Below are positions 1-64,000 of a stretch of 64,000 bases of DNA, in pieces. The stretch's first letter is position 1. Every line of letters starts with the position of its first letter. The position numbers were made by a program, and so were the translations under genes. The stretch comes from Acholeplasmataceae bacterium (GTDB lineage Bacteria; Bacillota_I; Bacilli_A; Acholeplasmatales; Acholeplasmataceae). The notes under the pieces are model-generated. The model did not search any database. It was not told the origin of the DNA and saw only the letters and a program-made list of their open reading frames with translations. The DNA is taken from positions 768,001 through 832,000 of the forward strand of contig OY763415.1 of assembly GCA_963667565.1 (NCBI GenBank), in the 5' to 3' direction.

Positions 1-16
1 ATCTTCATAAGTACAC

Positions 17-724
17 CTACTCATTAATGGAAAAACTCATTTGCATTTTAATGCTTCCACCTGCGATGCTATCTGTTGTATCAGGATCTTCACCTTCAAT
101 CCACATAATGATTGAAAACTTTCTGATTTGCTGTGGAATAAATCTTGTGATGGTTTGTCTTGTGACTGTATAATCATCAAGGAATAATGATGTCTCTGGT
201 AAATCTACTTGATATTCTGGTAAGTTACCTAATTCATCTGCTTCATCTCTTTTTTGATAGATTGTTTGATTGCCATCATCTATAATTAAGACTCTAATCG
301 CTTGATCTAAGTCATTAATCACTTGAGTAATTCTAATACTATATGTGATGTCTACTGTTTCTAATCCATTATTTTCTAAGTAAAACGTATATGCCATATA
401 GTCAATATCTGGATCAATATAGTTTCCATCTGTTTCTTCAACTTGATCAATTTGAATCCAATTATATGTGATATCTTGTGCACCTTCAACTGGATTTGTC
501 ATAAGTCTAGAACTAGTCACATCAAATGATTTAGTTTCAGATAAGACAATACCTCGGTTAAATGCATCATAATCAACGCTCATCACGAAGTTTCCTGTAT
601 CTTGTCCATAGAATGTTACAACTAAGAAAACAACGCTTAAGAAGAGTGTGACTGCTAAGCCTAGTGTGTATATTCTTCTTTTCTTTTTGATTAAGTTGGC
701 TTGCATGACGGTAGATAGTCTCAT
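17..724 (-). CDS. Membrane-anchored extracytoplasmic protein of unknown function; first gene under the triple c-di-GMP riboswitch
   Basis: Start moved to ATG 724 (MRLSTV), which follows an AAGGGGT RBS; the listed ATG 760 lies inside a terminator. Basic KKKRR patch, one TM helix, then an acidic beta-rich domain ending WIEGEDPD. A further ATG at 8 runs off the window, suggesting an operon. Confidence 0.75.
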   Translation of the reverse strand: MRLSTVMQANLIKKKRRIYTLGLAVTLFLSVVFLVVTFYGQDTGNFVMSVDYDAFNRGIVLSETKSFDVTSSRLMTNPVEGAQDITYNWIQIDQVEETDGNYIDPDIDYMAYTFYLENNGLETVDITYSIRITQVINDLDQAIRVLIIDDGNQTIYQKRDEADELGNLPEYQVDLPETSLFLDDYTVTRQTITRFIPQQIRKFSIIMWIEGEDPDTTDSIAGGSIKMQMSFSINE

Positions 725-740
725 CAAATCACCCCTTAAA

Positions 741-779
741 AAATAAAAACCAGCTATCATCGAATAAAATGATAACTGG
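741..779 (-). terminator. Expression-platform terminator of riboswitch copy 3
   Basis: CCAGTTATCAT...ATGATAGCTGG followed by a U-run; the 5' arm overlaps the aptamer 3' end. Confidence 0.85.
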
Positions 780-845
780 CTACCTTTAACTAGGCCCTAT
801 AGCTTTGCGTCCTATGATTCCTCATAGTTTGCCTTTGACATACAC
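771..845 (-). ncRNA. c-di-GMP-I (GEMM) riboswitch aptamer, copy 3 (gene-proximal)
   Basis: Minus strand AAAGGCAAAC-TATGA-GGAA-TCATAG-GACGCAAAGCTATAGGGCCTA-GTTAAAGGTAGCCAGTTATC matches the GEMM-I core (GGCAAAC, GNRA loop, GACGCAAAGC, GGTAGC..GTT). Confidence 0.92.
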
Positions 846-860
846 TGATTAAATTATGAA

Positions 861-899
861 AAATAAAAAGCCAGCATCATCATATAAATGATAACTGGC
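861..899 (-). terminator. Expression-platform terminator of riboswitch copy 2
   Basis: AGCCAGTTATCAT...ATGATGCTGGCT followed by TTTTATTT. Confidence 0.82.
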
Positions 900-962
900 T
901 ACCTTTAACTAGGCCCTATAGCTTTGCGTCCTATGGTTCCCCATAGTTTGCCTTTAACATAT
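890..962 (-). ncRNA. c-di-GMP-I riboswitch aptamer, copy 2
   Basis: Same core as copy 3; the P2 tip CTATGG-GGAA-CCATAG has a compensatory G-C where copy 3 has A-U. Confidence 0.92.
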
Positions 963-987
963 GTATATATTTAGTTGATGAAGGTAC

Positions 988-1026
988 AAAAAAAGCCAGC
1001 ATCATCATAATTAATGACAACTGGCT
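988..1026 (-). terminator. Expression-platform terminator of riboswitch copy 1
   Basis: AGCCAGTTGTCATTA...TGATGATGCTGGCT followed by a U-run. Confidence 0.82.
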
Positions 1027-1088
1027 ACCTTTAACTAGGCCCTATAGCTTTGCGTCCTATGGTTCCCCATAGTTTGCCTTTTTACATT
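1016..1088 (-). ncRNA. c-di-GMP-I riboswitch aptamer, copy 1 (promoter-proximal)
   Basis: Core identical to copy 2; lies directly downstream of a consensus sigma70 promoter. Confidence 0.92.
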
Positions 1089-1097
1089 TGTATCTAT

Positions 1098-1126
1098 ATT
1101 TTATGACAAGTTTATCTAATTGTCAA
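1098..1126 (-). promoter_or_regulatory. Sigma70-type promoter driving the riboswitch leader
   Basis: TTGACA (1126-1121), 17-bp spacer, TAAAAT (1103-1098); start site falls just before aptamer 1. Confidence 0.8.
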
Positions 1127-1151
1127 CAACAAATGAAAACTTTTTTTAAAT

Positions 1152-2582
1152 TTAGGATAAAACATTGTGCCATGCTTCAGTTCCTAAGTAACCACGTAGT
1201 GATTCTGCAGAAATAGGTTTAGAAAAATAATAACCTTGTTGGATATCTATACCATAATGTATTGCTTTATCCATCATTTCTTTATTTTCTATCATTTCAC
1301 AAATGATTAAAGTATCATGTTGTTCAGCAAAATCAACAAGTAATTTAGCAAATTTAGATTTCATATAATCTTCATCTTCTTTTAAAAACTCATTGTCTAA
1401 TTTGATAATGTCAACTTGAAGATCTGTAACTTTTGATAATGTTTGATAATCTAGTCCAAAACCATCAATGGCAATTTCGAAACCCATTTGCTTAAGTGTC
1501 TTAAGATTCTTAAGTATAGTTTCTTGTTTTTCAAAGATTGCAAATTCAATAATTTCTAGAATAATATTGTTTGCTTGTGCTCTATATTTCTTAAGTACTT
1601 TTTGCATATCCATAGCAATAGAATCACTCATAAGTTGTTTAGGCCCAATATTCATTGAGAATTTGATTTTATCATTTGGAAAATATTGAGCAATTTCTTG
1701 TTGCGTTTTAATAATGGTTTCTAATCCCCATAATGTAATCCAATGAATATCACCTGATTGTTCCATAATACCTAAAAACTTAAATGGAGATAAAAGACCA
1801 TGTTCTGGATGATTCCATCTAATAAGTGATTCGACACCATAGATTTGTTTTGTAACTACATTAATCATTGGATGATAGAACAATTGAAATTCTTTATGCG
1901 TAATCGCATGTTTAATTTGATAGTAATACTCAACGTGCTCTCCACCTTGTTCACTCATTTCTTCTGAGTAAATACGGATATTATTTCCACCATTTCTCTT
2001 AATAATATATGTTGCAAGTAACAATGAATTAATTAAATCCTTAATACTATGCCCGTGTGCGGGATAGAACGCGACAGCAATAGATGCAGTTGATTTAATA
2101 TCTGTATCACCAAATAATCTAATCGGTTTTTGAATCGCTTGTTTAATCTTATGTGCAAATGTAACAACTTCACTGCGATCATAATCATGATTGAAGAAAA
2201 TTAAGAATTCATCATTTTGATATCTCGCAATCTTAACACCTCTAGGTAATGCTCGTTCCATATTTTTAGCAATTTTATGAATAATACTTTCACTTTCTTC
2301 TTTACCGAATGCATTTATGAAGTCAGTAAATTTATCTAAATCGATATAAACTACGCTAAATTGGATATCTTTTCCTGTTTTAGTTAAGTATGAAGTAATT
2401 AAGTTGTTCATCTCATTTTTAGAAAGTACACCTTCAATAGAGAGTGCCTTCTCATCTTTAATTTTTTTTCTTTCTTTAAAAAATGAAAATGCTAAGAAAT
2501 ATACAACAACAATAATTAAAGCGATTAAAAGAAACGTTAAAATGATTGCTGATGCATCATTTAAGTATATTGGAAACATCAT
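1152..2582 (-). CDS. Membrane-anchored GGDEF-EAL protein with degenerate motifs
   Basis: One TM helix; DLDKF..IN with YQNDEF replacing GGDEF; EAL domain shows ESL, DGFG and EMIE variants. Confidence 0.85.
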   Translation of the reverse strand: MMFPIYLNDASAIILTFLLIALIIVVVYFLAFSFFKERKKIKDEKALSIEGVLSKNEMNNLITSYLTKTGKDIQFSVVYIDLDKFTDFINAFGKEESESIIHKIAKNMERALPRGVKIARYQNDEFLIFFNHDYDRSEVVTFAHKIKQAIQKPIRLFGDTDIKSTASIAVAFYPAHGHSIKDLINSLLLATYIIKRNGGNNIRIYSEEMSEQGGEHVEYYYQIKHAITHKEFQLFYHPMINVVTKQIYGVESLIRWNHPEHGLLSPFKFLGIMEQSGDIHWITLWGLETIIKTQQEIAQYFPNDKIKFSMNIGPKQLMSDSIAMDMQKVLKKYRAQANNIILEIIEFAIFEKQETILKNLKTLKQMGFEIAIDGFGLDYQTLSKVTDLQVDIIKLDNEFLKEDEDYMKSKFAKLLVDFAEQHDTLIICEMIENKEMMDKAIHYGIDIQQGYYFSKPISAESLRGYLGTEAWHNVLS

Positions 2583-5158
2583 TTTCTTCTAACCTCCTTT
2601 TTATTTTTTATCAAACTGACTGATTTTGTTTTTTCTAAGTTATAAGCTTTGATGAGTTGTATTGCTTGTTCTTTTGGTACCGGTGCTGAAATCATATACC
2701 CTTGAATGATGTCACATCCACCTTTATAAATAAGCTGATTTTGCTTTTGTGTTTCCACACCTTCAGCAATGACATCTAATCCGATATCTTTTGCTAAATT
2801 TGAGATCATATGAACTATGGCTCTTGAATGGGCATCTTCTTCAACACCATCAATAAATGTTTTATCAATTTTGATTGCATTGATTGGTAAATCTTTTAAA
2901 TATTGAAGTGATGAATATCCTGTACCAAAGTCATCAAGGTGTATATTAAATCCATACTTTCTTAAAATGTTTAGTTTTGCAATGACTAATTCAAATGAAT
3001 CAATTAAGAATGTTTCAGTAATTTCTAAACTAATAGCGCCTTTTTTAAGTTCATATTGTTCAAAAACACTAATAATTTCATTAACAAATCCCGCTTGGAG
3101 CATTTGTACGGGTGAAATATTTAAAGAAATTTCTACATTATAGTGCTCTAATTCCTTAGCTGCTAAAAACGTTTCATGAAGTGCGATTCTACCAATGTCG
3201 ATAATCATTGAATTTTGTTCTGCCATACGAATAAACTTAAGTGGTGACTCACTTGCATATCTTGGATTATTCCAACGAATCAGTGCCTCAAATCCAACAA
3301 TACGTTCTTCTTCATTGTTATATTGGGGCTGAAAAACCATTTTAAACTCTTGGTTTGTAATGGCTTTTGCTAAATCCATTTCCATTCTATTACTTCTTGA
3401 TGCCACAATACTTAATGAAACATCATATATAAAATAGTTTTTAGTTGTATTACTTTTAGCATGCTCTAATGCAAGGGTCATGTTTTCAATACATACTTGA
3501 GGATTCAGTATTTCATATTTTTCATTTTCCTTTAAGAAAATACCAAATTTCAAGTGAATATTAAGCAAGTTTCTATCTATGGTTAATGGTTGACTAAAAA
3601 TCTCATTTAATTTTTGCATCCATAAATGTACCCATTGGTAATTTTCGATATTTTCTAATAACACTACAAATAAGTCACCTTCTAGGTTAAATAACATTGA
3701 TGGATAACCTTCTAATGTTTCAAGAGCATAATCAGAAACAAGTCTCAAGAAGTGATCTGTGCTTTTTTTTCCTAAAAGCAAACTGATTTTGCTAAAATTA
3801 TCTATTTCAAAAGCAATCAGTGCATTCTTTTTATGGATGCGTTCTTCATTTTTAAATAAATCATCTAAGACCTGCATAAGTGAATTCTTATTAGGTAATT
3901 GAGTGATATTATTCATAAGTGCGAGTGTTTTATACTCATCAAACTTACCTTCTGATTGAGAAACATCATCTCCAACCAAAATAAATCCACCTTGTGCTCT
4001 TGTTGGAATAAACCTTATGTATTTTAGCTCTTCATCTTTTTGAAATAATGCTGTAAATGGTTTTTGACGATCAATATTTTCAGATAATGATGTAGAGATT
4101 TCTTCTTCTTTAATTCTAAAGTCACTGATATTGTCATAAATATCTTGATCACCTAAAAATTGTGAAAATGATCGATTGTATGATTTAATGTAACCATCTT
4201 TCTTAATTTTGACAATGAAAGGTTTCGTATAAAACAATTTAAGTCTTGCATCATGAATATCTTCAATTCGTTTTGAAAGAATTTTGTATATGAAAAGGGT
4301 TGCGATAGAATAGATGATGAATATGATAAAAAACATTGCCCATAGAACGCCAGTCAAATATGAAAGTGATAAACGTACAGATGTAGATGCATAACTAAAT
4401 GTGAAATACATACCACTCTCTGTAGTTTGTTGAATATGGATAGGTGCATAAGTCAAATAGTCATCACCTGTGAACGCTCTAGTTTCTAAAATACCTGATT
4501 GAAGTGAGTAAATCGCAGAAGTGAAATCGTTGATATATGATTGTTGATAACCCGCTTCTCTAAAGTAGTCATTAAAATATGGATATGTTTCATTTGATTG
4601 ACTTGAATAAAAAATTCTATTGTCAGTTGAAATGATAAAGTAGTTATCGATGAGTTCATTAGATTCAAAAAATCTTGACACAAAAATGTTAGCATCAAAA
4701 AAGCCAATATATTCGTTAACTTTAAACACAAAATATGTACCTCCAAAATCGGAAGTATTAAATGCATCATTGAAATCATAAATCGCAAATTGTTGATTAA
4801 AATCGACATTAAAAACTTGTGGTTGATATGTATAAGTTTCACCATTAATTGTGACATCTCTTCCATCAATAGTCCCAAGACCTAAAAGTGATTGATCAAG
4901 AACATCAAAATCAGAAGGATTAATATCTAAAATTGGGTCTGCTGTTTCAGTGATGATATCTGCAAATCTTTGATAGTCATAATTGACTTGCAAACTGAAA
5001 AGAGACGCAACATCTTCAGTTGATACGACAAGTTCTTTTTCTGCTTGTTTTAAGATGTAGTTATTTGAAATTTCGACATATGCAAAAAATATAACAGCCA
5101 TTAATAGCATGTAAGCTAATATGAGTGTGAGTGCATACTGCCATGTGTGTTTTCTCAT
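2579..5158 (-). CDS. Membrane sensor GGDEF-EAL protein, likely an active c-di-GMP phosphodiesterase
   Basis: Two TM helices around an extracellular domain; degenerate GGDEF (EGDLF); intact EAL, DDFGTGYSS, IKID, AEGVET and QGY motifs. Confidence 0.9.
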   Translation of the reverse strand: MRKHTWQYALTLILAYMLLMAVIFFAYVEISNNYILKQAEKELVVSTEDVASLFSLQVNYDYQRFADIITETADPILDINPSDFDVLDQSLLGLGTIDGRDVTINGETYTYQPQVFNVDFNQQFAIYDFNDAFNTSDFGGTYFVFKVNEYIGFFDANIFVSRFFESNELIDNYFIISTDNRIFYSSQSNETYPYFNDYFREAGYQQSYINDFTSAIYSLQSGILETRAFTGDDYLTYAPIHIQQTTESGMYFTFSYASTSVRLSLSYLTGVLWAMFFIIFIIYSIATLFIYKILSKRIEDIHDARLKLFYTKPFIVKIKKDGYIKSYNRSFSQFLGDQDIYDNISDFRIKEEEISTSLSENIDRQKPFTALFQKDEELKYIRFIPTRAQGGFILVGDDVSQSEGKFDEYKTLALMNNITQLPNKNSLMQVLDDLFKNEERIHKKNALIAFEIDNFSKISLLLGKKSTDHFLRLVSDYALETLEGYPSMLFNLEGDLFVVLLENIENYQWVHLWMQKLNEIFSQPLTIDRNLLNIHLKFGIFLKENEKYEILNPQVCIENMTLALEHAKSNTTKNYFIYDVSLSIVASRSNRMEMDLAKAITNQEFKMVFQPQYNNEEERIVGFEALIRWNNPRYASESPLKFIRMAEQNSMIIDIGRIALHETFLAAKELEHYNVEISLNISPVQMLQAGFVNEIISVFEQYELKKGAISLEITETFLIDSFELVIAKLNILRKYGFNIHLDDFGTGYSSLQYLKDLPINAIKIDKTFIDGVEEDAHSRAIVHMISNLAKDIGLDVIAEGVETQKQNQLIYKGGCDIIQGYMISAPVPKEQAIQLIKAYNLEKTKSVSLIKNKKEVRRK

Positions 5159-5289
5159 ATAAATATCCTTTTTCGTGTGCTCCTACGTTAATTCAAGTAT
5201 ATTATATAACAAATATTTTAAAAAAACATAGCATAAAACCATACCAAAAACACGTAAAAAAGGCGTAAAAAAAACTATATAATTATATA

Positions 5290-5766
5290 TTATATAGCTT
5301 GTTTTGGTGATTTGAAATTTTGTTCTAATTTTAAAAGTTTTTCTTTTAAGAAGATGTAGTTTTTTCCAGAATATCCAGTCAATTGCTTATTTTTACCAAT
5401 TACTCTATGACATGGAATCATAATGCCGATAGGGTTTGATTTACATGCTTGACCGACAGCTCTTACAGCTTTTGGATGGCCAATTTTGACTGCAATTTCC
5501 TGATAACTTCTGGTCTCACCATATGGAATTTTTAGTAGTTCATCAAGCACTTTTTTTTGAAATACTGTCTTATTTTCATATGAAAATGACAGTGGAAATT
5601 GACGCGTTTTTCCCTCGAAATAATCACTTAATAATTGATTAATTTTAGGGTCAAATTCCCCATTAAATTCTTCATCAAAAATAAATGATAATTGATAGAT
5701 AATTTCATTGTCATAAACGTATTTAATAGGCCCAAATCCACTTAGAAAATACCCTGTTTTTTTCAT
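5290..5766 (-). CDS. ogt: Methylated-DNA-protein-cysteine methyltransferase
   Basis: IPYGET-SY, AVRAVG and active-site PCHRV motifs. Confidence 0.95.
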   Translation of the reverse strand: MKKTGYFLSGFGPIKYVYDNEIIYQLSFIFDEEFNGEFDPKINQLLSDYFEGKTRQFPLSFSYENKTVFQKKVLDELLKIPYGETRSYQEIAVKIGHPKAVRAVGQACKSNPIGIMIPCHRVIGKNKQLTGYSGKNYIFLKEKLLKLEQNFKSPKQAI

Positions 5767-6311
5767 TGTTTTTCCTCAAAATTCATCTTTATAAAATACT
5801 GCATTGCAATCAGTGTTTTGACATCATGAATTTTGATGTCTTCGATGAGTTTTTTTACTTCATCTTGAGTGTAGAATTCAACATCGATAAACTCATCTTC
5901 ATCCATGGCTTTTGGGTTTACTATTTTGACTATATTTTTTGCTAAATATAAGTCAATGACTTCATCGCTATAACCCACACAATGATAAAGTTGATATATG
6001 AGTTTTATGTCATCTGATGCATAACCTGTTTCTTCTTCTAGTTCTCTTTTAGCGCAAGATAAACCACTTTCATTGATATCATCTTTTTTACCTGCTGGTA
6101 TTTCTAGTGTATATCCTTTGATAGGATATCTATATTGTTTGATTAAACATATTTTATGATCTTGAGTTAATGCGATAACACATGCAGCACCTGGATGTTT
6201 AATGTAAATTCTTTTAGTCTTTTTTTGATTTTCAACGACGAGTACATCATCTTCATAAACATCGATAAAATTGCCTTTATGAATCAGATTTTCCTTGATT
6301 GTTTTTTCCAT
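5763..6311 (-). CDS. nudF: NUDIX hydrolase, ADP-ribose pyrophosphatase-like
   Basis: HPGA, QYRYP, Nudix box PAG..D..E....AKRELEEETG, DEDEFI. Confidence 0.85.
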   Translation of the reverse strand: MEKTIKENLIHKGNFIDVYEDDVLVVENQKKTKRIYIKHPGAACVIALTQDHKICLIKQYRYPIKGYTLEIPAGKKDDINESGLSCAKRELEEETGYASDDIKLIYQLYHCVGYSDEVIDLYLAKNIVKIVNPKAMDEDEFIDVEFYTQDEVKKLIEDIKIHDVKTLIAMQYFIKMNFEEKQ

Positions 6312-6320
6312 TATATACTC

Positions 6321-7727
6321 CTATATCATGATTGGTTGATCATCTTTATCATGATTTTTTCTTTGCTTAATAATAGGTTTGAAATCTATTTGTTTATATA
6401 AAATAAAACCTGGAATCATAATTAAGAAATTACTAATAAACATTGCAATCCAAATACCAAGATGCGCTAAACTTGTAAAATATCCAAATAATAAAATCAT
6501 TGGTATTCTTAGAATCCACAATCTTGTTACTGTGATAATGAAGGTGAATCTTGTATGACCTGTACCATTAAATAATCCTAGGAAAGTTTGAAATACAGCC
6601 ATTAATGGAATACCTAAAAGTAGATAAAACATATATTCATATGCTTGTTTATAAGCAATTGGATCATCATCTAAAAATACTAAAATCATTGGTCTTCTTA
6701 AAAACATAAAGATGGTTGCACCAACAATCATAATGATGACTGATAATGACATGGCTTTTTTGAAAGCTTCACGGGCTCTTTCAGGTTGATTATTTCCAAT
6801 ATTTTGTCCTATATATGTTGCAAGCACTGCACCAATTGCCATTACCGGTTGCAAAATAAGACTATTTATTCTGTTTCCAACGCTAAATGCAGCAACCGTT
6901 TGATCACCATATCCTACAATCATTGCATTCATAATAATAAATCCTATTGCTGTAAATGCTTGACCTAATGAAGCAGGAATCGCTCTCTCCGTAATCTCAT
7001 GGACAATTTCTCCATCAATTTGAAAATCACTTTTTGAAACTGTAATTCCACTTTTTGAGAAAAATAATACATATAGCATAAATGGTGTAATGATAACATT
7101 AGAAATCAAAGTCGCGTAAGCTGCTCCTGATACACCCATATTTAATACTGAAACAAAAACAGGTGTTAATATAATATTTAATAAAACCGTCGCTATTCCA
7201 AAATAAACCGCAGTTGTCGTGTCTCCAGATGACTGCCTAATCGATGTGAATGCAAAGAATAAAAAAACAAATGGAAGTTCGAAACTTCTAATCTTTAAAT
7301 AAAGAGAACTTTGCTCTAAAACGTAATCTTTCGTACCCATGAGTTGCATGATACTTGGTGATAAAAAATATGAAAATATATTCAAAAATATCCCTAGTAA
7401 AACTGAAATGATAAGTAAATTTCCTGCATATTTTTTTGCATCTGTAAGTTTGTTAGCCCCAATAAATTGACTCATTAAAGCCGTTCCTGCTGCACTTAAT
7501 CCTATGCCTAAAGAAATATAAGTGAAATTAACAGGAAATGTTAGAGAGATTGAACTGATAGCTTCTGTACTAAACTCTGGTATTTTACTAACAAAAAACA
7601 TATCAATGATATCATGGATAGTTTTTATAAAATTATTAAGCATGACAGGAAGTGCTAAAACAATCAACCCTTTGTAGATATTAGGATGATTTAGAATTAA
7701 ATCTTTCTTTTGCTGATCTTTTGTCAT
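6321..7727 (-). CDS. MATE family efflux transporter
   Basis: About 12 TM helices; LALP, IDMFFV and GQNIG motifs. Probable start MTKDQQ. Confidence 0.9.
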   Translation of the reverse strand: MTKDQQKKDLILNHPNIYKGLIVLALPVMLNNFIKTIHDIIDMFFVSKIPEFSTEAISSISLTFPVNFTYISLGIGLSAAGTALMSQFIGANKLTDAKKYAGNLLIISVLLGIFLNIFSYFLSPSIMQLMGTKDYVLEQSSLYLKIRSFELPFVFLFFAFTSIRQSSGDTTTAVYFGIATVLLNIILTPVFVSVLNMGVSGAAYATLISNVIITPFMLYVLFFSKSGITVSKSDFQIDGEIVHEITERAIPASLGQAFTAIGFIIMNAMIVGYGDQTVAAFSVGNRINSLILQPVMAIGAVLATYIGQNIGNNQPERAREAFKKAMSLSVIIMIVGATIFMFLRRPMILVFLDDDPIAYKQAYEYMFYLLLGIPLMAVFQTFLGLFNGTGHTRFTFIITVTRLWILRIPMILLFGYFTSLAHLGIWIAMFISNFLIMIPGFILYKQIDFKPIIKQRKNHDKDDQPIMI

Positions 7728-7777
7728 AATGTGTAATCTTCTCTTTCTAATTAGCACTATTATTATAACATGATAAT

Positions 7778-7800
7778 AAAAAAGTGAGACTTAGTCTCAC
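7778..7800 (-). terminator. Intrinsic terminator after the FMN reductase gene
   Basis: GTGAGAC-TAA-GTCTCAC hairpin followed by a U-run on the minus strand. Confidence 0.7.
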
Positions 7801-7807
7801 ATGATTT

Positions 7808-8356
7808 TTATGATCTTAATGGTTTTAAAGCTTGACTCCATTGAATCACTTGTTCAAATACAAGTTTTAGGTTTTCTTCATGGAGTGGTTGAGGCTTAAA
7901 TGTTACATAATTATCAAAATCATTAAATAAAGACATAAGCACTTGAGTTCTCACATCAGCAACCATGAGTTCGCCTAATACACCTCTTAAATGTTCTGCT
8001 GCTCTTGCTCCACCTGCTGATCCATATGAAACAATACCTGCTGCTTTATGATGCCATGCATCTCTTGCAGAATCTAATGCGTTTTTTAATGCACCACTCA
8101 TAGAATGGTTATATTCTGAAACAACAAAGATGAAACCATCTAGTGTTTGTAACTTTTCATTCCATTTTACTACTGCACTTTGGTCTTCTGTTGTTCCAAG
8201 CAAGGGTAAATTAAATGTCTTAATATCGATAATTTCAAACTCTACGTTTTTGACTCCCTTACTCTTATCTAGGACCCATTGACCAACTTGAGGGCTTACT
8301 CTTCCTTCTCTGGTACTTCCTAATATAATCCCTATTTTTAAATTGTTTGCGTCCAT
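7808..8356 (-). CDS. NADPH-dependent FMN reductase (flavodoxin-like)
   Basis: GSTREGR, EYNHS..GALKNALD and SYG..GG.RA motifs. Confidence 0.92.
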   Translation of the reverse strand: MDANNLKIGIILGSTREGRVSPQVGQWVLDKSKGVKNVEFEIIDIKTFNLPLLGTTEDQSAVVKWNEKLQTLDGFIFVVSEYNHSMSGALKNALDSARDAWHHKAAGIVSYGSAGGARAAEHLRGVLGELMVADVRTQVLMSLFNDFDNYVTFKPQPLHEENLKLVFEQVIQWSQALKPLRS

Positions 8357-8393
8357 TGCTTTCTCCTTTATATTACTTACTTTATGTTAGTAT

Positions 8394-8412
8394 TATACTT
8401 TTTGTAAGTATA
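8394..8412. promoter_or_regulatory. Palindromic operator candidate for the HxlR-family repressor
   Basis: TATACTT-N5-AAGTATA between the divergent reductase and regulator genes. Confidence 0.55.
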
Positions 8413-8475
8413 TTTTGTAAAGTCTTTTGCTTTTTAATTTTTTTTCTATATAATATGTGTATAGGAGTTGATAAG

Positions 8476-8781
8476 ATGGATCAAAAAGTATGTGTAAAAT
8501 TTGAATCAGCAAGTAAATTATTAAGTAGACGTTGGATTGGTCTTATCGTTAATCAATTATTAGATGGACCTAAACGCTTTAAAGATTTAGAATATGAGAT
8601 TAACATTTCAAGTAAAGTTTTAGCAGATAAACTAAAAGAGCTAGAAACTCACCAAATCATTGTTCGTCAAGTGCATCCTGAGACTCCAGTGAGAATTGAA
8701 TATGAACTTACGCAAATGGGTAAAGATTTAAAACCAGTGATGGATGCTATTACCGATTGGTCTCAAAAATACTATAAATAA
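8476..8781 (+). CDS. HxlR/DUF24 (YodB/HypR-like) winged-HTH regulator
   Basis: Start moved to ATG 8476 after an AGGAG RBS; N-terminal Cys, RF.DL and P.RIEYELT..G motifs. Confidence 0.9.
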   Translation: MDQKVCVKFESASKLLSRRWIGLIVNQLLDGPKRFKDLEYEINISSKVLADKLKELETHQIIVRQVHPETPVRIEYELTQMGKDLKPVMDAITDWSQKYYK

Positions 8782-8816
8782 AAAAGGATATCCGAAGTTG
8801 GATGATCCTTTTATTT

Positions 8817-10196
8817 TTATACTTCTAATGTATATCTATGGATTGTTCTCATCTCACTATTTAATAAGAATATACTTAAGAATCCAGTAAGAAAATCAGC
8901 CGCACCAAACGCTATCCAAATACCAACCATCCCCCAAAGTGAAGAGAAAATATACACAAGTGGTATAAAGAATAACACTTGTCTAGAAATAGTTACTACC
9001 ATTGCCCTTAATGGATATCCAAAAGATTGGAAAATTGATGAGGCAACAATTTGGAAACCAACGAGTGTAAAGCCAAAGGAAAGCAACCTAAACGCTTGCG
9101 CACCTAAATTTATAAAATTTGTATCATTTGATTCACTAAAAGCAACAAATATATAAGGTGATACGAAATAGACGAAGACAAAACCTAAAATAAAGTAAAT
9201 GATGACAATCGTAGTGGCAAATTTAATAACATCTTTAAGTCTTTGATAATTTTTAGCACCAAAATTGAAACTTACAATAGGTACGAGTCCTTGAACAATA
9301 CCAAACGATGGTAAGAATACAAAATTAATAACCCTATTGATGACACCATAAATTGATTGATAAGTCGTAATCAATTCATCACTTCCCGCATATTGTGCGA
9401 TTAATCTGAATATGATGATAGTGATAATCGCACCTGTTGCATTTCTTAAAAATGTAGGAAATCCAACACTTAGTGATTCCCACACTAGCTTAAAATCTAA
9501 TGTGAAAAAATGATTAAAGTGTACATTTAAGTTTGATTTTTTCCCATATGCTTGAAAGAAAATGAAAATAAAGGATGAAAACTGTGCAATGACAGTTGCT
9601 ATTGCAGCACCTTTAACACCCATTCCAAAAGCAAAAATAAATATAGGGTCTAATATAATATTTAAACCAGCACCAATCATAAGTGCATACATAGATACAA
9701 CAGCTCGACCTTCAGCTCTTGTGAGATTGTTTAATACCATAGAAAGTGTCATCGGTACTAAGCCAATCAATATAATAGAAAGATAATCTATACCATATTG
9801 GAAATTACTCGAAGTTGCACCAAAAAATGATAAAAGCGGTGTTAAGAAAATATATCCTAAAACTGCAAATATGATCGCAATGATGATATCAGTCTTAATA
9901 GCTGAATTCACCATTAAATCCATAGTTTTATAGTCTTTTTTACCAAATGCTCTAGAATAGACTGATGCACTACCAACACCAATCATAAGTCCTACAGCCA
10001 TTAAAATCATTTGAACTGGAAATGCAAAGGCTAATCCACCGATAGCATCTTCTCCTGCACCACGTGCAACAAAAAAAGTATCTACAATATTATAAAGAGC
10101 GTTAATAAGCATCCCCATCATTGCAGGAATTGATAATTTGATTAGCAATTTTTTTACATTCATAGTGCCTAACATTTTTTCTCTGTCATTGTTCAT
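8817..10196 (-). CDS. MATE family efflux transporter (MepA-like)
   Basis: LYNIVDTFFV, NIILDPIFIF and GV.GAAIATVIAQ motifs. Confidence 0.92.
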   Translation of the reverse strand: MNNDREKMLGTMNVKKLLIKLSIPAMMGMLINALYNIVDTFFVARGAGEDAIGGLAFAFPVQMILMAVGLMIGVGSASVYSRAFGKKDYKTMDLMVNSAIKTDIIIAIIFAVLGYIFLTPLLSFFGATSSNFQYGIDYLSIILIGLVPMTLSMVLNNLTRAEGRAVVSMYALMIGAGLNIILDPIFIFAFGMGVKGAAIATVIAQFSSFIFIFFQAYGKKSNLNVHFNHFFTLDFKLVWESLSVGFPTFLRNATGAIITIIIFRLIAQYAGSDELITTYQSIYGVINRVINFVFLPSFGIVQGLVPIVSFNFGAKNYQRLKDVIKFATTIVIIYFILGFVFVYFVSPYIFVAFSESNDTNFINLGAQAFRLLSFGFTLVGFQIVASSIFQSFGYPLRAMVVTISRQVLFFIPLVYIFSSLWGMVGIWIAFGAADFLTGFLSIFLLNSEMRTIHRYTLEV

Positions 10197-10262
10197 AAAA
10201 AATTACTCCTATTCGTTGATTTATTATAACACATTTTATACATTATGCCCGGTTCTTTTACG

Positions 10263-10396
10263 CTCTATAAAAATTACTCCACAAAAAGGGTAAATTCTAC
10301 AAATTGCTACGAAATTTCAAATATTTATACTAAAAATAACATAAATACGACTTTTTGTAGAGCATTAGTATCTTTTATAGAGTAATTTTTGTAGAA
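10263..10396. promoter_or_regulatory. Operator-like array of YTCTACAAAA-type motifs in both orientations
   Basis: About 7 degenerate copies; 10263-10286 and 10373-10396 form an inverted repeat with about 20/24 matches. Confidence 0.5.
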
Positions 10397-10443
10397 TTTA
10401 AGATATAATATAGTTAATTCAGTAGAGAATTATAGGTGATTTT

Positions 10444-12675
10444 ATGGAATTTATTAAAACAATCATATCAAGCAGACGAAAAATGCTCAATATGACACAA
10501 AAAGAGTTAGCTGATAAATTAAACGTTTCAGATAAACTTGTAAGCAAATGGGAACATGGTGGAAGTTATCCAGACCTTTCCATTATTGATAATTTAGCCA
10601 AACATTTAGAAATCGATGTTTTAGATTTATTAGGATATACAAACTATAATGTCAAAGGTGATGATGATCCTAATTGTAACCGTCAATTTGATGAACTTAC
10701 TAGAAAACAAGGTGCATTATATTCAATTATTTCTTCTATTTCAAGCAGTTTTGCTAGTATGACTGTCAATAATTATGATGAAACAATCAATCATGCACTT
10801 AAAACTTTAGGTGAATTTGTTAAGGCAGATCGTGTCTATATTTTCGCATATGATTTTGATAAGGGTATTACTTATAATACATATGAGTGGTGTTCTTCTG
10901 GTATTCTTCCAGTCATTGATGATCTTCAAGATGTACCACTAGATGCAGTTCCAGACTGGGTGAATACACATTCAAAGGGTGAAACATTATATATCTCTAA
11001 TGTATTAGAACTTAAAAAAGATGATCCTCTTAGAGATATTTTAGAACCACAAGGCATCAAGAGTTTGTTAACCATACCGATGTTTAGTGAAAATAAATTA
11101 ACTGGCTTCCTTGGTTTTGACTCTGTTAAAGAATTTAGACATTATAATGATTTTGAACGTAGTGCTCTTTTTGAATTTTCATATATTTTAATCAGCGCGA
11201 TTATGCGTATCGCATTAGAAAAAGATTTTGAGAATGAAAATTTAAAAACTCAATATATTTTAAGATCATCTAATATTGCTGCTTGGGAATGGCACATTGA
11301 TACAAATGAACTCATTGTCAATGATGTTTGGGCAGAATTATTAGGATATACTAAGGAAGAATTAGAACCTTTCTCATTAGATACTTGGACTTCAAAGACT
11401 AATCCATTAGATTTAGAAGTTGCAAAATCTTTATTAGACAAAGTACTTAATAAAGAAATTCCTGAATATAATTGCGAAATTAGACTCATCCATAAGGATG
11501 GACATGAACTTTGGGTAAGAGACACAGGTAAAGTTATTACTTGGGATGGAGATAAACCCTTAGTGATGATTGGTACATATATTGATATAAGTGAAATTAA
11601 ACGCAGAGAAGAGTTTAATCGAGTCATTAAACATACGATTGATTTTGCACCAATCTCAATATTGATTGCAGATAAACACATGAAGACAGAATTTGTCAAT
11701 AAAGGTTTTGAAACAATGACTGGTTTAATTGGTAAAGACATTATTGGTAAATCACCTGATAAAATACTTAAATCTCCATTTAAAGATGATGATTACTATG
11801 TAAACATTAGAAATCATATACAAAATGGTGAAACATTTAGTGATGTCATTAAATCTATGCGTGCAAATGGTGAAGTATACTGGCAAAGCATGGAAATCAA
11901 GCCAATCACAAATGAAGATAACGAAATCATAAACTACATTACCATTACACACGATGTCTCAAAAGATATTAATCGTGAAAATGAAAATAAAATCTATAAA
12001 GAAAAACTTGAAGATGAACTCAGACTAAAACATCAAGAATTAGATGAAGTTTATAGGGCTTCAGTTTATTCACTTGCTAAGTTAACTGAATCTAGAGATT
12101 ATAATACAGGTTCACATACACTTAGAGTTCAACACTTATGTAAGTTGTTAGCAACTGAACTTCAAACAAAACCTCATTTTTCTGATGAAATCAATCCAAG
12201 CTTTATTAACCATATCTTTAATGCTTCTGCACTACATGATATTGGTAAAATCAAAGTTCCAGATGCTATCTTGCTAAAACCTGGAGCGCTTACTGATGAA
12301 GAACGTAAAATTATGATGCAACATGTTAAATATGGTTCTGATACCTTATTAGAACTTGTTAGACAATTCCCAAGTAACCCTATCATTTCTATGGCAGTTA
12401 ACATCGCAAAATACCATCATGAAAAATGGAACGGTACAGGATATCTTGAGGGTTTATCTGGTTTAGAAATTCCACTTTCAGCAAGAATTATGACAATTGT
12501 CGATGTTTATGATGCTCTAAGATCAGAAAGACCTTATAAACCGGCATTCTCTCATAAAAAAGCATGTGATATTATTATCTCTGAATCTGGTACATCTTTT
12601 GATCCAGCTATTGTTGAAGTATTTATGCAAATTCATGCTCAAGTTGATATGATTTATCAATCACTTATAAACTAA
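10444..12675 (+). CDS. XRE-HTH / GAF / PAS / PAS / HD-GYP phosphodiesterase fusion
   Basis: MTQKELA...VSKWE.G...PD HTH; DRVYIF GAF domain; two PAS domains; HDIGK, HHEKWNGTGYL and DVYDAL...RPYK motifs. Confidence 0.9.
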   Translation: MEFIKTIISSRRKMLNMTQKELADKLNVSDKLVSKWEHGGSYPDLSIIDNLAKHLEIDVLDLLGYTNYNVKGDDDPNCNRQFDELTRKQGALYSIISSISSSFASMTVNNYDETINHALKTLGEFVKADRVYIFAYDFDKGITYNTYEWCSSGILPVIDDLQDVPLDAVPDWVNTHSKGETLYISNVLELKKDDPLRDILEPQGIKSLLTIPMFSENKLTGFLGFDSVKEFRHYNDFERSALFEFSYILISAIMRIALEKDFENENLKTQYILRSSNIAAWEWHIDTNELIVNDVWAELLGYTKEELEPFSLDTWTSKTNPLDLEVAKSLLDKVLNKEIPEYNCEIRLIHKDGHELWVRDTGKVITWDGDKPLVMIGTYIDISEIKRREEFNRVIKHTIDFAPISILIADKHMKTEFVNKGFETMTGLIGKDIIGKSPDKILKSPFKDDDYYVNIRNHIQNGETFSDVIKSMRANGEVYWQSMEIKPITNEDNEIINYITITHDVSKDINRENENKIYKEKLEDELRLKHQELDEVYRASVYSLAKLTESRDYNTGSHTLRVQHLCKLLATELQTKPHFSDEINPSFINHIFNASALHDIGKIKVPDAILLKPGALTDEERKIMMQHVKYGSDTLLELVRQFPSNPIISMAVNIAKYHHEKWNGTGYLEGLSGLEIPLSARIMTIVDVYDALRSERPYKPAFSHKKACDIIISESGTSFDPAIVEVFMQIHAQVDMIYQSLIN

Positions 12676-12688
12676 TCGAGGTAAATTC

Positions 12689-12778
12689 ATGAACGCTACT
12701 ATTGGGATTATCATCATTGTTATTTTAGTTATTATTATTGCTATTGCTGCACCTGGTAAAGAATATTTGGATGATTAA
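12689..12778 (+). CDS. Unannotated 29-aa single-TM microprotein (MNATIGIIIIVILVIIIAIAAPGKEYLDD)
   Basis: GAGGT RBS just after the HD-GYP stop; hydrophobic helix; terminator hairpin follows at 12785-12808. Confidence 0.6.
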   Translation: MNATIGIIIIVILVIIIAIAAPGKEYLDD

Positions 12779-12821
12779 TAAAAAAAAGCGAATGTTATTA
12801 TTCGCTTTATTTATATTCTCA

Positions 12822-12896
12822 TGGTGGAGTTACTGGGGATTGAACCCAGGACCCCTTGCACGTCAAGCAAGTGCTCTCCCGCTGAGCTATAACTCC
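12822..12896 (-). tRNA. tRNA-Val(GAC)
   Basis: GGAGTTA acceptor stem, anticodon arm CTTGC-TTGACGT-GCAAG, GTTCAATCC, encoded CCA. Confidence 0.97.
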
Positions 12897-12951
12897 ATGT
12901 ATAAATATTATAACATAAAAATATAAAAGCAATCCAAATGGATTGCTCTTT

Positions 12952-13518
12952 TTATTTACCAATTCTTCGCCATGGTGTAACAAATCCATTTTGTATGAGA
13001 GATACTTCATGTGCAACAACTAAAGCCGTTGGCTCTATTGTTGTAATTAAATCTATAATGATGTCTTTATTTTTTCTATTCGCATATATAATAAGCAATT
13101 GTCTATTGTCATCTTTTCCATGAGCATCAAGTGTTGTGGCACCATATCCGTGTTCTCTTAATCCCTTAACAATAGCGTTTCCTGATGTTTCTGAAGCAAT
13201 GGCATGAATCTCAACTTTACCGACTGCAAGATGTGATTCAAGCATTGAACCAATATAAATTCCTGCAACAAATCCTATACTGTAAATAACACCTTTTATT
13301 GGTGTTTCAGTCACACCACTAATCACTGTGGATGCAACAAAAACCCATAACATGATTTCAAAAAACGCTAAAATTGTACCTGGTTTACGATAACCTTTAG
13401 TTATTAAAATGACTCGCATTGTCCCAATTGTTACTTCAATGATTTTAGCAAAAAATATAAATGCTAGTTCCCAAAAAGGTACTGCAGTAAAAAAATCTGA
13501 TATGACACTTAAAACCAT
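12952..13518 (-). CDS. UPF0316 (DUF2179/DUF5698) membrane protein
   Basis: FFAKIIEVTIGTMR, FFE...W, G...G.YIG and GYGAT motifs. Confidence 0.8.
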   Translation of the reverse strand: MVLSVISDFFTAVPFWELAFIFFAKIIEVTIGTMRVILITKGYRKPGTILAFFEIMLWVFVASTVISGVTETPIKGVIYSIGFVAGIYIGSMLESHLAVGKVEIHAIASETSGNAIVKGLREHGYGATTLDAHGKDDNRQLLIIYANRKNKDIIIDLITTIEPTALVVAHEVSLIQNGFVTPWRRIGK

Positions 13519-13531
13519 AACTAATTCCCCT

Positions 13532-14491
13532 TTATTTTTTCATGAGTGATGAATATTGTGGTACCTTTTGTTCTGGATGCAATTCAAAGTTAATCTCACC
13601 CATTGCAGTGACCACTTCACCAAAACCTGATGTAATCATTTTTTGTTTACCTGGATATATGACACCATTTCCACAAGCAAATATTCCATCAACAGATGTT
13701 TGCATTTTTGAGTTAACAATGATCGCACCATGTTCTGTTTCAATTAACCAATCTTCGTATACCGATTTTGATTGAATGAGTCCGAAAAACGCCAATATTT
13801 CATCAATATCTAATTTAATTTTTTCCTTAGTTTCAACATGTTCTAACGTTATATTTTTAATCAAATTATCTTCACTTACTTCTTCGCATAGTATATATGG
13901 TGTTAATATTTTACCACCTTTTGATTCAAATAAATCAATAGATCCAAGATGGGCTCTAAATTCATTTCTGCGATGAACAACATAAACTTCGCTTGCAACT
14001 TCTAAGATGTGATTTGCCCAGTCAATAGCTGAATCTCCACCACCAAAAACAAGAACCTTTTTATCAATATATTGATCAAGCGATTCAACATTATATTTTA
14101 AATTATTTGCTTTTACACCTTCCACAAGGCGTGGTGTAAACTTACCGCCACCATGTGTCATTAGTATCTTTTTTGTGTGATATGAAGCTATATTCGTTGT
14201 AACAACAAAGAAATTTTGTTCTTTTTCAATTTTTTCGACAGTTTCATTTAAATGAAGAGGAATATCATTTTCATATGTTTTATATTGTTCAAAAAGAGCA
14301 TCTAATAATTCACTTGCTTTAATTTCTAGAAATCCAGGAATATCATAAATTGCTTTTTCTAAGTATAGATTAAGTTGTCCACCAACGGTTTGAGCTGATT
14401 CTAAAATGATTGAATCAATTTTACGCAAACCTGCTAAAAATCCTGCATAAAGTCCAACTGGACCAGATCCTATGATGATTAATTCTTTCAC
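13532..14491 (-). CDS. Ferredoxin-NADP+ reductase, TrxB/YumC-like
   Basis: GSGPVGLY, GGQL..Y.EK.IYDIPG, GGGDSAID and HRR motifs; no CxxC. Confidence 0.85.
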   Translation of the reverse strand: MKELIIIGSGPVGLYAGFLAGLRKIDSIILESAQTVGGQLNLYLEKAIYDIPGFLEIKASELLDALFEQYKTYENDIPLHLNETVEKIEKEQNFFVVTTNIASYHTKKILMTHGGGKFTPRLVEGVKANNLKYNVESLDQYIDKKVLVFGGGDSAIDWANHILEVASEVYVVHRRNEFRAHLGSIDLFESKGGKILTPYILCEEVSEDNLIKNITLEHVETKEKIKLDIDEILAFFGLIQSKSVYEDWLIETEHGAIIVNSKMQTSVDGIFACGNGVIYPGKQKMITSGFGEVVTAMGEINFELHPEQKVPQYSSLMKK

Positions 14492-14585
14492 GTTGTATTA
14501 CCTGCTTTATCATATATAAATCATTTTATCATATTATATATGATATATATCAATAAAAAAGAGCAGATTATTCTGCTCTTATTCT

Positions 14586-16532
14586 CTAATAATATAATCG
14601 CTGTGATACAGCCATGGTGTTTAAATCAAAGACGACAATTTCAGTTCTAGAAAATGTGTAAATTTTATTTTCTATTTCCACACCTCGATCAATTTTATTG
14701 TAATTGATTGTTTGGTCATGTGTAATAATAATAGGATTTCCTAAAACATTTGTATTAGAAAAATCAATATTGAAAATAAAGTAATAGGCTTCATAAGTAT
14801 AATAATTTGTTTCATAGTCATAAATATATGCAGACATTGGGAATGCAAAAATATTTTTATCTACATTAATGAGTAATGCTTTAGGGTTATATATAGCTTC
14901 ACTGTAATTAAATTGATAGTACTGATCTGATTCATCAAAAACAAAACTACTTAGTGGTTCTGTCAAGTTTGTATCATAAGCACTCAATTTAAGAGTTGTC
15001 ACAAATCCTTGCTCATCAGCATCAAAACCAAATCCAACTAAATGATTATCTTGATCCCATACATGTAAATAAGTAGAATACCCATTTTCAATGATGGGAC
15101 TTGATTCAATTTCCGGTTGACTTGGGTTTGATAAGTCAATTGTATATAATGGATCATGCGTTTCAAATGTCACTATTTGTGCAATCTCACCATTAAATCT
15201 TACTGATTTGACTGTTTCATTTGCTAATCCAATACCTTCATCAACAAGCGATAATACATTTAATTTATCAATATTTGGATCTTCAACAAATACATATAGT
15301 CTGTTTTTTCCTAGCCAATCAGTTGTTACTAATCTAAAATAACCATCATATTCATCCATCCAGTACTGACTTTCAATATATCCTTCAAAACTTCCTGTTG
15401 CCACATATTTAAGTGATAAGTCTTCTTGAATACTAAATTTAAGTACGTGAGCATAAGTAAACCAATTGCCTTCTGCTTCATCATATCCATAAAAATATGA
15501 AATCATATAAAAACTTTCTTGTGTTGCATACAGCGTATAAAATTGAACCATAAATGCTTGTGCATCAAAAGTTAAATCATCTAGACGAAGTGAGGTAATT
15601 ACCATCATTGAATTTGTCATTTCTTGTTCAAAATAAAACATTTGATCGTATGATAAATATGAAGTTGTTTCTATACTATCTTTATTAATAATATATTCTG
15701 GTCGATATTCTTCAGTATTTTGGTAAATATATTTTTGTGAGAATAGATATAATACATCTCCAATAAGACGATAGTCATAAAAATGAGAATCTGTTGTTAG
15801 TTCATATGTCAAACCCATATTTTCTTTATCAAACACTTTCACTGATGCTGTGTCATTGACATAAAACCAACTACAATAAAACTCATCAGTTGTAATTGCC
15901 TGACTTTGATATATGTAACCAATAAGAATGACTTGAGTATCAGTAATAAACATGCCTTCAATATAAAAATCATTTAAATTGATGGTTTGTTCTAAAATGA
16001 TTTCACCTTGATCATCAACACTAAAGACTAAAAGTTCATTTTGATATCTAGGTGCATAATAAATATGATATCCATCAGTCTTAATCACATCAGATTCATC
16101 TACACCTTCGACTTGTACGTTTGTTTCAGTATAGGATCTTGTATCGTTAGATCCATCAAGTGCTGCATCGGTTTCTGGAGCACCTACTGAATCTTCATAT
16201 AGATAATTTTGATAACCGTTATATGATGTTAATAAAGCACTTAATTCATCATGTGAACCAATATTTTTCGCATCAATATATGTTTTATTTGCAATAAGCC
16301 CAGTATTTTGTCCTAAAGTCATAAAAACAGCAGCAACTACAAATAAACCTAAAACAGCTTGATATACATTTTTAAATATCATTTGATATGAGATGTTTAC
16401 GATAGGTTCACCTACAGTTTTTTTAAACTTGTTAAGTCTTTTTTGCCATACCATTTCAATTACTAATTTAAATCCATAGAATAATGATAAAAATGCAAAT
16501 ATCCCTACAATAATCCATTTAATCGTTGTCAT
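14586..16532 (-). CDS. Membrane-anchored beta-propeller domain protein
   Basis: TNVQVEGVDESDVIKTDG, MDEYDGYFR, DPLY.IDLS.P and GYSTYLH motifs. Confidence 0.85.
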   Translation of the reverse strand: MTTIKWIIVGIFAFLSLFYGFKLVIEMVWQKRLNKFKKTVGEPIVNISYQMIFKNVYQAVLGLFVVAAVFMTLGQNTGLIANKTYIDAKNIGSHDELSALLTSYNGYQNYLYEDSVGAPETDAALDGSNDTRSYTETNVQVEGVDESDVIKTDGYHIYYAPRYQNELLVFSVDDQGEIILEQTINLNDFYIEGMFITDTQVILIGYIYQSQAITTDEFYCSWFYVNDTASVKVFDKENMGLTYELTTDSHFYDYRLIGDVLYLFSQKYIYQNTEEYRPEYIINKDSIETTSYLSYDQMFYFEQEMTNSMMVITSLRLDDLTFDAQAFMVQFYTLYATQESFYMISYFYGYDEAEGNWFTYAHVLKFSIQEDLSLKYVATGSFEGYIESQYWMDEYDGYFRLVTTDWLGKNRLYVFVEDPNIDKLNVLSLVDEGIGLANETVKSVRFNGEIAQIVTFETHDPLYTIDLSNPSQPEIESSPIIENGYSTYLHVWDQDNHLVGFGFDADEQGFVTTLKLSAYDTNLTEPLSSFVFDESDQYYQFNYSEAIYNPKALLINVDKNIFAFPMSAYIYDYETNYYTYEAYYFIFNIDFSNTNVLGNPIIITHDQTINYNKIDRGVEIENKIYTFSRTEIVVFDLNTMAVSQRLYY

Positions 16533-16548
16533 AAAAAGTTTCCTCCTA

Positions 16549-17058
16549 TTAAATGCCTAAGGCATGTTTAAATTTCGAAACATAGGAACGCGAAACATAA
16601 ACTAACTTGCCATTGGTTAACTCAATTTCTAGTTTTGCATTATATGCTAATCTAATGTATTTGATTTTTCTTAAGTTAACGATAAATGATTTCCCAATTC
16701 TTACAAATTGATAAGGTTCCAATAATTGCTCGATTTGATAAAGTGGTTGTTTGATCAATTCTTTTTGACCATGAATCATATGCATATCAACTTCATCCTT
16801 AAATGATTCAAGGTATGCGATTTTATGAATATGAATTTGAATCCAACCATCAGTCGTTTGAAAAACCATTTGAGCTTTTTCAAATTCAATTTCTTTTAAA
16901 ATTGGTTTAATGTGATCAATATCGTTATCTTCACACATGATACCAATAAAGCCTTCTTCTAATCCATCTTTAGCTGAAATAAGTTTAAAAGAAGATTTTT
17001 CTAAAATTGATTTTGTTAGTTGTTTATGTTTTTCTTGATCCCAAATCACTTTGAACAT
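16549..17058 (-). CDS. LytTR DNA-binding regulator without a receiver domain
   Basis: FVRIGKSFIVNL and VSRSY motifs; start MFKVIW after GGAGG. Confidence 0.88.
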   Translation of the reverse strand: MFKVIWDQEKHKQLTKSILEKSSFKLISAKDGLEEGFIGIMCEDNDIDHIKPILKEIEFEKAQMVFQTTDGWIQIHIHKIAYLESFKDEVDMHMIHGQKELIKQPLYQIEQLLEPYQFVRIGKSFIVNLRKIKYIRLAYNAKLEIELTNGKLVYVSRSYVSKFKHALGI

Positions 17059-17170
17059 AAACGTTCCTCCTGGTTTCATTTTATGAAATAACATATCATG
17101 AATCTATCATTAAAAGATAAGATGCAACATATGGTGATAACTTACATCTATTTTAACATAAAAAAAACGA

Positions 17171-18667
17171 CTATGAAGCCATAGCCGATTTCTTTGGTTT
17201 ACTATTTTTAGGTCTTAAGTCATTGGTTATTCTTGCTATAGCAACAAAAATAACATAAAATTCAAGTCTTCCTAAGAACATACCTAGTGTTGAAGTCCAT
17301 AAAATACCATTTGGTGCATCATATCCTGTAATTCCAACAGATAGACCAACAGTACCTAATGCAGATGAGAATTCAAACAATGCATTTGTAATATTATAAC
17401 CATATGCCGTAAATATAAGTGTCCCTAATACTAATGCAATCATATAAACCATTAAAAATGAATGGTTTTGAATGATTTCTTCTTTTGAAACAATCGTTCT
17501 TGTTCCTATTTTAGAAATAAAACGTGTTCTAATTGTTTTATGATGAGATAATTGTTCTCTAATATTCCACCAAATACTCTTAAATGCCAATGCTACTCTA
17601 TATTGCTTCATACCACCGGCAGTTGAACCCATACCAGCACCTAAAACCATTGCAATAATTAAAATACTAATAAAGAGTGAAGGTAATGTCGTAAATGTCT
17701 CTACTGTTTGATAACCAGTACCTGTAATCGCTGAGAAAAATTGGAATGTTGATATACGAAGTGACATCCAAAATCCATCACTATAATTTGTATAATAATT
17801 AATGGTTAATAAAGGTAAAAAGATAAGTACAAGCAATCCTAATAATTTGATCTCAACATGTCCGAAAACATTTTTAAGTTTCCCTCTAATTAAGAATAAG
17901 TGAACAAAGAAGTTTGTACCACCTAAAATCATTAAAACAATCGTTATAATTTCAATACCTAAACTGTTAAATGCACCGATGCTTCCTGCCTGAGTAGAAA
18001 ATCCACCAGTAGCAACCGCACATATAGAATGATTAAGTGCATCAAATGCTGACATATCAAAGATCATATATGCAAACATACCTATGAGAATATAACCTAC
18101 ATATATAGATAAAATAATACGTCCTGATTTAATTAAGTTAGGTACCAATTTATCACTATGCCCTTCAGCACTATATAAACGCATACCAAATTTATCAGAA
18201 ATAGCTGATGTTAACACTAAGACTAATCCTACACCACCTACAAATTGAAGTAAGCTTCTAAAAAGTAAATAGATGTGAGGTGTTTGTGTCACATCAATAA
18301 CAGTTAATCCAGTTGTTGAATAACCACTTGTTGTTTCAAATATAGCTTGAGTTAAATTATAGTGTCCGGTAAGCACAAAAGGCATCGCAGACACCATAAT
18401 CGCTAAAATCCATATACCGACAACCAATATCGCATCTTGTGAACGCTCTAATCTTCCTTTTTCACGTCCCCTAAATAAGAACATAATAAATAATCCAACT
18501 GCAATACTTGATAATGAAGGAATTAAAAATTCATCCATATAAGTGATTTCTTCTGGATAGAAAGGAATAATAAGTAGTGGTATTAATATAATAAGACCAA
18601 TCAATACTGCAAATATGCCTAAATAGTTAATAATAAGTGGATAACCTGAAGTTATTTTCTTTTCCAT
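17171..18667 (-). CDS. trkH: TrkH-family potassium uptake membrane protein
   Basis: Four pore motifs: FETTSGYSTTG, ATGGFS, TGTGY and SALGTVGLS. Confidence 0.93.
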   Translation of the reverse strand: MEKKITSGYPLIINYLGIFAVLIGLIILIPLLIIPFYPEEITYMDEFLIPSLSSIAVGLFIMFLFRGREKGRLERSQDAILVVGIWILAIMVSAMPFVLTGHYNLTQAIFETTSGYSTTGLTVIDVTQTPHIYLLFRSLLQFVGGVGLVLVLTSAISDKFGMRLYSAEGHSDKLVPNLIKSGRIILSIYVGYILIGMFAYMIFDMSAFDALNHSICAVATGGFSTQAGSIGAFNSLGIEIITIVLMILGGTNFFVHLFLIRGKLKNVFGHVEIKLLGLLVLIFLPLLTINYYTNYSDGFWMSLRISTFQFFSAITGTGYQTVETFTTLPSLFISILIIAMVLGAGMGSTAGGMKQYRVALAFKSIWWNIREQLSHHKTIRTRFISKIGTRTIVSKEEIIQNHSFLMVYMIALVLGTLIFTAYGYNITNALFEFSSALGTVGLSVGITGYDAPNGILWTSTLGMFLGRLEFYVIFVAIARITNDLRPKNSKPKKSAMAS

Positions 18668-18672
18668 ATGAA

Positions 18673-19335
18673 TTATCGTTTCTTTTGAATAAATTCAATC
18701 AGTTTTTCTTGTTCGTCAGGTGTTGTTACAATAATTAAATTATCATCAGGCATAATGACTGTTTTACCATTAGGGATAATGACATGAGGATCTCTAAAAA
18801 TACAACTAATATTCATGTTTTTTGGAAACTCAATATCCATAATCTGTTTTTCAACAATAGCGAAATCTTTTTTGATTGGTACTTCTAACATCACAATTTT
18901 TTCATCTTCAATAGAAAGTGTCTTAATAATATCTTCTACGGATGATTCATTTAAAATTGACTGTGCGATTAGGTATGTTGAACTGATTACAGAATCAATA
19001 CCTAATTTTTTAAATAGTTCAACGTTTTTAGGATTTTTCACCTTAGAAACTGTTTTTTTAATATTAAATAATTTTTTAGCATTCATACATGTAACATAAT
19101 TATCAGTATCATTGTCTGATAATGCTAATAATACATCTGCATTTTGTGCTTCTGCATCTTGTAATACATATGCTTTTGTTGGATCTCCAGGAAAGACTGC
19201 AATATCATTATTACTGCTTATGTACTCTGCAAATCCTTTATCATCATTGATAACAATAAGTTCATGGCGTTCTCTTTTAAGCATGCTAATGATATAATCT
19301 GACTCATGCTTTCCGCCAGTAATAACTATTTTCAT
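18673..19335 (-). CDS. trkA: TrkA-family RCK protein (N and C domains)
   Basis: Rossmann-like N domain (GDPT...L..A, D..N) plus TrkA-C (IPNG.TVI). Confidence 0.88.
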   Translation of the reverse strand: MKIVITGGKHESDYIISMLKRERHELIVINDDKGFAEYISSNNDIAVFPGDPTKAYVLQDAEAQNADVLLALSDNDTDNYVTCMNAKKLFNIKKTVSKVKNPKNVELFKKLGIDSVISSTYLIAQSILNESSVEDIIKTLSIEDEKIVMLEVPIKKDFAIVEKQIMDIEFPKNMNISCIFRDPHVIIPNGKTVIMPDDNLIIVTTPDEQEKLIEFIQKKR

Positions 19336-19751
19336 TCTTCTTCCTCACTTTCATTTAAATCATTAAATTCACTTAATGATAATGTGAAAGGATATATAGG
19401 TTTAATATTGGTACCTTCTAAAAGTTTACCTTTATCGTTATCTGAGATACGCACAAAGATTTTAGGTACGTTATAGACATAGTAGCATACATGTGCTAAG
19501 AAGATATTGACGTTATCTTGATCTGTTGTAATAACAACAGTTTTTGCTTGTTTTATAAAAGCATTATCCAAAACGGATAAATCAGTAGCGTCACCAACGA
19601 CTTGATAACCTGAAAATGATTCTTGTAGTTTTCTAAATGAATCATCTGTGGCATCAATGATGATCACATCTTCACCTTTTTCAGACATTTTTGTCGCAAT
19701 ATTAGATCCTAGTCTACCTGATCCAATAACAACAAACTTATTTCTTTTCAT
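19332..19751 (-). CDS. TrkA N-domain-only RCK protein
   Basis: GSGRLG, GDATD and D.DNVN motifs; start MKRNKF after GGAG. Confidence 0.85.
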   Translation of the reverse strand: MKRNKFVVIGSGRLGSNIATKMSEKGEDVIIIDATDDSFRKLQESFSGYQVVGDATDLSVLDNAFIKQAKTVVITTDQDNVNIFLAHVCYYVYNVPKIFVRISDNDKGKLLEGTNIKPIYPFTLSLSEFNDLNESEEEE

Positions 19752-19856
19752 AATTGCTCCTTTAAAAAAACAATATTTATACCTTAATAATTTTAACACT
19801 AATTGTTAAAAATACCAAATATTTATGCATTATTTAAACTTTGTTAACTAAATATT

Positions 19857-21044
19857 TTAGTTAGGTTCTGGTAAGCTTAATAGATCATGATACGTATGAT
19901 CCATCATAATTGCACCAAAAGGCGCCGTAATGATAATAGATAACACAGAAACCATCAATATAAATTCACCATATGGGAGTCCTAATGTAAGAGGAATAGC
20001 ACCTATTGCTGCTTGAACAGTTGCTTTTGGTGTGTAGGAGACTGCTGTAAATAATCGTTCTTTTAAAGTAAGATTTGTTTTTGAAGTTGCAATGTAAACT
20101 GCCACCATTCTAAATGCAATTGAAACGATGATTAGTGCAATTGATAACAATCCAACATGGATTAATACTGTGATATCAACAAGTGCACCAACTAATACAA
20201 AGAGCATGATTTCTGCGATGACCCATATTTTTTCAAATTTATTGACAAGTCTTTTTGCAAGTTGTAAGTAATTTCTATTGATGCTCATTGCCATAGCCAT
20301 GACACTTAAAAGCCCACTAATCGCAACTACACTACTTAATACATCTTCAAGTGATAACAACAAAAATCCAAAGCTAAATATAATAAGTACTTTAAGTGTA
20401 TCTCGCATATGTATTTTCTTAAAAAATACAACAAGTAAAAATCCAGTGAGCAACCCAATAATAACCCCTAATAAAATAGAGATTGGAATGTTAATAAATG
20501 TCATTGCACTTAATTGGCCACCTTGTTGATATTTAATAAATGCATAAAAAATAATAATGGCATACACATCATCAATGGATGATGCTGCTAAAATCATTTG
20601 TGGAACTTTTTTAACCTTGCCATAACCTTGTTCCATCAGTTTAATCATTCTTGGAACAACTACTGCTGGTGAAACTGCAGCTACAATAGCCCCCATCGTC
20701 ATTGCAGTAATATATGGAATATCAAAAAATATAGGTGCAAATATGGTAATTGCGATGATTTCAAATGTCGCAGGTAAAAAAGATAGAAGAATAGCTGGTC
20801 TTCCAACTTTTTTTAAATCTTCTAAATCAAGTGACAATCCTGCTCTAATTAAAATAACAATTAATGCGATTTCTCTTAATTCTGCAGAAATGTCTAAAAT
20901 CTTTCCATCAATTAAATCTAAAAGATGCGGTCCTAATAGAATACCAGCAAGTAACATCCCTAAAATACCAGGTAGATTCAATTTTTTAAATAATGATTGA
21001 AATAATAAACTTACTAAAATAATGATTGAAATGCTTAATAACAT
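19857..21044 (-). CDS. Cation:proton antiporter (CPA family)
   Basis: ILIRAGL, AVSPAVVVP, S.DDV and PKATVQAAIG motifs; start MLLSIS after GGAGG. Confidence 0.9.
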   Translation of the reverse strand: MLLSISIIILVSLLFQSLFKKLNLPGILGMLLAGILLGPHLLDLIDGKILDISAELREIALIVILIRAGLSLDLEDLKKVGRPAILLSFLPATFEIIAITIFAPIFFDIPYITAMTMGAIVAAVSPAVVVPRMIKLMEQGYGKVKKVPQMILAASSIDDVYAIIIFYAFIKYQQGGQLSAMTFINIPISILLGVIIGLLTGFLLVVFFKKIHMRDTLKVLIIFSFGFLLLSLEDVLSSVVAISGLLSVMAMAMSINRNYLQLAKRLVNKFEKIWVIAEIMLFVLVGALVDITVLIHVGLLSIALIIVSIAFRMVAVYIATSKTNLTLKERLFTAVSYTPKATVQAAIGAIPLTLGLPYGEFILMVSVLSIIITAPFGAIMMDHTYHDLLSLPEPN

Positions 21045-21054
21045 AAATACCTCC

Positions 21055-21090
21055 AAAAAAAAATTCTACAACAAAAAAATTGTTGTAGAA
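21055..21090 (-). terminator. Terminator of the fluoride riboswitch expression platform
   Basis: TTCTACAACAA...TTGTTGTAGAA followed by a U-run; overlaps the aptamer's 3' pseudoknot strand. Confidence 0.85.
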
Positions 21091-21143
21091 GTCATTAGCT
21101 TTACGCGGTTCTAGCTTTCGCTAAGGGAGACGTTCATTCCCTA
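21085..21143 (-). ncRNA. Fluoride (crcB-motif) riboswitch
   Basis: AGGGAATGAACGTCTCCCT...AACCGC-GTAAA-GCTAATGACTTCTAC fits the GG.RAUGR.GU.CYCC...AACYGC...GCURAUGACYYCUR consensus. Confidence 0.85.
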
Positions 21144-21149
21144 TGTCTT

Positions 21150-21177
21150 ATTATATGTAAATTCATCTAAATGTCAA
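21150..21177 (-). promoter_or_regulatory. Sigma70 promoter of the fluoride riboswitch leader
   Basis: TTGACA, 16-bp spacer, TATAAT. Confidence 0.75.
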
Positions 21178-21210
21178 TCATATAACTAAATTATATAAAT
21201 CTTTATACAT

Positions 21211-22137
21211 CTACAGTTGACCCTGAATGACTACATGTTTTAAAGGTTTTTCTTCTCTATACATTTGAAGTAAGTCAAACACCAAATCAAGTCGTCTTTG
21301 ATGCATCTTTGGTGATGCGCTTGCGTTATGAGGACTGATAAACACTTGATCAAGATCCCATAATTCATGATCTTTTGGAAGTGGTTCTGGTGTAACTACA
21401 TCCAGAGCAGCTCCTCTAATCTTGTTTGCTTTTAAATGTTTAATTAAAGCATCTTGATCAATAATTTCACCTCGAGCAATATTTACTATTAAACACGTAG
21501 GCTTTAATAAAGAAAGTCTCTCATCAGATACAAAATGTTTTGTATATTGATTTAGAGGTAATGAAATTATGAGATAATCAGATGTTTTAAGATATGTTTC
21601 TAAATCATCAAGAGATGTAATGATATGATCAAAATAAGGTAATTCTTCAAGTGTTCGCTTGTATCCAATGATTTCCATTTCAAAAGACTTAAGTCTTTTA
21701 GCAATCAATTGTCCAATAGAACCGGCACCTAAAATTAATACCTGATTTTTATAAAGCTCGTAATGAGGCGCTTGATGTTTCCACACATGAGATTTCATTT
21801 GGCCATGATATTGATCCATACGCCTGTTAAAAAATAACATTTTAGCAATAACATCTTCTGCAATCTGAATATCATATACACCTTGACCATTGGTTACTGT
21901 AATATTTCTTTTTTTAAAATAATCCAAATCAATATGATCAAATCCTGCAGTAATTAATAAAAACCATTTAAGTTGTTTAAATTGATCAAAGTATGATAAA
22001 TCTTTTCCCTGAAACACGCCGATAATCGCATCACAATCGCTTTCTTCAGTAAATGTGAACGTGTGTTCTATAAACGTATCAATGATGTCTTGATAACTGT
22101 TTTTATTCATATAAGTTGTTTCAAGAAAAATTTTCAT
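21211..22137 (-). CDS. D-2-hydroxyacid dehydrogenase family protein
   Basis: GAGSIG, NIARG, LDV..PEPLP and SPHNA motifs. Confidence 0.9.
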   Translation of the reverse strand: MKIFLETTYMNKNSYQDIIDTFIEHTFTFTEESDCDAIIGVFQGKDLSYFDQFKQLKWFLLITAGFDHIDLDYFKKRNITVTNGQGVYDIQIAEDVIAKMLFFNRRMDQYHGQMKSHVWKHQAPHYELYKNQVLILGAGSIGQLIAKRLKSFEMEIIGYKRTLEELPYFDHIITSLDDLETYLKTSDYLIISLPLNQYTKHFVSDERLSLLKPTCLIVNIARGEIIDQDALIKHLKANKIRGAALDVVTPEPLPKDHELWDLDQVFISPHNASASPKMHQRRLDLVFDLLQMYREEKPLKHVVIQGQL

Positions 22138-22139
22138 GA

Positions 22140-22655
22140 CTACACTCCAATCTTTAAATCATAGGCGAGTCTTAAACGATCACCCTGTACTTTTTCTTCT
22201 AAAGTAATGATACCACAATATTGATATCCATGTTTTAGAAAAAGTCTTTGTGCCTGATGGTTATCTTTATGTGTATCAATTCTGATACTTCCAACATGCT
22301 TAGTTGATGCATACATCGCACTAAATTCCATTAATTTATCTGCTAATCCAATGCCAAGATAGTCTTTGTCAACCGCTAATCTATGAATGGTTATATAAGG
22401 TTTATCTATATGCCAAGCACCGTCAATGTGATTATAGGTTTCTTCTATTTCTTCCATGATAAACATCATACCTACAATTTTTCCACCTTGATCACATACA
22501 TAAAAAGTTTGTTTTTCAATATCGCTTCTGAATTGATCAATTGATGGTTCAACATATTGCCATTGATCAATACCTCTAGATTTTAAAAGATCTGTCGTTT
22601 TTAGTCTAAGAGCCCAAATTTGATTCAAATCGTCAATAGTTGCTTTTCTAATCAT
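22140..22655 (-). CDS. GNAT family acetyltransferase
   Basis: GIDQW, IHRLAV....G.G, IRIDTH.DN and YCGII motifs. Confidence 0.88.
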   Translation of the reverse strand: MIRKATIDDLNQIWALRLKTTDLLKSRGIDQWQYVEPSIDQFRSDIEKQTFYVCDQGGKIVGMMFIMEEIEETYNHIDGAWHIDKPYITIHRLAVDKDYLGIGLADKLMEFSAMYASTKHVGSIRIDTHKDNHQAQRLFLKHGYQYCGIITLEEKVQGDRLRLAYDLKIGV

Positions 22656-23271
22656 GTGTTACTAATATAATACTCATTGGAAGTGCATCCAATCCCAAAA
22701 ATGGAACTGCTAATGCATACATGAAGTAAGTCCCTTCTTTAACTTCTTTTAATCTTAATCCTTCGATAATATCTATATCTTGATGCATGAGTACTAAATG
22801 TGTTGGATGTCCTTTTTGATCGCGTTCAATCCCTAATCCATCAACACCCACACCTCTTATTTTTTTGCTTGCTAAATAAGTGGCTGCATCTTCTCTAACA
22901 AAAATAAAGTGAAAATTGAATGATTCTTCAAAACTGTTTTTAGTCTTAAATAAAACAAAATCACCTTCTTGAATATTTAAATCTTCAACATCACTTTTTG
23001 TAATACATTCATTTACATGTGATAAATCAAAAACTTTAACTTCTCTTATAAACCTATGGATATCTAATGATGTTGAATTTTTTCCACCTTCAATCATATG
23101 AAGTGGAAAATCAACATGTGTTCCTGTATGCACATTAAAAGTAACATCCGTTTCATGATGTCCATTTTCTTTAAAGTCTGCGACTGTCTTGAAGATAGGT
23201 TTTTTACTTTCAATATTTTTATATACTTGAATTTGTTCATCAATTTTCATTGTTACATCATAGATTTTCAT
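22648..23271 (-). CDS. Cyclase family (kynurenine formamidase-like) metal-dependent hydrolase
   Basis: HTGTHVD.P.H, GVGVD and H......IIEGL motifs. Confidence 0.88.
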   Translation of the reverse strand: MKIYDVTMKIDEQIQVYKNIESKKPIFKTVADFKENGHHETDVTFNVHTGTHVDFPLHMIEGGKNSTSLDIHRFIREVKVFDLSHVNECITKSDVEDLNIQEGDFVLFKTKNSFEESFNFHFIFVREDAATYLASKKIRGVGVDGLGIERDQKGHPTHLVLMHQDIDIIEGLRLKEVKEGTYFMYALAVPFLGLDALPMSIILVTHD

Positions 23272-24632
23272 TAGAATTCCTCGTTTTCTTGTTCTAAAAT
23301 CAGCGCTTTTAATTGTTCAAAATCCTTGTAGATGACTGGCGTTTTTTGAACTTTTTTCACCTCGTCTATAAACTTCCAAGATAGTTCAATTTCATCCCAT
23401 CTTGTAAAAAGTGTTTTATGATGTTCACTTGCATCAAGCAATAATTTTTCATAAGCTTCAGACATATTTCCATAAGCTTTGCAAGCAACGCAATATTCTA
23501 ATTCAACTGATTCCAAATCTCCTGATAATCCAGGAACTTTGCTGTTAAGTGATAACCCAAAGCCATCAAGTGGTGCTATTTTAATATAAAGTTTATTGGT
23601 TGCAAGTGGTAAATCCCATTTCTTTTGTTCCAATGTTTCTTCAAACTCAACAATAATCATTGATTCTTTTGTATCAAGTTTCTTACCAGTTAACAGATAA
23701 AATGGAACACCTTTAAAACGAGGCGTATTGACATATGTTTTTAGAAAAACGAATGTATCTGTATTCGAGGTCTCATCGATATCTTTTTCTTGTTTATAAC
23801 CATCATATTGTCCTAAAATCATTGAATGTTTATCAAAAGTCAAATGCTTTAACACCTCAACTTTTTCGTTTTTAACATCTTCGCTATAAAATGAAACTGG
23901 AGTATCCATTGCGACCATACTTAACATTTGTAACAAATGTGATTGTACCATATCTTTTAAAGCCCCAGATTCATCATAGTATCCTGCACGACCTAAAATA
24001 CCATCAGTTTCTTTGACGATTAATTTAACATTTTTAATTGTACGATTATGCCATACTTCTTCAAAAATACGATTTGCAAAACGAACCATTAATATATTTT
24101 GAATCATTTCTTTTCCAAGATAATGATCAATTCTATAAATTTGTCGCTCATCAAAATACTTCCAAAGCATTTGATTAATTGATTTGGCACTTTCTAAGTC
24201 TACACCAAAAGGTTTTTCGAAAATCAAACTATGGTTTTCTTCGCCTTTTTGAACTAGGTCTGCATCACTTAAGTGTTTTGCTACATCATCAAAAAATTGA
24301 GGTGCAACAGCCATATAAAATAATTGTTTAGTTTGAGGACCAGAAAATGTTTCAATATAAGTTTTTAACCCTTTATAATCATTTGGTTCTGTAATTTGCA
24401 TTTCATAATAAGTAACAAACGTCTTCAAAACCTCTTTATCAAGCTTGTTATTATCTGTTTTAATGACATAGTCTAAATAATCATCAGTTGTAAAATCTCT
24501 ACGACCTAAAGCAATGACCATCATATTTTGATTGATTTGTTTTTTTGTATATAATTTTGACAATGCTGGAAGTAATTTTCTAGAAGTTAAATCTCCTGTG
24601 GATCCAAAAATGACAAAAATGATATCTTTCAT
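23271..24632 (-). CDS. zwf: Glucose-6-phosphate 1-dehydrogenase
   Basis: GSTGDL..RKL.PAL, EKPFG and RIDHYLGKE motifs. Confidence 0.96.
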   Translation of the reverse strand: MKDIIFVIFGSTGDLTSRKLLPALSKLYTKKQINQNMMVIALGRRDFTTDDYLDYVIKTDNNKLDKEVLKTFVTYYEMQITEPNDYKGLKTYIETFSGPQTKQLFYMAVAPQFFDDVAKHLSDADLVQKGEENHSLIFEKPFGVDLESAKSINQMLWKYFDERQIYRIDHYLGKEMIQNILMVRFANRIFEEVWHNRTIKNVKLIVKETDGILGRAGYYDESGALKDMVQSHLLQMLSMVAMDTPVSFYSEDVKNEKVEVLKHLTFDKHSMILGQYDGYKQEKDIDETSNTDTFVFLKTYVNTPRFKGVPFYLLTGKKLDTKESMIIVEFEETLEQKKWDLPLATNKLYIKIAPLDGFGLSLNSKVPGLSGDLESVELEYCVACKAYGNMSEAYEKLLLDASEHHKTLFTRWDEIELSWKFIDEVKKVQKTPVIYKDFEQLKALILEQENEEF

Positions 24633-25525
24633 TATTTTTTATAGACAGCGTGACCGCCGAATTCCTTTCTCATTGCAGCAACTACTTTTTCTGCAAATCT
24701 ATCTTCATCTCTTGATTTAAATCTAGCAAACAATGATTGTGTAATCACTGGAATTGATACTTTCAGTTTAAGCGCTTCTTCAATCGTCCACATACCTTCA
24801 CCAGAATCATCAACACGACCAGTAATTTGATCTAAATGTGCATCTTTACTAAAAGCTTCATGAATGTAACCAATCAATGCAGATTCAATGATTGATCCAT
24901 GATTCCACATTTTTGTAATATCTTGATAATCAAGTTCAAAAGGTGATGCTTCTAACAAGTCAAAACCTTCTGCAATTGCTTGCATCATTCCATATTCAAT
25001 CCCATTATGTACCATCTTAACATAATGACCACTACCAGGTTTACCAGTATAAGCATATCCATCTTTTGTTGATACATCTAGAAAAACTTGTTCAACATAT
25101 GAAACAACTTCTTTTTCTCCCCCTGCCATTAGACAAGCACCATTTCTAGCACCATAAGTACCACCAGAAGTTCCTAAATCAATGAAATCAATATGTTTCG
25201 ATTTTAATAATTCATAACGTTTCATAGAAAGATTAAAATTAGAGTTTCCTGCATCAATAATAATGTCGTTAGGATTTAATGAAGGTAACATTTCCTCAAT
25301 GACTTGGTCAACAAATTGATTTGGAACTAACATCCAAATCACTTTTCTTTCGTGATCATCTGCCAAACATGCTTGAATTGATGAAAACACTTTAATACCT
25401 TCTTTGTCAAGAATATTTCTTGCATCTTCATTTAAATCAAAGCCCCAAACTTCATGGCCATGATCTTTTAAATTTAAAGCAATATTAGCCCCCATTTTTC
25501 CTAAACCAATTAATCTAATCTTCAT
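24632..25525 (-). CDS. gnd: 6-phosphogluconate dehydrogenase, decarboxylating (short type)
   Basis: GLGKMG, KMVHNGIEYG, DSGEG and FGGH motifs. Confidence 0.95.
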   Translation of the reverse strand: MKIRLIGLGKMGANIALNLKDHGHEVWGFDLNEDARNILDKEGIKVFSSIQACLADDHERKVIWMLVPNQFVDQVIEEMLPSLNPNDIIIDAGNSNFNLSMKRYELLKSKHIDFIDLGTSGGTYGARNGACLMAGGEKEVVSYVEQVFLDVSTKDGYAYTGKPGSGHYVKMVHNGIEYGMMQAIAEGFDLLEASPFELDYQDITKMWNHGSIIESALIGYIHEAFSKDAHLDQITGRVDDSGEGMWTIEEALKLKVSIPVITQSLFARFKSRDEDRFAEKVVAAMRKEFGGHAVYKK

Positions 25526-25641
25526 GATTTCCTCCTATTAGCCACATGTTATAAATTCTTTATAACATTTTAATCATAATTTAATTATAGCATAAGCATT
25601 ATCTCACTTATTATATTTGAACTTCAAATATAAAAAAAACA

Positions 25642-26274
25642 TCATGTAGATGCTTTTTTCAATTGTATTTGCTGTTTTTTTAATTTTTTATCTCGTCTAT
25701 CAGAATAGATGGTCCAAAGTTTTAAAACGGTGTAGCTAGCAAATATACCGATATATAACCAAAATCTATCATTTTGTATAAGTATGAGATGTGCAGCAAC
25801 AAGTAAATAAAACACATAAGAAAAATAATGAATCTTCTTCCATTTTTTATATCCTAATTTGCTTCTTACAAATCTAAATGATGTGAGCGTTAAAGGTGCC
25901 ACGACCACAGCAGCAAGTATTCCAATATAAAATGATATTGTTCCATTAAAAATACCAATATCTTCTAAATGAAATTCAAGATAACCAAGTGCGTGTGGTG
26001 CAAGTAAAATAGTAGCAATAATTGCCAATTCACCACGAACTGATAATAATTGATTTTTAAATTTACCTTTATCAAGTGCGCCCATATACATCACAAGCAA
26101 ATACATACCAAAAGGTACATAACCTAAGCTAATGATGTTTGCATCATGTGATCCTACAAACGCTGCAATAAAACCTGTGATGATATATAAAATAACTGCA
26201 TATGCTCTAATTTGTTTTGAAAAAAAATAGGTAATAATTCCAGTAATTAAGGTCGTAAAGATGATAATTGTCAT
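25642..26274 (-). CDS. MsrQ/ferric-reductase-like heme b membrane protein, copy 2
   Basis: About 6 TM helices; R.ELAI......PH, LTS...R..LG..WKKIH..SY..Y.....H heme-ligand pattern. Confidence 0.8.
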   Translation of the reverse strand: MTIIIFTTLITGIITYFFSKQIRAYAVILYIITGFIAAFVGSHDANIISLGYVPFGMYLLVMYMGALDKGKFKNQLLSVRGELAIIATILLAPHALGYLEFHLEDIGIFNGTISFYIGILAAVVVAPLTLTSFRFVRSKLGYKKWKKIHYFSYVFYLLVAAHLILIQNDRFWLYIGIFASYTVLKLWTIYSDRRDKKLKKQQIQLKKAST

Positions 26275-26786
26275 TAGTCATCATCACCATCTTCATGTTC
26301 ATACTCATGTTCATCATGATCGTCATGATCATCATGATCATCATGTGATGTTGAAGTTGTTGAAGTTGATGCACCTGTTGTTTGATCCACTGTTGTATTT
26401 GTTGTTGTCGTTGTTGATGTTGAAGTTGAAGGTGTCGTTGTTGCTGTTGATGCACCTGTTGTTTGATCGACTGTTGTTGCAGGTTGAGTTGTGGTCGTTT
26501 GATCTGTTGTAGTTGCATTTGGATCTGTAATATAAATGGTTGCTCCAGTTGCTTCATCAATCACAGCAATTCCATTTGTTGTTTGTGAATCATCATCTTC
26601 ATGATCATCATCATCACTATATGTTGAATCTGAAGTACTTGATGCTCCAGTAGAACTATCGATTGTCGTACCATAAATATCAGATGTTGCACCAGCAAGT
26701 GCATCTAATGTCTGAGTAATAGGTTCATTAACTAGTGAATAACCTAATACAAGCATTAACATCCCAAAAATCAATGTATTTTTCAT
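26274..26786 (-). CDS. Exported Thr/Ser-rich low-complexity protein with repeated D-x-x-[STA]-G-A-[ST] motifs and a His/Asp tail
   Basis: N-terminal signal or anchor; DALAGAT, DSSTGAS, DEATGAT and DQTTGAS (twice); C-terminus HDDHDDHDDHDEHEYEHE; AAGGA RBS; stop overlaps the next start. Confidence 0.8.
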   Translation of the reverse strand: MKNTLIFGMLMLVLGYSLVNEPITQTLDALAGATSDIYGTTIDSSTGASSTSDSTYSDDDDHEDDDSQTTNGIAVIDEATGATIYITDPNATTTDQTTTTQPATTVDQTTGASTATTTPSTSTSTTTTTNTTVDQTTGASTSTTSTSHDDHDDHDDHDEHEYEHEDGDDD

Positions 26787-26909
26787 TTAAGTACATCCTT
26801 CCTTATAGTTTTTTTAATTTTATCATAAAAATCAATTTTTTTTAACAAAAATACAATCTGTGTTGATGCTCATAGATTGTATTTTCATAATTTACATTAA
26901 ATATACATT

Positions 26910-27542
26910 TTATCTTGTTGCTTTATGATATTTTACAGGTGTTTCTATTTTTTTTGCTTGTGGTTTAATAATAAGCATATACCCTTTTAATATGATGTAT
27001 ACCGAAAAGATAATGATATAATACCAAAGTCTTGTGTTTGCTAGCAAGATGACATGAAGAGCTATCAATATATAGAATATATATGATAGATAATGAATTC
27101 TTTTCCACGTCTTATAACCTAACTTGCTTCTAATTTTTCTAAATGATGTAAGTGCTAGTGGTAATAATAAGACCACTGAAGCAATACCAATAAAATATGG
27201 AACTGGATTAATAATAAAACCTAATTCAATTAAATAATATTCTAAATAACCATAGACGTGAGGAAAAAGTAAGATTGTGCCTATAATTGCAAGTTCTCCT
27301 CTAACGTTAAGTAATTGGTTTTTAAATTTACCTTTATCGAGTATACCCATATACATCACTAAAATAAAGATACCATAAGGAACATATCCATAACTAAAAA
27401 TATTTGCTGTTTTTGAATCTATAATTAAACTGATGAATGCTGCAATGCCATAAAGAACAAATGCATATTTTCTTATTTGCTTACTATAAAAATATGATAA
27501 AAATCCAAAAACAATGGTTGTAAAAATAATTGCTGTCATCAT
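26910..27542 (-). CDS. MsrQ/ferric-reductase-like heme b membrane protein, copy 1
   Basis: Clear paralog of 25642-26274 (LDKGKFKNQLL.VRGELAI, WKRIHYLSY, H). Confidence 0.8.
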   Translation of the reverse strand: MMTAIIFTTIVFGFLSYFYSKQIRKYAFVLYGIAAFISLIIDSKTANIFSYGYVPYGIFILVMYMGILDKGKFKNQLLNVRGELAIIGTILLFPHVYGYLEYYLIELGFIINPVPYFIGIASVVLLLPLALTSFRKIRSKLGYKTWKRIHYLSYIFYILIALHVILLANTRLWYYIIIFSVYIILKGYMLIIKPQAKKIETPVKYHKATR

Positions 27543-27563
27543 AAACTTATCTCCTTAATTTAA

Positions 27564-27716
27564 CTATCTTGAGGCACCAGATGTACTATCTATAAGTGAT
27601 GAAGATGTAGAACTTGTTGTATTGCTTGAGCTTGTTGATAGTGAGGGGGATGCCTCAGCGATAAACGCAATCAATAATAATATGATGAATAAAGCTATGA
27701 CAAATTTGTTTTTCAT
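27564..27716 (-). CDS. Unannotated 50-aa exported micropeptide ending in DSTSGASR
   Basis: MKNKFVIALFIILLLIAFIAEASPSLSTSSSNTTSSTSSSLIDSTSGASR; AGGT RBS; occupies the same position before its MsrQ-like gene as the 170-aa protein does. Confidence 0.75.
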   Translation of the reverse strand: MKNKFVIALFIILLLIAFIAEASPSLSTSSSNTTSSTSSSLIDSTSGASR

Positions 27717-28006
27717 GCTTACTTACCTATGACCCTTCATTCATTTTATATGACTATCTTACTAAATACTTTAGATATATATAGTCTATTTGCATGTAAT
27801 ACCACTAAGTCACACAATTTATTGGACATAAAACATATTTTACGATAATTGAAATACCTCTATGGGATTTATTCCATATAGACGATCTATATGAAAAGCA
27901 TATGACTCATGCATGATAAAACATTTCAAGTTTTTTATTACAAACTTCATAACTATATGATAAAATAAATATAGAGGGGCCACTGATTAAAACTTGGGAG
28001 GCATTT

Positions 28007-29188
28007 ATGGATGCAATTACTGCTGCTATAGCAGTTTCTATTTTTGCTTTGTTTTCATTCTTTGCGATTTTATTATCATCATTAAACAATCTAGAAACTT
28101 TTAAAGAAAATAAATATATCGTTTTATCGTCTTTTTTGCTGTTCATCTCATTGATGTCTTTAGTTTTTGATTTGCGTTCTATGCAAACCAATACACATCA
28201 TTGGTGGTCAGCTTTTTTATTTGGTGCTTCTTTTTATGCTTCAATTTCAATTTTGGTTGGTTTAATAAGAATTTTATACGATCAAGATAAATCAATCAAA
28301 AAAACTTTATTGATAGTAACCACTTTAATAAGTGGCACATGGTTTATTGCCCCTATAGTTTATGAAAATTATATTATACGTTCCATCTCAATTAATTTAT
28401 TGATTTCGGCTCCTTTTGCATATTTAGTCTTTATTTTTGCATATAAAAAAGTCCTGTTTTATAAATCTGTTTTCTTCTACTTAATAGGGATCATGGTTCT
28501 TCTTTATACATTCAAAAGTATTTTACTTATTACAGGTATAGATCAATCAGATTTTAATTCATTTACAGATATAACCATTTTATTTACTTTGATTCCATTC
28601 GTCATTTTAATTTCAACTTTTCTCGCTTATTTGTTAGAAAAAGAAAGACTTCAAAAAATTGAACTAAAAAAGAATGAGCTACGATTGAATTTGACTCTAG
28701 ATAAAATTAAAAGTATCAGTGAGACTGATTTAGTCACAAAACATGCAAATCGCTATAAGTTAACAATTGAATTAGAAAAACATTTTTATCAGTATATAAA
28801 TCATCAAAAATGTTTCTCTATAATGATGTTGGATGTGAATAATTTTAAAGCTGTCAATGATAATTATGGTCACAATAAAGGTGATCAGGTACTTAAGTAT
28901 ATTGCTGATGAAATCACAAGCATACTTCCAATAAATCATGTATTTGGAAGATGGGGTGGTGATGAATTTTTAATCATCATTTCTGAATCCACGATTGATC
29001 TTTGTTCTCGTTACAAAGAGAAAATACATCAACATTTTAGTCATCAATTGTGTCCTTATATTAACGATCATCTTAACTTAAGTATAGGTTATTCGACCAT
29101 TGAATCAAAAACTGATATAAATGAATTGCTACATGAGGCAGATCAACATATGTATTTAGATAAAAATAAAAGTGCAATTGCCATATAA
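28007..29188 (+). CDS. Membrane diguanylate cyclase (GGDEF)
   Basis: About 7 TM helices; D..NFKAVND.YGH..GD and intact RWGGDEF. Confidence 0.92.
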   Translation: MDAITAAIAVSIFALFSFFAILLSSLNNLETFKENKYIVLSSFLLFISLMSLVFDLRSMQTNTHHWWSAFLFGASFYASISILVGLIRILYDQDKSIKKTLLIVTTLISGTWFIAPIVYENYIIRSISINLLISAPFAYLVFIFAYKKVLFYKSVFFYLIGIMVLLYTFKSILLITGIDQSDFNSFTDITILFTLIPFVILISTFLAYLLEKERLQKIELKKNELRLNLTLDKIKSISETDLVTKHANRYKLTIELEKHFYQYINHQKCFSIMMLDVNNFKAVNDNYGHNKGDQVLKYIADEITSILPINHVFGRWGGDEFLIIISESTIDLCSRYKEKIHQHFSHQLCPYINDHLNLSIGYSTIESKTDINELLHEADQHMYLDKNKSAIAI

Positions 29189-29206
29189 TGGCTATGCACT
29201 TTTTTA

Positions 29207-30610
29207 TTATTTAACCAAAGGATTTATAAATTGACCAATCTTCGCTTCTAAGAATGATGCTATTTGTAAGACTTCTTTATCTCTATGATGATCTGATAAG
29301 ATATATGTACCAAGTGGCATTTTATCTTTATTTAATCCCAATGGTATAGTCATTGAAGGAAACCCACAACATGGACCAAGACTTGTATATGAATCAAAAA
29401 TGAGGACATCTAAGTCTTTTTCCTTCATCAGTTTTTTAACTGATTGTTGCAATTCATATCTTTCTGTCATGGCTTCGATATATTCTTTTTCCAATAACGT
29501 TCCTTTATCCATAGTATATTGAAGAATAAATTGCCCATATTTTAATGCTCTTCGCTGATTTTCACGATTAAATTTAATGAGATCTAAGAGTGTATGGACT
29601 TCAGAGTTTTGATGATATTGACTTAAATATGATTCAAATGATGATTTGAATTCACCAAACATAATATGGACAAATTTTTTAGGTTCATGAAGTGATAAAT
29701 CATCAACAACACTAAATCCTCCATCTATTAATGCCTCTTTTATATCATTTATTTTTTCGTTAAATATTGTGTCAAAAGGAAGGTTTTTTCTAACAATCCC
29801 AATAGTCATACCTTTAAAATCTTCTCTTAATGATTCAAAATAAGAAATATGTTCTTTTTTCGAACATGTTGCAATATCTTCATCATCAATGGAAGTCATT
29901 GCATCTAAACCAATGGCAATATCACTGACTCTTCTCGCGATAGGACCCGCAGTATCTAATGTTGTTGAAATAGGGATAATACCTGTTCTTGACACCAAAC
30001 CTATGGTTGGTTTGAAACCACATACACCATTAACACTACTTGGGGATATGATGCTTCCTCCGGTCTCTGATCCGATTGTAAGAGGTGCAAGTCCAAGAGA
30101 TGCAGCAACAGCACTACCTGTTGAACTTCCAGAAGGATCAGCATCAATATCATATGCACAAAGCACAGAACCACCAACTGCACTATAACCATTTCTCATA
30201 TTTTGAGCCATAAAATTAGCAAGTTCTGTTAAATTGGTTTTCCCTAATATAACAGCACCTTGTTTTTTTAAGGCTTTAACTACTTCTGCATCTTCATCTG
30301 GTATATAATCTTTAAAAGCCAATGTACCTGCGCTGGTTTTTAAAGGACCTTTTGTATGTATATTATCTTTAAGTAATACTGGAATACCATGTAGCATCCC
30401 TTTAACCTCATTGATGGATCTTAAATAATCAGCATATTTCGCTTCAAATATAGCATTTTGATTAATCATTCTTACACTGTTATAAAAAGGAGTACCTTGG
30501 TCGATATCTTTAATTCTATTTAAAAAATAAATCACAAGTTCTTCAGAAGTTAGCATGTGATTTTGCATTAATTTTTGCAATTCTTTGATTGATAAATTTT
30601 GATAGTCCAT
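29207..30610 (-). CDS. Amidase signature family protein
   Basis: GIPVLLKDNI, GKTNL.E, GSSTGS and GSETGGSI motifs; start MDYQNL after GGAGG. Confidence 0.92.
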   Translation of the reverse strand: MDYQNLSIKELQKLMQNHMLTSEELVIYFLNRIKDIDQGTPFYNSVRMINQNAIFEAKYADYLRSINEVKGMLHGIPVLLKDNIHTKGPLKTSAGTLAFKDYIPDEDAEVVKALKKQGAVILGKTNLTELANFMAQNMRNGYSAVGGSVLCAYDIDADPSGSSTGSAVAASLGLAPLTIGSETGGSIISPSSVNGVCGFKPTIGLVSRTGIIPISTTLDTAGPIARRVSDIAIGLDAMTSIDDEDIATCSKKEHISYFESLREDFKGMTIGIVRKNLPFDTIFNEKINDIKEALIDGGFSVVDDLSLHEPKKFVHIMFGEFKSSFESYLSQYHQNSEVHTLLDLIKFNRENQRRALKYGQFILQYTMDKGTLLEKEYIEAMTERYELQQSVKKLMKEKDLDVLIFDSYTSLGPCCGFPSMTIPLGLNKDKMPLGTYILSDHHRDKEVLQIASFLEAKIGQFINPLVK

Positions 30611-30715
30611 TGTTACCTCCACAAGTTTTATATACATATTATACTTTATTTGACTAAACTTTTACATTTAGATACGATTGTTTTATAATATGTTTATGAC
30701 TTAGGAGGTAACTAT

Positions 30716-32329
30716 ATGTTTCATAATAACCCATTACATTATCCTTACCCTTCCAAAAGAACATGTGTATATGCACATAATGGAATGGTCGCAACTTCTC
30801 AACCACTTGCTGCACAAGCAGGATTGGACATATTAAAAAAAGGTGGAAATGCTATAGATGCTGCTATTGCAACTGCAGCATGCTTAACTGTTGTTGAACC
30901 CACTTCTAATGGTATAGGAAGTGATGCATTTGCTCTTGTATGGACAAAAGGTGAGCTTTTCGGTTTAAATGCAAGTGGATATGCACCTAAAAATATTTCA
31001 ATTGATGCCATAAAAGCGTTAGGGTTTAATGAAATCCCTAGATTTGGTATGATTCCTGTCACTGTCCCTGGAACGCCTAAAGGATGGGCTGCTTTATCTA
31101 AAAGATTTGGTAAATTACCTTTGATTGAAGTCTTAGCGCCAGCAATTAAATATGCAAGAAAAGGATACCCATTATCTCCTACACTGGGATACCATTGGGA
31201 AAATGCTTTTAATATATATAAAAAACATTTAACAGGTGATGCGTTTAAACCATGGTTTGATACTTTTTCTATTGAAGAAAGAGCACCAAAAATAGGTGAG
31301 ATTTGGAAATCAGAAGGTCATGCAAAAACACTTGAATTAATTGGTCAAACATATGCAGATGCTTTTTATCATGGCGAACTTGCAGATCAAATCGTGGAAT
31401 TTTCCAATGCCCATCAAGGATTTCTTTCAAAAGATGACTTAGCTTCATATGATGTGGAATGGGTTAAACCAATCTCTGTTAATTATAAAGGATTTGACGT
31501 GTGTGAAATTCCGCCAAATGGTCAAGGCATAGTCACTTTAGAGGCATTAAACATTCTAAAAAATGATGAATTTATTGAAAAAGAAGATATTGAAACTTAT
31601 CATAAACAAATTGAAGCGATCAAACTCGCTTTTTCCGATGCACAAACATATATCACAGATCCAAAATTTATGAAAGTCTCTGTAGAAAGTCTTTTAGATG
31701 ATACTTATTGTTTAAAAAGACGTTCATTAATCCATGAGCAAGCCTTAGAACCAGCTCCTGGACTACCACCAAAAGGTGGTACTGTTTATTTAGCTACTGC
31801 TGATAAAGAAGGTAACATGGTTTCCTACATACAAAGTAATTATATGGGATTTGGATCAGGGATTGTCATTCCAAATACAGGCATTGCTTTACAAAATAGA
31901 GGTCATAATTTTTCTTTTGATAAGAACCATGACAATGCTCTAGCACCTTTAAAAAAACCGTATCATACGATTATTCCTGGTTTCTTACTTAAAGATGGGG
32001 ATGCCGTTGGTCCATTTGGTGTCATGGGTGGTTTTATGCAACCTCAAGGACATTTACAAGTTATTATGAATACAATCGATTTTAAAATGAATCCTCAAAC
32101 GGCTCTTGATGCACCTAGATGGCAATGGATGAAAGATAAATCAGTTACAGTTGAAACATCAGTATCGTCTAAAATTATTGAGTCATTAATCAAAAAAGGA
32201 CATGATATAAAAATTGAGACACAATCTGCTTCCTTTGGACGTGGTCAAATCATTTGGAGAAATAAAGATACTGGTGTCTTAGTGGGTGGGACTGAATCTA
32301 GAACGGATGGTACAATTGCAGCATGGTAG
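30716..32329 (+). CDS. Gamma-glutamyltransferase family protein (YwrD/HpxW-like)
   Basis: GGNAIDAAIA, GTVY carrying the catalytic Thr, QNRG, PYHTIIPG and GG.MQPQGH motifs. Confidence 0.93.
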   Translation: MFHNNPLHYPYPSKRTCVYAHNGMVATSQPLAAQAGLDILKKGGNAIDAAIATAACLTVVEPTSNGIGSDAFALVWTKGELFGLNASGYAPKNISIDAIKALGFNEIPRFGMIPVTVPGTPKGWAALSKRFGKLPLIEVLAPAIKYARKGYPLSPTLGYHWENAFNIYKKHLTGDAFKPWFDTFSIEERAPKIGEIWKSEGHAKTLELIGQTYADAFYHGELADQIVEFSNAHQGFLSKDDLASYDVEWVKPISVNYKGFDVCEIPPNGQGIVTLEALNILKNDEFIEKEDIETYHKQIEAIKLAFSDAQTYITDPKFMKVSVESLLDDTYCLKRRSLIHEQALEPAPGLPPKGGTVYLATADKEGNMVSYIQSNYMGFGSGIVIPNTGIALQNRGHNFSFDKNHDNALAPLKKPYHTIIPGFLLKDGDAVGPFGVMGGFMQPQGHLQVIMNTIDFKMNPQTALDAPRWQWMKDKSVTVETSVSSKIIESLIKKGHDIKIETQSASFGRGQIIWRNKDTGVLVGGTESRTDGTIAAW

Positions 32330-33525
32330 ATAAAAAAGAAATCAAATTACATAAACTACTCGGATCTATCTTATCAATTAGTGTGTTAGGTTTTGGTGGA
32401 GGTGCTGCTGTCATCCCATTATTTCATAAAGAAATCATTGAAAAATATCACTATCTAGATGATGATGAGTTTCAAGACATCCTTTCAGTAGCAAACGCTT
32501 TACCAGGCCCTATTCAAACTAAGTTAGCAGGTTATATTGGTTATCGATTGAAAGGCTTTTGGGGTTTATTTTTAAGTTTATTATGTATCATTTTACCAAG
32601 TTTATTATTGATGTTATTCTTCTATAACACCATTAATTATTTTAAAGATCAACTTTGGGTGAATCAGGCTATTTCTTCTGTATTTCCAGTCGTAACTTCT
32701 ATGATGTTAATGCTTACTATCAATTTTATGAGTAAGTCATTTAAACAATTAAAAATTAAAAATTTGGTCATTTTACTAACAATAGATTTTTTATTTATGA
32801 TTGTATTAGAGATGAATCCCGCACTCATCATATTAATTACGTTAGGTATGGTATTTGTACCTAAAATTAATGAAATCAAAAGATTTGTTTATACATTTAT
32901 TGCATTAACTATCGTTTATCTATTAGGTTATTTTAATGTAATAGGTATCATTTTTAGTCAAAACTTGGATTTATCTTCTTCACTTAATGATATTCCTAAT
33001 TTATTGAAACTAAGCATTGCCTTCTTTATTCCTGGTATGATTGGATATGGTGGAGGTCCTGGCTCACTCTCACTGATCTCTTTTGAAATAGTTGATCAAT
33101 TTCATTTATTATCCTCAGATCAGTTTGCACTTGCTGTTGCTATTCAAGGTGCACTTCCTGGTGTGACTGCGACGAAACTTGCAGGTACTATTGGTTATCA
33201 AATCAGTGGTATCTTAGGAAGTATCGTATCTATTTTAGTCTATGTTATTCCATCTATGATCTTGATGGTTTCACTTCTTAATATCTTAAACAAGTATAAA
33301 CAAACAGCAGTTGTTAAAAGATTAACTTCTTATTTAGGACCTATTGTGATTATATTGTTAGCAAATCTGTCATATTCCTTTTTTGACCAATCTCTTATAT
33401 CGTTAGGTTTATTACAAACGCTCATATTTATTGTCATCTCTTTGGTGCTACTCGTTAAATTTAAACTGCATCCATTCTTTATGATTATACTCGCAATGAG
33501 CATGGGTGCTTTATTAACATTATAA
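32323..33525 (+). CDS. chrA: Chromate ion transporter (CHR, two-domain)
   Basis: GFGGG...LPGP in the first half and GYGGG...LPG in the second. Confidence 0.85.
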   Translation: MVDKKEIKLHKLLGSILSISVLGFGGGAAVIPLFHKEIIEKYHYLDDDEFQDILSVANALPGPIQTKLAGYIGYRLKGFWGLFLSLLCIILPSLLLMLFFYNTINYFKDQLWVNQAISSVFPVVTSMMLMLTINFMSKSFKQLKIKNLVILLTIDFLFMIVLEMNPALIILITLGMVFVPKINEIKRFVYTFIALTIVYLLGYFNVIGIIFSQNLDLSSSLNDIPNLLKLSIAFFIPGMIGYGGGPGSLSLISFEIVDQFHLLSSDQFALAVAIQGALPGVTATKLAGTIGYQISGILGSIVSILVYVIPSMILMVSLLNILNKYKQTAVVKRLTSYLGPIVIILLANLSYSFFDQSLISLGLLQTLIFIVISLVLLVKFKLHPFFMIILAMSMGALLTL

Positions 33526-33538
33526 AAAAAGGTTTTGA

Positions 33539-34807
33539 TCATTGATCAAGACCTTTTTGTTGATTTAATTTATATAATTCTTCAGCAGCAAAATGAAATT
33601 TAGTCACTGGATAAGATTGATCTTTTGGATAAATATAGAATGTATCATCAAATGTTGAAAATGAGAGACAATCACCTTTACCAAAATAATTATACTCAAT
33701 GTGAACACCAAAATTTGCTTGTATGGGTTTATGTATATCTTTTCCATCAATATATAAGTGGAACCCATCTTTATTATGTGTTAATTTACCTTCACCAATT
33801 CTATAATAACCTGTGCTATTTGGTAGCATATCAACAATAACATCTATTGAAACATCATAAAGACCTGCTTCTATTTGTTTTCTAACTTCACTTCTCTCCC
33901 AATTAAACCAATCAGGAATATGAGTGAATTTAGAAGTACCAGAAATATTGCTTAGATTTCCATAGAAATCCATGTGATAGGTTTGTTGACAAGATCTGCA
34001 AAATATTTTGTCATCTTTTGAATCCATCGTATGTTCCTTACCACAATGTGGACATTGATATAAAGGTTTATGAAGCCCTTCAGCTCTAAATGATTCTTTA
34101 ATTTTTAATTGTGTATCTTTTTGATATTGATAATCATCATAATAAAATGCTTCTTTTATCTTTTGATTGATTTCATCTACGCTTAATCTCTCAATATCTT
34201 CTTTTGAAAATAAGTAGGTAAGATCTGTTTTAGTTTTTACTTTGCGCTTTTTTAAATTCCAAACAGGCTGTCTTAAATAATGACCATGTGAGATAAGAGT
34301 AGCAACAGGTATTTTAGTGAGTTTAATTAATTTACCTAAACTATCTGGAAGTGGACTTGTTGTCCCAACAAGTGAATATCTAGCTTCAGGATAGATTTGA
34401 CAAACCACTTTATGTGTTAATACACTTTCTCTAATTTGTCTAATAATGACACTGTCACTAACAAATTTTCTTTTAGGAAAACATCCGACTTCTCTCATCA
34501 GCTGTTCTCTATTGATAAATCCGTCAACAGCAACGACATATGTTGATTTTCTTGGAAAAACGGCTCTTGTTGCTACTTTAAAATCTAAGAAACTATTGTG
34601 ATTGCAAAGCATCATATAAGGTTCCTTAAGATCTTTCATGTTATGTTTGACTATCTTGCTTTTAACTGCAAAAGTTTCTGGAAAACTGAGTGCCCACGCA
34701 AGTAATTGTAAATACCACTTTGCTTTTTTAGGCATGGCTTTCATGTCAAATCTTGGCATTTCTTTGACTTCGTCATATGATTTATAAACAATATCGCTGA
34801 TTTTCAT
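33539..34807 (-). CDS. PlsC-like acyltransferase with a Zn ribbon
   Basis: NH.SFLD, YPEA and CPHC...CRSC motifs. Confidence 0.8.
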   Translation of the reverse strand: MKISDIVYKSYDEVKEMPRFDMKAMPKKAKWYLQLLAWALSFPETFAVKSKIVKHNMKDLKEPYMMLCNHNSFLDFKVATRAVFPRKSTYVVAVDGFINREQLMREVGCFPKRKFVSDSVIIRQIRESVLTHKVVCQIYPEARYSLVGTTSPLPDSLGKLIKLTKIPVATLISHGHYLRQPVWNLKKRKVKTKTDLTYLFSKEDIERLSVDEINQKIKEAFYYDDYQYQKDTQLKIKESFRAEGLHKPLYQCPHCGKEHTMDSKDDKIFCRSCQQTYHMDFYGNLSNISGTSKFTHIPDWFNWERSEVRKQIEAGLYDVSIDVIVDMLPNSTGYYRIGEGKLTHNKDGFHLYIDGKDIHKPIQANFGVHIEYNYFGKGDCLSFSTFDDTFYIYPKDQSYPVTKFHFAAEELYKLNQQKGLDQ

Positions 34808-34910
34808 ATAAAATCCTCATTTACTTGGTGTAGCGATATTATAGCATATTTTTATAATCTTTTGATTTTCAAATAAAAAGATGCAACAAAACATTTGCAT
34901 CTTAATCGTT

Positions 34911-35621
34911 CTAAAATTGTAATTTAATTTGATTGCCAGTCACGAAATCACTTTCTTCACTTGCTAAAAATTCAATAAGTTTTGCAATATGATTAGGTGT
35001 GATGTGATCTTTAGGTAATTGATTCATTTCATCAGTTGCTTGACTCAGTGAATGATAGTGTTCAACTGGACCTGGTGATATGACATTAATGGTAATACGA
35101 TGCTTAAATGCTTCTTTAGACATATTAAGCAGTGTATCGGTTCTTGCTTTTTTAGCAGCATTGTATGAAAATGAAGGTGAAGGTATATCATCATTTGTAC
35201 CCATCGCAATAATTCTTCCCCATTTTCTTTTTTCCATATCTTTTAAAACGATTGGTACTAATCCATAAATAGGTGCAAGTTCCTTATGCATATCATCTAA
35301 TGTTTTTATTGGATCTATATCTTTGATTGCTTCTACATGAAATGATGCTCCTGGTCCAATATATAATAAATCAATGCGTCCAAACATTCTAATTAGTTGT
35401 TTTAAAATACGCTTTGACTCATCTATATCAAAAATATCAGCTTTAATCGCCATTGCTAAACCTTGATGATTGTTGATATAATCTACGATTTCAATTGCTT
35501 GCTCATCATTTGTGGAATAATTGATAATGACTCTATACCCAACTTTTGATAACGCTAGAGCAACACTTCTTCCGATCCCTTGCCCAGAACCACCTGTTAT
35601 TAATGCGACTTTTCTTACCAT
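34911..35621 (-). CDS. SDR family oxidoreductase
   Basis: TGG..GIG, YNAAK and ITIN.ISPG motifs. Confidence 0.88.
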   Translation of the reverse strand: MVRKVALITGGSGQGIGRSVALALSKVGYRVIINYSTNDEQAIEIVDYINNHQGLAMAIKADIFDIDESKRILKQLIRMFGRIDLLYIGPGASFHVEAIKDIDPIKTLDDMHKELAPIYGLVPIVLKDMEKRKWGRIIAMGTNDDIPSPSFSYNAAKKARTDTLLNMSKEAFKHRITINVISPGPVEHYHSLSQATDEMNQLPKDHITPNHIAKLIEFLASEESDFVTGNQIKLQF

Positions 35622-35685
35622 TTCATCACCTGTTTCGATTTACTACTATTATTTTAACACATAAAAACGAGTCTAGATTGACTCG

Positions 35686-36219
35686 TTAACCATTTTTCTT
35701 CATATATGATTGATGTATATCATATGCTAAATCTTCAAGTTGATGTTTCTCATTTGTTATGACTAAATCAATATGCATCAATTGTGCTTTATCAAAAACT
35801 TTTTCATCATTAGCAATTCGTTTTTTGATCAATTCTTCTGCATCATGTCTTTGATACATACGATCCATACGTAACAATTGGTTTGCTTCTACATAAACAA
35901 TGAAAATATCATCTTTTATCTGTTGATATAATGCATTAGCACCATTTGGATCTACAATCACTAAACCTTTATGATTTACATCTTTTTTTTGAATTCCATA
36001 ATATTCATTTTGATAAATAGATACTTCAAAAAAAGCATCCTTGTTTTTGAGATCTAAAAACTGTTCTTTTGTCAAAAAATGATAATCAATATCGTTGACT
36101 TCATTAATTCTTGGATCTCTCGTTGTTGTTGTGATGCATTTTGTGTATCCATATGACTTAAAAAGAATTTTGGATAATTCAGTTTTTCCGCTTGCGCTTG
36201 CGCCTACTAGAACAATCAT
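35686..36219 (-). CDS. gmk: Guanylate kinase-like protein
   Basis: GASASGKT, TTR.PR..E....DYHF and YYG motifs. Confidence 0.75.
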   Translation of the reverse strand: MIVLVGASASGKTELSKILFKSYGYTKCITTTTRDPRINEVNDIDYHFLTKEQFLDLKNKDAFFEVSIYQNEYYGIQKKDVNHKGLVIVDPNGANALYQQIKDDIFIVYVEANQLLRMDRMYQRHDAEELIKKRIANDEKVFDKAQLMHIDLVITNEKHQLEDLAYDIHQSYMKKNG

Positions 36220-36327
36220 TTCTTCATCTCCTATGTCATATTATAACATAATGGTGACTTAAAAATTCGATATCTTTATTGTTTTTTAGTATAATAAAAT
36301 TAAGTCTAAATATGAAAGGGTAATAAC

Positions 36328-36819
36328 ATGAAAATATATAAAACAAACATCGATGCATTGACATTAAGAGAGACTCAAAAATCAGATAGTGAACTCATAT
36401 TTAGTTTTATCTATAAGCTTGCAATATATGAAAAAATGGAAGATCAAGTCATTGCAGATAAAGATTTAATTGCAATTTCTATTTTTGATCATCATCAAGC
36501 TGAAGTTTTACTTTGTTATGAACATGACACACCTATTGGTATCATGTTATTTCATGAAAACTATTCAACATTCATGGGACAAGCCAATATGTATATTGAA
36601 GATATCTATATTGATCAACCCTATAGACATAAAGGATATGGTACTGAACTTTTTGAAGTGGTTAAGAAAATTGCTGATGAGAGAAATTATGGAAGAGTCG
36701 ATTGGGTTTGTTTAAATTGGAATCAACCATCAATTGATTTTTACAAAAAAATTGGTGCAAAACCGCTTGATGATTGGATTTTATTTCGACTAAATACAAA
36801 AAAGAATTCTAATAAATAG
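36328..36819 (+). CDS. GNAT acetyltransferase (diamine acetyltransferase-like)
   Basis: LA.YEK, YSTF.G, YIEDIYI...YR.KG.G and WN..SI.FY motifs. Confidence 0.9.
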   Translation: MKIYKTNIDALTLRETQKSDSELIFSFIYKLAIYEKMEDQVIADKDLIAISIFDHHQAEVLLCYEHDTPIGIMLFHENYSTFMGQANMYIEDIYIDQPYRHKGYGTELFEVVKKIADERNYGRVDWVCLNWNQPSIDFYKKIGAKPLDDWILFRLNTKKNSNK

Positions 36820-36833
36820 AATTCTTTTTTATT

Positions 36834-38147
36834 TTATTTTTCTTTGATTAAATATGTTAATCCATAACCTATAAATAATACTAGAACACCAATTAAAGAA
36901 GGTATAAAACTTTCTATGAGCGTTGATATGAGCAATAAAATCATACCGAATATCGCAATCAGTGGAACTGTAGGATATCCAAATACTTGGTATCTTGGAT
37001 ATGCATCAACTGGTTTTGTTTTTCTAAATCTAAATAATGAAATAAATATCATCGTATTAAAGATCAATCCAGCAAATACAACAAATGTAAGTAGTGCATT
37101 AATATCAAAACCAGCAATAATTAAAATGATTGAAATCAGTGCTGATAATGCTAATGCATAAACTGGTGTTTTATATGTTTTATCTTCTTTTGCAAAAAAT
37201 TGAAAAAACAAACCATCAGCTGCCATTTTTTGATAAACTCTTGGAAAGACTAAAATACTACCATTGAGTGCTCCAAATACACTAATTCCAACAGTGATCA
37301 TAATGATGAGTTGCCCTGCATCACCAAAGAGTTGATATGCAGCATTAAATATAAACCATCCATTATATGCAGTTAGTAAATCTTGATATGCTACAAGTCT
37401 ATAAAGCGAAAAGATAAATAATACATAAATCATCATGACACCAACAATTGAAAAAGTTAATGCTTTAGATAAATTTTTCTTCACATCTTTTAATTGTCCT
37501 GCGACTGCGTTTAAATTTGTCCATCCCTCATATGCCCATAAAGTTCCAACAACAGCAAATCCAAATGCCACTAAACCATCAAAAAATGATAATGAACTTA
37601 GAGAAGATGTAGCTGTAAGTGGTACTCTTCCAATGATGATACCCATAACGATAATCATTAGTATTGGAATAAGCTTTGCGACCATGAATATGATTTGAAC
37701 AATTGCTCCAAGTTTAATACCAAAATAATTGATCACACTTAAGAGTAAAATGGATATGACTGCAACCATTTGTACCCATGGTTCAAGTGATATAAATATT
37801 GAAGACATCACTTGTCCAAATAAAATGGCCAATAAAGCGATACTACCTGATGATGATAATACTAAGTTCATGAATCCTGAAACAAAAGCGACTCTTTTTC
37901 CATAACCTTCTTTTAAATAAAGATAGTAACCACCATTTTCTGGAAATAACGATCCTAATTCAGCATAAGATAATCCAGAAAATAACACAATGATACCACC
38001 AATGACCCATGCTAATAATGATAACCAAATTGAGTTAGCTGCTCGATTTAATACTTGACCCCCTAAAAAGAAAATACCAGAACCAATCATAATACCAGCG
38101 ATGATTGATATGCCACCAAAGAGTGAAATCTGTCTTTCATCTTTCAT
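36834..38147 (-). CDS. APC family amino acid permease
   Basis: IGSGIF, YAELG..FP..GG.Y.YL and WAYEGW motifs. Confidence 0.92.
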   Translation of the reverse strand: MKDERQISLFGGISIIAGIMIGSGIFFLGGQVLNRAANSIWLSLLAWVIGGIIVLFSGLSYAELGSLFPENGGYYLYLKEGYGKRVAFVSGFMNLVLSSSGSIALLAILFGQVMSSIFISLEPWVQMVAVISILLLSVINYFGIKLGAIVQIIFMVAKLIPILMIIVMGIIIGRVPLTATSSLSSLSFFDGLVAFGFAVVGTLWAYEGWTNLNAVAGQLKDVKKNLSKALTFSIVGVMMIYVLFIFSLYRLVAYQDLLTAYNGWFIFNAAYQLFGDAGQLIIMITVGISVFGALNGSILVFPRVYQKMAADGLFFQFFAKEDKTYKTPVYALALSALISIILIIAGFDINALLTFVVFAGLIFNTMIFISLFRFRKTKPVDAYPRYQVFGYPTVPLIAIFGMILLLISTLIESFIPSLIGVLVLFIGYGLTYLIKEK

Positions 38148-38255
38148 ATTTATCCTCCGAAATACTTTATTTTTAGTTTCTCTTAAATATCATAACAAAA
38201 TTAAATATAAAAACCTAAACATTTGATTAAAAAAGAACTGATTTTCACCAGCTCT

Positions 38256-39920
38256 TTAATTCTTTTTCAATTGATTATAATGTATTTTAGCTTCTTCAAT
38301 GGTTTTGTAAAAATGATTTTTACCAATCGCATCTACCAGACCTGCTTTTTGAAGTACTTCTAGTGGTTGCTTATTAATACCTGTAATATAGACTTCTATA
38401 TGATGTTTATAACATGTGTGTAAAAGTCTTCTAAAACCATGAAGTGCAGTTCCATCCATAAATGGTACATGTTTTAAACCTAAAATAATCAGTTCATTCT
38501 TTTCTCCAATTTGATTAATAGAATCGATGAATTTATCTGCTGCACCAAAGAAAAATGGACCATTAATTTCATAAATTAAAACGTGTTGATCAGCTTGAAA
38601 TTTTTGATTAGCTTTAGAAAAATCAAAAGATACATCATCGTCTTCACTTGCATCCAAACTTTTCATTTGAACTTCTGTAAAGTTTGACATACGTTTCATA
38701 AATAAGAATAATGCTAAGACCATACCTATTTCTATAGCAGTAACTAAATCAACTAAAACCGTAATCAAAAATGTCACCAATAAAACAAAAATATCGCTTT
38801 TGGGTGATTTAAAAAATAATTTAAACTCTTTGATATCACTCATGTTATATGCAACCACAATTAAAATACCAGCAAGTGATGACAGCGGTATGAGTGCTGC
38901 ATATGGCATAAATAATACTAATATAATTAGCAATACGATTGAATGTACGATACCAGCAAGTGGTGTTCTACCACCATTTTTTACATTTGTTACAGTTCTT
39001 GCAATAGCACCTGTTGCTGGAATACCTCCAAAGCATACACTAGCAATATTTGCAGTGCCTTGTGCAATCAGTTCCATATTGCTTCTATGTTTAGAACCAA
39101 TCATCCCATCAGATACGACTGCACTTAATAACGACTCAATACCACCTAGCAATGCAATTACAATCGCAGGAGCCATATAAGTGCTTATATCTGATATTGT
39201 TACATTTGGAATGGATAGTTTTGGTAATTGATTCGATAATTCACCAAATGTAGAACCAATCGTTGCAACATCTAAATTTAATAGTAGGGTAGCTAGGCTT
39301 GTCATAATAATCGCGACTAAAGCTCCTGGAATTTTTGATGTAAGTTTTGGCATAAATTTGATAACAGCAATCGTAAAAATTCCAATGATGACACTATACC
39401 AATTAATTAAATTTGGATTTGTAAAATAAGTAACCCATTTACCTATAAAATCAGCAGGTACAGATGTAAGTTCTAATCCTAGAAAATCTTTAATTTGTGA
39501 TGTAAAGATCGTAACGGCAATCCCAGTTGTAAATCCCATTGTTATTGGATATGGAATATATTTGATCACACTACCCAATCTTAATAATCCTAAAATGATT
39601 AAGATGATACCAGCCATGATTGTTGATATCACTAATCCTTGATATCCATATTCTAGTACGATACCAAATACGATAACCATAAATGCACCAGTAGGTCCAC
39701 CAATCTGAACTCTACTACCACCTAAAAAAGAAATAATAAATCCAGCAATGATGGCTGTATAAAGACCTTGTTCAGGACTTACTCCTGATGCAATTGCAAG
39801 TGCAATTGATAGTGGTAATGCAACAATAGCAACGATGACACCACTCATTAAATCTTTTAAAAATTGTTGCTTAGTATAGCCTTTCATTACTGAAAATAAT
39901 TTTGGTTTTAACTTATCCAA
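38256..39920 (-). CDS. SulP/SLC26 anion transporter with a STAS domain
   Basis: ALPLSIALAIASG, GPTGA and GPFFFG (STAS); probable TTG start after AGGGGTG. Confidence 0.93.
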   Translation of the reverse strand: MDKLKPKLFSVMKGYTKQQFLKDLMSGVIVAIVALPLSIALAIASGVSPEQGLYTAIIAGFIISFLGGSRVQIGGPTGAFMVIVFGIVLEYGYQGLVISTIMAGIILIILGLLRLGSVIKYIPYPITMGFTTGIAVTIFTSQIKDFLGLELTSVPADFIGKWVTYFTNPNLINWYSVIIGIFTIAVIKFMPKLTSKIPGALVAIIMTSLATLLLNLDVATIGSTFGELSNQLPKLSIPNVTISDISTYMAPAIVIALLGGIESLLSAVVSDGMIGSKHRSNMELIAQGTANIASVCFGGIPATGAIARTVTNVKNGGRTPLAGIVHSIVLLIILVLFMPYAALIPLSSLAGILIVVAYNMSDIKEFKLFFKSPKSDIFVLLVTFLITVLVDLVTAIEIGMVLALFLFMKRMSNFTEVQMKSLDASEDDDVSFDFSKANQKFQADQHVLIYEINGPFFFGAADKFIDSINQIGEKNELIILGLKHVPFMDGTALHGFRRLLHTCYKHHIEVYITGINKQPLEVLQKAGLVDAIGKNHFYKTIEEAKIHYNQLKKN

Positions 39921-40042
39921 TATAACACCCCTTGATTGTTCAAACAAAGATATTTTACGCTTATTAGAAAGAAAACACAATACATTTTTTGATTAAAGCA
40001 TAAAAAAATATCAAGTGTTAATACTTGATATTTTTCAATGAA

Positions 40043-40900
40043 TTATTTACCATTATATACTGGAAATAATTTAAGTAATCCATATTTCAATCTATTAATT
40101 TTATTTAATTTTTCCATGTCACTCTTCGAAATGATAAAATCTACTTTTGCATTGTCTTTCATATGCTCAATATTGGATGATTTAGGAAGTGCAATTGTAT
40201 TCAATTCTAGAACATATCTAATACATAACTGTGCTGGTGTGACTTTGTATTTTTCTGCTATTGCAATAATTTGTTTGTGTTTTAAAGCTTTACCGTGAGC
40301 AATAGGTGAATATGCTTCAACCAAAATATCATTTTTTTGACAATAATCAACTAAATGTTTGTCATAACGTCCAATATGAAGCAGTATTTGATTAATCATT
40401 GGTTTGATAGTGCAATGATCAATGATATTTTGAATATCATCTTCAAGAAAATTCGATACGCCAATTGCTTTAATTTTACCTAATTTATATGCATCTTCCA
40501 AAGCGCGCCAAACTTCAATATTTTCATCAAAAAATCTCTCTTTTTTTCTAAATTTAAGCCATGGTTGAGGTGCATGAATGATCATAAGATCAATGTAGTC
40601 AATATTCAATCGATCAAGACTTTTATTAATTGAATCCATGGCAGATTCATATGTTTTATAACCGGCATGGACTTTACTTGTTACAAAGAGTTCATTTCTT
40701 TTAATTCCACTTTCTCGAATACCTAACCCAACACCTTCTTCATTCATGTATGCTTGTGCAGTATCAATATGACGATACCCGAGTTCAATTGCATTTTTTA
40801 CGACACCTGCAACAATTTTATTATTAATAAGCCATGTACCTAAACCCAATTTAGGAATTTTAACACCATTATTTAAAATATAAAACTCATCTAGTATCAT
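40043..40900 (-). CDS. Aldo/keto reductase
   Basis: GLGTW, GYRHIDTA..Y, IGVSNF and LPKS motifs. Confidence 0.95.
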   Translation of the reverse strand: MILDEFYILNNGVKIPKLGLGTWLINNKIVAGVVKNAIELGYRHIDTAQAYMNEEGVGLGIRESGIKRNELFVTSKVHAGYKTYESAMDSINKSLDRLNIDYIDLMIIHAPQPWLKFRKKERFFDENIEVWRALEDAYKLGKIKAIGVSNFLEDDIQNIIDHCTIKPMINQILLHIGRYDKHLVDYCQKNDILVEAYSPIAHGKALKHKQIIAIAEKYKVTPAQLCIRYVLELNTIALPKSSNIEHMKDNAKVDFIISKSDMEKLNKINRLKYGLLKLFPVYNGK

Positions 40901-41129
40901 AGTTTTTCCTCATTTCTTAGATTTTAAAACTCATATAATCTATATATATATGTTATGTCTTAAGTTAGATTTAGTCAATAATAAATAAAATAATAACCTC
41001 ACGTACTAAATGACATAAGGTTATTAATCATTAAAAAGTTTATAAGCATCCAATCTTTCTTTGATTGTTTAATTAACAATTGCTTCAGCAACACCATCAT
41101 CAAATGCTAATGCTTAGACATGAGGTTTT

Positions 41130-41504
41130 TTATTTATTGTATATTTTATCAATCATTTTTATCAATTCTTCTTTACTGATGTCATAAGCATCACATAATT
41201 GTAAAGCTTCTTTAAGAGCATCTTTAATAATTTCACTTTTTTTAATATTTAAATCATTAGATGAGTTTTCTTTAACATATGAACCTTTACCTTTTATGGT
41301 ATATATAAAGTTATTAAATTCAAGTAATTCCCATGTTTTTTTAACGGTAATAATACTAACTCTTAATTCCTTAGCAAATACTCTAATCGAAGGTAACACT
41401 TCATCTGCACCTAAATCTCCGTTAATGATTTGTGATGATATTTGATCATATAATTGTTGATAGATAGGAACTTGTGAGTTATTTCTAACAACAATATTTC
41501 TCAT
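41130..41504 (-). CDS. GntR family (YtrA subfamily) regulator
   Basis: PIYQQ, LPSIR..A.EL.VS.IT and GKG motifs. Confidence 0.92.
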   Translation of the reverse strand: MRNIVVRNNSQVPIYQQLYDQISSQIINGDLGADEVLPSIRVFAKELRVSIITVKKTWELLEFNNFIYTIKGKGSYVKENSSNDLNIKKSEIIKDALKEALQLCDAYDISKEELIKMIDKIYNK

Positions 41505-42139
41505 TTTTTAGCCTCGATAAAATTTTTTTGTGAACGTTTAATTGCTACATATGTTAATATCACAAAGATAATTATACCAGAAGCAAGTACGATGAGTTGG
41601 TTAATAACACTTCCTTCAAGGAAACGACTTACTGTTGTATTGACTAATGTAAGATATTCAACAAAAAATGCATAAATAAGGGTTACTACAGCTGCAAAAA
41701 TAGCAGGTTTACCAAAGAAATAAGCAGTTCTATAATAATAAGGAAGAAATGTGATATTAAAAATACCATACATTAAAATTGCAAGCCCGAAGAGTGAAAA
41801 ATTAATATCTAATGCAAAATTATACGTACCATATAAATAATTATGTAGTAACCCAAATAAAATTGCAAAGAACACATGAACTGCTTCTAAAATAACAATG
41901 GCCATCACTCTTGATGAGACAAATGCTTTTTTTGATACTGGAAGTATCGATACAAAATTTTGATCTTCTTCTTGGTTATATGTTGCGTGCATATTTGGAA
42001 CGGTAATCCAAAAGAAATACATAAATACAAGCATGAAAAACCAATTTGGAATGAGCATCAATGCAGCTAATAATATAGGCAACATGAAGAAAAACTTATT
42101 AATGGATATAGATAATTCTTTATAGAGTAAATGTTTCAT
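41501..42139 (-). CDS. ABC-2 type permease
   Basis: About 6 TM helices; LPVSK motif; in an operon with the ATPase. Confidence 0.8.
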   Translation of the reverse strand: MKHLLYKELSISINKFFFMLPILLAALMLIPNWFFMLVFMYFFWITVPNMHATYNQEEDQNFVSILPVSKKAFVSSRVMAIVILEAVHVFFAILFGLLHNYLYGTYNFALDINFSLFGLAILMYGIFNITFLPYYYRTAYFFGKPAIFAAVVTLIYAFFVEYLTLVNTTVSRFLEGSVINQLIVLASGIIIFVILTYVAIKRSQKNFIEAKK

Positions 42140-42984
42140 TTATTTTGCCCCTTTTCTGCATAATAGATCATGATATCATCTAAGCTAGGTTGTCCGTATC
42201 TTAGATTTTGATCTTCTTTAACATGCTTTGTTTCTATTAAACCTGTAAAACCTAGTGAATTTTCTTTAGATGCAACTAATTTGTCTGAAATTTTTTCTTT
42301 ATCTTTTTTTGATCCTGCGACAAGTTTATATTTATCAATTAAATCATCTTTTGTACTGCTTTCAACTATATGACCATTTTGAATAAATGTAATATAATCT
42401 GCACATTTCTCTAAATCGCTTGTAATGTGTGTAGAAAATAAAATGGTCACCTCTTCATCCTCTACAAGACTTTGGAACAATTCTAATAAGTTGTCTCTTG
42501 CTACTGGATCTAATCCACTTGTGGGTTCATCTAAAATAATTAATTCTGCGTGATGACTTAAAGCAAGTGCTATCGCATATTTAATTTTCATACCTTTTGA
42601 CAAATCATCTACTTTTTTATCTTCAATCAAATGAAATTCTTTAATGAGTTTTTGATAGATGTTATCATCCCAAGAATCATAAAATCTTTTATAAACATTG
42701 GTGATTTGTTTTAACTTTCTTTTTGGGTAAAATGGATCTCCTGATACAAAACCTATACGTTTTTTGATTTCGATCTCATGTTCATCTACATTAAGACCTA
42801 AAATAGCAACATCCCCTTTATCTTTTTTGATAATATTAAGCATTGATTTAATGGTTGTTGTTTTTCCAGCTCCATTTTCACCAATAAATCCCATGATGTA
42901 TCCTTTCGGGACATTTAAATTAATTTGATCAAGTAAGAAATGATCATATGTTTTCGTGACGCCTTTTAATTCAATTGCGTTCAT
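42136..42984 (-). CDS. ABC transporter ATP-binding protein
   Basis: GENGAGKTT, LSKGM and LDEPTSGLD motifs; start MNAIEL after GGAGG. Confidence 0.95.
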   Translation of the reverse strand: MNAIELKGVTKTYDHFLLDQINLNVPKGYIMGFIGENGAGKTTTIKSMLNIIKKDKGDVAILGLNVDEHEIEIKKRIGFVSGDPFYPKRKLKQITNVYKRFYDSWDDNIYQKLIKEFHLIEDKKVDDLSKGMKIKYAIALALSHHAELIILDEPTSGLDPVARDNLLELFQSLVEDEEVTILFSTHITSDLEKCADYITFIQNGHIVESSTKDDLIDKYKLVAGSKKDKEKISDKLVASKENSLGFTGLIETKHVKEDQNLRYGQPSLDDIMIYYAEKGQNK

Positions 42985-42998
42985 GTTTACACCTCCAC

Positions 42999-43030
42999 TG
43001 TGTTTATCATACATACACAGTATATACACA
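42999..43030. promoter_or_regulatory. Candidate YtrA-type GntR operator
   Basis: Long imperfect palindrome TGTGTTTAT...ATATACACA just upstream of the RBS. Confidence 0.55.
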
Positions 43031-43097
43031 CCTTAATCATAAGTCAAGAAAAAAGAATTATTTTTTTTTAAAGAAAAGAAAAAGACCTAAAAGGTCT

Positions 43098-43469
43098 TTA
43101 ATCTTCATCATTTTCTGCAGTTTGTGTGTTTGCTTGTTTTTTAATAAGGTCCCTAAAGATATCTTTAATACGTTCTGAACCTAAGAATGGTATGCATTTA
43201 GAAGCATCAAAGTCCTCCAACTCACCTTGTTCTGCTGCATAATAAATTTTTTCTACTTTATCTTTACTGATAAATGGAATTGCTCTTTCAAGTGCTTTTG
43301 TTTCTTTCTTTTCTATGAGTAAATCTACTATTTCATTAAGTGATTCTTTTCCTAAAAATGGAAACAAAGTTTCAAGTTTAACACCTTGTATTTCGCCATT
43401 AATAATTTCATAAGCGATTTTTTTTAATTCTTCTCTGTCCATAAATGGTAATAAATGCGTGTATTTCAT
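43098..43469 (-). CDS. Hypothetical helical-repeat protein ([LI]PF[LMI] repeats)
   Basis: LLPFM, LFPFL, AIPFI and CIPFL recur about every 27-30 aa. Confidence 0.75.
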   Translation of the reverse strand: MKYTHLLPFMDREELKKIAYEIINGEIQGVKLETLFPFLGKESLNEIVDLLIEKKETKALERAIPFISKDKVEKIYYAAEQGELEDFDASKCIPFLGSERIKDIFRDLIKKQANTQTAENDED

Positions 43470-43473
43470 ACGA

Positions 43474-44061
43474 TCATTTTTCTCCTTTTTTATTAATTTT
43501 GGTTTTGTAAGTTGTAATACCTAAGTCATCAATTTGTTTCGAAACCATCATCCTTTCTTCATCGCTTAATAAGTGATAAAGTTTCTCTACATGAACTTGT
43601 TGTTGCTTAGATAGTAAGTTTGCAAGTAATTCTTTTCTTTCTGCCATATTTAAATATGGCCATAATGCATGGATATCAATCTCTAATTGGCCACTTATCA
43701 ATTGATCAATCATGCTTTTTCTTTCTTTAGGTGCTAAGAGGTAAAAGATATGTTTGATGTCATTGTTTTTATCATTTGAGTTTAAAAAACGATAAATCAC
43801 TGATTCTCTAGGATACTGCATAAACATTGTCTTATAGTCATGTTCATTCAAATCAGTTTGTTCAAGCATATAATCAATGGATACATGAAACAATCTTGTC
43901 ATGTCAATCATTGTTTCCATACTGGGTAAGCTTTTCCCCATTTCCCATTTGCTAACAGCTTGACGAGTCACGAACAGCTTCTCTGCAAGTTCATTTTGTG
44001 TCAAATGGATTTTTTCTCTCTGTTCCATGATTTTCTTACCAACTGCTTCTAAATTTATCAT
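43474..44061 (-). CDS. XRE HTH regulator with C-terminal helical repeats
   Basis: LTQNELAEKL.VTRQAVSKWE.G...P HTH; IFYLL, LWPYL and LYHLL repeats; start after GGAGG. Confidence 0.88.
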   Translation of the reverse strand: MINLEAVGKKIMEQREKIHLTQNELAEKLFVTRQAVSKWEMGKSLPSMETMIDMTRLFHVSIDYMLEQTDLNEHDYKTMFMQYPRESVIYRFLNSNDKNNDIKHIFYLLAPKERKSMIDQLISGQLEIDIHALWPYLNMAERKELLANLLSKQQQVHVEKLYHLLSDEERMMVSKQIDDLGITTYKTKINKKGEK

Positions 44062-44200
44062 ATTTAACCTCCTCACATGTTTAGTATAAGTCTAATTATA
44101 GGTTTATTCAAGCAACTGTTGGTTGCAAATAAAAAGAGTAGTCAATGGCTACTCGTATCAAAAGTTTATTTAAATACTTGCATCTTAGTTTTTGTATGTT

Positions 44201-45151
44201 TTAATCTTTATACTTTCTTAAAGGTACATATTTAGATACTTTATTGATGTAATCCTCATACTTTGGATATTTTTTAAGTGAAATACCTTCAGAAAACTTT
44301 GAACTGCCTATGAATAATAAAATCAAAAACATAGAACCAAATAATGTCCAGTTAAATATAACATAAGTTGAAACACCTGCGCTGATCACAAAAAGATATA
44401 AAACAACCCAAATTGATTGTTCAGAAAAATAATTTGGATGTCTTGATACACCCCATAATCCTTGGGTATTAAATCCCTTATTATAAGGATGTGGTAAGTC
44501 TTCTAATTTGGCACCATGTTTCATGAGTTCATATTTCTTTGTTTGAAATGTCATTTGTTGTTGATCAGCAATGGTTTCTAATATGATAAAACCTAATAAA
44601 AGAGTAGCAACTATAACATCAAATATATTAAATGCGACTGTCGATTCCATCGCTGCAAGTAGAGGTAATGTTATTGCGAGTACTAATGCATTTTGATAAA
44701 TCGAGATAAAAAATAGATCAAATAATGCCCATTTCCATCTCTTATTTAATTTAGGATCTTCTCTTAATACAATCCATCTGTAGTCTTCTTCACCAGACCA
44801 AAACTTTATTGAATATGCACCTTTTTTTGCAAAATTAAGTGTCAATCTAACACCCCATAAAGTAATTAAAACAGCCATCACGATTAAACGTGGATTCATG
44901 CCACTCTTCGCAACGACTATCCATGCGTATACGATGGGTAATATAGACCACAATTTGTCCATTTGAGAATTGTTTCTAGTCAATTCTCCAGCAATAAAAC
45001 AATATGCAACACTTATACTTGTAACAAGAATAAGTATCTTTAATGTTTCTAATTGAAGTTCGCTAAGATTAAAACCACCTAAAATAAAGCCTAATACAGA
45101 TAAAGTAAGCGTTGTAATGACAATAATCATTGTTCCTAAGTTTTTTTTCAT
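44201..45151 (-). CDS. DUF1295 (steroid 5-alpha-reductase-like) membrane protein
   Basis: D.LWS, WG.RL, EDYRW, E.IAD.Q and GLW..SRHPNYF.E motifs. Confidence 0.88.
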   Translation of the reverse strand: MKKNLGTMIIVITTLTLSVLGFILGGFNLSELQLETLKILILVTSISVAYCFIAGELTRNNSQMDKLWSILPIVYAWIVVAKSGMNPRLIVMAVLITLWGVRLTLNFAKKGAYSIKFWSGEEDYRWIVLREDPKLNKRWKWALFDLFFISIYQNALVLAITLPLLAAMESTVAFNIFDVIVATLLLGFIILETIADQQQMTFQTKKYELMKHGAKLEDLPHPYNKGFNTQGLWGVSRHPNYFSEQSIWVVLYLFVISAGVSTYVIFNWTLFGSMFLILLFIGSSKFSEGISLKKYPKYEDYINKVSKYVPLRKYKD

Positions 45152-45516
45152 ATAATTGTCCTTTATTCAAGTTTTTTATCTAGATGATAACTTTTTTGTT
45201 ATTAATCTAGATTTTGATCTTTCCATATCATTTTATCATATAATTTATTTTGAATCTATTTGTTCTTATTTCAAATGTTTCATATTCAAAAATATAATCT
45301 CTACATTTCTAGATAATTTTGTTATTTCACTTATAAGTTAAATTTCTCAAATAAGTAAATGCTACATAAAAAAACAAATAGGCTTTACGTGTAATTACAT
45401 CAAACCAAACGTTTATAAATGCCATGCCATTGTGTTGTTGTGCTCTAAGTTAAAAAAGAGTAAGACATATATATCTTAGTCTAATGACAATCCACTTTTA
45501 AATCTAAATTCTATCT

Positions 45517-45903
45517 CTATGTTCCATCACTATATTTTTTTAAAAACAATTTATATATGATCATCAAATGAGTAATCACTATGAATGGAAATGAAATAAT
45601 GAAAAGAATTATTGGTAATATTGAGAAATCACCAATATTTGAGGGTTCATTTGCATGAATACCTAAATAAAGATAACTACTAAACAATAATGTTGAAATT
45701 AAAGATAGCAATAACAATAATTTGCTGTTTTTTTTATAATCTCTAAAGTAAAGGATATCAATTATGAAAGTAAAGATCGATATCAACAAAATAGTGACAT
45801 ATGAGACAAATTTAATTTGAAAAATTATATATACAAATATTACTACTAAACATAAAATGAACATAACAATATTTTTAAATTGATTTAATTTCTTATTATT
45901 CAT
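45517..45903 (-). CDS. Hypothetical 4-TM membrane protein
   Basis: Hydrophobic ORF with a GAGG RBS. Confidence 0.6.
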   Translation of the reverse strand: MNNKKLNQFKNIVMFILCLVVIFVYIIFQIKFVSYVTILLISIFTFIIDILYFRDYKKNSKLLLLLSLISTLLFSSYLYLGIHANEPSNIGDFSILPIILFIISFPFIVITHLMIIYKLFLKKYSDGT

Positions 45904-46025
45904 TATGATTATATCCTCTCAATCTATGGGAAAATCTTCATTTAATCATGAGGATTTTTAATGTCTATCATTTTACAGTTAAATAGATTATCACTTACTT
46001 ATATGCCTTAATCAACTTAATATGA

Positions 46026-47027
46026 TCAATTATCAATTTTTACAATAATTCTTCCTTTTGATTTTCCAACCAACATTTGATCTATTTTGTGAGTTAATGA
46101 CATCAAACTGACTTCTTCTACATGATTAATTACATATTCTGATTTCCATATGCCAGATAACTTTTCCCAAACTTCTTTTCTTAAGTTCATAGGACATTGT
46201 ACTGAATCAATGCCAAGCAATGATATTCCTCTAATAATAAATGGATATACTGTTGTTGACAATTCATGTGAAGCTACATTACCACAACAAGTAACACACC
46301 CACCATATTGTGTTGATTTGATTGCAGTTTCTAACATGTGACCTCCAACTGTGTCAATAACACCAGCCCATCTTCCCTTTAAAAGTATCTTTTTTGATTG
46401 ATCATTTAATTCATCTCTTAGCACGATATCTTTAGCACCTAAATGCATTAACATATCTTTAGCTTCAGGTTTACCTGTTGCTGCAATAACATCATAACCA
46501 AGTTTACTAAGTATAGAAACTGCAACACTACCAACGCCACCTGTAGCACCAGTGACAAGAATATCACCATCACTAGGTTTAATATCTGATGCAATTAATT
46601 TATATATAGAGAGTGCTGCTGTAAAACCTGCAGTACCATATATCATACTTTCTCTAAGTGATAAATTTTTAGGCAGTTTTACAATCCACGCTGCTGGCAC
46701 ACTAATATACTCACTAAATCCACCTGATGTATTCATTCCTAAATCATATCCTGTAACAATAACTTCATCACCTGTTTTAAAATTGTCAAGACTACTTTCG
46801 ATAATGATACCTGCAGCATCTATTCCAGGTGTATGAGGATAAACTCTAGTTACACCTTTATTGCCTGTAGCTGATAATGCGTCTTTATAATTCAATGATG
46901 AATATTTTACTCTGATTAAAACTTCATTTTTTGGAAGTTCATCTAGAGATCTAGTGACAATTTCTCTAGAAAAATTTCCCTTGTCATCTTCATTAACTAA
47001 CATACATTTATATTGATTTACCATCAT
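46026..47027 (-). CDS. YhdH/AcuI family NADPH oxidoreductase (acryloyl-CoA reductase-like)
   Basis: SSLNYKDAL, GTAGFTA, TGATGGVGS and PFIIRG..L.GIDSV motifs. Confidence 0.9.
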   Translation of the reverse strand: MMVNQYKCMLVNEDDKGNFSREIVTRSLDELPKNEVLIRVKYSSLNYKDALSATGNKGVTRVYPHTPGIDAAGIIIESSLDNFKTGDEVIVTGYDLGMNTSGGFSEYISVPAAWIVKLPKNLSLRESMIYGTAGFTAALSIYKLIASDIKPSDGDILVTGATGGVGSVAVSILSKLGYDVIAATGKPEAKDMLMHLGAKDIVLRDELNDQSKKILLKGRWAGVIDTVGGHMLETAIKSTQYGGCVTCCGNVASHELSTTVYPFIIRGISLLGIDSVQCPMNLRKEVWEKLSGIWKSEYVINHVEEVSLMSLTHKIDQMLVGKSKGRIIVKIDN

Positions 47028-47048
47028 TAATTCATCCTATCATGTTTT

Positions 47049-47261
47049 TTAATTTGCTTTTACTAAATCATTATACTCAATTAAAAAGCCTAAATCATTT
47101 ATCAATCCTAAATATTTATCAGTATGATTATAATTTTTGCCATCTTCAAGACAATCACAATGAAAGATTTAAATGTTTGAAGGCATTTGTAGCTGTTTTG
47201 ATTTCCAATATGGAATAGATAATGTACCACAAGGATTTTTAAGATAATTAGCTAAGTTCAT
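47049..47261 (-). pseudogene. Truncated gene remnant, possibly a GNAT N-terminus
   Basis: ATG overlaps the RelE stop (TAATG); MNLANYLKNPCGTLSIPYWK...NI is followed by an in-frame stop and a short continuation. Confidence 0.4.
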
Positions 47262-47524
47262 TATTTATAAATATCCTTTCTATGACCAAAGTCAATTAGC
47301 AAAATAACCAACCTATCATCTACTATGTTTGCTAAGATTCTATAGTTTCCTACACGATATCTCCAAATCCCTTTTTTGTCATGAGACAACCCTTTACCAT
47401 GAATTCTAGGATTGTCAGTACCCTCTAGATGTTTTTCAATCCATGCTAGAAGCATCCTGGCAATTGATTTATCTAATTGTTTTAGATTTTTTAATGCTTT
47501 TTGACTAATCTCTACTTTATACAT
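47261..47524 (-). CDS. relE: Type II TA toxin, RelE/StbE family
   Basis: A.K.LKQLD, NPR.HGK.L, WRYRVG.YR and GHRKDIY motifs. Confidence 0.93.
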   Translation of the reverse strand: MYKVEISQKALKNLKQLDKSIARMLLAWIEKHLEGTDNPRIHGKGLSHDKKGIWRYRVGNYRILANIVDDRLVILLIDFGHRKDIYK

Positions 47525-47526
47525 TA

Positions 47527-47745
47527 TTAAAAATCCAGAATTTTCTTAGCTTCTTCAAGTGTGTAAGTTTTGGGATTTGCTTCATACTCTTTATATGCTT
47601 CTTCGTATAAAAAGATATCAAATTCATCTTCGATTTTAGATAGAATTGCTTGTCTCATCACTTCTGAAACAGTTGTTCCGTTTAATTCAGCATACTTTCT
47701 AATTAGTTCTGATTCTTTGTCGCTTAATCTTATTGAAATGCTCAT
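47527..47745 (-). CDS. Type II TA antitoxin, RHH (DUF6290/RelB-like)
   Basis: ISIRLS..E..LI..YA...G.TVSE..R.AI..KIEDE.D; lies directly upstream of the toxin. Confidence 0.88.
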   Translation of the reverse strand: MSISIRLSDKESELIRKYAELNGTTVSEVMRQAILSKIEDEFDIFLYEEAYKEYEANPKTYTLEEAKKILDF

Positions 47746-47758
47746 AATATCACCTCAC

Positions 47759-47808
47759 GTATTACATTGTATCACGTCTTAAAGATTTTTGCAATACGTT
47801 GTATTACA
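47759..47808. promoter_or_regulatory. Candidate TA autoregulatory operators
   Basis: Imperfect palindromes GTATTACATTGTATCAC and TGCAATAC-GTT-GTATTACA upstream of the antitoxin. Confidence 0.5.
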
Positions 47809-47857
47809 AATAAAAGACTTGAGATAAATATCTCAAATCCGGTTTCTTCCAGGTGTC

Positions 47858-47951
47858 TTGTCATTACGGAGTTTTATTCTAAAATCGTTCGCGTTCGACG
47901 GAGTTTTACTCTATTTCCAACGGAGTTTTGCTTTTTTTCAGATGGAGTTGC
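47858..47951 (+). repeat. Phased direct repeats of ACGGAGTTTT
   Basis: Copies start at 47866, 47898, 47920 and 47942 (degenerate); spacings 32, 22 and 22 bp. Confidence 0.8.
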
Positions 47952-47993
47952 TTTTTTTAAGATACTTATGTTGAAGATATTGATGAATAAAGC

Positions 47994-48028
47994 AAAAAGT
48001 AGCACATATTTTTTTTAATGTGCTACTT
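47994..48028 (-). terminator. Terminator after precursor/immunity cassette B
   Basis: AAGTAGCACAT...ATGTGCTACTT followed by a U-run. Confidence 0.75.
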
Positions 48029-48053
48029 CAAAACATTAATACTTTATAAAAAA

Positions 48054-48281
48054 TTATTCTTCAGAATCATGTGAATTACTTTTTTTGTATTGCAAATATG
48101 AAACAACTGCAACTATAGATCCGCCAATTATGGCAATTAGTATTGATTTAAATATAAGATCACTTGAAAAAAAACCACCAGAATCGCTGACATCAGCTGG
48201 AAATAAAATTCCAATAATAATTGAAAATATGGCAACAAAAACAAGTGCTTTCTTATTAGCTTTAAATGCTCTTTTACTCAT
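48054..48281 (-). CDS. Putative immunity protein B (2 TM, 75 aa)
   Basis: Small hydrophobic ORF with a GGAG RBS directly after precursor B. Confidence 0.6.
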   Translation of the reverse strand: MSKRAFKANKKALVFVAIFSIIIGILFPADVSDSGGFFSSDLIFKSILIAIIGGSIVAVVSYLQYKKSNSHDSEE

Positions 48282-48291
48282 GATACCTCTC

Positions 48292-48687
48292 CTAACCTAA
48301 TCTTAAATTAACATTTGGAATCAATATTCCTGATGCGACAGTAAACACAGCATCGTATGCGTGTCCAGCTAAATATCTAGCTGCTTGTGAGGCAATATAT
48401 CCAATTAATGCTGTTACTGCACCTGCTGCAAAAACTGATATTGCTGCCATACCAACTGGCCCTAGAGAAGTAGAGACTAAAAGCCACATTCCTACAGCTA
48501 GTGTTATTTTAGGAGCTAAAAACATTCCTACGACAGCTGTCGTACCACCTCCAGCCATGATACCAGCAACATCCATAATTACATCACGTGATATGATTAT
48601 GTTAATTTGTCCTCCTCCATTCACTTCATACATTTCTTCTTCACTCATGAGTTCCCATGAGTTATCTAATGTCATTGCGTATGTCAT
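48292..48687 (-). CDS. Double-glycine leader bacteriocin-like precursor B
   Basis: Leader MTYAMTLDNSWELMSEEEMYEVNGG followed by a hydrophobic Gly/Ala-rich core of about 106 aa. Confidence 0.85.
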   Translation of the reverse strand: MTYAMTLDNSWELMSEEEMYEVNGGGQINIIISRDVIMDVAGIMAGGGTTAVVGMFLAPKITLAVGMWLLVSTSLGPVGMAAISVFAAGAVTALIGYIASQAARYLAGHAYDAVFTVASGILIPNVNLRLG

Positions 48688-49251
48688 ACTCTTTCACCTC
48701 TTATTCTATCACCTTTTATCTTTATCATAAATCATTTTTTCATATAGATATTACATAAAGTCATTATTGTTAGTGATCAGCTAACTTATATGATACTTCT
48801 GATTGATGATCCCTCCACACCGTAGACCTGTGATGAGCCCCCATAAATCGTATTAACTCACTTGAACATAAACCTCAAGTGTTACTTCATTTTTCTTATT
48901 CTTCTTCTTACTCTTTTTATCAATGAGCATAACTTGATGAACCGGTCCTATTGAATTTAGTTCATTTTTCTTGATGTATGCATTAACATCCCCTATATTT
49001 TGAATACACACATGGTGTTATCTTATAGTTATCGATATATAGATATTGATGATTGCCCTTGGTCGGTTGATTCATCTCAACATAGATATCCATGACTAGT
49101 TTTTGTTTGCCTGTCTCAAAGTTAAGTCTTTTAGTAATGGTTAAGACTTTATCTACCTTAACCTTATCTTTTGAGCTTGCAAATGAAATCATGGATTCTA
49201 TTTTTTCATCGAGTTCATGACTATATATCACACAACTATGTTTCAATAGAT
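48613..49251. repeat. Segmental duplication, copy B (about 640 bp; partner 50087-50755)
   Basis: Near-identical to 50087-50755: gene fragment, intergenic region and leader. Similarity stops at the GG codons. Confidence 0.95.
48853..49251 (-). pseudogene. Pseudogenised copy of the 50325-50795 gene
   Basis: Lacks the first ~13 codons and the RBS; an internal deletion of about 32 nt near 48988 shifts the frame. Confidence 0.88.
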
Positions 49252-49297
49252 GCGGTTATCAAGTTAGTTATTACCAATGTAGCCGTTTTTGTGATAT

Positions 49298-49339
49298 AAA
49301 AAACCTCAAGTATGTCGAAAATGCACTAACTTGAGGTTT
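49298..49339 (-). terminator. Terminator after cassette A
   Basis: AAACCTCAAGT...ACTTGAGGTTT followed by a U-run. Confidence 0.7.
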
Positions 49340-49351
49340 CCAGATATACAA

Positions 49352-49768
49352 TTAAAATATGAAAATTAATATCACAGAAATTACAGTCAGTAATATTGCC
49401 GGTATCATAAGTTTGTTAACAATCTTAAAATCTCTTTCAATATCGATTACATCCATATCATGCTGTTTTCTAATGATTGAATTTAATGTATGGATAAATT
49501 CTATCGCCATAATAACTCCGATTGAAAAGTATGTCCACACCATACTATAGTTAACATCAAGTAACTTAGCAGGATAATAGAAAAAAATTAAATTAAATAG
49601 TGTAACCAACAAATAGAGTAAGTATATCCATAAAATCTTTTTGTGTATAAAGTTTTTCTTAAAAATGTTCTGAAATGCTATATGGAAATGACCTTTGTAA
49701 GATAACCATATAGTAGTAAAAAATGAAATTAATAATGCAAAAATATATAGAACAATTCCTAAATACAT
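49352..49768 (-). CDS. Putative immunity protein A (4 TM, 138 aa)
   Basis: Hydrophobic ORF with a GGAGG RBS directly after precursor A. Confidence 0.6.
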   Translation of the reverse strand: MYLGIVLYIFALLISFFTTIWLSYKGHFHIAFQNIFKKNFIHKKILWIYLLYLLVTLFNLIFFYYPAKLLDVNYSMVWTYFSIGVIMAIEFIHTLNSIIRKQHDMDVIDIERDFKIVNKLMIPAILLTVISVILIFIF

Positions 49769-49789
49769 TTTATCCTCCTATGTTAGATA

Positions 49790-50161
49790 TCAAGGTCCCC
49801 AAACTGAATATAAAGTCACATCAGTTCCAAATACTGTAACACCACCAAAATAATTAGTGACACTTCCGCCAGCTAAAAAGGAAGTCGCTATGATTAACAT
49901 TGTCGCTGCATAATAAATGGCTACTTGAGGTCCAATAACTTTGATTGCCATATCAACAAATGCTTTTGCTCCAAGTGCTGACAGTGCAGAAGCGGTTAAA
50001 CCTGCAGCTCCACCCAGAGGCACACCAACTCCCACTAATGCAATAAATGCTCCTAAAATATTTGTATAGGTAATGGAATCACTCCACCCACCATTTACAT
50101 CATACATTTCTTCTTCACTCATGAGTTCCCATGAGTTATCTAATGTCATTGCGTATGTCAT
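49790..50161 (-). CDS. Double-glycine leader bacteriocin-like precursor A
   Basis: Leader 24/25 identical to precursor B; hydrophobic core of 98 aa unrelated to core B. Confidence 0.85.
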   Translation of the reverse strand: MTYAMTLDNSWELMSEEEMYDVNGGWSDSITYTNILGAFIALVGVGVPLGGAAGLTASALSALGAKAFVDMAIKVIGPQVAIYYAATMLIIATSFLAGGSVTNYFGGVTVFGTDVTLYSVWGP

Positions 50162-50755
50162 ATTCTTTCACCTCTTATTCTATCACGTATTTTCTTTTAT
50201 CTTCAATCATTTTCTCATATAGATGTTACATATAGTCAATATTGTTAGTGATCAGCTAACTTATATGATACTTCTGATTGATGATCCCTCCACGCCATAA
50301 ACTTGTGATGAGTTACCCATAGAATTAACTCACTTGAACGTAAACTTCAAGTGTTACTTCATTTTTCTTATGCTTCTTCTTACTTTTTTTATCAATAGGC
50401 ATAACTTGATGAACTGGTCCTATTGGATTTAGTTCATTTTTTTTGATGTATTCATTAACTTCTCTTGTAGCCATTGAAGCATTTTGTGGATGCCCTTTAT
50501 ATTTTGAATACACACATGGTGTTATCTTATAGTTATCGATATATAGATATTGATGATTGCCTTTAGTTGGTTGATTCATCTCAACATAGATATCCATGAC
50601 TAGTTTTTGTTTGCCTGTTTCAAAGTTAAGTCCTTTTGTAATGGTTAAGACTTTATCTACCTTAACTTTATCTTTTGAGCTTGCAAATGAAATCATGGAT
50701 TCTATTTTTTCATCGAGTTCATGACTATATATCACACAACTATGTTTTAATAGAT
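50087..50755. repeat. Segmental duplication, copy A
   Basis: Partner of 48613-49251. Confidence 0.95.
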
Positions 50756-50795
50756 ATTTAAGTTCTAGTGTTTGACCTACCTCTACAAATGACAT
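50325..50795 (-). CDS. GyrI-like/DUF5085-like small effector-binding protein
   Basis: YSKYKG.P......EVNEYIKKNEL.PIGP...EVYV pattern resembles GyrI-like domains. Confidence 0.55.
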   Translation of the reverse strand: MSFVEVGQTLELKYLLKHSCVIYSHELDEKIESMISFASSKDKVKVDKVLTITKGLNFETGKQKLVMDIYVEMNQPTKGNHQYLYIDNYKITPCVYSKYKGHPQNASMATREVNEYIKKNELNPIGPVHQVMPIDKKSKKKHKKNEVTLEVYVQVS

Positions 50796-50803
50796 GATCT
50801 CAC

Positions 50804-51838
50804 CTACTCAAAGATCCATAGTTCAAGTTTTTCAATCGCCCAGAATAAATATCTTTGTTGATCTACAATCATTCTGCCCTGTACTTGCATACCAATAAGT
50901 ATATCCTCATCTTGGAGTGATGTTTCATTAAGTCTTGCTGTTACGATATAAAATGATTGTCCACTTTGCTGATCAACACGACTATCTGATTCTATTGAAA
51001 TTATTTCAGCACTTGCATACCCATAAGTTCTAGGTGATAATGCTGGAATCTCAACTCTTACATGTTGTCCGACTTCTATTTTTGCGATATCACTATTTAA
51101 TACATAAAACTGCACTTCTAAAGTATCATTTATTTCTTCATATACTCTTAAGAGTTCATAACCTGCTTGAATCGTAGAACCAACTGATACAGGATTTGTA
51201 AAATGAATAACACCAGAGTAGTTTGCATATACTTTGTAATTTGATAATTGATTTTCTAGTTTTGATATCTCGTTTTCATATTGTGTCATGGTAGCGTTCA
51301 TTTGATCCATACTACTTGTAAGTGATGCAATCTTTTCATTTTTAGTACGTTCTTGATCTTCTGAATTTGCATATGCATCTAAATATGCATCCATTTCATA
51401 ATATTTAGTAATCTGTTCAACTACATCTAAAATAAATAAGTTCTCATTATTTTCAACAGACTCTAAATATAGTTCTTCTAAGATAAGATCATCTTGATAG
51501 TTAGATAGTGCATTTGTGTAATTGAGTATATCTGTCTCTATTTCAGATCCGTCAAGTTCTAAGATAAGATCACCTTCTTGAACCGAATCTCCTTCTTTAA
51601 AGTAAATGGCTTCAACTCTACTATTAACAAGTGGTGTTACGATTTGAATGTTTTCTGATTCAACACGACCACTTGCTTGTACAACAATTTCTTTTTCTCC
51701 AAAATAACTCCACACGAGTAATAGAGTTATAAGTGTTAACATAAAATAGAAAAACCACAACATGAATCTTGGGACTTTATGTTCAATGACTTCTCTTGAT
51801 TCGGACAAATCATTAAAATCTATAATTTTACCTCTCAT
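50804..51838 (-). CDS. HlyD-family (LcnD/ComB-like) secretion accessory protein
   Basis: N-terminal TM helix, EGDSV.EGD.I lipoyl-like motif, coiled coil, GM....I. Confidence 0.9.
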   Translation of the reverse strand: MRGKIIDFNDLSESREVIEHKVPRFMLWFFYFMLTLITLLLVWSYFGEKEIVVQASGRVESENIQIVTPLVNSRVEAIYFKEGDSVQEGDLILELDGSEIETDILNYTNALSNYQDDLILEELYLESVENNENLFILDVVEQITKYYEMDAYLDAYANSEDQERTKNEKIASLTSSMDQMNATMTQYENEISKLENQLSNYKVYANYSGVIHFTNPVSVGSTIQAGYELLRVYEEINDTLEVQFYVLNSDIAKIEVGQHVRVEIPALSPRTYGYASAEIISIESDSRVDQQSGQSFYIVTARLNETSLQDEDILIGMQVQGRMIVDQQRYLFWAIEKLELWIFE

Positions 51839-54003
51839 TTGAAATCACCCCCTGTTTGACTCATCCATAATCGATAATATTTTTCTTTTTTATCAATGAG
51901 TTCAAGATGTGATCCAAACTCAACAATTTGTCCACTTTCCATCACTGCAATTTTGTCTGCTCTACGGATTGTGGATAATCTATGTGCAATGACGATTGAT
52001 GTTAAATCTTTATAATCATTTGATAACACATTTGTAATCGCTTCTTCTGTATGTGCATCTAGATTAGAAGTCGCTTCATCTAAGATTAATACACTAGGTT
52101 TTTTAAGAAGTGCTCTAGCAATTGCAAGTCTTTGTTTCTGTCCACCTGATAAATTTGCACCACCTTCAATTAAAGGTGATTTATATTTTTTAGGTAATGC
52201 TTCAATAAAATCATCAATCTTTAATAATTTTGATACGCGTCTCATTTCTTCAAAATCAACTGCTTCTCCACCTAAAAATAAGTTTTCCTCAACACTTCCA
52301 CTAAATAAGAAAACATCTTGAGAAACATATCCAATATGTTTTCTTAAAGATGATCTATCAATAGATTCAATAGGCATTGAATCTACTAAAATTTCACCTT
52401 TTTCTAATGTATATAGATTAAGTAATAGTTTTGCAAGTGTCGTTTTACCACTCCCTGATTCTCCAACAATGGCGATGGTTTCACCCTGTTTGATATCAAG
52501 CGATAATCCATTTAAGACTAGACGTCTTGTCCCATATCTGAAATCTATGTTTTGAATACTGATATCACCTTTGATTTTTTCCGGTTGATATTTCTTATGT
52601 TCATCATCTTCGTATTCTAAATCAAGATCAATAATTTCTGATAAACGTTCAGCTGCAACGACTGCGGTTTGTATCTGCTGTTGCAGTCCAATGAGGTTTT
52701 TAAGTGGACTTAAGAAATAAGCAAGTAATGCATTAAATGTTAAAAGTTGTCCTAAAGTAATCTCTCCACGAATAACCATTAATGCGCCATACCATAAAAT
52801 AAATAATCCACCAAGTGCTTCAACAACACCGATTAAAGATCCTTGTACGTTACCTAAGATTGCGCCTCGTTTACCTATTAAAGTACTTTTAATATATCGA
52901 TGCTCAGTTTCTAACTCTGCATCACGCTCTGCATTAAATGCTTTAATCGTTTCTACACCATGAATACTTTCGATTAAGTATGAACTCACCTTTGCTCCTT
53001 GTTCCATTGATGCTCTTTGTATCTTTTTAATTGGTTTAATAAAACCATAGACCAAAATACCATATAAAATTGCGATGATGACCGTAATCATAAACATGGT
53101 TGGATTTATCGAATATAATATGATTCCCCCAAAAATAACCATAAGGCTATCTAACATAATGGTCAACGCTGCACCAGAAACTGTATCTTTAATCACTCCA
53201 GCATCTTGAAATCTAGATGTGATTTCTCCTATTTGCCTCGTTGAAAAGAACTTAAGTGGTAGTTTAGCCACGTGCCCGTAATATCCAAGCATCAAAGGTA
53301 TATCTAATCTAATCGATAAATACATTAAAAGATGACTTCTAAATGCATTTAAAATAATTCTAAGTAAATATAAACCGACAAACGCAATCGAAACGACATG
53401 TAGTGTACGTTCTAAGCCGTATGGAATAATTTCATCCATTAAAAATTTAAAATAAAAAGAGCTGATGATGCCAAAAATAGTTAAGACAATACTCATCAAA
53501 AATACATTAATCATTAAATGTTTTTGTGGAATAAGCATCTTAAAAAATCTTGTGAAAACGCCCTTCATCTCATTTCTCTTTTCAAAGACTTCTGAAGGTT
53601 TTAATACAATTAAATATCCAGTCCACATGCCTGCAAACTCATCAAATGATAATTTTCTCAATCCTTTAGCTGGATCTGCAATAATCACTTTCTTTTTATC
53701 AATCTTATGAATCACAACATAATGTTGTAAACTATCTTCTGTTAAAACATTTGCAATCGCTGGTAATGGAAATTCAGTTAAGAGATTTTCTCTTGTGCCT
53801 TTGACTGCTTTAGCTGAAAATCCTAATTCCTCAGCTGCTTTTACAAGCCCATAGACATTATTACCATATGAGTCTGTTCCCGCAATGTCTCTAATTTTAG
53901 ATAATTGTAGTTTTTGTCCATATGTTTTACTAATTGTAGCTAGACAAGCAACCCCACAATCCTTTTGATCATGCTGTTTGATACAAATATACTTTTTATG
54001 CAT
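51835..54003 (-). CDS. Peptidase-containing ABC transporter (C39 PCAT) for bacteriocin export
   Basis: QHDQKDCGVAC, HYVV and ADPAKG catalytic residues; TM domain; GESGSGKTT, LSGGQKQR and LDEATS motifs. Confidence 0.96.
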   Translation of the reverse strand: MHKKYICIKQHDQKDCGVACLATISKTYGQKLQLSKIRDIAGTDSYGNNVYGLVKAAEELGFSAKAVKGTRENLLTEFPLPAIANVLTEDSLQHYVVIHKIDKKKVIIADPAKGLRKLSFDEFAGMWTGYLIVLKPSEVFEKRNEMKGVFTRFFKMLIPQKHLMINVFLMSIVLTIFGIISSFYFKFLMDEIIPYGLERTLHVVSIAFVGLYLLRIILNAFRSHLLMYLSIRLDIPLMLGYYGHVAKLPLKFFSTRQIGEITSRFQDAGVIKDTVSGAALTIMLDSLMVIFGGIILYSINPTMFMITVIIAILYGILVYGFIKPIKKIQRASMEQGAKVSSYLIESIHGVETIKAFNAERDAELETEHRYIKSTLIGKRGAILGNVQGSLIGVVEALGGLFILWYGALMVIRGEITLGQLLTFNALLAYFLSPLKNLIGLQQQIQTAVVAAERLSEIIDLDLEYEDDEHKKYQPEKIKGDISIQNIDFRYGTRRLVLNGLSLDIKQGETIAIVGESGSGKTTLAKLLLNLYTLEKGEILVDSMPIESIDRSSLRKHIGYVSQDVFLFSGSVEENLFLGGEAVDFEEMRRVSKLLKIDDFIEALPKKYKSPLIEGGANLSGGQKQRLAIARALLKKPSVLILDEATSNLDAHTEEAITNVLSNDYKDLTSIVIAHRLSTIRRADKIAVMESGQIVEFGSHLELIDKKEKYYRLWMSQTGGDFK

Positions 54004-54018
54004 ACAATCCCTCTTTCT

Positions 54019-54309
54019 TTATACATGTGCGCTTAATTGAGTTTTTATGCATTGAAGCATATCATAACTCCTCATATGATCTTCTTTTTTAAACACGAAT
54101 CTATCCTTTTTTATCACATCTATATTGCTCTTATACCACTCGATAAGTTCTTTTATCACTGTAAGTAACTCATTTCTATTCTTGTCTTCACTCAACTCTA
54201 AAAGCTTATGGGCATTATTTTTTGTAAAGTTGTCTGTTGCATACTCCAATATAGATTCAGATATTGGTTCTTTATACAACAATAAGTAGTTGATGTTTTC
54301 TTTTTCCAT
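54019..54309 (-). CDS. Hypothetical 96-aa soluble helical protein
   Basis: ORF with an AGGAG RBS between the signal-peptide gene and the PCAT gene. Confidence 0.7.
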   Translation of the reverse strand: MEKENINYLLLYKEPISESILEYATDNFTKNNAHKLLELSEDKNRNELLTVIKELIEWYKSNIDVIKKDRFVFKKEDHMRSYDMLQCIKTQLSAHV

Positions 54310-54330
54310 TTATAACTCCTTTTAATTATT

Positions 54331-54468
54331 CTATTGCTTTTTTCCGCTTCCAGGTAACACGTAACTGGGTGCTTTTAACTCTGATGCTGAAACTGTTGTT
54401 GTATTAAAAATTAATAGTGCATTAAATAATACAATAAAAATGATTAGATACGTTATTATTTTTTTCAT
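54331..54468 (-). CDS. Unannotated 45-aa secreted peptide; candidate RRNPP signalling propeptide
   Basis: MKKIITYLIIFIVLFNALLIFNTTTVSA|SELKAPSYVLPGSGKKQ; strong AAGGAGGG RBS; divergent from the HTH-helical regulator. Confidence 0.8.
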   Translation of the reverse strand: MKKIITYLIIFIVLFNALLIFNTTTVSASELKAPSYVLPGSGKKQ

Positions 54469-54556
54469 AGAAACCCTCCTTAGTTTTATGGTATAATAAA
54501 ACATCTAGAGGTTGGCGTGCCGATTTGACCCGTTTTTTTATGGAAGGGAGTCTACT

Positions 54557-55477
54557 ATGAAAATTATTCAAAATATCGCTACTGATATTGACACATTACG
54601 TATCAATAAAGGTTTAACTGTTTCTGAACTATGTTTCGAAATTTGTGATGAAAGTGCCTATAGAAAATATAAAACAGGTAAGCGAAATATTTCGATAGAT
54701 AAAATTAATTTATTTTGTAATCGTTTAGGTATTGGTCTAGATGAATTTTTATATAATTTAGTAACTAAAAACTCATTTGAATATGAGAGAATACAAAATT
54801 TATATTATGCACTTCAAGATAAAGATTTTGTATATATTAAAAAATCTCTTCCACACATTAATGTAAAAGAGATTAGTTCGGAAAAAAATCATATATTATT
54901 TAATTTTATTTTATATTCTTATCAGTATGAAACTAAAATCATAACTAAGACTGAATATTATTCTATGTTATCAGACTTATTACCTGTTCATAATGGATTT
55001 TATACTTTTAACGATATCTTAATTTTAGATAAACTGGCATGGCTTGAAATAGGCATTAAAGAATCAAAATCTTTAAAAGATCTACAAGCAATTTTACTTG
55101 ATACCAAAAAACTATATACTATAAGTGATAATCATATTACAATTGCTACTATTTTTGCGAGTGTATCTAATTTATTAACTAAATCAAAAGAATCATCTTA
55201 TGCAATGAAAATTTGTGAAACTGGTATAAATTATTGTAAAAAATATAGTATTACTGAAAATATTCATCACTTATATTATCTATTAGCATACAATCAATTC
55301 CGAGATAACAAAAAAGAAAATGCTATGGAAAATCTATCTATTGTTATTTCCATAGTTTTTTCAATGCAAGATAAAAAAGAATTCATGTATTTTATATCTT
55401 TAATTACTAAAGAATTTAATATGACAAAAACCATGGTTTATCAGATGCATCAATTATCATTGGAAAATTACTTATAA
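54557..55477 (+). CDS. RRNPP/Rgg/PlcR-like regulator (XRE HTH plus TPR-like helical domain)
   Basis: LRINKGLTVSELC..IC.ES.Y.KY..G....S HTH; A..IC..GI.YC......E...LYY.LA TPR-like segment; start MKIIQN after GGGAG; extended -10 TGnTATAAT at 54489-54497. Confidence 0.85.
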   Translation: MKIIQNIATDIDTLRINKGLTVSELCFEICDESAYRKYKTGKRNISIDKINLFCNRLGIGLDEFLYNLVTKNSFEYERIQNLYYALQDKDFVYIKKSLPHINVKEISSEKNHILFNFILYSYQYETKIITKTEYYSMLSDLLPVHNGFYTFNDILILDKLAWLEIGIKESKSLKDLQAILLDTKKLYTISDNHITIATIFASVSNLLTKSKESSYAMKICETGINYCKKYSITENIHHLYYLLAYNQFRDNKKENAMENLSIVISIVFSMQDKKEFMYFISLITKEFNMTKTMVYQMHQLSLENYL

Positions 55478-55492
55478 GATGTTAATAATAAA

Positions 55493-55514
55493 TTGTCATT
55501 ACGGAGTATTACTC
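55493..55514 (+). repeat. Distant copy of the 47858 motif
   Basis: TTGTCATTACGGAGT is identical over 15 bp, and 20/22 when extended. Confidence 0.8.
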
Positions 55515-55759
55515 ATTTTCTTCTTTGAAAAAGTAGTTGTTAATGATAGAAACGATATCGAGATGATTTTGAACCCATTTAAAACTGAAAACAATAAAGT
55601 CATATACTCATTCCCAGAAATTATTACACCATTCAAGATTAGAAAAACCCTATTTGAGACAACGAGTAAAATAACATGTAAATAACTTAAAATGTACACA
55701 TTTAATTGGATAGGAGATTGAGATCATCAAAATGATGGTCTTTTTCTTACTTTTTAGAC

Positions 55760-55822
55760 AAAGTTCAAATCCCCTCGGGTCCTCAAAAAACCCCCATTTT
55801 TGCCAAAAGTTCAAATCCCCTC
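55760..55822 (+). repeat. 17-bp direct repeat AAAGTTCAAATCCCCTC (two copies)
   Basis: Copies at 55760-55776 and 55806-55822. Confidence 0.85.
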
Positions 55823-55988
55823 TCGAGAAAGTATATTTTCCACTATATTTAAACATAAAAAAAGGGTGAAACCAATGAAAAATCACTGATTTTACCCTAA
55901 AATATACGAAAAGTTTCTTTGTATAAAATCGCATTTAACGTCTCTATTAAGACGTTAAACGATAAAAAGCAACTTGGTATAATCAACC

Positions 55989-56077
55989 TGGCGGAGGAAA
56001 GGGGATTCGAACCCCTGCACCATCTCTGATCTACAAGCTTTCCAAGCCTGCCTCTTCAGCCACTTGAGTATTCCTCC
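55989..56077 (-). tRNA. tRNA-Ser(GGA)
   Basis: Long variable arm, anticodon arm CAGGC-TTGGAAA-GCTTG, GTTCGAATCC, CCA. Confidence 0.96.
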
Positions 56078-56079
56078 AC

Positions 56080-56156
56080 TGGCGCACTCAACATGAATTG
56101 AACATGTGACCTCAGTCTCCGGAGGACTGCGCTCTATCCAACTGAGCTATGAGTGC
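56080..56156 (-). tRNA. tRNA-Arg(CCG)
   Basis: Anticodon arm CAGTC-CTCCGGA-GACTG, D-loop TAGCTCAGTTGGATAGAGC, CCA. Confidence 0.95.
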
Positions 56157-56694
56157 ATGACATTATTTTAACATAAATTCGAATTACAGTTGCTTTCTAT
56201 ATGCTAATAAACAAAAAATATCACTTTTCATATTTGTATTATTACTTAAAGAATTAATTATTTATTTTAGTTCTTGATGACATTAATTAATCATCTAACA
56301 GCAATGATATTTATATATATGCATAAATTAATATACAAAATGGTATAATAAATTATAGAAAAAATTATGGATACATTTAATTTAATATTGCAATGAATAA
56401 CCTGTGAAAAATCGATATAGAATTTTCTTAAACATGTAACAATTATTTAAGAGATATTTGCATTTGATTTTAAATAGGTATGCTCTCATCTAAGTCTTTT
56501 CTTTATGCATTTGCATTAAGTTAGTAATAGCATGAATTCATATGCTGGTTTATTTTAAGTAACATAAAAAAATGAATTTTTTTCAAATCAAAGTCCATTA
56601 ATATCTTTCGCAAATATTGAAACTCTCTCTAATGTTGGTTCTACTTTAAAAATTCATATAGGATCAACAACAGAACCTTACTTTGGAGGCTATC

Positions 56695-57438
56695 ATGCAA
56701 CAAAGAACGTTTAATCGTTTTGAAAAAAAATATTTAATTACAGATGAGCAAAAAAACGTGATTCTAAAAACTATTGAATCAAATCTTCTATATGATCAAA
56801 ATATTGTCGATAAAAAACCATATCAAATTTATAATCTTTACTATGATACTGAAGATTATGAATTTATAAGATACTCTTTATCTAAACCTCAATATAAGGA
56901 TAAAGTAAGATTAAGATCTTATCATTATCCTTTGGAGGATCAAGATCTTGTCTTTTTAGAAATCAAAAAAAAATTTGAAGGTAGAGTTAATAAACGAAGA
57001 ATAGTGTTAACTTATAGTGAATTCAAGAAATTCTTAACGCATGAAGTTGAACCTGCACAAGATGATTATTTAAATCAACAAGTATTTCAAGAAATTGATT
57101 ATTTATTAAAAAAGAGTACATTAAAACCTAAAGCATATATCGCATATGAGCGTTTAGCACTTCATAATGAAGATGATAGTCTAAGAGTAACATTTGATCA
57201 AAATATCAGATATCGCAAAGATGACATCACTTTTGATCAAGATCAAGCTGCACCCATTCTAGATGATCAAACCTTATGGCTTATGGAAATTAAATGTAAT
57301 CAAAATTTTCCTTTGTGGTTAACTAAATTATTATCACAAAACCAAATCTATGCACAAAGCTTTTCAAAATATGGTAAGGCTTATCAAAAATTTATAACAG
57401 GAGAAACCTATGAACACATTACTATCCCTCACACTTGA
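56695..57438 (+). CDS. VTC (polyphosphate polymerase-like) domain protein
   Basis: RFEKKYLI, YYDT, KVRLRSY, FLEIKKK...V.KRR, R.TFD and FSKY motifs; start after GGAGG. Confidence 0.9.
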   Translation: MQQRTFNRFEKKYLITDEQKNVILKTIESNLLYDQNIVDKKPYQIYNLYYDTEDYEFIRYSLSKPQYKDKVRLRSYHYPLEDQDLVFLEIKKKFEGRVNKRRIVLTYSEFKKFLTHEVEPAQDDYLNQQVFQEIDYLLKKSTLKPKAYIAYERLALHNEDDSLRVTFDQNIRYRKDDITFDQDQAAPILDDQTLWLMEIKCNQNFPLWLTKLLSQNQIYAQSFSKYGKAYQKFITGETYEHITIPHT

Positions 57439-58093
57439 TATGACAGATATCACCGTTTTTAAAATTCTTACTATTTTGGTTGTTTCAACGCTTTTAGGAC
57501 TCATCCTAAGATATGTATTCATATACACACACAGAAATGATGTTTATGATAAGTCATTTAGTCAGACATTGCTTTTACTTCCACTCGTTATTTCAATCAT
57601 TATCGTCTTAGTATCAGGTAACTTAGCAACTGCATTTAGCCTAGCTGGTGTATTTGCCTTAGTTAGATTTAGAACTGCAATTGCTGATTCAAGAGATATC
57701 ACTTATATCTTAAGTGCTGTTGGTATTGGACTTGCTATTGCAATGGGTTTTATGGATTATGCCATTGTCATTACAATATTTATTTCCCTATTACTTGTAA
57801 CAATCAGTATGTTTCAAAAGGATAAGACTAAAAGTCAAACTGCAAAACTTAAGATTATTGTTCCAGAAAATTTGAATTATGAGAATTTATTTGATGATAT
57901 TTTTAAAAGACATCTAGAAAATTTCCAATTACAAAGAGTAAAAACAACTGATTTTGGTACCATGTTTGAACTTACTTATTTGGTAAAATGTAGAATTGAT
58001 TTAAATCAAAAAGCACTTATTGATGATATTAGAGTTAGAAATGGAAATTTAAATGTCCAAATGACAACTGATTATCAATCCATAGCCGAATAA
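57410..58093 (+). CDS. DUF4956 family membrane protein
   Basis: AFSLAGVFALVRFRT and GIGLA..G motifs; overlaps the VTC gene, a usual pairing. Confidence 0.88.
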   Translation: MNTLLSLTLDMTDITVFKILTILVVSTLLGLILRYVFIYTHRNDVYDKSFSQTLLLLPLVISIIIVLVSGNLATAFSLAGVFALVRFRTAIADSRDITYILSAVGIGLAIAMGFMDYAIVITIFISLLLVTISMFQKDKTKSQTAKLKIIVPENLNYENLFDDIFKRHLENFQLQRVKTTDFGTMFELTYLVKCRIDLNQKALIDDIRVRNGNLNVQMTTDYQSIAE

Positions 58094-58121
58094 AAAGGTT
58101 GAGAATTTCTCTCAACCTTTA
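58094..58121. terminator. Bidirectional intrinsic terminator
   Basis: AAGGTTGAGA...TCTCAACCTT between convergent genes. Confidence 0.8.
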
Positions 58122-58129
58122 TTTTTATA

Positions 58130-58666
58130 CTAAAACCAACGATGGAAAAACATATCTCTAAATGTTTGAACCATCTCTTCTTCAAATTGAACAAATTTAT
58201 CTTGTATCTTAATCATTGAATGATTCATATCTAAATCTCTTGTGTCATCATTGTTTTCTTCTGCAATTTGTTGAAAGTGTTCAATTAATTCTTGTCTATT
58301 CGTTTGTGTTGATGATTGGTTGATAATATCACCATGACATATGATTTGATGATGAAACTCACTACGTTTACAAAGCATTTTCCCTTGAGTTTCTTCTTTT
58401 TCTATTAAGTATTGATAACTAAATTTAATATCATGAAATCTTTTAGATAACATTTTCACTTCATCTATGATGTCTTCTTCACTCTCAAAGTCATATGTAT
58501 CAAAATCAACTTTAATATGACTTAAGTGGTGTTGTTTTTGTGGGTTAATCATTTCTAAATCAAGTAAATTTAAATGTCCTTCTTTGTGAGTTTCCAAAAA
58601 AGCCTTTACTTCTACAAGTTCAGTATCGTTTCCTAAAATTCTTAATTTATTCAAAACTTTAATCAT
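58130..58666 (-). CDS. Hypothetical protein
   Basis: Long ORF with a GAGGTG RBS; no recognised motif. Confidence 0.65.
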   Translation of the reverse strand: MIKVLNKLRILGNDTELVEVKAFLETHKEGHLNLLDLEMINPQKQHHLSHIKVDFDTYDFESEEDIIDEVKMLSKRFHDIKFSYQYLIEKEETQGKMLCKRSEFHHQIICHGDIINQSSTQTNRQELIEHFQQIAEENNDDTRDLDMNHSMIKIQDKFVQFEEEMVQTFRDMFFHRWF

Positions 58667-58809
58667 TGATATCACCTCTTTATACCTTTATTATATGCCT
58701 AGTTTGCAATAATTCAAGTTACACACATGCTTTTTACACACTTTGATATCATTATCAAATCTATGACATTTGACTAAAAGTCATGATAAAATAGTAAAGA
58801 GGTATTCTT

Positions 58810-60279
58810 ATGATTTTATGGAAAAATGGACATATACATACATTAAATGATACTAATGATATATATCATAATATGGTCACATCAAGTGGTGTGATTATTT
58901 CATTTGATCATGCCAAAGATTTAGCATATGATCAGATTATTGATTTAAAAGGTGCACATGTCTATCCAGGATTTGTTGATGCTCACATGCATATTTTGGG
59001 ATATGGAGAAATGCTTTCTCAAATATCTTTAGCTCATGTAACTAAAAAACAAGAGCTTATCAGTTATATCAAAAAAAACTTAACAGAAACAACCTATATT
59101 TTTTATGGTCTAAATCACATTGATTTTACCAAGAACGACTTAGATCAAATCTCATTGACACTTCCAATCATCATTAAACATGCTGATTATCACACCTATA
59201 CTGTTAACACGTGTGTTTTAGAGACGATAGGCATAGAGAGTAATGATGGATTACTTAATGAAGAACAGATTTTATTGCTCAATACTCATTATTTAAAATA
59301 TAGCATCTCTGATTTGGAAAATATGATTAAAAAAGCCATCGAAAAGCTTTATCAATATGGGATAACTGGAAGCCATTCTGATGATCTACATTATCACAAT
59401 GGATATGTTGAAACCATAGAAGCTTTTAAACATGTTTTAAACATCTATCCTTTTAGAGCACAGTTACTAATACATCATGAAGAACTTAAGCATTTTAAAA
59501 ATTCAAATGATTCATTTTTAGATCAAAACATGTATCTAGAACTAGGTGCAGTTAAGATGTTTTACGATGGCACATTATCCTCTAAAACCGCTTTATTAAA
59601 ACATCCTTATAATCGTTTAAATCATTGTGGCAAACAAGTAGTCTCTGATGATATATTTATTAATCAAGTCAAAGAAGCAAGAGATCTTTCTATGAATGTT
59701 GCCATTCATGTCATTGGCGACCAAGGTTTAGAAAACGTTATAGGTATTCTAAAAAAACATCCTCCTAAAAAAGGGTTATATGATAGAATTATTCATGCAT
59801 CTTTACTGACTGAAAACACACTTTTAGCGCTCAAAAATCTACCTGTCACAATAGATGTTCAACCCCAATTTATTTCAAGTGATTTTCCACAACACTTTGC
59901 CCTTTTTTCGCAAAAACCCGAGTATATATATCCATTTAATTCCATGCTAAAAGCTGGTTTAATGGTATGTGGTTCAAGTGATGCTCCCGTTGAAGATCCT
60001 AACCCACTTCTAGGTATGTATAACGCTGTAACAAGAAATCTTAACAATCAAGAACAACTATCACCAAATGAATGTATTTCAAGAATTGAGGCACTTAAAC
60101 TTTATACGACATATGCAAATATTCCTACTTATAAACAAAACAGAGGAAAAATTGGTATAGGTTATATTGCTGATTTTACGATATTCGACTCTGATATTTT
60201 AGAAGTTGATATCGAATCATTTAAACAAATAAAACCTATTATGACCGTTATTAATGAAAAAATAGTCTATAAAAAATAG
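58810..60279 (+). CDS. Amidohydrolase 3 family (YtcJ-like)
   Basis: PGFVDAHMH, K.F.DG, H.IGD, RIIHA, GSSDAP and ADF motifs. Confidence 0.92.
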   Translation: MILWKNGHIHTLNDTNDIYHNMVTSSGVIISFDHAKDLAYDQIIDLKGAHVYPGFVDAHMHILGYGEMLSQISLAHVTKKQELISYIKKNLTETTYIFYGLNHIDFTKNDLDQISLTLPIIIKHADYHTYTVNTCVLETIGIESNDGLLNEEQILLLNTHYLKYSISDLENMIKKAIEKLYQYGITGSHSDDLHYHNGYVETIEAFKHVLNIYPFRAQLLIHHEELKHFKNSNDSFLDQNMYLELGAVKMFYDGTLSSKTALLKHPYNRLNHCGKQVVSDDIFINQVKEARDLSMNVAIHVIGDQGLENVIGILKKHPPKKGLYDRIIHASLLTENTLLALKNLPVTIDVQPQFISSDFPQHFALFSQKPEYIYPFNSMLKAGLMVCGSSDAPVEDPNPLLGMYNAVTRNLNNQEQLSPNECISRIEALKLYTTYANIPTYKQNRGKIGIGYIADFTIFDSDILEVDIESFKQIKPIMTVINEKIVYKK

Positions 60280-60280
60280 A

Positions 60281-61150
60281 CTATTTTATTTTTTCTAAAA
60301 GCCAAGTCTCTGAAATCTCATCGTTTGAAATCTCATCACTTTCAATACAGGAAGTCGCTAAATAAGCTCCAGCTGTTAATGCTTTATCTATCGAATTAAA
60401 TTTTAAATACCCATATAGAAATCCACTAAAGAAATGATCGCCTGCACCATTAAAATCTTTGATGTGATTGGTCTTTATAACTTCCTTAGTATAAATATGA
60501 TCTTTCGTGTAACACTTTGCTGCTTGTTGTCCGTTAGTCGTTAGAAACAATTTGTTTTGATTTACCATTAAACTTGCAAAATCGCTGATTTCTTCTACTT
60601 GATCTAAACTCATGAGTAAGAAGTCGGCTGCATCAATATAATCGTTATAATAAGGATTTTTTAAGTCATAATCATGAATATCGACCCAAATAGGTTTACC
60701 TAATCTTTTAATAGTATCAATAAATCTTCTTGTGTAATTAATAATATTTAAGACAATTAAATCGGCATCTTTAATGGCTTCTAAAATTTGAGTTTCATTG
60801 ACTTGAGGTTCAAATGTACCACCATTTTCAAAAATGGATATTCTTTGTCCTAAATCGTCAATAAGATTTGTATGTGTTTTTGTACCTTGTGGATCAATAT
60901 CATATATAAAGTGAACGTTGTTTTTCTTCATCAGATCAATAATTTCTTTGCCATAAGGATCATCACCAATCATCGCGTGAAATGTTACATCAAAACCTAA
61001 CTTTGAAAGTGGTATTGATTTACCAATACCCGTCGAACCAATCGCTCTAATCGTTTTTTTAGGGAAAAGTGTTTGTGCTTTTGGTTCTGGTAAAAATGAG
61101 AAATGATAGATAGTATCATAACTTGCACCACCTAAAACAAATATCTTCAT
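60281..61150 (-). CDS. PfkB family carbohydrate kinase
   Basis: IGDD..G and D.NGAGD.F.SG motifs; the true start is MKIFVL (RBS AAGGAG), since the longer ORF runs through the tRNA. Confidence 0.9.
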
Positions 61151-61172
61151 GATTCTCACTCCTTTTTTAACA

Positions 61173-61249
61173 TGGTCGGGACGACAAGATTTGAACTTGC
61201 GACCTCTTGCACCCCATGCAAGCGCGCTACCAAGCTGCGCCACGTCCCG
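61173..61249 (-). tRNA. tRNA-Pro(GGG)
   Basis: CGGGACG acceptor stem, anticodon arm CTTGC-ATGGGGT-GCAAG, GTTCAAATC, CCA. Confidence 0.97.
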
Positions 61250-61319
61250 AGTAATATTATTATAACATGTAATAAAATAAAAAAACTCAATCTTTTGATT
61301 GAGTTTTATCTATAATTGT

Positions 61320-62642
61320 TTATTTTGCAAGTGCACCCATTGGGTCCCATGGTTTTAATACTTTTGGTTCTGCTTCCCAATCTTTAAGATTTTCTTTACT
61401 TAAATATTTTTTGTGAATGACTGCTTGATAGACATATTGATCAAACCAAGAATCAGATGCTAAGTAATAACCTTTTTGCCCACTGGTATCACCCCAGCTG
61501 TTTTCAATCTTCCATCTGACTGGTTTTGATTCCTCTAAATGAACTGCAGTAATCACCATTGCATGATTCATTGCACTTTGAGAATAGTCGAGTTGGTCTT
61601 TTTTATCAAGTTCAAAACTCATACCTAAAAGTTCGAAATCATAAGCTTTATCATCCCAAACTCCTGCTTGACGATCACCAAATCTAGCAACATCAGATCC
61701 AAACCATACCACTTCTCCATTAAGGAGTTGTTTAATAACAAGGGCTTTTAGTTCACTCATTTCAAGATTTAAATACTTTATATCATGTCCACCAACAACA
61801 TTACCTAAATATGAAACTGTATATGTCTTATTAAAAGGTTTGTCTTCTGTTGGTGAATTAATGATTGAAACATAGTTTTCAATTTGACCACCATAGATAT
61901 CTTCATAAAATGATTGTGGCGTTAAATTTTTAATGACTTGATACGTATCATTTGTGACATACTCAAAATCAAATGTTTTTGGTGGTTGTCCAAAACTTGT
62001 GACTAAAAAAGTATAAAACTCATCAAGAAATTGTTTTTTAACAGATGGAATTAAATCTTTTTTTCCTTCTTTAAATAATTTTCTAGCAGTTGCAGCATAT
62101 TGTCTAAGCTTAATATTGATTAAACGGTTCATAAATGCAGTCTTACTTGAAGCTACTGTTTCACTCATGGCATCTTGTGGTACAACACCATATTTTAAAA
62201 CAAGTGCAACAAACATATCCCATTGACCACCGTCTTGAATACCGGTTTTTAATAAGTGCTGAAGTGTGCGATCATCTTGATCTGCATCAAGAAAATCATC
62301 TATAGCTTCTATAAAATAATTAATTTTTTCAAATTTATCCCAAAATGCAGTATAGTTTTGTGACAATTCAAATGTCTTTAACCCATATTTTTTTGCAGCC
62401 TGTTCTCTAATGACATTAAGTCCTGCAAAAATCCAGCAACGCCCACTTTGCTTTTGGTTTGCAACTGGCATTGTTTTAATTTCATTTGAAAATTTAAATT
62501 GATTTTGTTGATAAACATCTTGTACTTCAAATGCAGTTTGCATGTCATTTTTGTATAAAACACGTTGTAATGCTTTTTGTACTGGTTTTTGATCATAGCT
62601 TTGGTTTAAGTGATCAATATCTTTAAATGTGATTGCTTTCAT
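61320..62642 (-). CDS. pepC: Aminopeptidase C (bleomycin hydrolase family, C1B)
   Basis: QKQSGRCWIFA, DGGQW, HAM, ENSWG and C-terminal WDPMGALA motifs. Confidence 0.96.
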   Translation of the reverse strand: MKAITFKDIDHLNQSYDQKPVQKALQRVLYKNDMQTAFEVQDVYQQNQFKFSNEIKTMPVANQKQSGRCWIFAGLNVIREQAAKKYGLKTFELSQNYTAFWDKFEKINYFIEAIDDFLDADQDDRTLQHLLKTGIQDGGQWDMFVALVLKYGVVPQDAMSETVASSKTAFMNRLINIKLRQYAATARKLFKEGKKDLIPSVKKQFLDEFYTFLVTSFGQPPKTFDFEYVTNDTYQVIKNLTPQSFYEDIYGGQIENYVSIINSPTEDKPFNKTYTVSYLGNVVGGHDIKYLNLEMSELKALVIKQLLNGEVVWFGSDVARFGDRQAGVWDDKAYDFELLGMSFELDKKDQLDYSQSAMNHAMVITAVHLEESKPVRWKIENSWGDTSGQKGYYLASDSWFDQYVYQAVIHKKYLSKENLKDWEAEPKVLKPWDPMGALAK

Positions 62643-62653
62643 GTTATGCCTCC

Positions 62654-64000
62654 TTAAACACCTAGTAATCTTTCATCGTTAAATGTTTCTACAATGGCAT
62701 AATCATTGTCTTTAACAATGACTAAACTTGTATTCACATAGTTAATAATATTTGAAACTCTTTGAGGTGGAACAGCAATAATTAACTGAATTGATAAACT
62801 ATTATAAAATTTCATCATCGCATCAATTCTTGATTCGTCCATATTATTAAATGCTTCATCGAATAAGACAAGACATCCTGAATCAACTCTTCTATTTTTA
62901 GATAATAGTTGTTGGAATGATGCTGCAATAACAATATAGAATGGAACTTGTGTTTCACCACCACTCTTTTCTCTAGATACTTTAGAGAAGAGTGATTTAT
63001 TACCATTTAAATTGGTAACTTCAATATCATAAGACATATAATTTCTATAATCTAAGAATTTATAAGTCAATTGATCATATTCTGGATTGCTTGATGCAAT
63101 TTTTTCAAACAATTCAGTTAAAATCGTTTCTTTACGCTTAGATAATCCTTCAGTAAATAGTGTATGTTTTTCAATCGCTTGATTACTCATGATGATATCA
63201 TAATATAATTTATAATCAGGATCATCACTTGCATTACAAATCAGTTGATATGAATCACTACCAAATGTTTTATCTGTAAGCGCATAGTTTAATTCAGCAA
63301 TTTGCTGTTGTGCATTTTCAATACTTGCACGAAGTTTTCCAACAAATTCTTCTTTAAATCCAATTTCAGAACTCTTTCTAAGATCAGTTGCTTCTTGTTC
63401 ATATCTAATGAGATCATTATTTCTAATCTTATTCGCTTCTTGTTCATAAACATCAAGACCTTCAAGTGATGGTTCTGCTCCAAAATGATAATTGAGGTTA
63501 TAATTTTTCATCAAGTTTTGAACATTAAATTCACCTTTAGTGATTTGTGATTGTAATGAAGCAGATGATTCAGACAAATATGCAGTTATCTTATCATGAT
63601 CTTGATCATAACGTTGTTTAAGTGCATAAAATTGTGTGTTGGCAATCGATAATTTTTCAGGATGTTTTTGACTTAATTCTTTTTGAGCTTGCATGAAATC
63701 ATCAAGCTTAATTTGAATATCATCAATTAAATCCATAATACGTTGACGATCATCTCTTTGTGTAGCAATCTTTCCAACTAAAATATCAGATTGAACACGT
63801 AAGTCTTTTCTACTGTCTTTAGCCTTTTCAATTTGTGTTTCTAATTGTGCTAAACTTTGATCTTTGCCAAGGGCATTAATTTGTTCTTCAATTTGTGTAT
63901 ATTCTCTTCTAGTTTGTTTAATTAAATCTAAATATCTAATTTGACCTTGATGAATCATTTGATTACTCTTAGATAAATTTAATAATCTAACAACCTTTGA
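62654..64000 (-). CDS. SMC-like Wadjet JetC/MksB ATPase, C-terminal part (5' end outside the window)
   Basis: Coiled coil, LDYR.Y, KSGGETQVPFY signature and LFDEAF..MD Walker B; the frame stays open to the window edge. Confidence 0.8.
   Translation of the reverse strand, partial: SKVVRLLNLSKSNQMIHQGQIRYLDLIKQTRREYTQIEEQINALGKDQSLAQLETQIEKAKDSRKDLRVQSDILVGKIATQRDDRQRIMDLIDDIQIKLDDFMQAQKELSQKHPEKLSIANTQFYALKQRYDQDHDKITAYLSESSASLQSQITKGEFNVQNLMKNYNLNYHFGAEPSLEGLDVYEQEANKIRNNDLIRYEQEATDLRKSSEIGFKEEFVGKLRASIENAQQQIAELNYALTDKTFGSDSYQLICNASDDPDYKLYYDIIMSNQAIEKHTLFTEGLSKRKETILTELFEKIASSNPEYDQLTYKFLDYRNYMSYDIEVTNLNGNKSLFSKVSREKSGGETQVPFYIVIAASFQQLLSKNRRVDSGCLVLFDEAFNNMDESRIDAMMKFYNSLSIQLIIAVPPQRVSNIINYVNTSLVIVKDNDYAIVETFNDERLLGV

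Follow-up and report, generated by a model that had tools for sequence, protein, structure and literature searches.

A candidate three-gene RRNPP-type quorum-sensing module with a stand-alone SpbK-like domain in Acholeplasmataceae

The window, the whole 64,000-nt stretch of DNA analysed here, comes from a complete Acholeplasmataceae genome of 1.75 Mb, whose genes were read under translation table 11. An HTH regulator gene and a 45-aa open reading frame (ORF) lie divergently on either side of an 88-bp gap (54469-54556). The ORF is preceded by a strong ribosome-binding site (AAGGAGG, 54475-54481), begins with a Sec-type N-terminus, carries V-S-A at residues 26-28 and ends in a 17-aa tail. It opens a tightly spaced minus-strand run that continues with a 96-aa gene termed X, a C39 exporter gene, an HlyD-like gene and a 156-aa gene, at gaps of 21, 15, -4 and 8 bp, and downstream of the 156-aa gene follow two double-glycine precursors with a small hydrophobic gene behind each (Table 1). 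The peptide ORF, its divergent spacing from the regulator and its place at the head of an export gene run all agree with a preliminary description of this DNA. The bacteriocin region also contains a duplicated block (48614-49252 and 50088-50795) made up of the 156-aa gene, a spacer and a bacteriocin leader, in which the second 156-aa copy is frameshifted, and directly behind the bacteriocin island an RHH (DUF6290) antitoxin is paired with a ParE-family toxin (47261-47745). By eye, tRNA-like sequences were seen just downstream of the receptor gene (55990-56160), a possible island insertion site, and a look-alike of the 75-aa hydrophobic protein was seen as the divergent neighbour of a peptide-less receptor at another locus (L005).

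Table 1. Features of the receptor-propeptide locus and its cargo, in positions of the window.
Feature	Position	Strand	Evidence
RRNPP-type receptor gene, 306 aa, N-terminal HTH and degenerate TPR domain	54557..55477	+	HTH_3, family profile, model, Foldseek
Propeptide ORF, 45 aa, Sec-type signal, 17-aa tail with presumed pheromone	54331..54468	-	ORF, family alignment, enrichment versus control
Candidate operator, imperfect inverted repeat	54516..54532		Conserved block, palindrome position; binding inferred
-10-like box TGnTATAAT, putative receptor promoter	54489-54497	+	Scan lists site with TG
-10-like box TACCAT, putative peptide operon promoter	54488-54493	-	Overlaps receptor -10 box back-to-back (54488..54497)
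X, 96-aa four-helix protein, stand-alone SpbK N-terminal domain homologue	54019..54309	-	Profiles, model, context
Peptidase C39 ABC exporter, bacteriocin type; cargo	51835..54003	-	TIGR01193, 645 bits versus cut-off 524; Pfam
HlyD-like accessory protein; cargo	50804..51838	-	Pfam, NCBIfam
156-aa protein; cargo	50325..50795	-	Weak DUF5085 match, E 0.013, below cut-off
Double-glycine bacteriocin-like precursor 1 (25-aa leader, hydrophobic core)	49790..50161	-	Bacteriocin_IIc, E 6e-4, below cut-off
138-aa hydrophobic protein, putative immunity gene	49352..49768	-	Position; no significant Pfam/NCBIfam family
Double-glycine bacteriocin-like precursor 2	48292..48687	-	Behind duplicated, frameshifted 156-aa gene copy (48853-49246)
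75-aa hydrophobic protein, putative immunity gene	48054..48281	-	ORF list

Searched as a single sequence, the receptor matched HTH_3 alone in Pfam (E 1.4e-5), and the TPR models of Pfam and NCBIfam gave no match. A profile built from 34 receptor homologues matched PlcR over residues 5-265 (E 5.6e-13), followed by Rgg2 and kinesin light chain TPRs; the structural model (pLDDT 86.9) returned PlcR, ComR, Rgg2 and PrgX as the top Foldseek rows at 12-18% identity; and one homologue (P0011) carries PF18768. The TPR assignment thus rests on the family profile and the fold, the single-sequence models being silent, and on these grounds the data bear out the proposed RRNPP-type receptor with HTH-TPR architecture. 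By profile search the family is present in 85 of 172 Acholeplasmataceae genomes, with six matches in the window's genome and no match among 19 and 40 genomes of two genera; searching the genome contigs with the single receptor sequence returned no related loci. A 59%-identical homologue is labelled Acholeplasmataceae at its source, and the titled records with the cassette belong mostly to Acholeplasmataceae and Izemoplasmatales, consistent with the Mollicutes-type host that had been presumed.

Other members of the family differ in their surroundings. Two paralogues (G000:C1:960820-962172 and 967452-968066) face genes for long secreted proteins (450 and 204 aa) and no peptide, the first of them retaining the same type of operator sequence. 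A decayed copy with a split receptor and a frameshifted propeptide (G000:C1:1089650-1090827) resembles an intact pair at 931824-933011. A second receptor clade (G000:C1:487994-488914, minus strand, and about 40 loci) is apparently housekeeping and has propeptides with tandem repeats of the D-F-x-x-S-G-x-P-E type (up to 8), which in the order of genome G172 likewise have X behind them. At L139:2445-6308, where X is missing, receptor and peptide stand at the head of an NRPS-like gene (C, A, PCP, reductase), which is unusual for the family.

Divergent signal-peptide ORFs were called by one rule (a ribosome-binding site, a basic N-region and a hydrophobic core, with the start no more than 150 bp away and a length of up to 200 aa) at 124 receptor loci, which comprised the near-full-length matches among the 150 best listed (26 weaker ones lay outside) and further loci, with L004, L029, L030, L040 and duplicates excluded. 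Such an ORF was present at 90 of the 124 loci, compared with 5 of 1138 other genes of this genome; the same rule applied to all ORFs of at least 200 aa in the genome gave 8 of 1141, and three of these eight are receptor genes of the family. Within 400 bp, 92 loci had a divergent signal ORF with a ribosome-binding site; the 90 that pass the rule have offsets of 78-140 bp, and under the rule 34 of the 124 had no short divergent signal ORF. The Sec-type propeptide described beside this one receptor is therefore a conserved feature of the family. Its N-terminus has two lysines and a hydrophobic stretch, and of 19 aligned propeptides at least 90% retain the Ala where cleavage is predicted. Short motifs are repeated in 40 of the 90 propeptides, with a maximum of 8 copies of a 6-mer, while the window's peptide is single-copy. 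D-L-P occurs in the tails of relatives, and the tails track the receptor tree, which was built with FastTree. A frameshift origin of the window's basic tail, suspected by eye, was set aside, as the alignment shows in-frame substitutions.

We compared the pair with the five RRNPP criteria given in the available part of a published survey (PMC10075063). The propeptide has 45 aa (range 10-100 aa), the receptor 306 aa (range 250-500 aa) and the gene spacing is 88 bp (range -60 to 400 bp). The Sec-type signal was found by our own rule and the conserved Ala, where the paper uses SignalP, and the TPR peptide-binding domain by profile, fold and PF18768 in P0011. A search for opp genes, which had been proposed as a check, found OppA, followed by oppB, and the genome also encodes signal peptidase I.

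Comparison with three metagenomic loci (L144, L145 and L146) showed that the switch and its cargo have diverged to different extents. Their exporter, X and 156-aa protein are 96-98%, 85-96% and 92-96% identical to those of the window, the receptor only 67%, and the peptide tail ends in H-D-L-P-E-V-V-E-D. At the DNA level, the window and L144 share 58-80% identity over the receptor, the gap with the operator and the peptide, and 85-99% from 54300 (X) downward. Between these two loci the receptor differs by R37K, D44N, P46S, A48D, K51N and D55N in the HTH domain and by Y200F and N202S in the TPR domain, and the operator and tail differ together with them; the window and P0002 share changes in the HTH as well as Y200F and N202S. 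In the family profile, column 202 aligns with N201 of PlcR, which we take to be a peptide-contacting residue. Receptor, operator and peptide change as one unit, as a pherotype swap would give, and the receptor/peptide covariation that the preliminary description proposed as a check is thus present. The bacteriocin precursors of L144-L146 have the same leader and other cores; this conservation of leaders with cores that differ between strains suggests that bacteriocins are exchanged cassette-wise.

The inverted repeat is centred 56 nt upstream of the peptide ATG, at about -43 of the putative peptide promoter and inside the putative receptor leader. Both -10 boxes and the repeat block are conserved, also in position, in 10 close loci. 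Of 88 intergenic regions, 71 have the centre of the best palindrome 55-69 nt ahead of the peptide ATG, and in 80 the best palindrome exceeded the mean of 30 doublet shuffles; the promoter scan as a whole gave no excess (52 sites versus 50.6 in shuffles). A site at about -43 would be in an activator position for the putative peptide promoter, and the same site would sit within the receptor's own leader. At up to 3 mismatches the candidate operator is single-copy genome-wide, and the regulon of the receptor is therefore probably this one divergent promoter pair. An operator-like match at window position 41985 falls within a coding sequence and was discarded as a chance hit. Terminator-like hairpins were seen behind X in 16 of 64 loci, a raw count free of shuffle correction. 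In two metatranscriptome assemblies of one study, a relative's operon was covered from X to the 156-aa gene and into another peptide type (share 0.07); these contigs belong to a relative with another pherotype, and strand and transcript are not deducible from them.

We examined the context of X at 66 distinct loci, 59 of which had at least 500 bp upstream and were used for receptor context. X stood beside a divergent receptor in 57 of the 59, 51 of them also with a signal ORF, and two loci had neither; the best 30 loci from each wider X search were taken, so these context counts lean to strong matches. Strong X matches were found in 9 of the 172 Acholeplasmataceae genomes, compared with 85 with receptors, so that most receptors are without X, and all nine lie behind a propeptide beside a receptor. 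With a wider X profile, matches appeared in 43 of the 400 genomes sampled from the class, where one family has X almost throughout (22 of 23 genomes), and in 78 of the 158 genomes that belong to the order of G172. What lies behind X is variable. No co-oriented gene was found within 450 bp in 30 of the 66 loci (four of the 30 lie close to the end of a contig, and in at least one, L036, the rule overlooked a gene), and the other loci include defence genes (ThsB-like TIR with AbiH, PycC-like with AbiL, SIR2, HNH), radical SAM with MFS genes, very large secreted proteins and prophage genes. Judged by gene context, X is the constant partner of the receptor-peptide pair and the bacteriocin genes are variable cargo. 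The preliminary description, which had treated the module as a pair and passed over X, was incomplete in this respect. Its proposal of a switch for the bacteriocin operon held in part: the pair does head the export operon here and a candidate operator precedes the peptide gene, but a bacteriocin exporter follows X in only 4 of the 66 loci, and the genome-wide scan (up to 3 mismatches) found no second operator copy before the bacteriocin precursor genes.

The identities of X and receptor correlated with a Spearman coefficient of 0.75 over 45 pairs, a weak measure because kinship contributes to it, and 10 of 22 supported receptor splits recur. At short range the two part: X proteins 87-99% identical go with receptors 66-67% identical, X proteins 69-73% identical go with receptors 94-97% identical, and L144 and the window have X at 96% and receptors at 67%. 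From these comparisons, X appears co-inherited with the receptors but swapped independently of pherotype at short range. X-like genes also occur in tandem arrays or multiple copies (G638:C113:5031-6250 and C202:1503-2255; G205:C10:43000 and 49655), with seven X matches in genome G638, and in L152 and L161-L166 the peptide and X are followed by a 90-aa gene without a Pfam family and then a secreted protein of about 2250 aa.

X of the window matched positions 34-123 of the PADLOC spbK model (E 1.2e-10), the sole match of that model in the genome; among 14 control genomes the model matched in B. subtilis only. Among PDB sequences, SpbK (9phb) was the only significant match of the X profile, with E 1.5e-4 for the profile of close homologues and E 2.4e-14 for the wider one, some members of which may be closer to SpbK. 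X is modelled as four helices (pLDDT 92.2). It has no Pfam or NCBIfam family and no usable structure-atlas match; searches of its fold against PDB and viral folds gave nothing at E 0.001, and VIA-align returned generic bundles only (best Z 9.9, rmsd 2.6, 87 aligned). SpbK was absent from these fold-search results, perhaps, we presume, since its N-terminal domain is unmodelled in 9phb.

According to the available text of two reports, residues 1-94 of SpbK fold into a four-helix bundle and need no TIR domain to bind the clip domain of YonE, the SPbeta portal (PMC12847820, PMC11984713). F69 and F71 touch the portal, F9 and Y48 link one domain to its neighbours, and binding is lost in either double mutant, F9A/Y48A no longer binding the portal stably (PMC12847820, available text). 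X keeps the SpbK residues W56-Y57, F69, F71 and H76, having F71 and F73 at the places of F69 and F71, and has L11 and T50 at the self-association places F9 and Y48. Of 65 stand-alone copies, 64 have an aromatic residue at the F69 place and 20 have F at the F71 place, which is variable; at the Y48 place an aromatic residue occurs in 3 of the 65, compared with 13 of 16 copies that are fused. X, which stops after 96 aa, has no TIR NADase domain, and the next gene is the ABC exporter. On sequence evidence, X is a stand-alone homologue of SpbK's portal-binding N-terminal domain and is not SpbK, the sensor domain alone being present.

By sequence, X is matched by 119 clusters, and among the 39 longer matches scanned of these 119, many have it N-terminal to a TIR, DpnII-MboI nuclease or kinase domain. 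Besides TIR_2, fusions of the SpbK-like N-terminal domain were seen with effectors unlike the TIR of SpbK, namely CAP12/Pycsar TIR, DpnII-MboI nuclease, Ser/Thr kinase and N6-methyltransferase domains, and C-terminally with REase-ARP; the fusion proteins include P0109, P0119, P0132, P0138, P0148, P0151 and P0170, and are candidate portal-triggered defence systems. A tblastn search of plasmids and phages with an X-TIR fusion gave TIR-only matches and one unannotated full-length match.

Taken together, the locus is best explained as a three-gene RRNPP quorum-sensing module consisting of receptor, divergent propeptide and X, a reading to which we assign a probability of about 0.6; the autoinducing RRNPP loop within it is very likely. 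Very probably, the propeptide would be exported by Sec, cut after V-S-A and trimmed to a short peptide around the L-P motif, which Opp would re-import. By homology, it is highly probable that the peptide would then bind the TPR domain and that the receptor, seated on the inverted repeat at about -43, would activate the weak peptide promoter, the same site within the receptor's own leader leading to autorepression. The spacing of the genes makes it likely that the induced transcript carries the peptide, X and, here, the bacteriocin exporter genes, so that export would depend on cell density; separate promoters probably serve the bacteriocin precursors. The last step is tentative, with somewhat less than an even chance: effector-less X may bind the clip region of phage portal proteins and, at high density, would occupy the terminase/tail docking site and so hinder packaging. 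The loss of the F9 and Y48 residues weighs against simple portal binding by X, as does the fact that YonE is an SPP1-like portal (PMC12847820, available text), whereas the two prophages of this genome have PF04860 portal genes. These related prophages (G000:C1:895000-930000 and 972000-1004000) lie in opposite orientation and carry terminase, portal and recombinase genes, with three receptor paralogues between or beside them.

For X we favour portal binding, either as an output that would hinder packaging at high density or as an input that would feed portal presence to the loop, the two together standing close to even odds, over a domesticated modulator, a prophage decoy and an immunity protein. 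The input form, in which portal binding would alter receptor activity and the peptide would act as an alarm switching on the neighbours' defence or bacteriocin cargo, is by itself unlikely. The domain is the N-terminal sensor module of many effectors (TIR_2, CAP12-TIR, DpnII-MboI nuclease, kinase) and would therefore be a swappable input, and defence cargo is found in several loci; but the idea requires two interactions, both hypothetical, X lies downstream of the switch, which is the place of an output, and no X-receptor fusion occurs among the 39 longer matches scanned of the 119. Rather more weight, though still well short of an even chance, goes to X as a domesticated regulator, a descendant of the SpbK domain that would bind the receptor or its DNA complex as a feedback brake or co-factor and have no phage role. 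Its constancy beside receptor and peptide whatever the cargo, its frequent place as the last gene, its presence in 22 of 23 genomes of one family and the lost self-association residues all speak for this, as does, weakly because kin share it, the identity correlation of 0.75 over 45 pairs. Against it, X is not bound to pherotype, as the discordant identities of X and receptor show, and 64 of 65 copies retain the aromatic residue at the portal contact.

It is improbable that X is a decoy shielding resident prophage portals from SpbK-like abortive infection, in a module that serves a mobile element. In L133 the module does lie within a prophage that has terminase and portal genes, two viral contigs carry it as well, and receptor paralogues of this genome sit inside or next to its two prophage regions, but these are the only two viral contigs found, the genome has no full SpbK-like gene (the spbK model finds X alone), and no phage genes are present at the window locus between 30000 and 64000. 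More improbable still is that the small ORF is not a pheromone gene and that the regulator answers another cue: orphan receptors do exist in the family, yet signal ORFs are strongly enriched (90 of 124 versus 5 of 1138), propeptides carry tandem short-motif repeats (40 of 90, up to 8), tails follow the receptor tree, and receptor and peptide are exchanged jointly. The idea that X is a bacteriocin immunity protein and the module simply a bacteriocin switch has hardly any chance of being right. Its position before the exporter, its size of about 95 aa and its four helices would fit, but just 4 of 66 loci have an exporter following X, identity of X stays at 85-96% between loci with different bacteriocin cores, and sequence homology points to SpbK. 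In a comparison with pediocin-type four-helix immunity proteins, X had no Pfam/NCBIfam match and fold searches returned generic bundles only, an outcome that speaks neither way.

Among known systems, PlcR/PapR of the Bacillus cereus group is the best profile and fold match, and shares a Sec-type propeptide of similar size, an available Opp import route and pherotype-like joint variation. PapR forms pherotypes with a C-terminal heptapeptide built on a PFEF core, PapR7 being ADLPFEF (PMC6568020, available text), and D-L-P likewise occurs in the tails of the relatives here; the PlcR pheromone gene lies immediately downstream of the receptor gene (PMC9765709). In contrast, the present peptide gene is divergent and upstream, the receptors share 17% identity, the tail is without a PFEF core, there is a single operator site in the genome and no regulon, and a third gene, X, is present. 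In Rgg/SHP and ComR/ComS of streptococci, a small peptide gene is divergent to the receptor gene. With these the module shares the HTH and degenerate TPR fold, the divergent small gene and putative control of a neighbouring bacteriocin/RiPP cluster, and RRNPP receptors adjoin bacteriocin or RiPP clusters in streptococci (PMC10075063, available part). Unlike the short hydrophobic peptide that PptAB exports in Rgg/SHP, the propeptide here is of Sec/SPase I type, with 45 aa, an A-x-A-type site and a polar tail; no match to TIGR01716, the model of the Rgg C-terminus, was found (NCBIfam, E 0.1); and X is an additional gene. Of the proposed combination of an Rgg/SHP-like layout with a PapR-like propeptide, the divergent layout and the Sec-type propeptide stood and both subfamily tests failed: the pair would work like PlcR/PapR in an Rgg-like layout but appears to fit neither subfamily.

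SpbK of ICEBs1 (Bacillus subtilis) resembles X in its N-terminal four-helix domain, whereas X has no TIR or other effector, is changed at F9 and Y48, and would be co-transcribed with a pheromone gene. The arbitrium system aimR-aimP-aimX is a three-part RRNPP unit touching phage biology. The present unit is likewise three-part with a possible phage connection, but is mostly chromosomal, with a short receptor, a divergent layout and an SpbK-like third gene unrelated to aimX as far as tested. Tandem Phr/AimP propeptides hold 1 to 4 pheromone copies (PMC11343458, available text); the family here similarly repeats pheromone copies in one propeptide, but with up to 8 copies of a 6-mer.

Among the matches listed from the literature outside subscription papers, we found no RRNPP report for Acholeplasma, Izemoplasma, Acholeplasmataceae, Tenericutes, Mollicutes or Mycoplasmatota, and nothing joining SpbK with RRNPP or quorum sensing; the RRNPP surveys name no Mollicutes or Acholeplasma taxa in their main text or in the available part of their supplements. 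Within that literature, the statement that Mollicutes-like hosts have no characterised example holds. These results indicate that a real RRNPP variant exists in a group where none was found described, with an unexpected conserved third gene. RRNPP systems have been described for walled Firmicutes, and here they are common in free-living Acholeplasmataceae. The natural pherotypes and the propeptides with up to 8 repeats offer ready specificity pairs. The system also suggests a way in which silent bacteriocin, NRPS and radical-SAM clusters of these hosts might be induced. X is a free version of a domain for which sensing of phage portals was shown in 2025. Should X bind portals, it would give a new link between population sensing and phage defence and a small portal-binding family (119 clusters), of which the fused forms would be uncharacterised defence systems. 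The fixed SpbK-like third gene hints at such a link between peptide signalling and phage defence. We tentatively suggest that wall-less Acholeplasmatales and Izemoplasmatales may run a peptide loop with an effector-less portal-binding domain as its fixed output, a non-killing packaging block, or as its input, a phage alarm. If true, this would couple RRNPP signalling directly to a bacterial immune sensor, with the SpbK domain acting without an effector.
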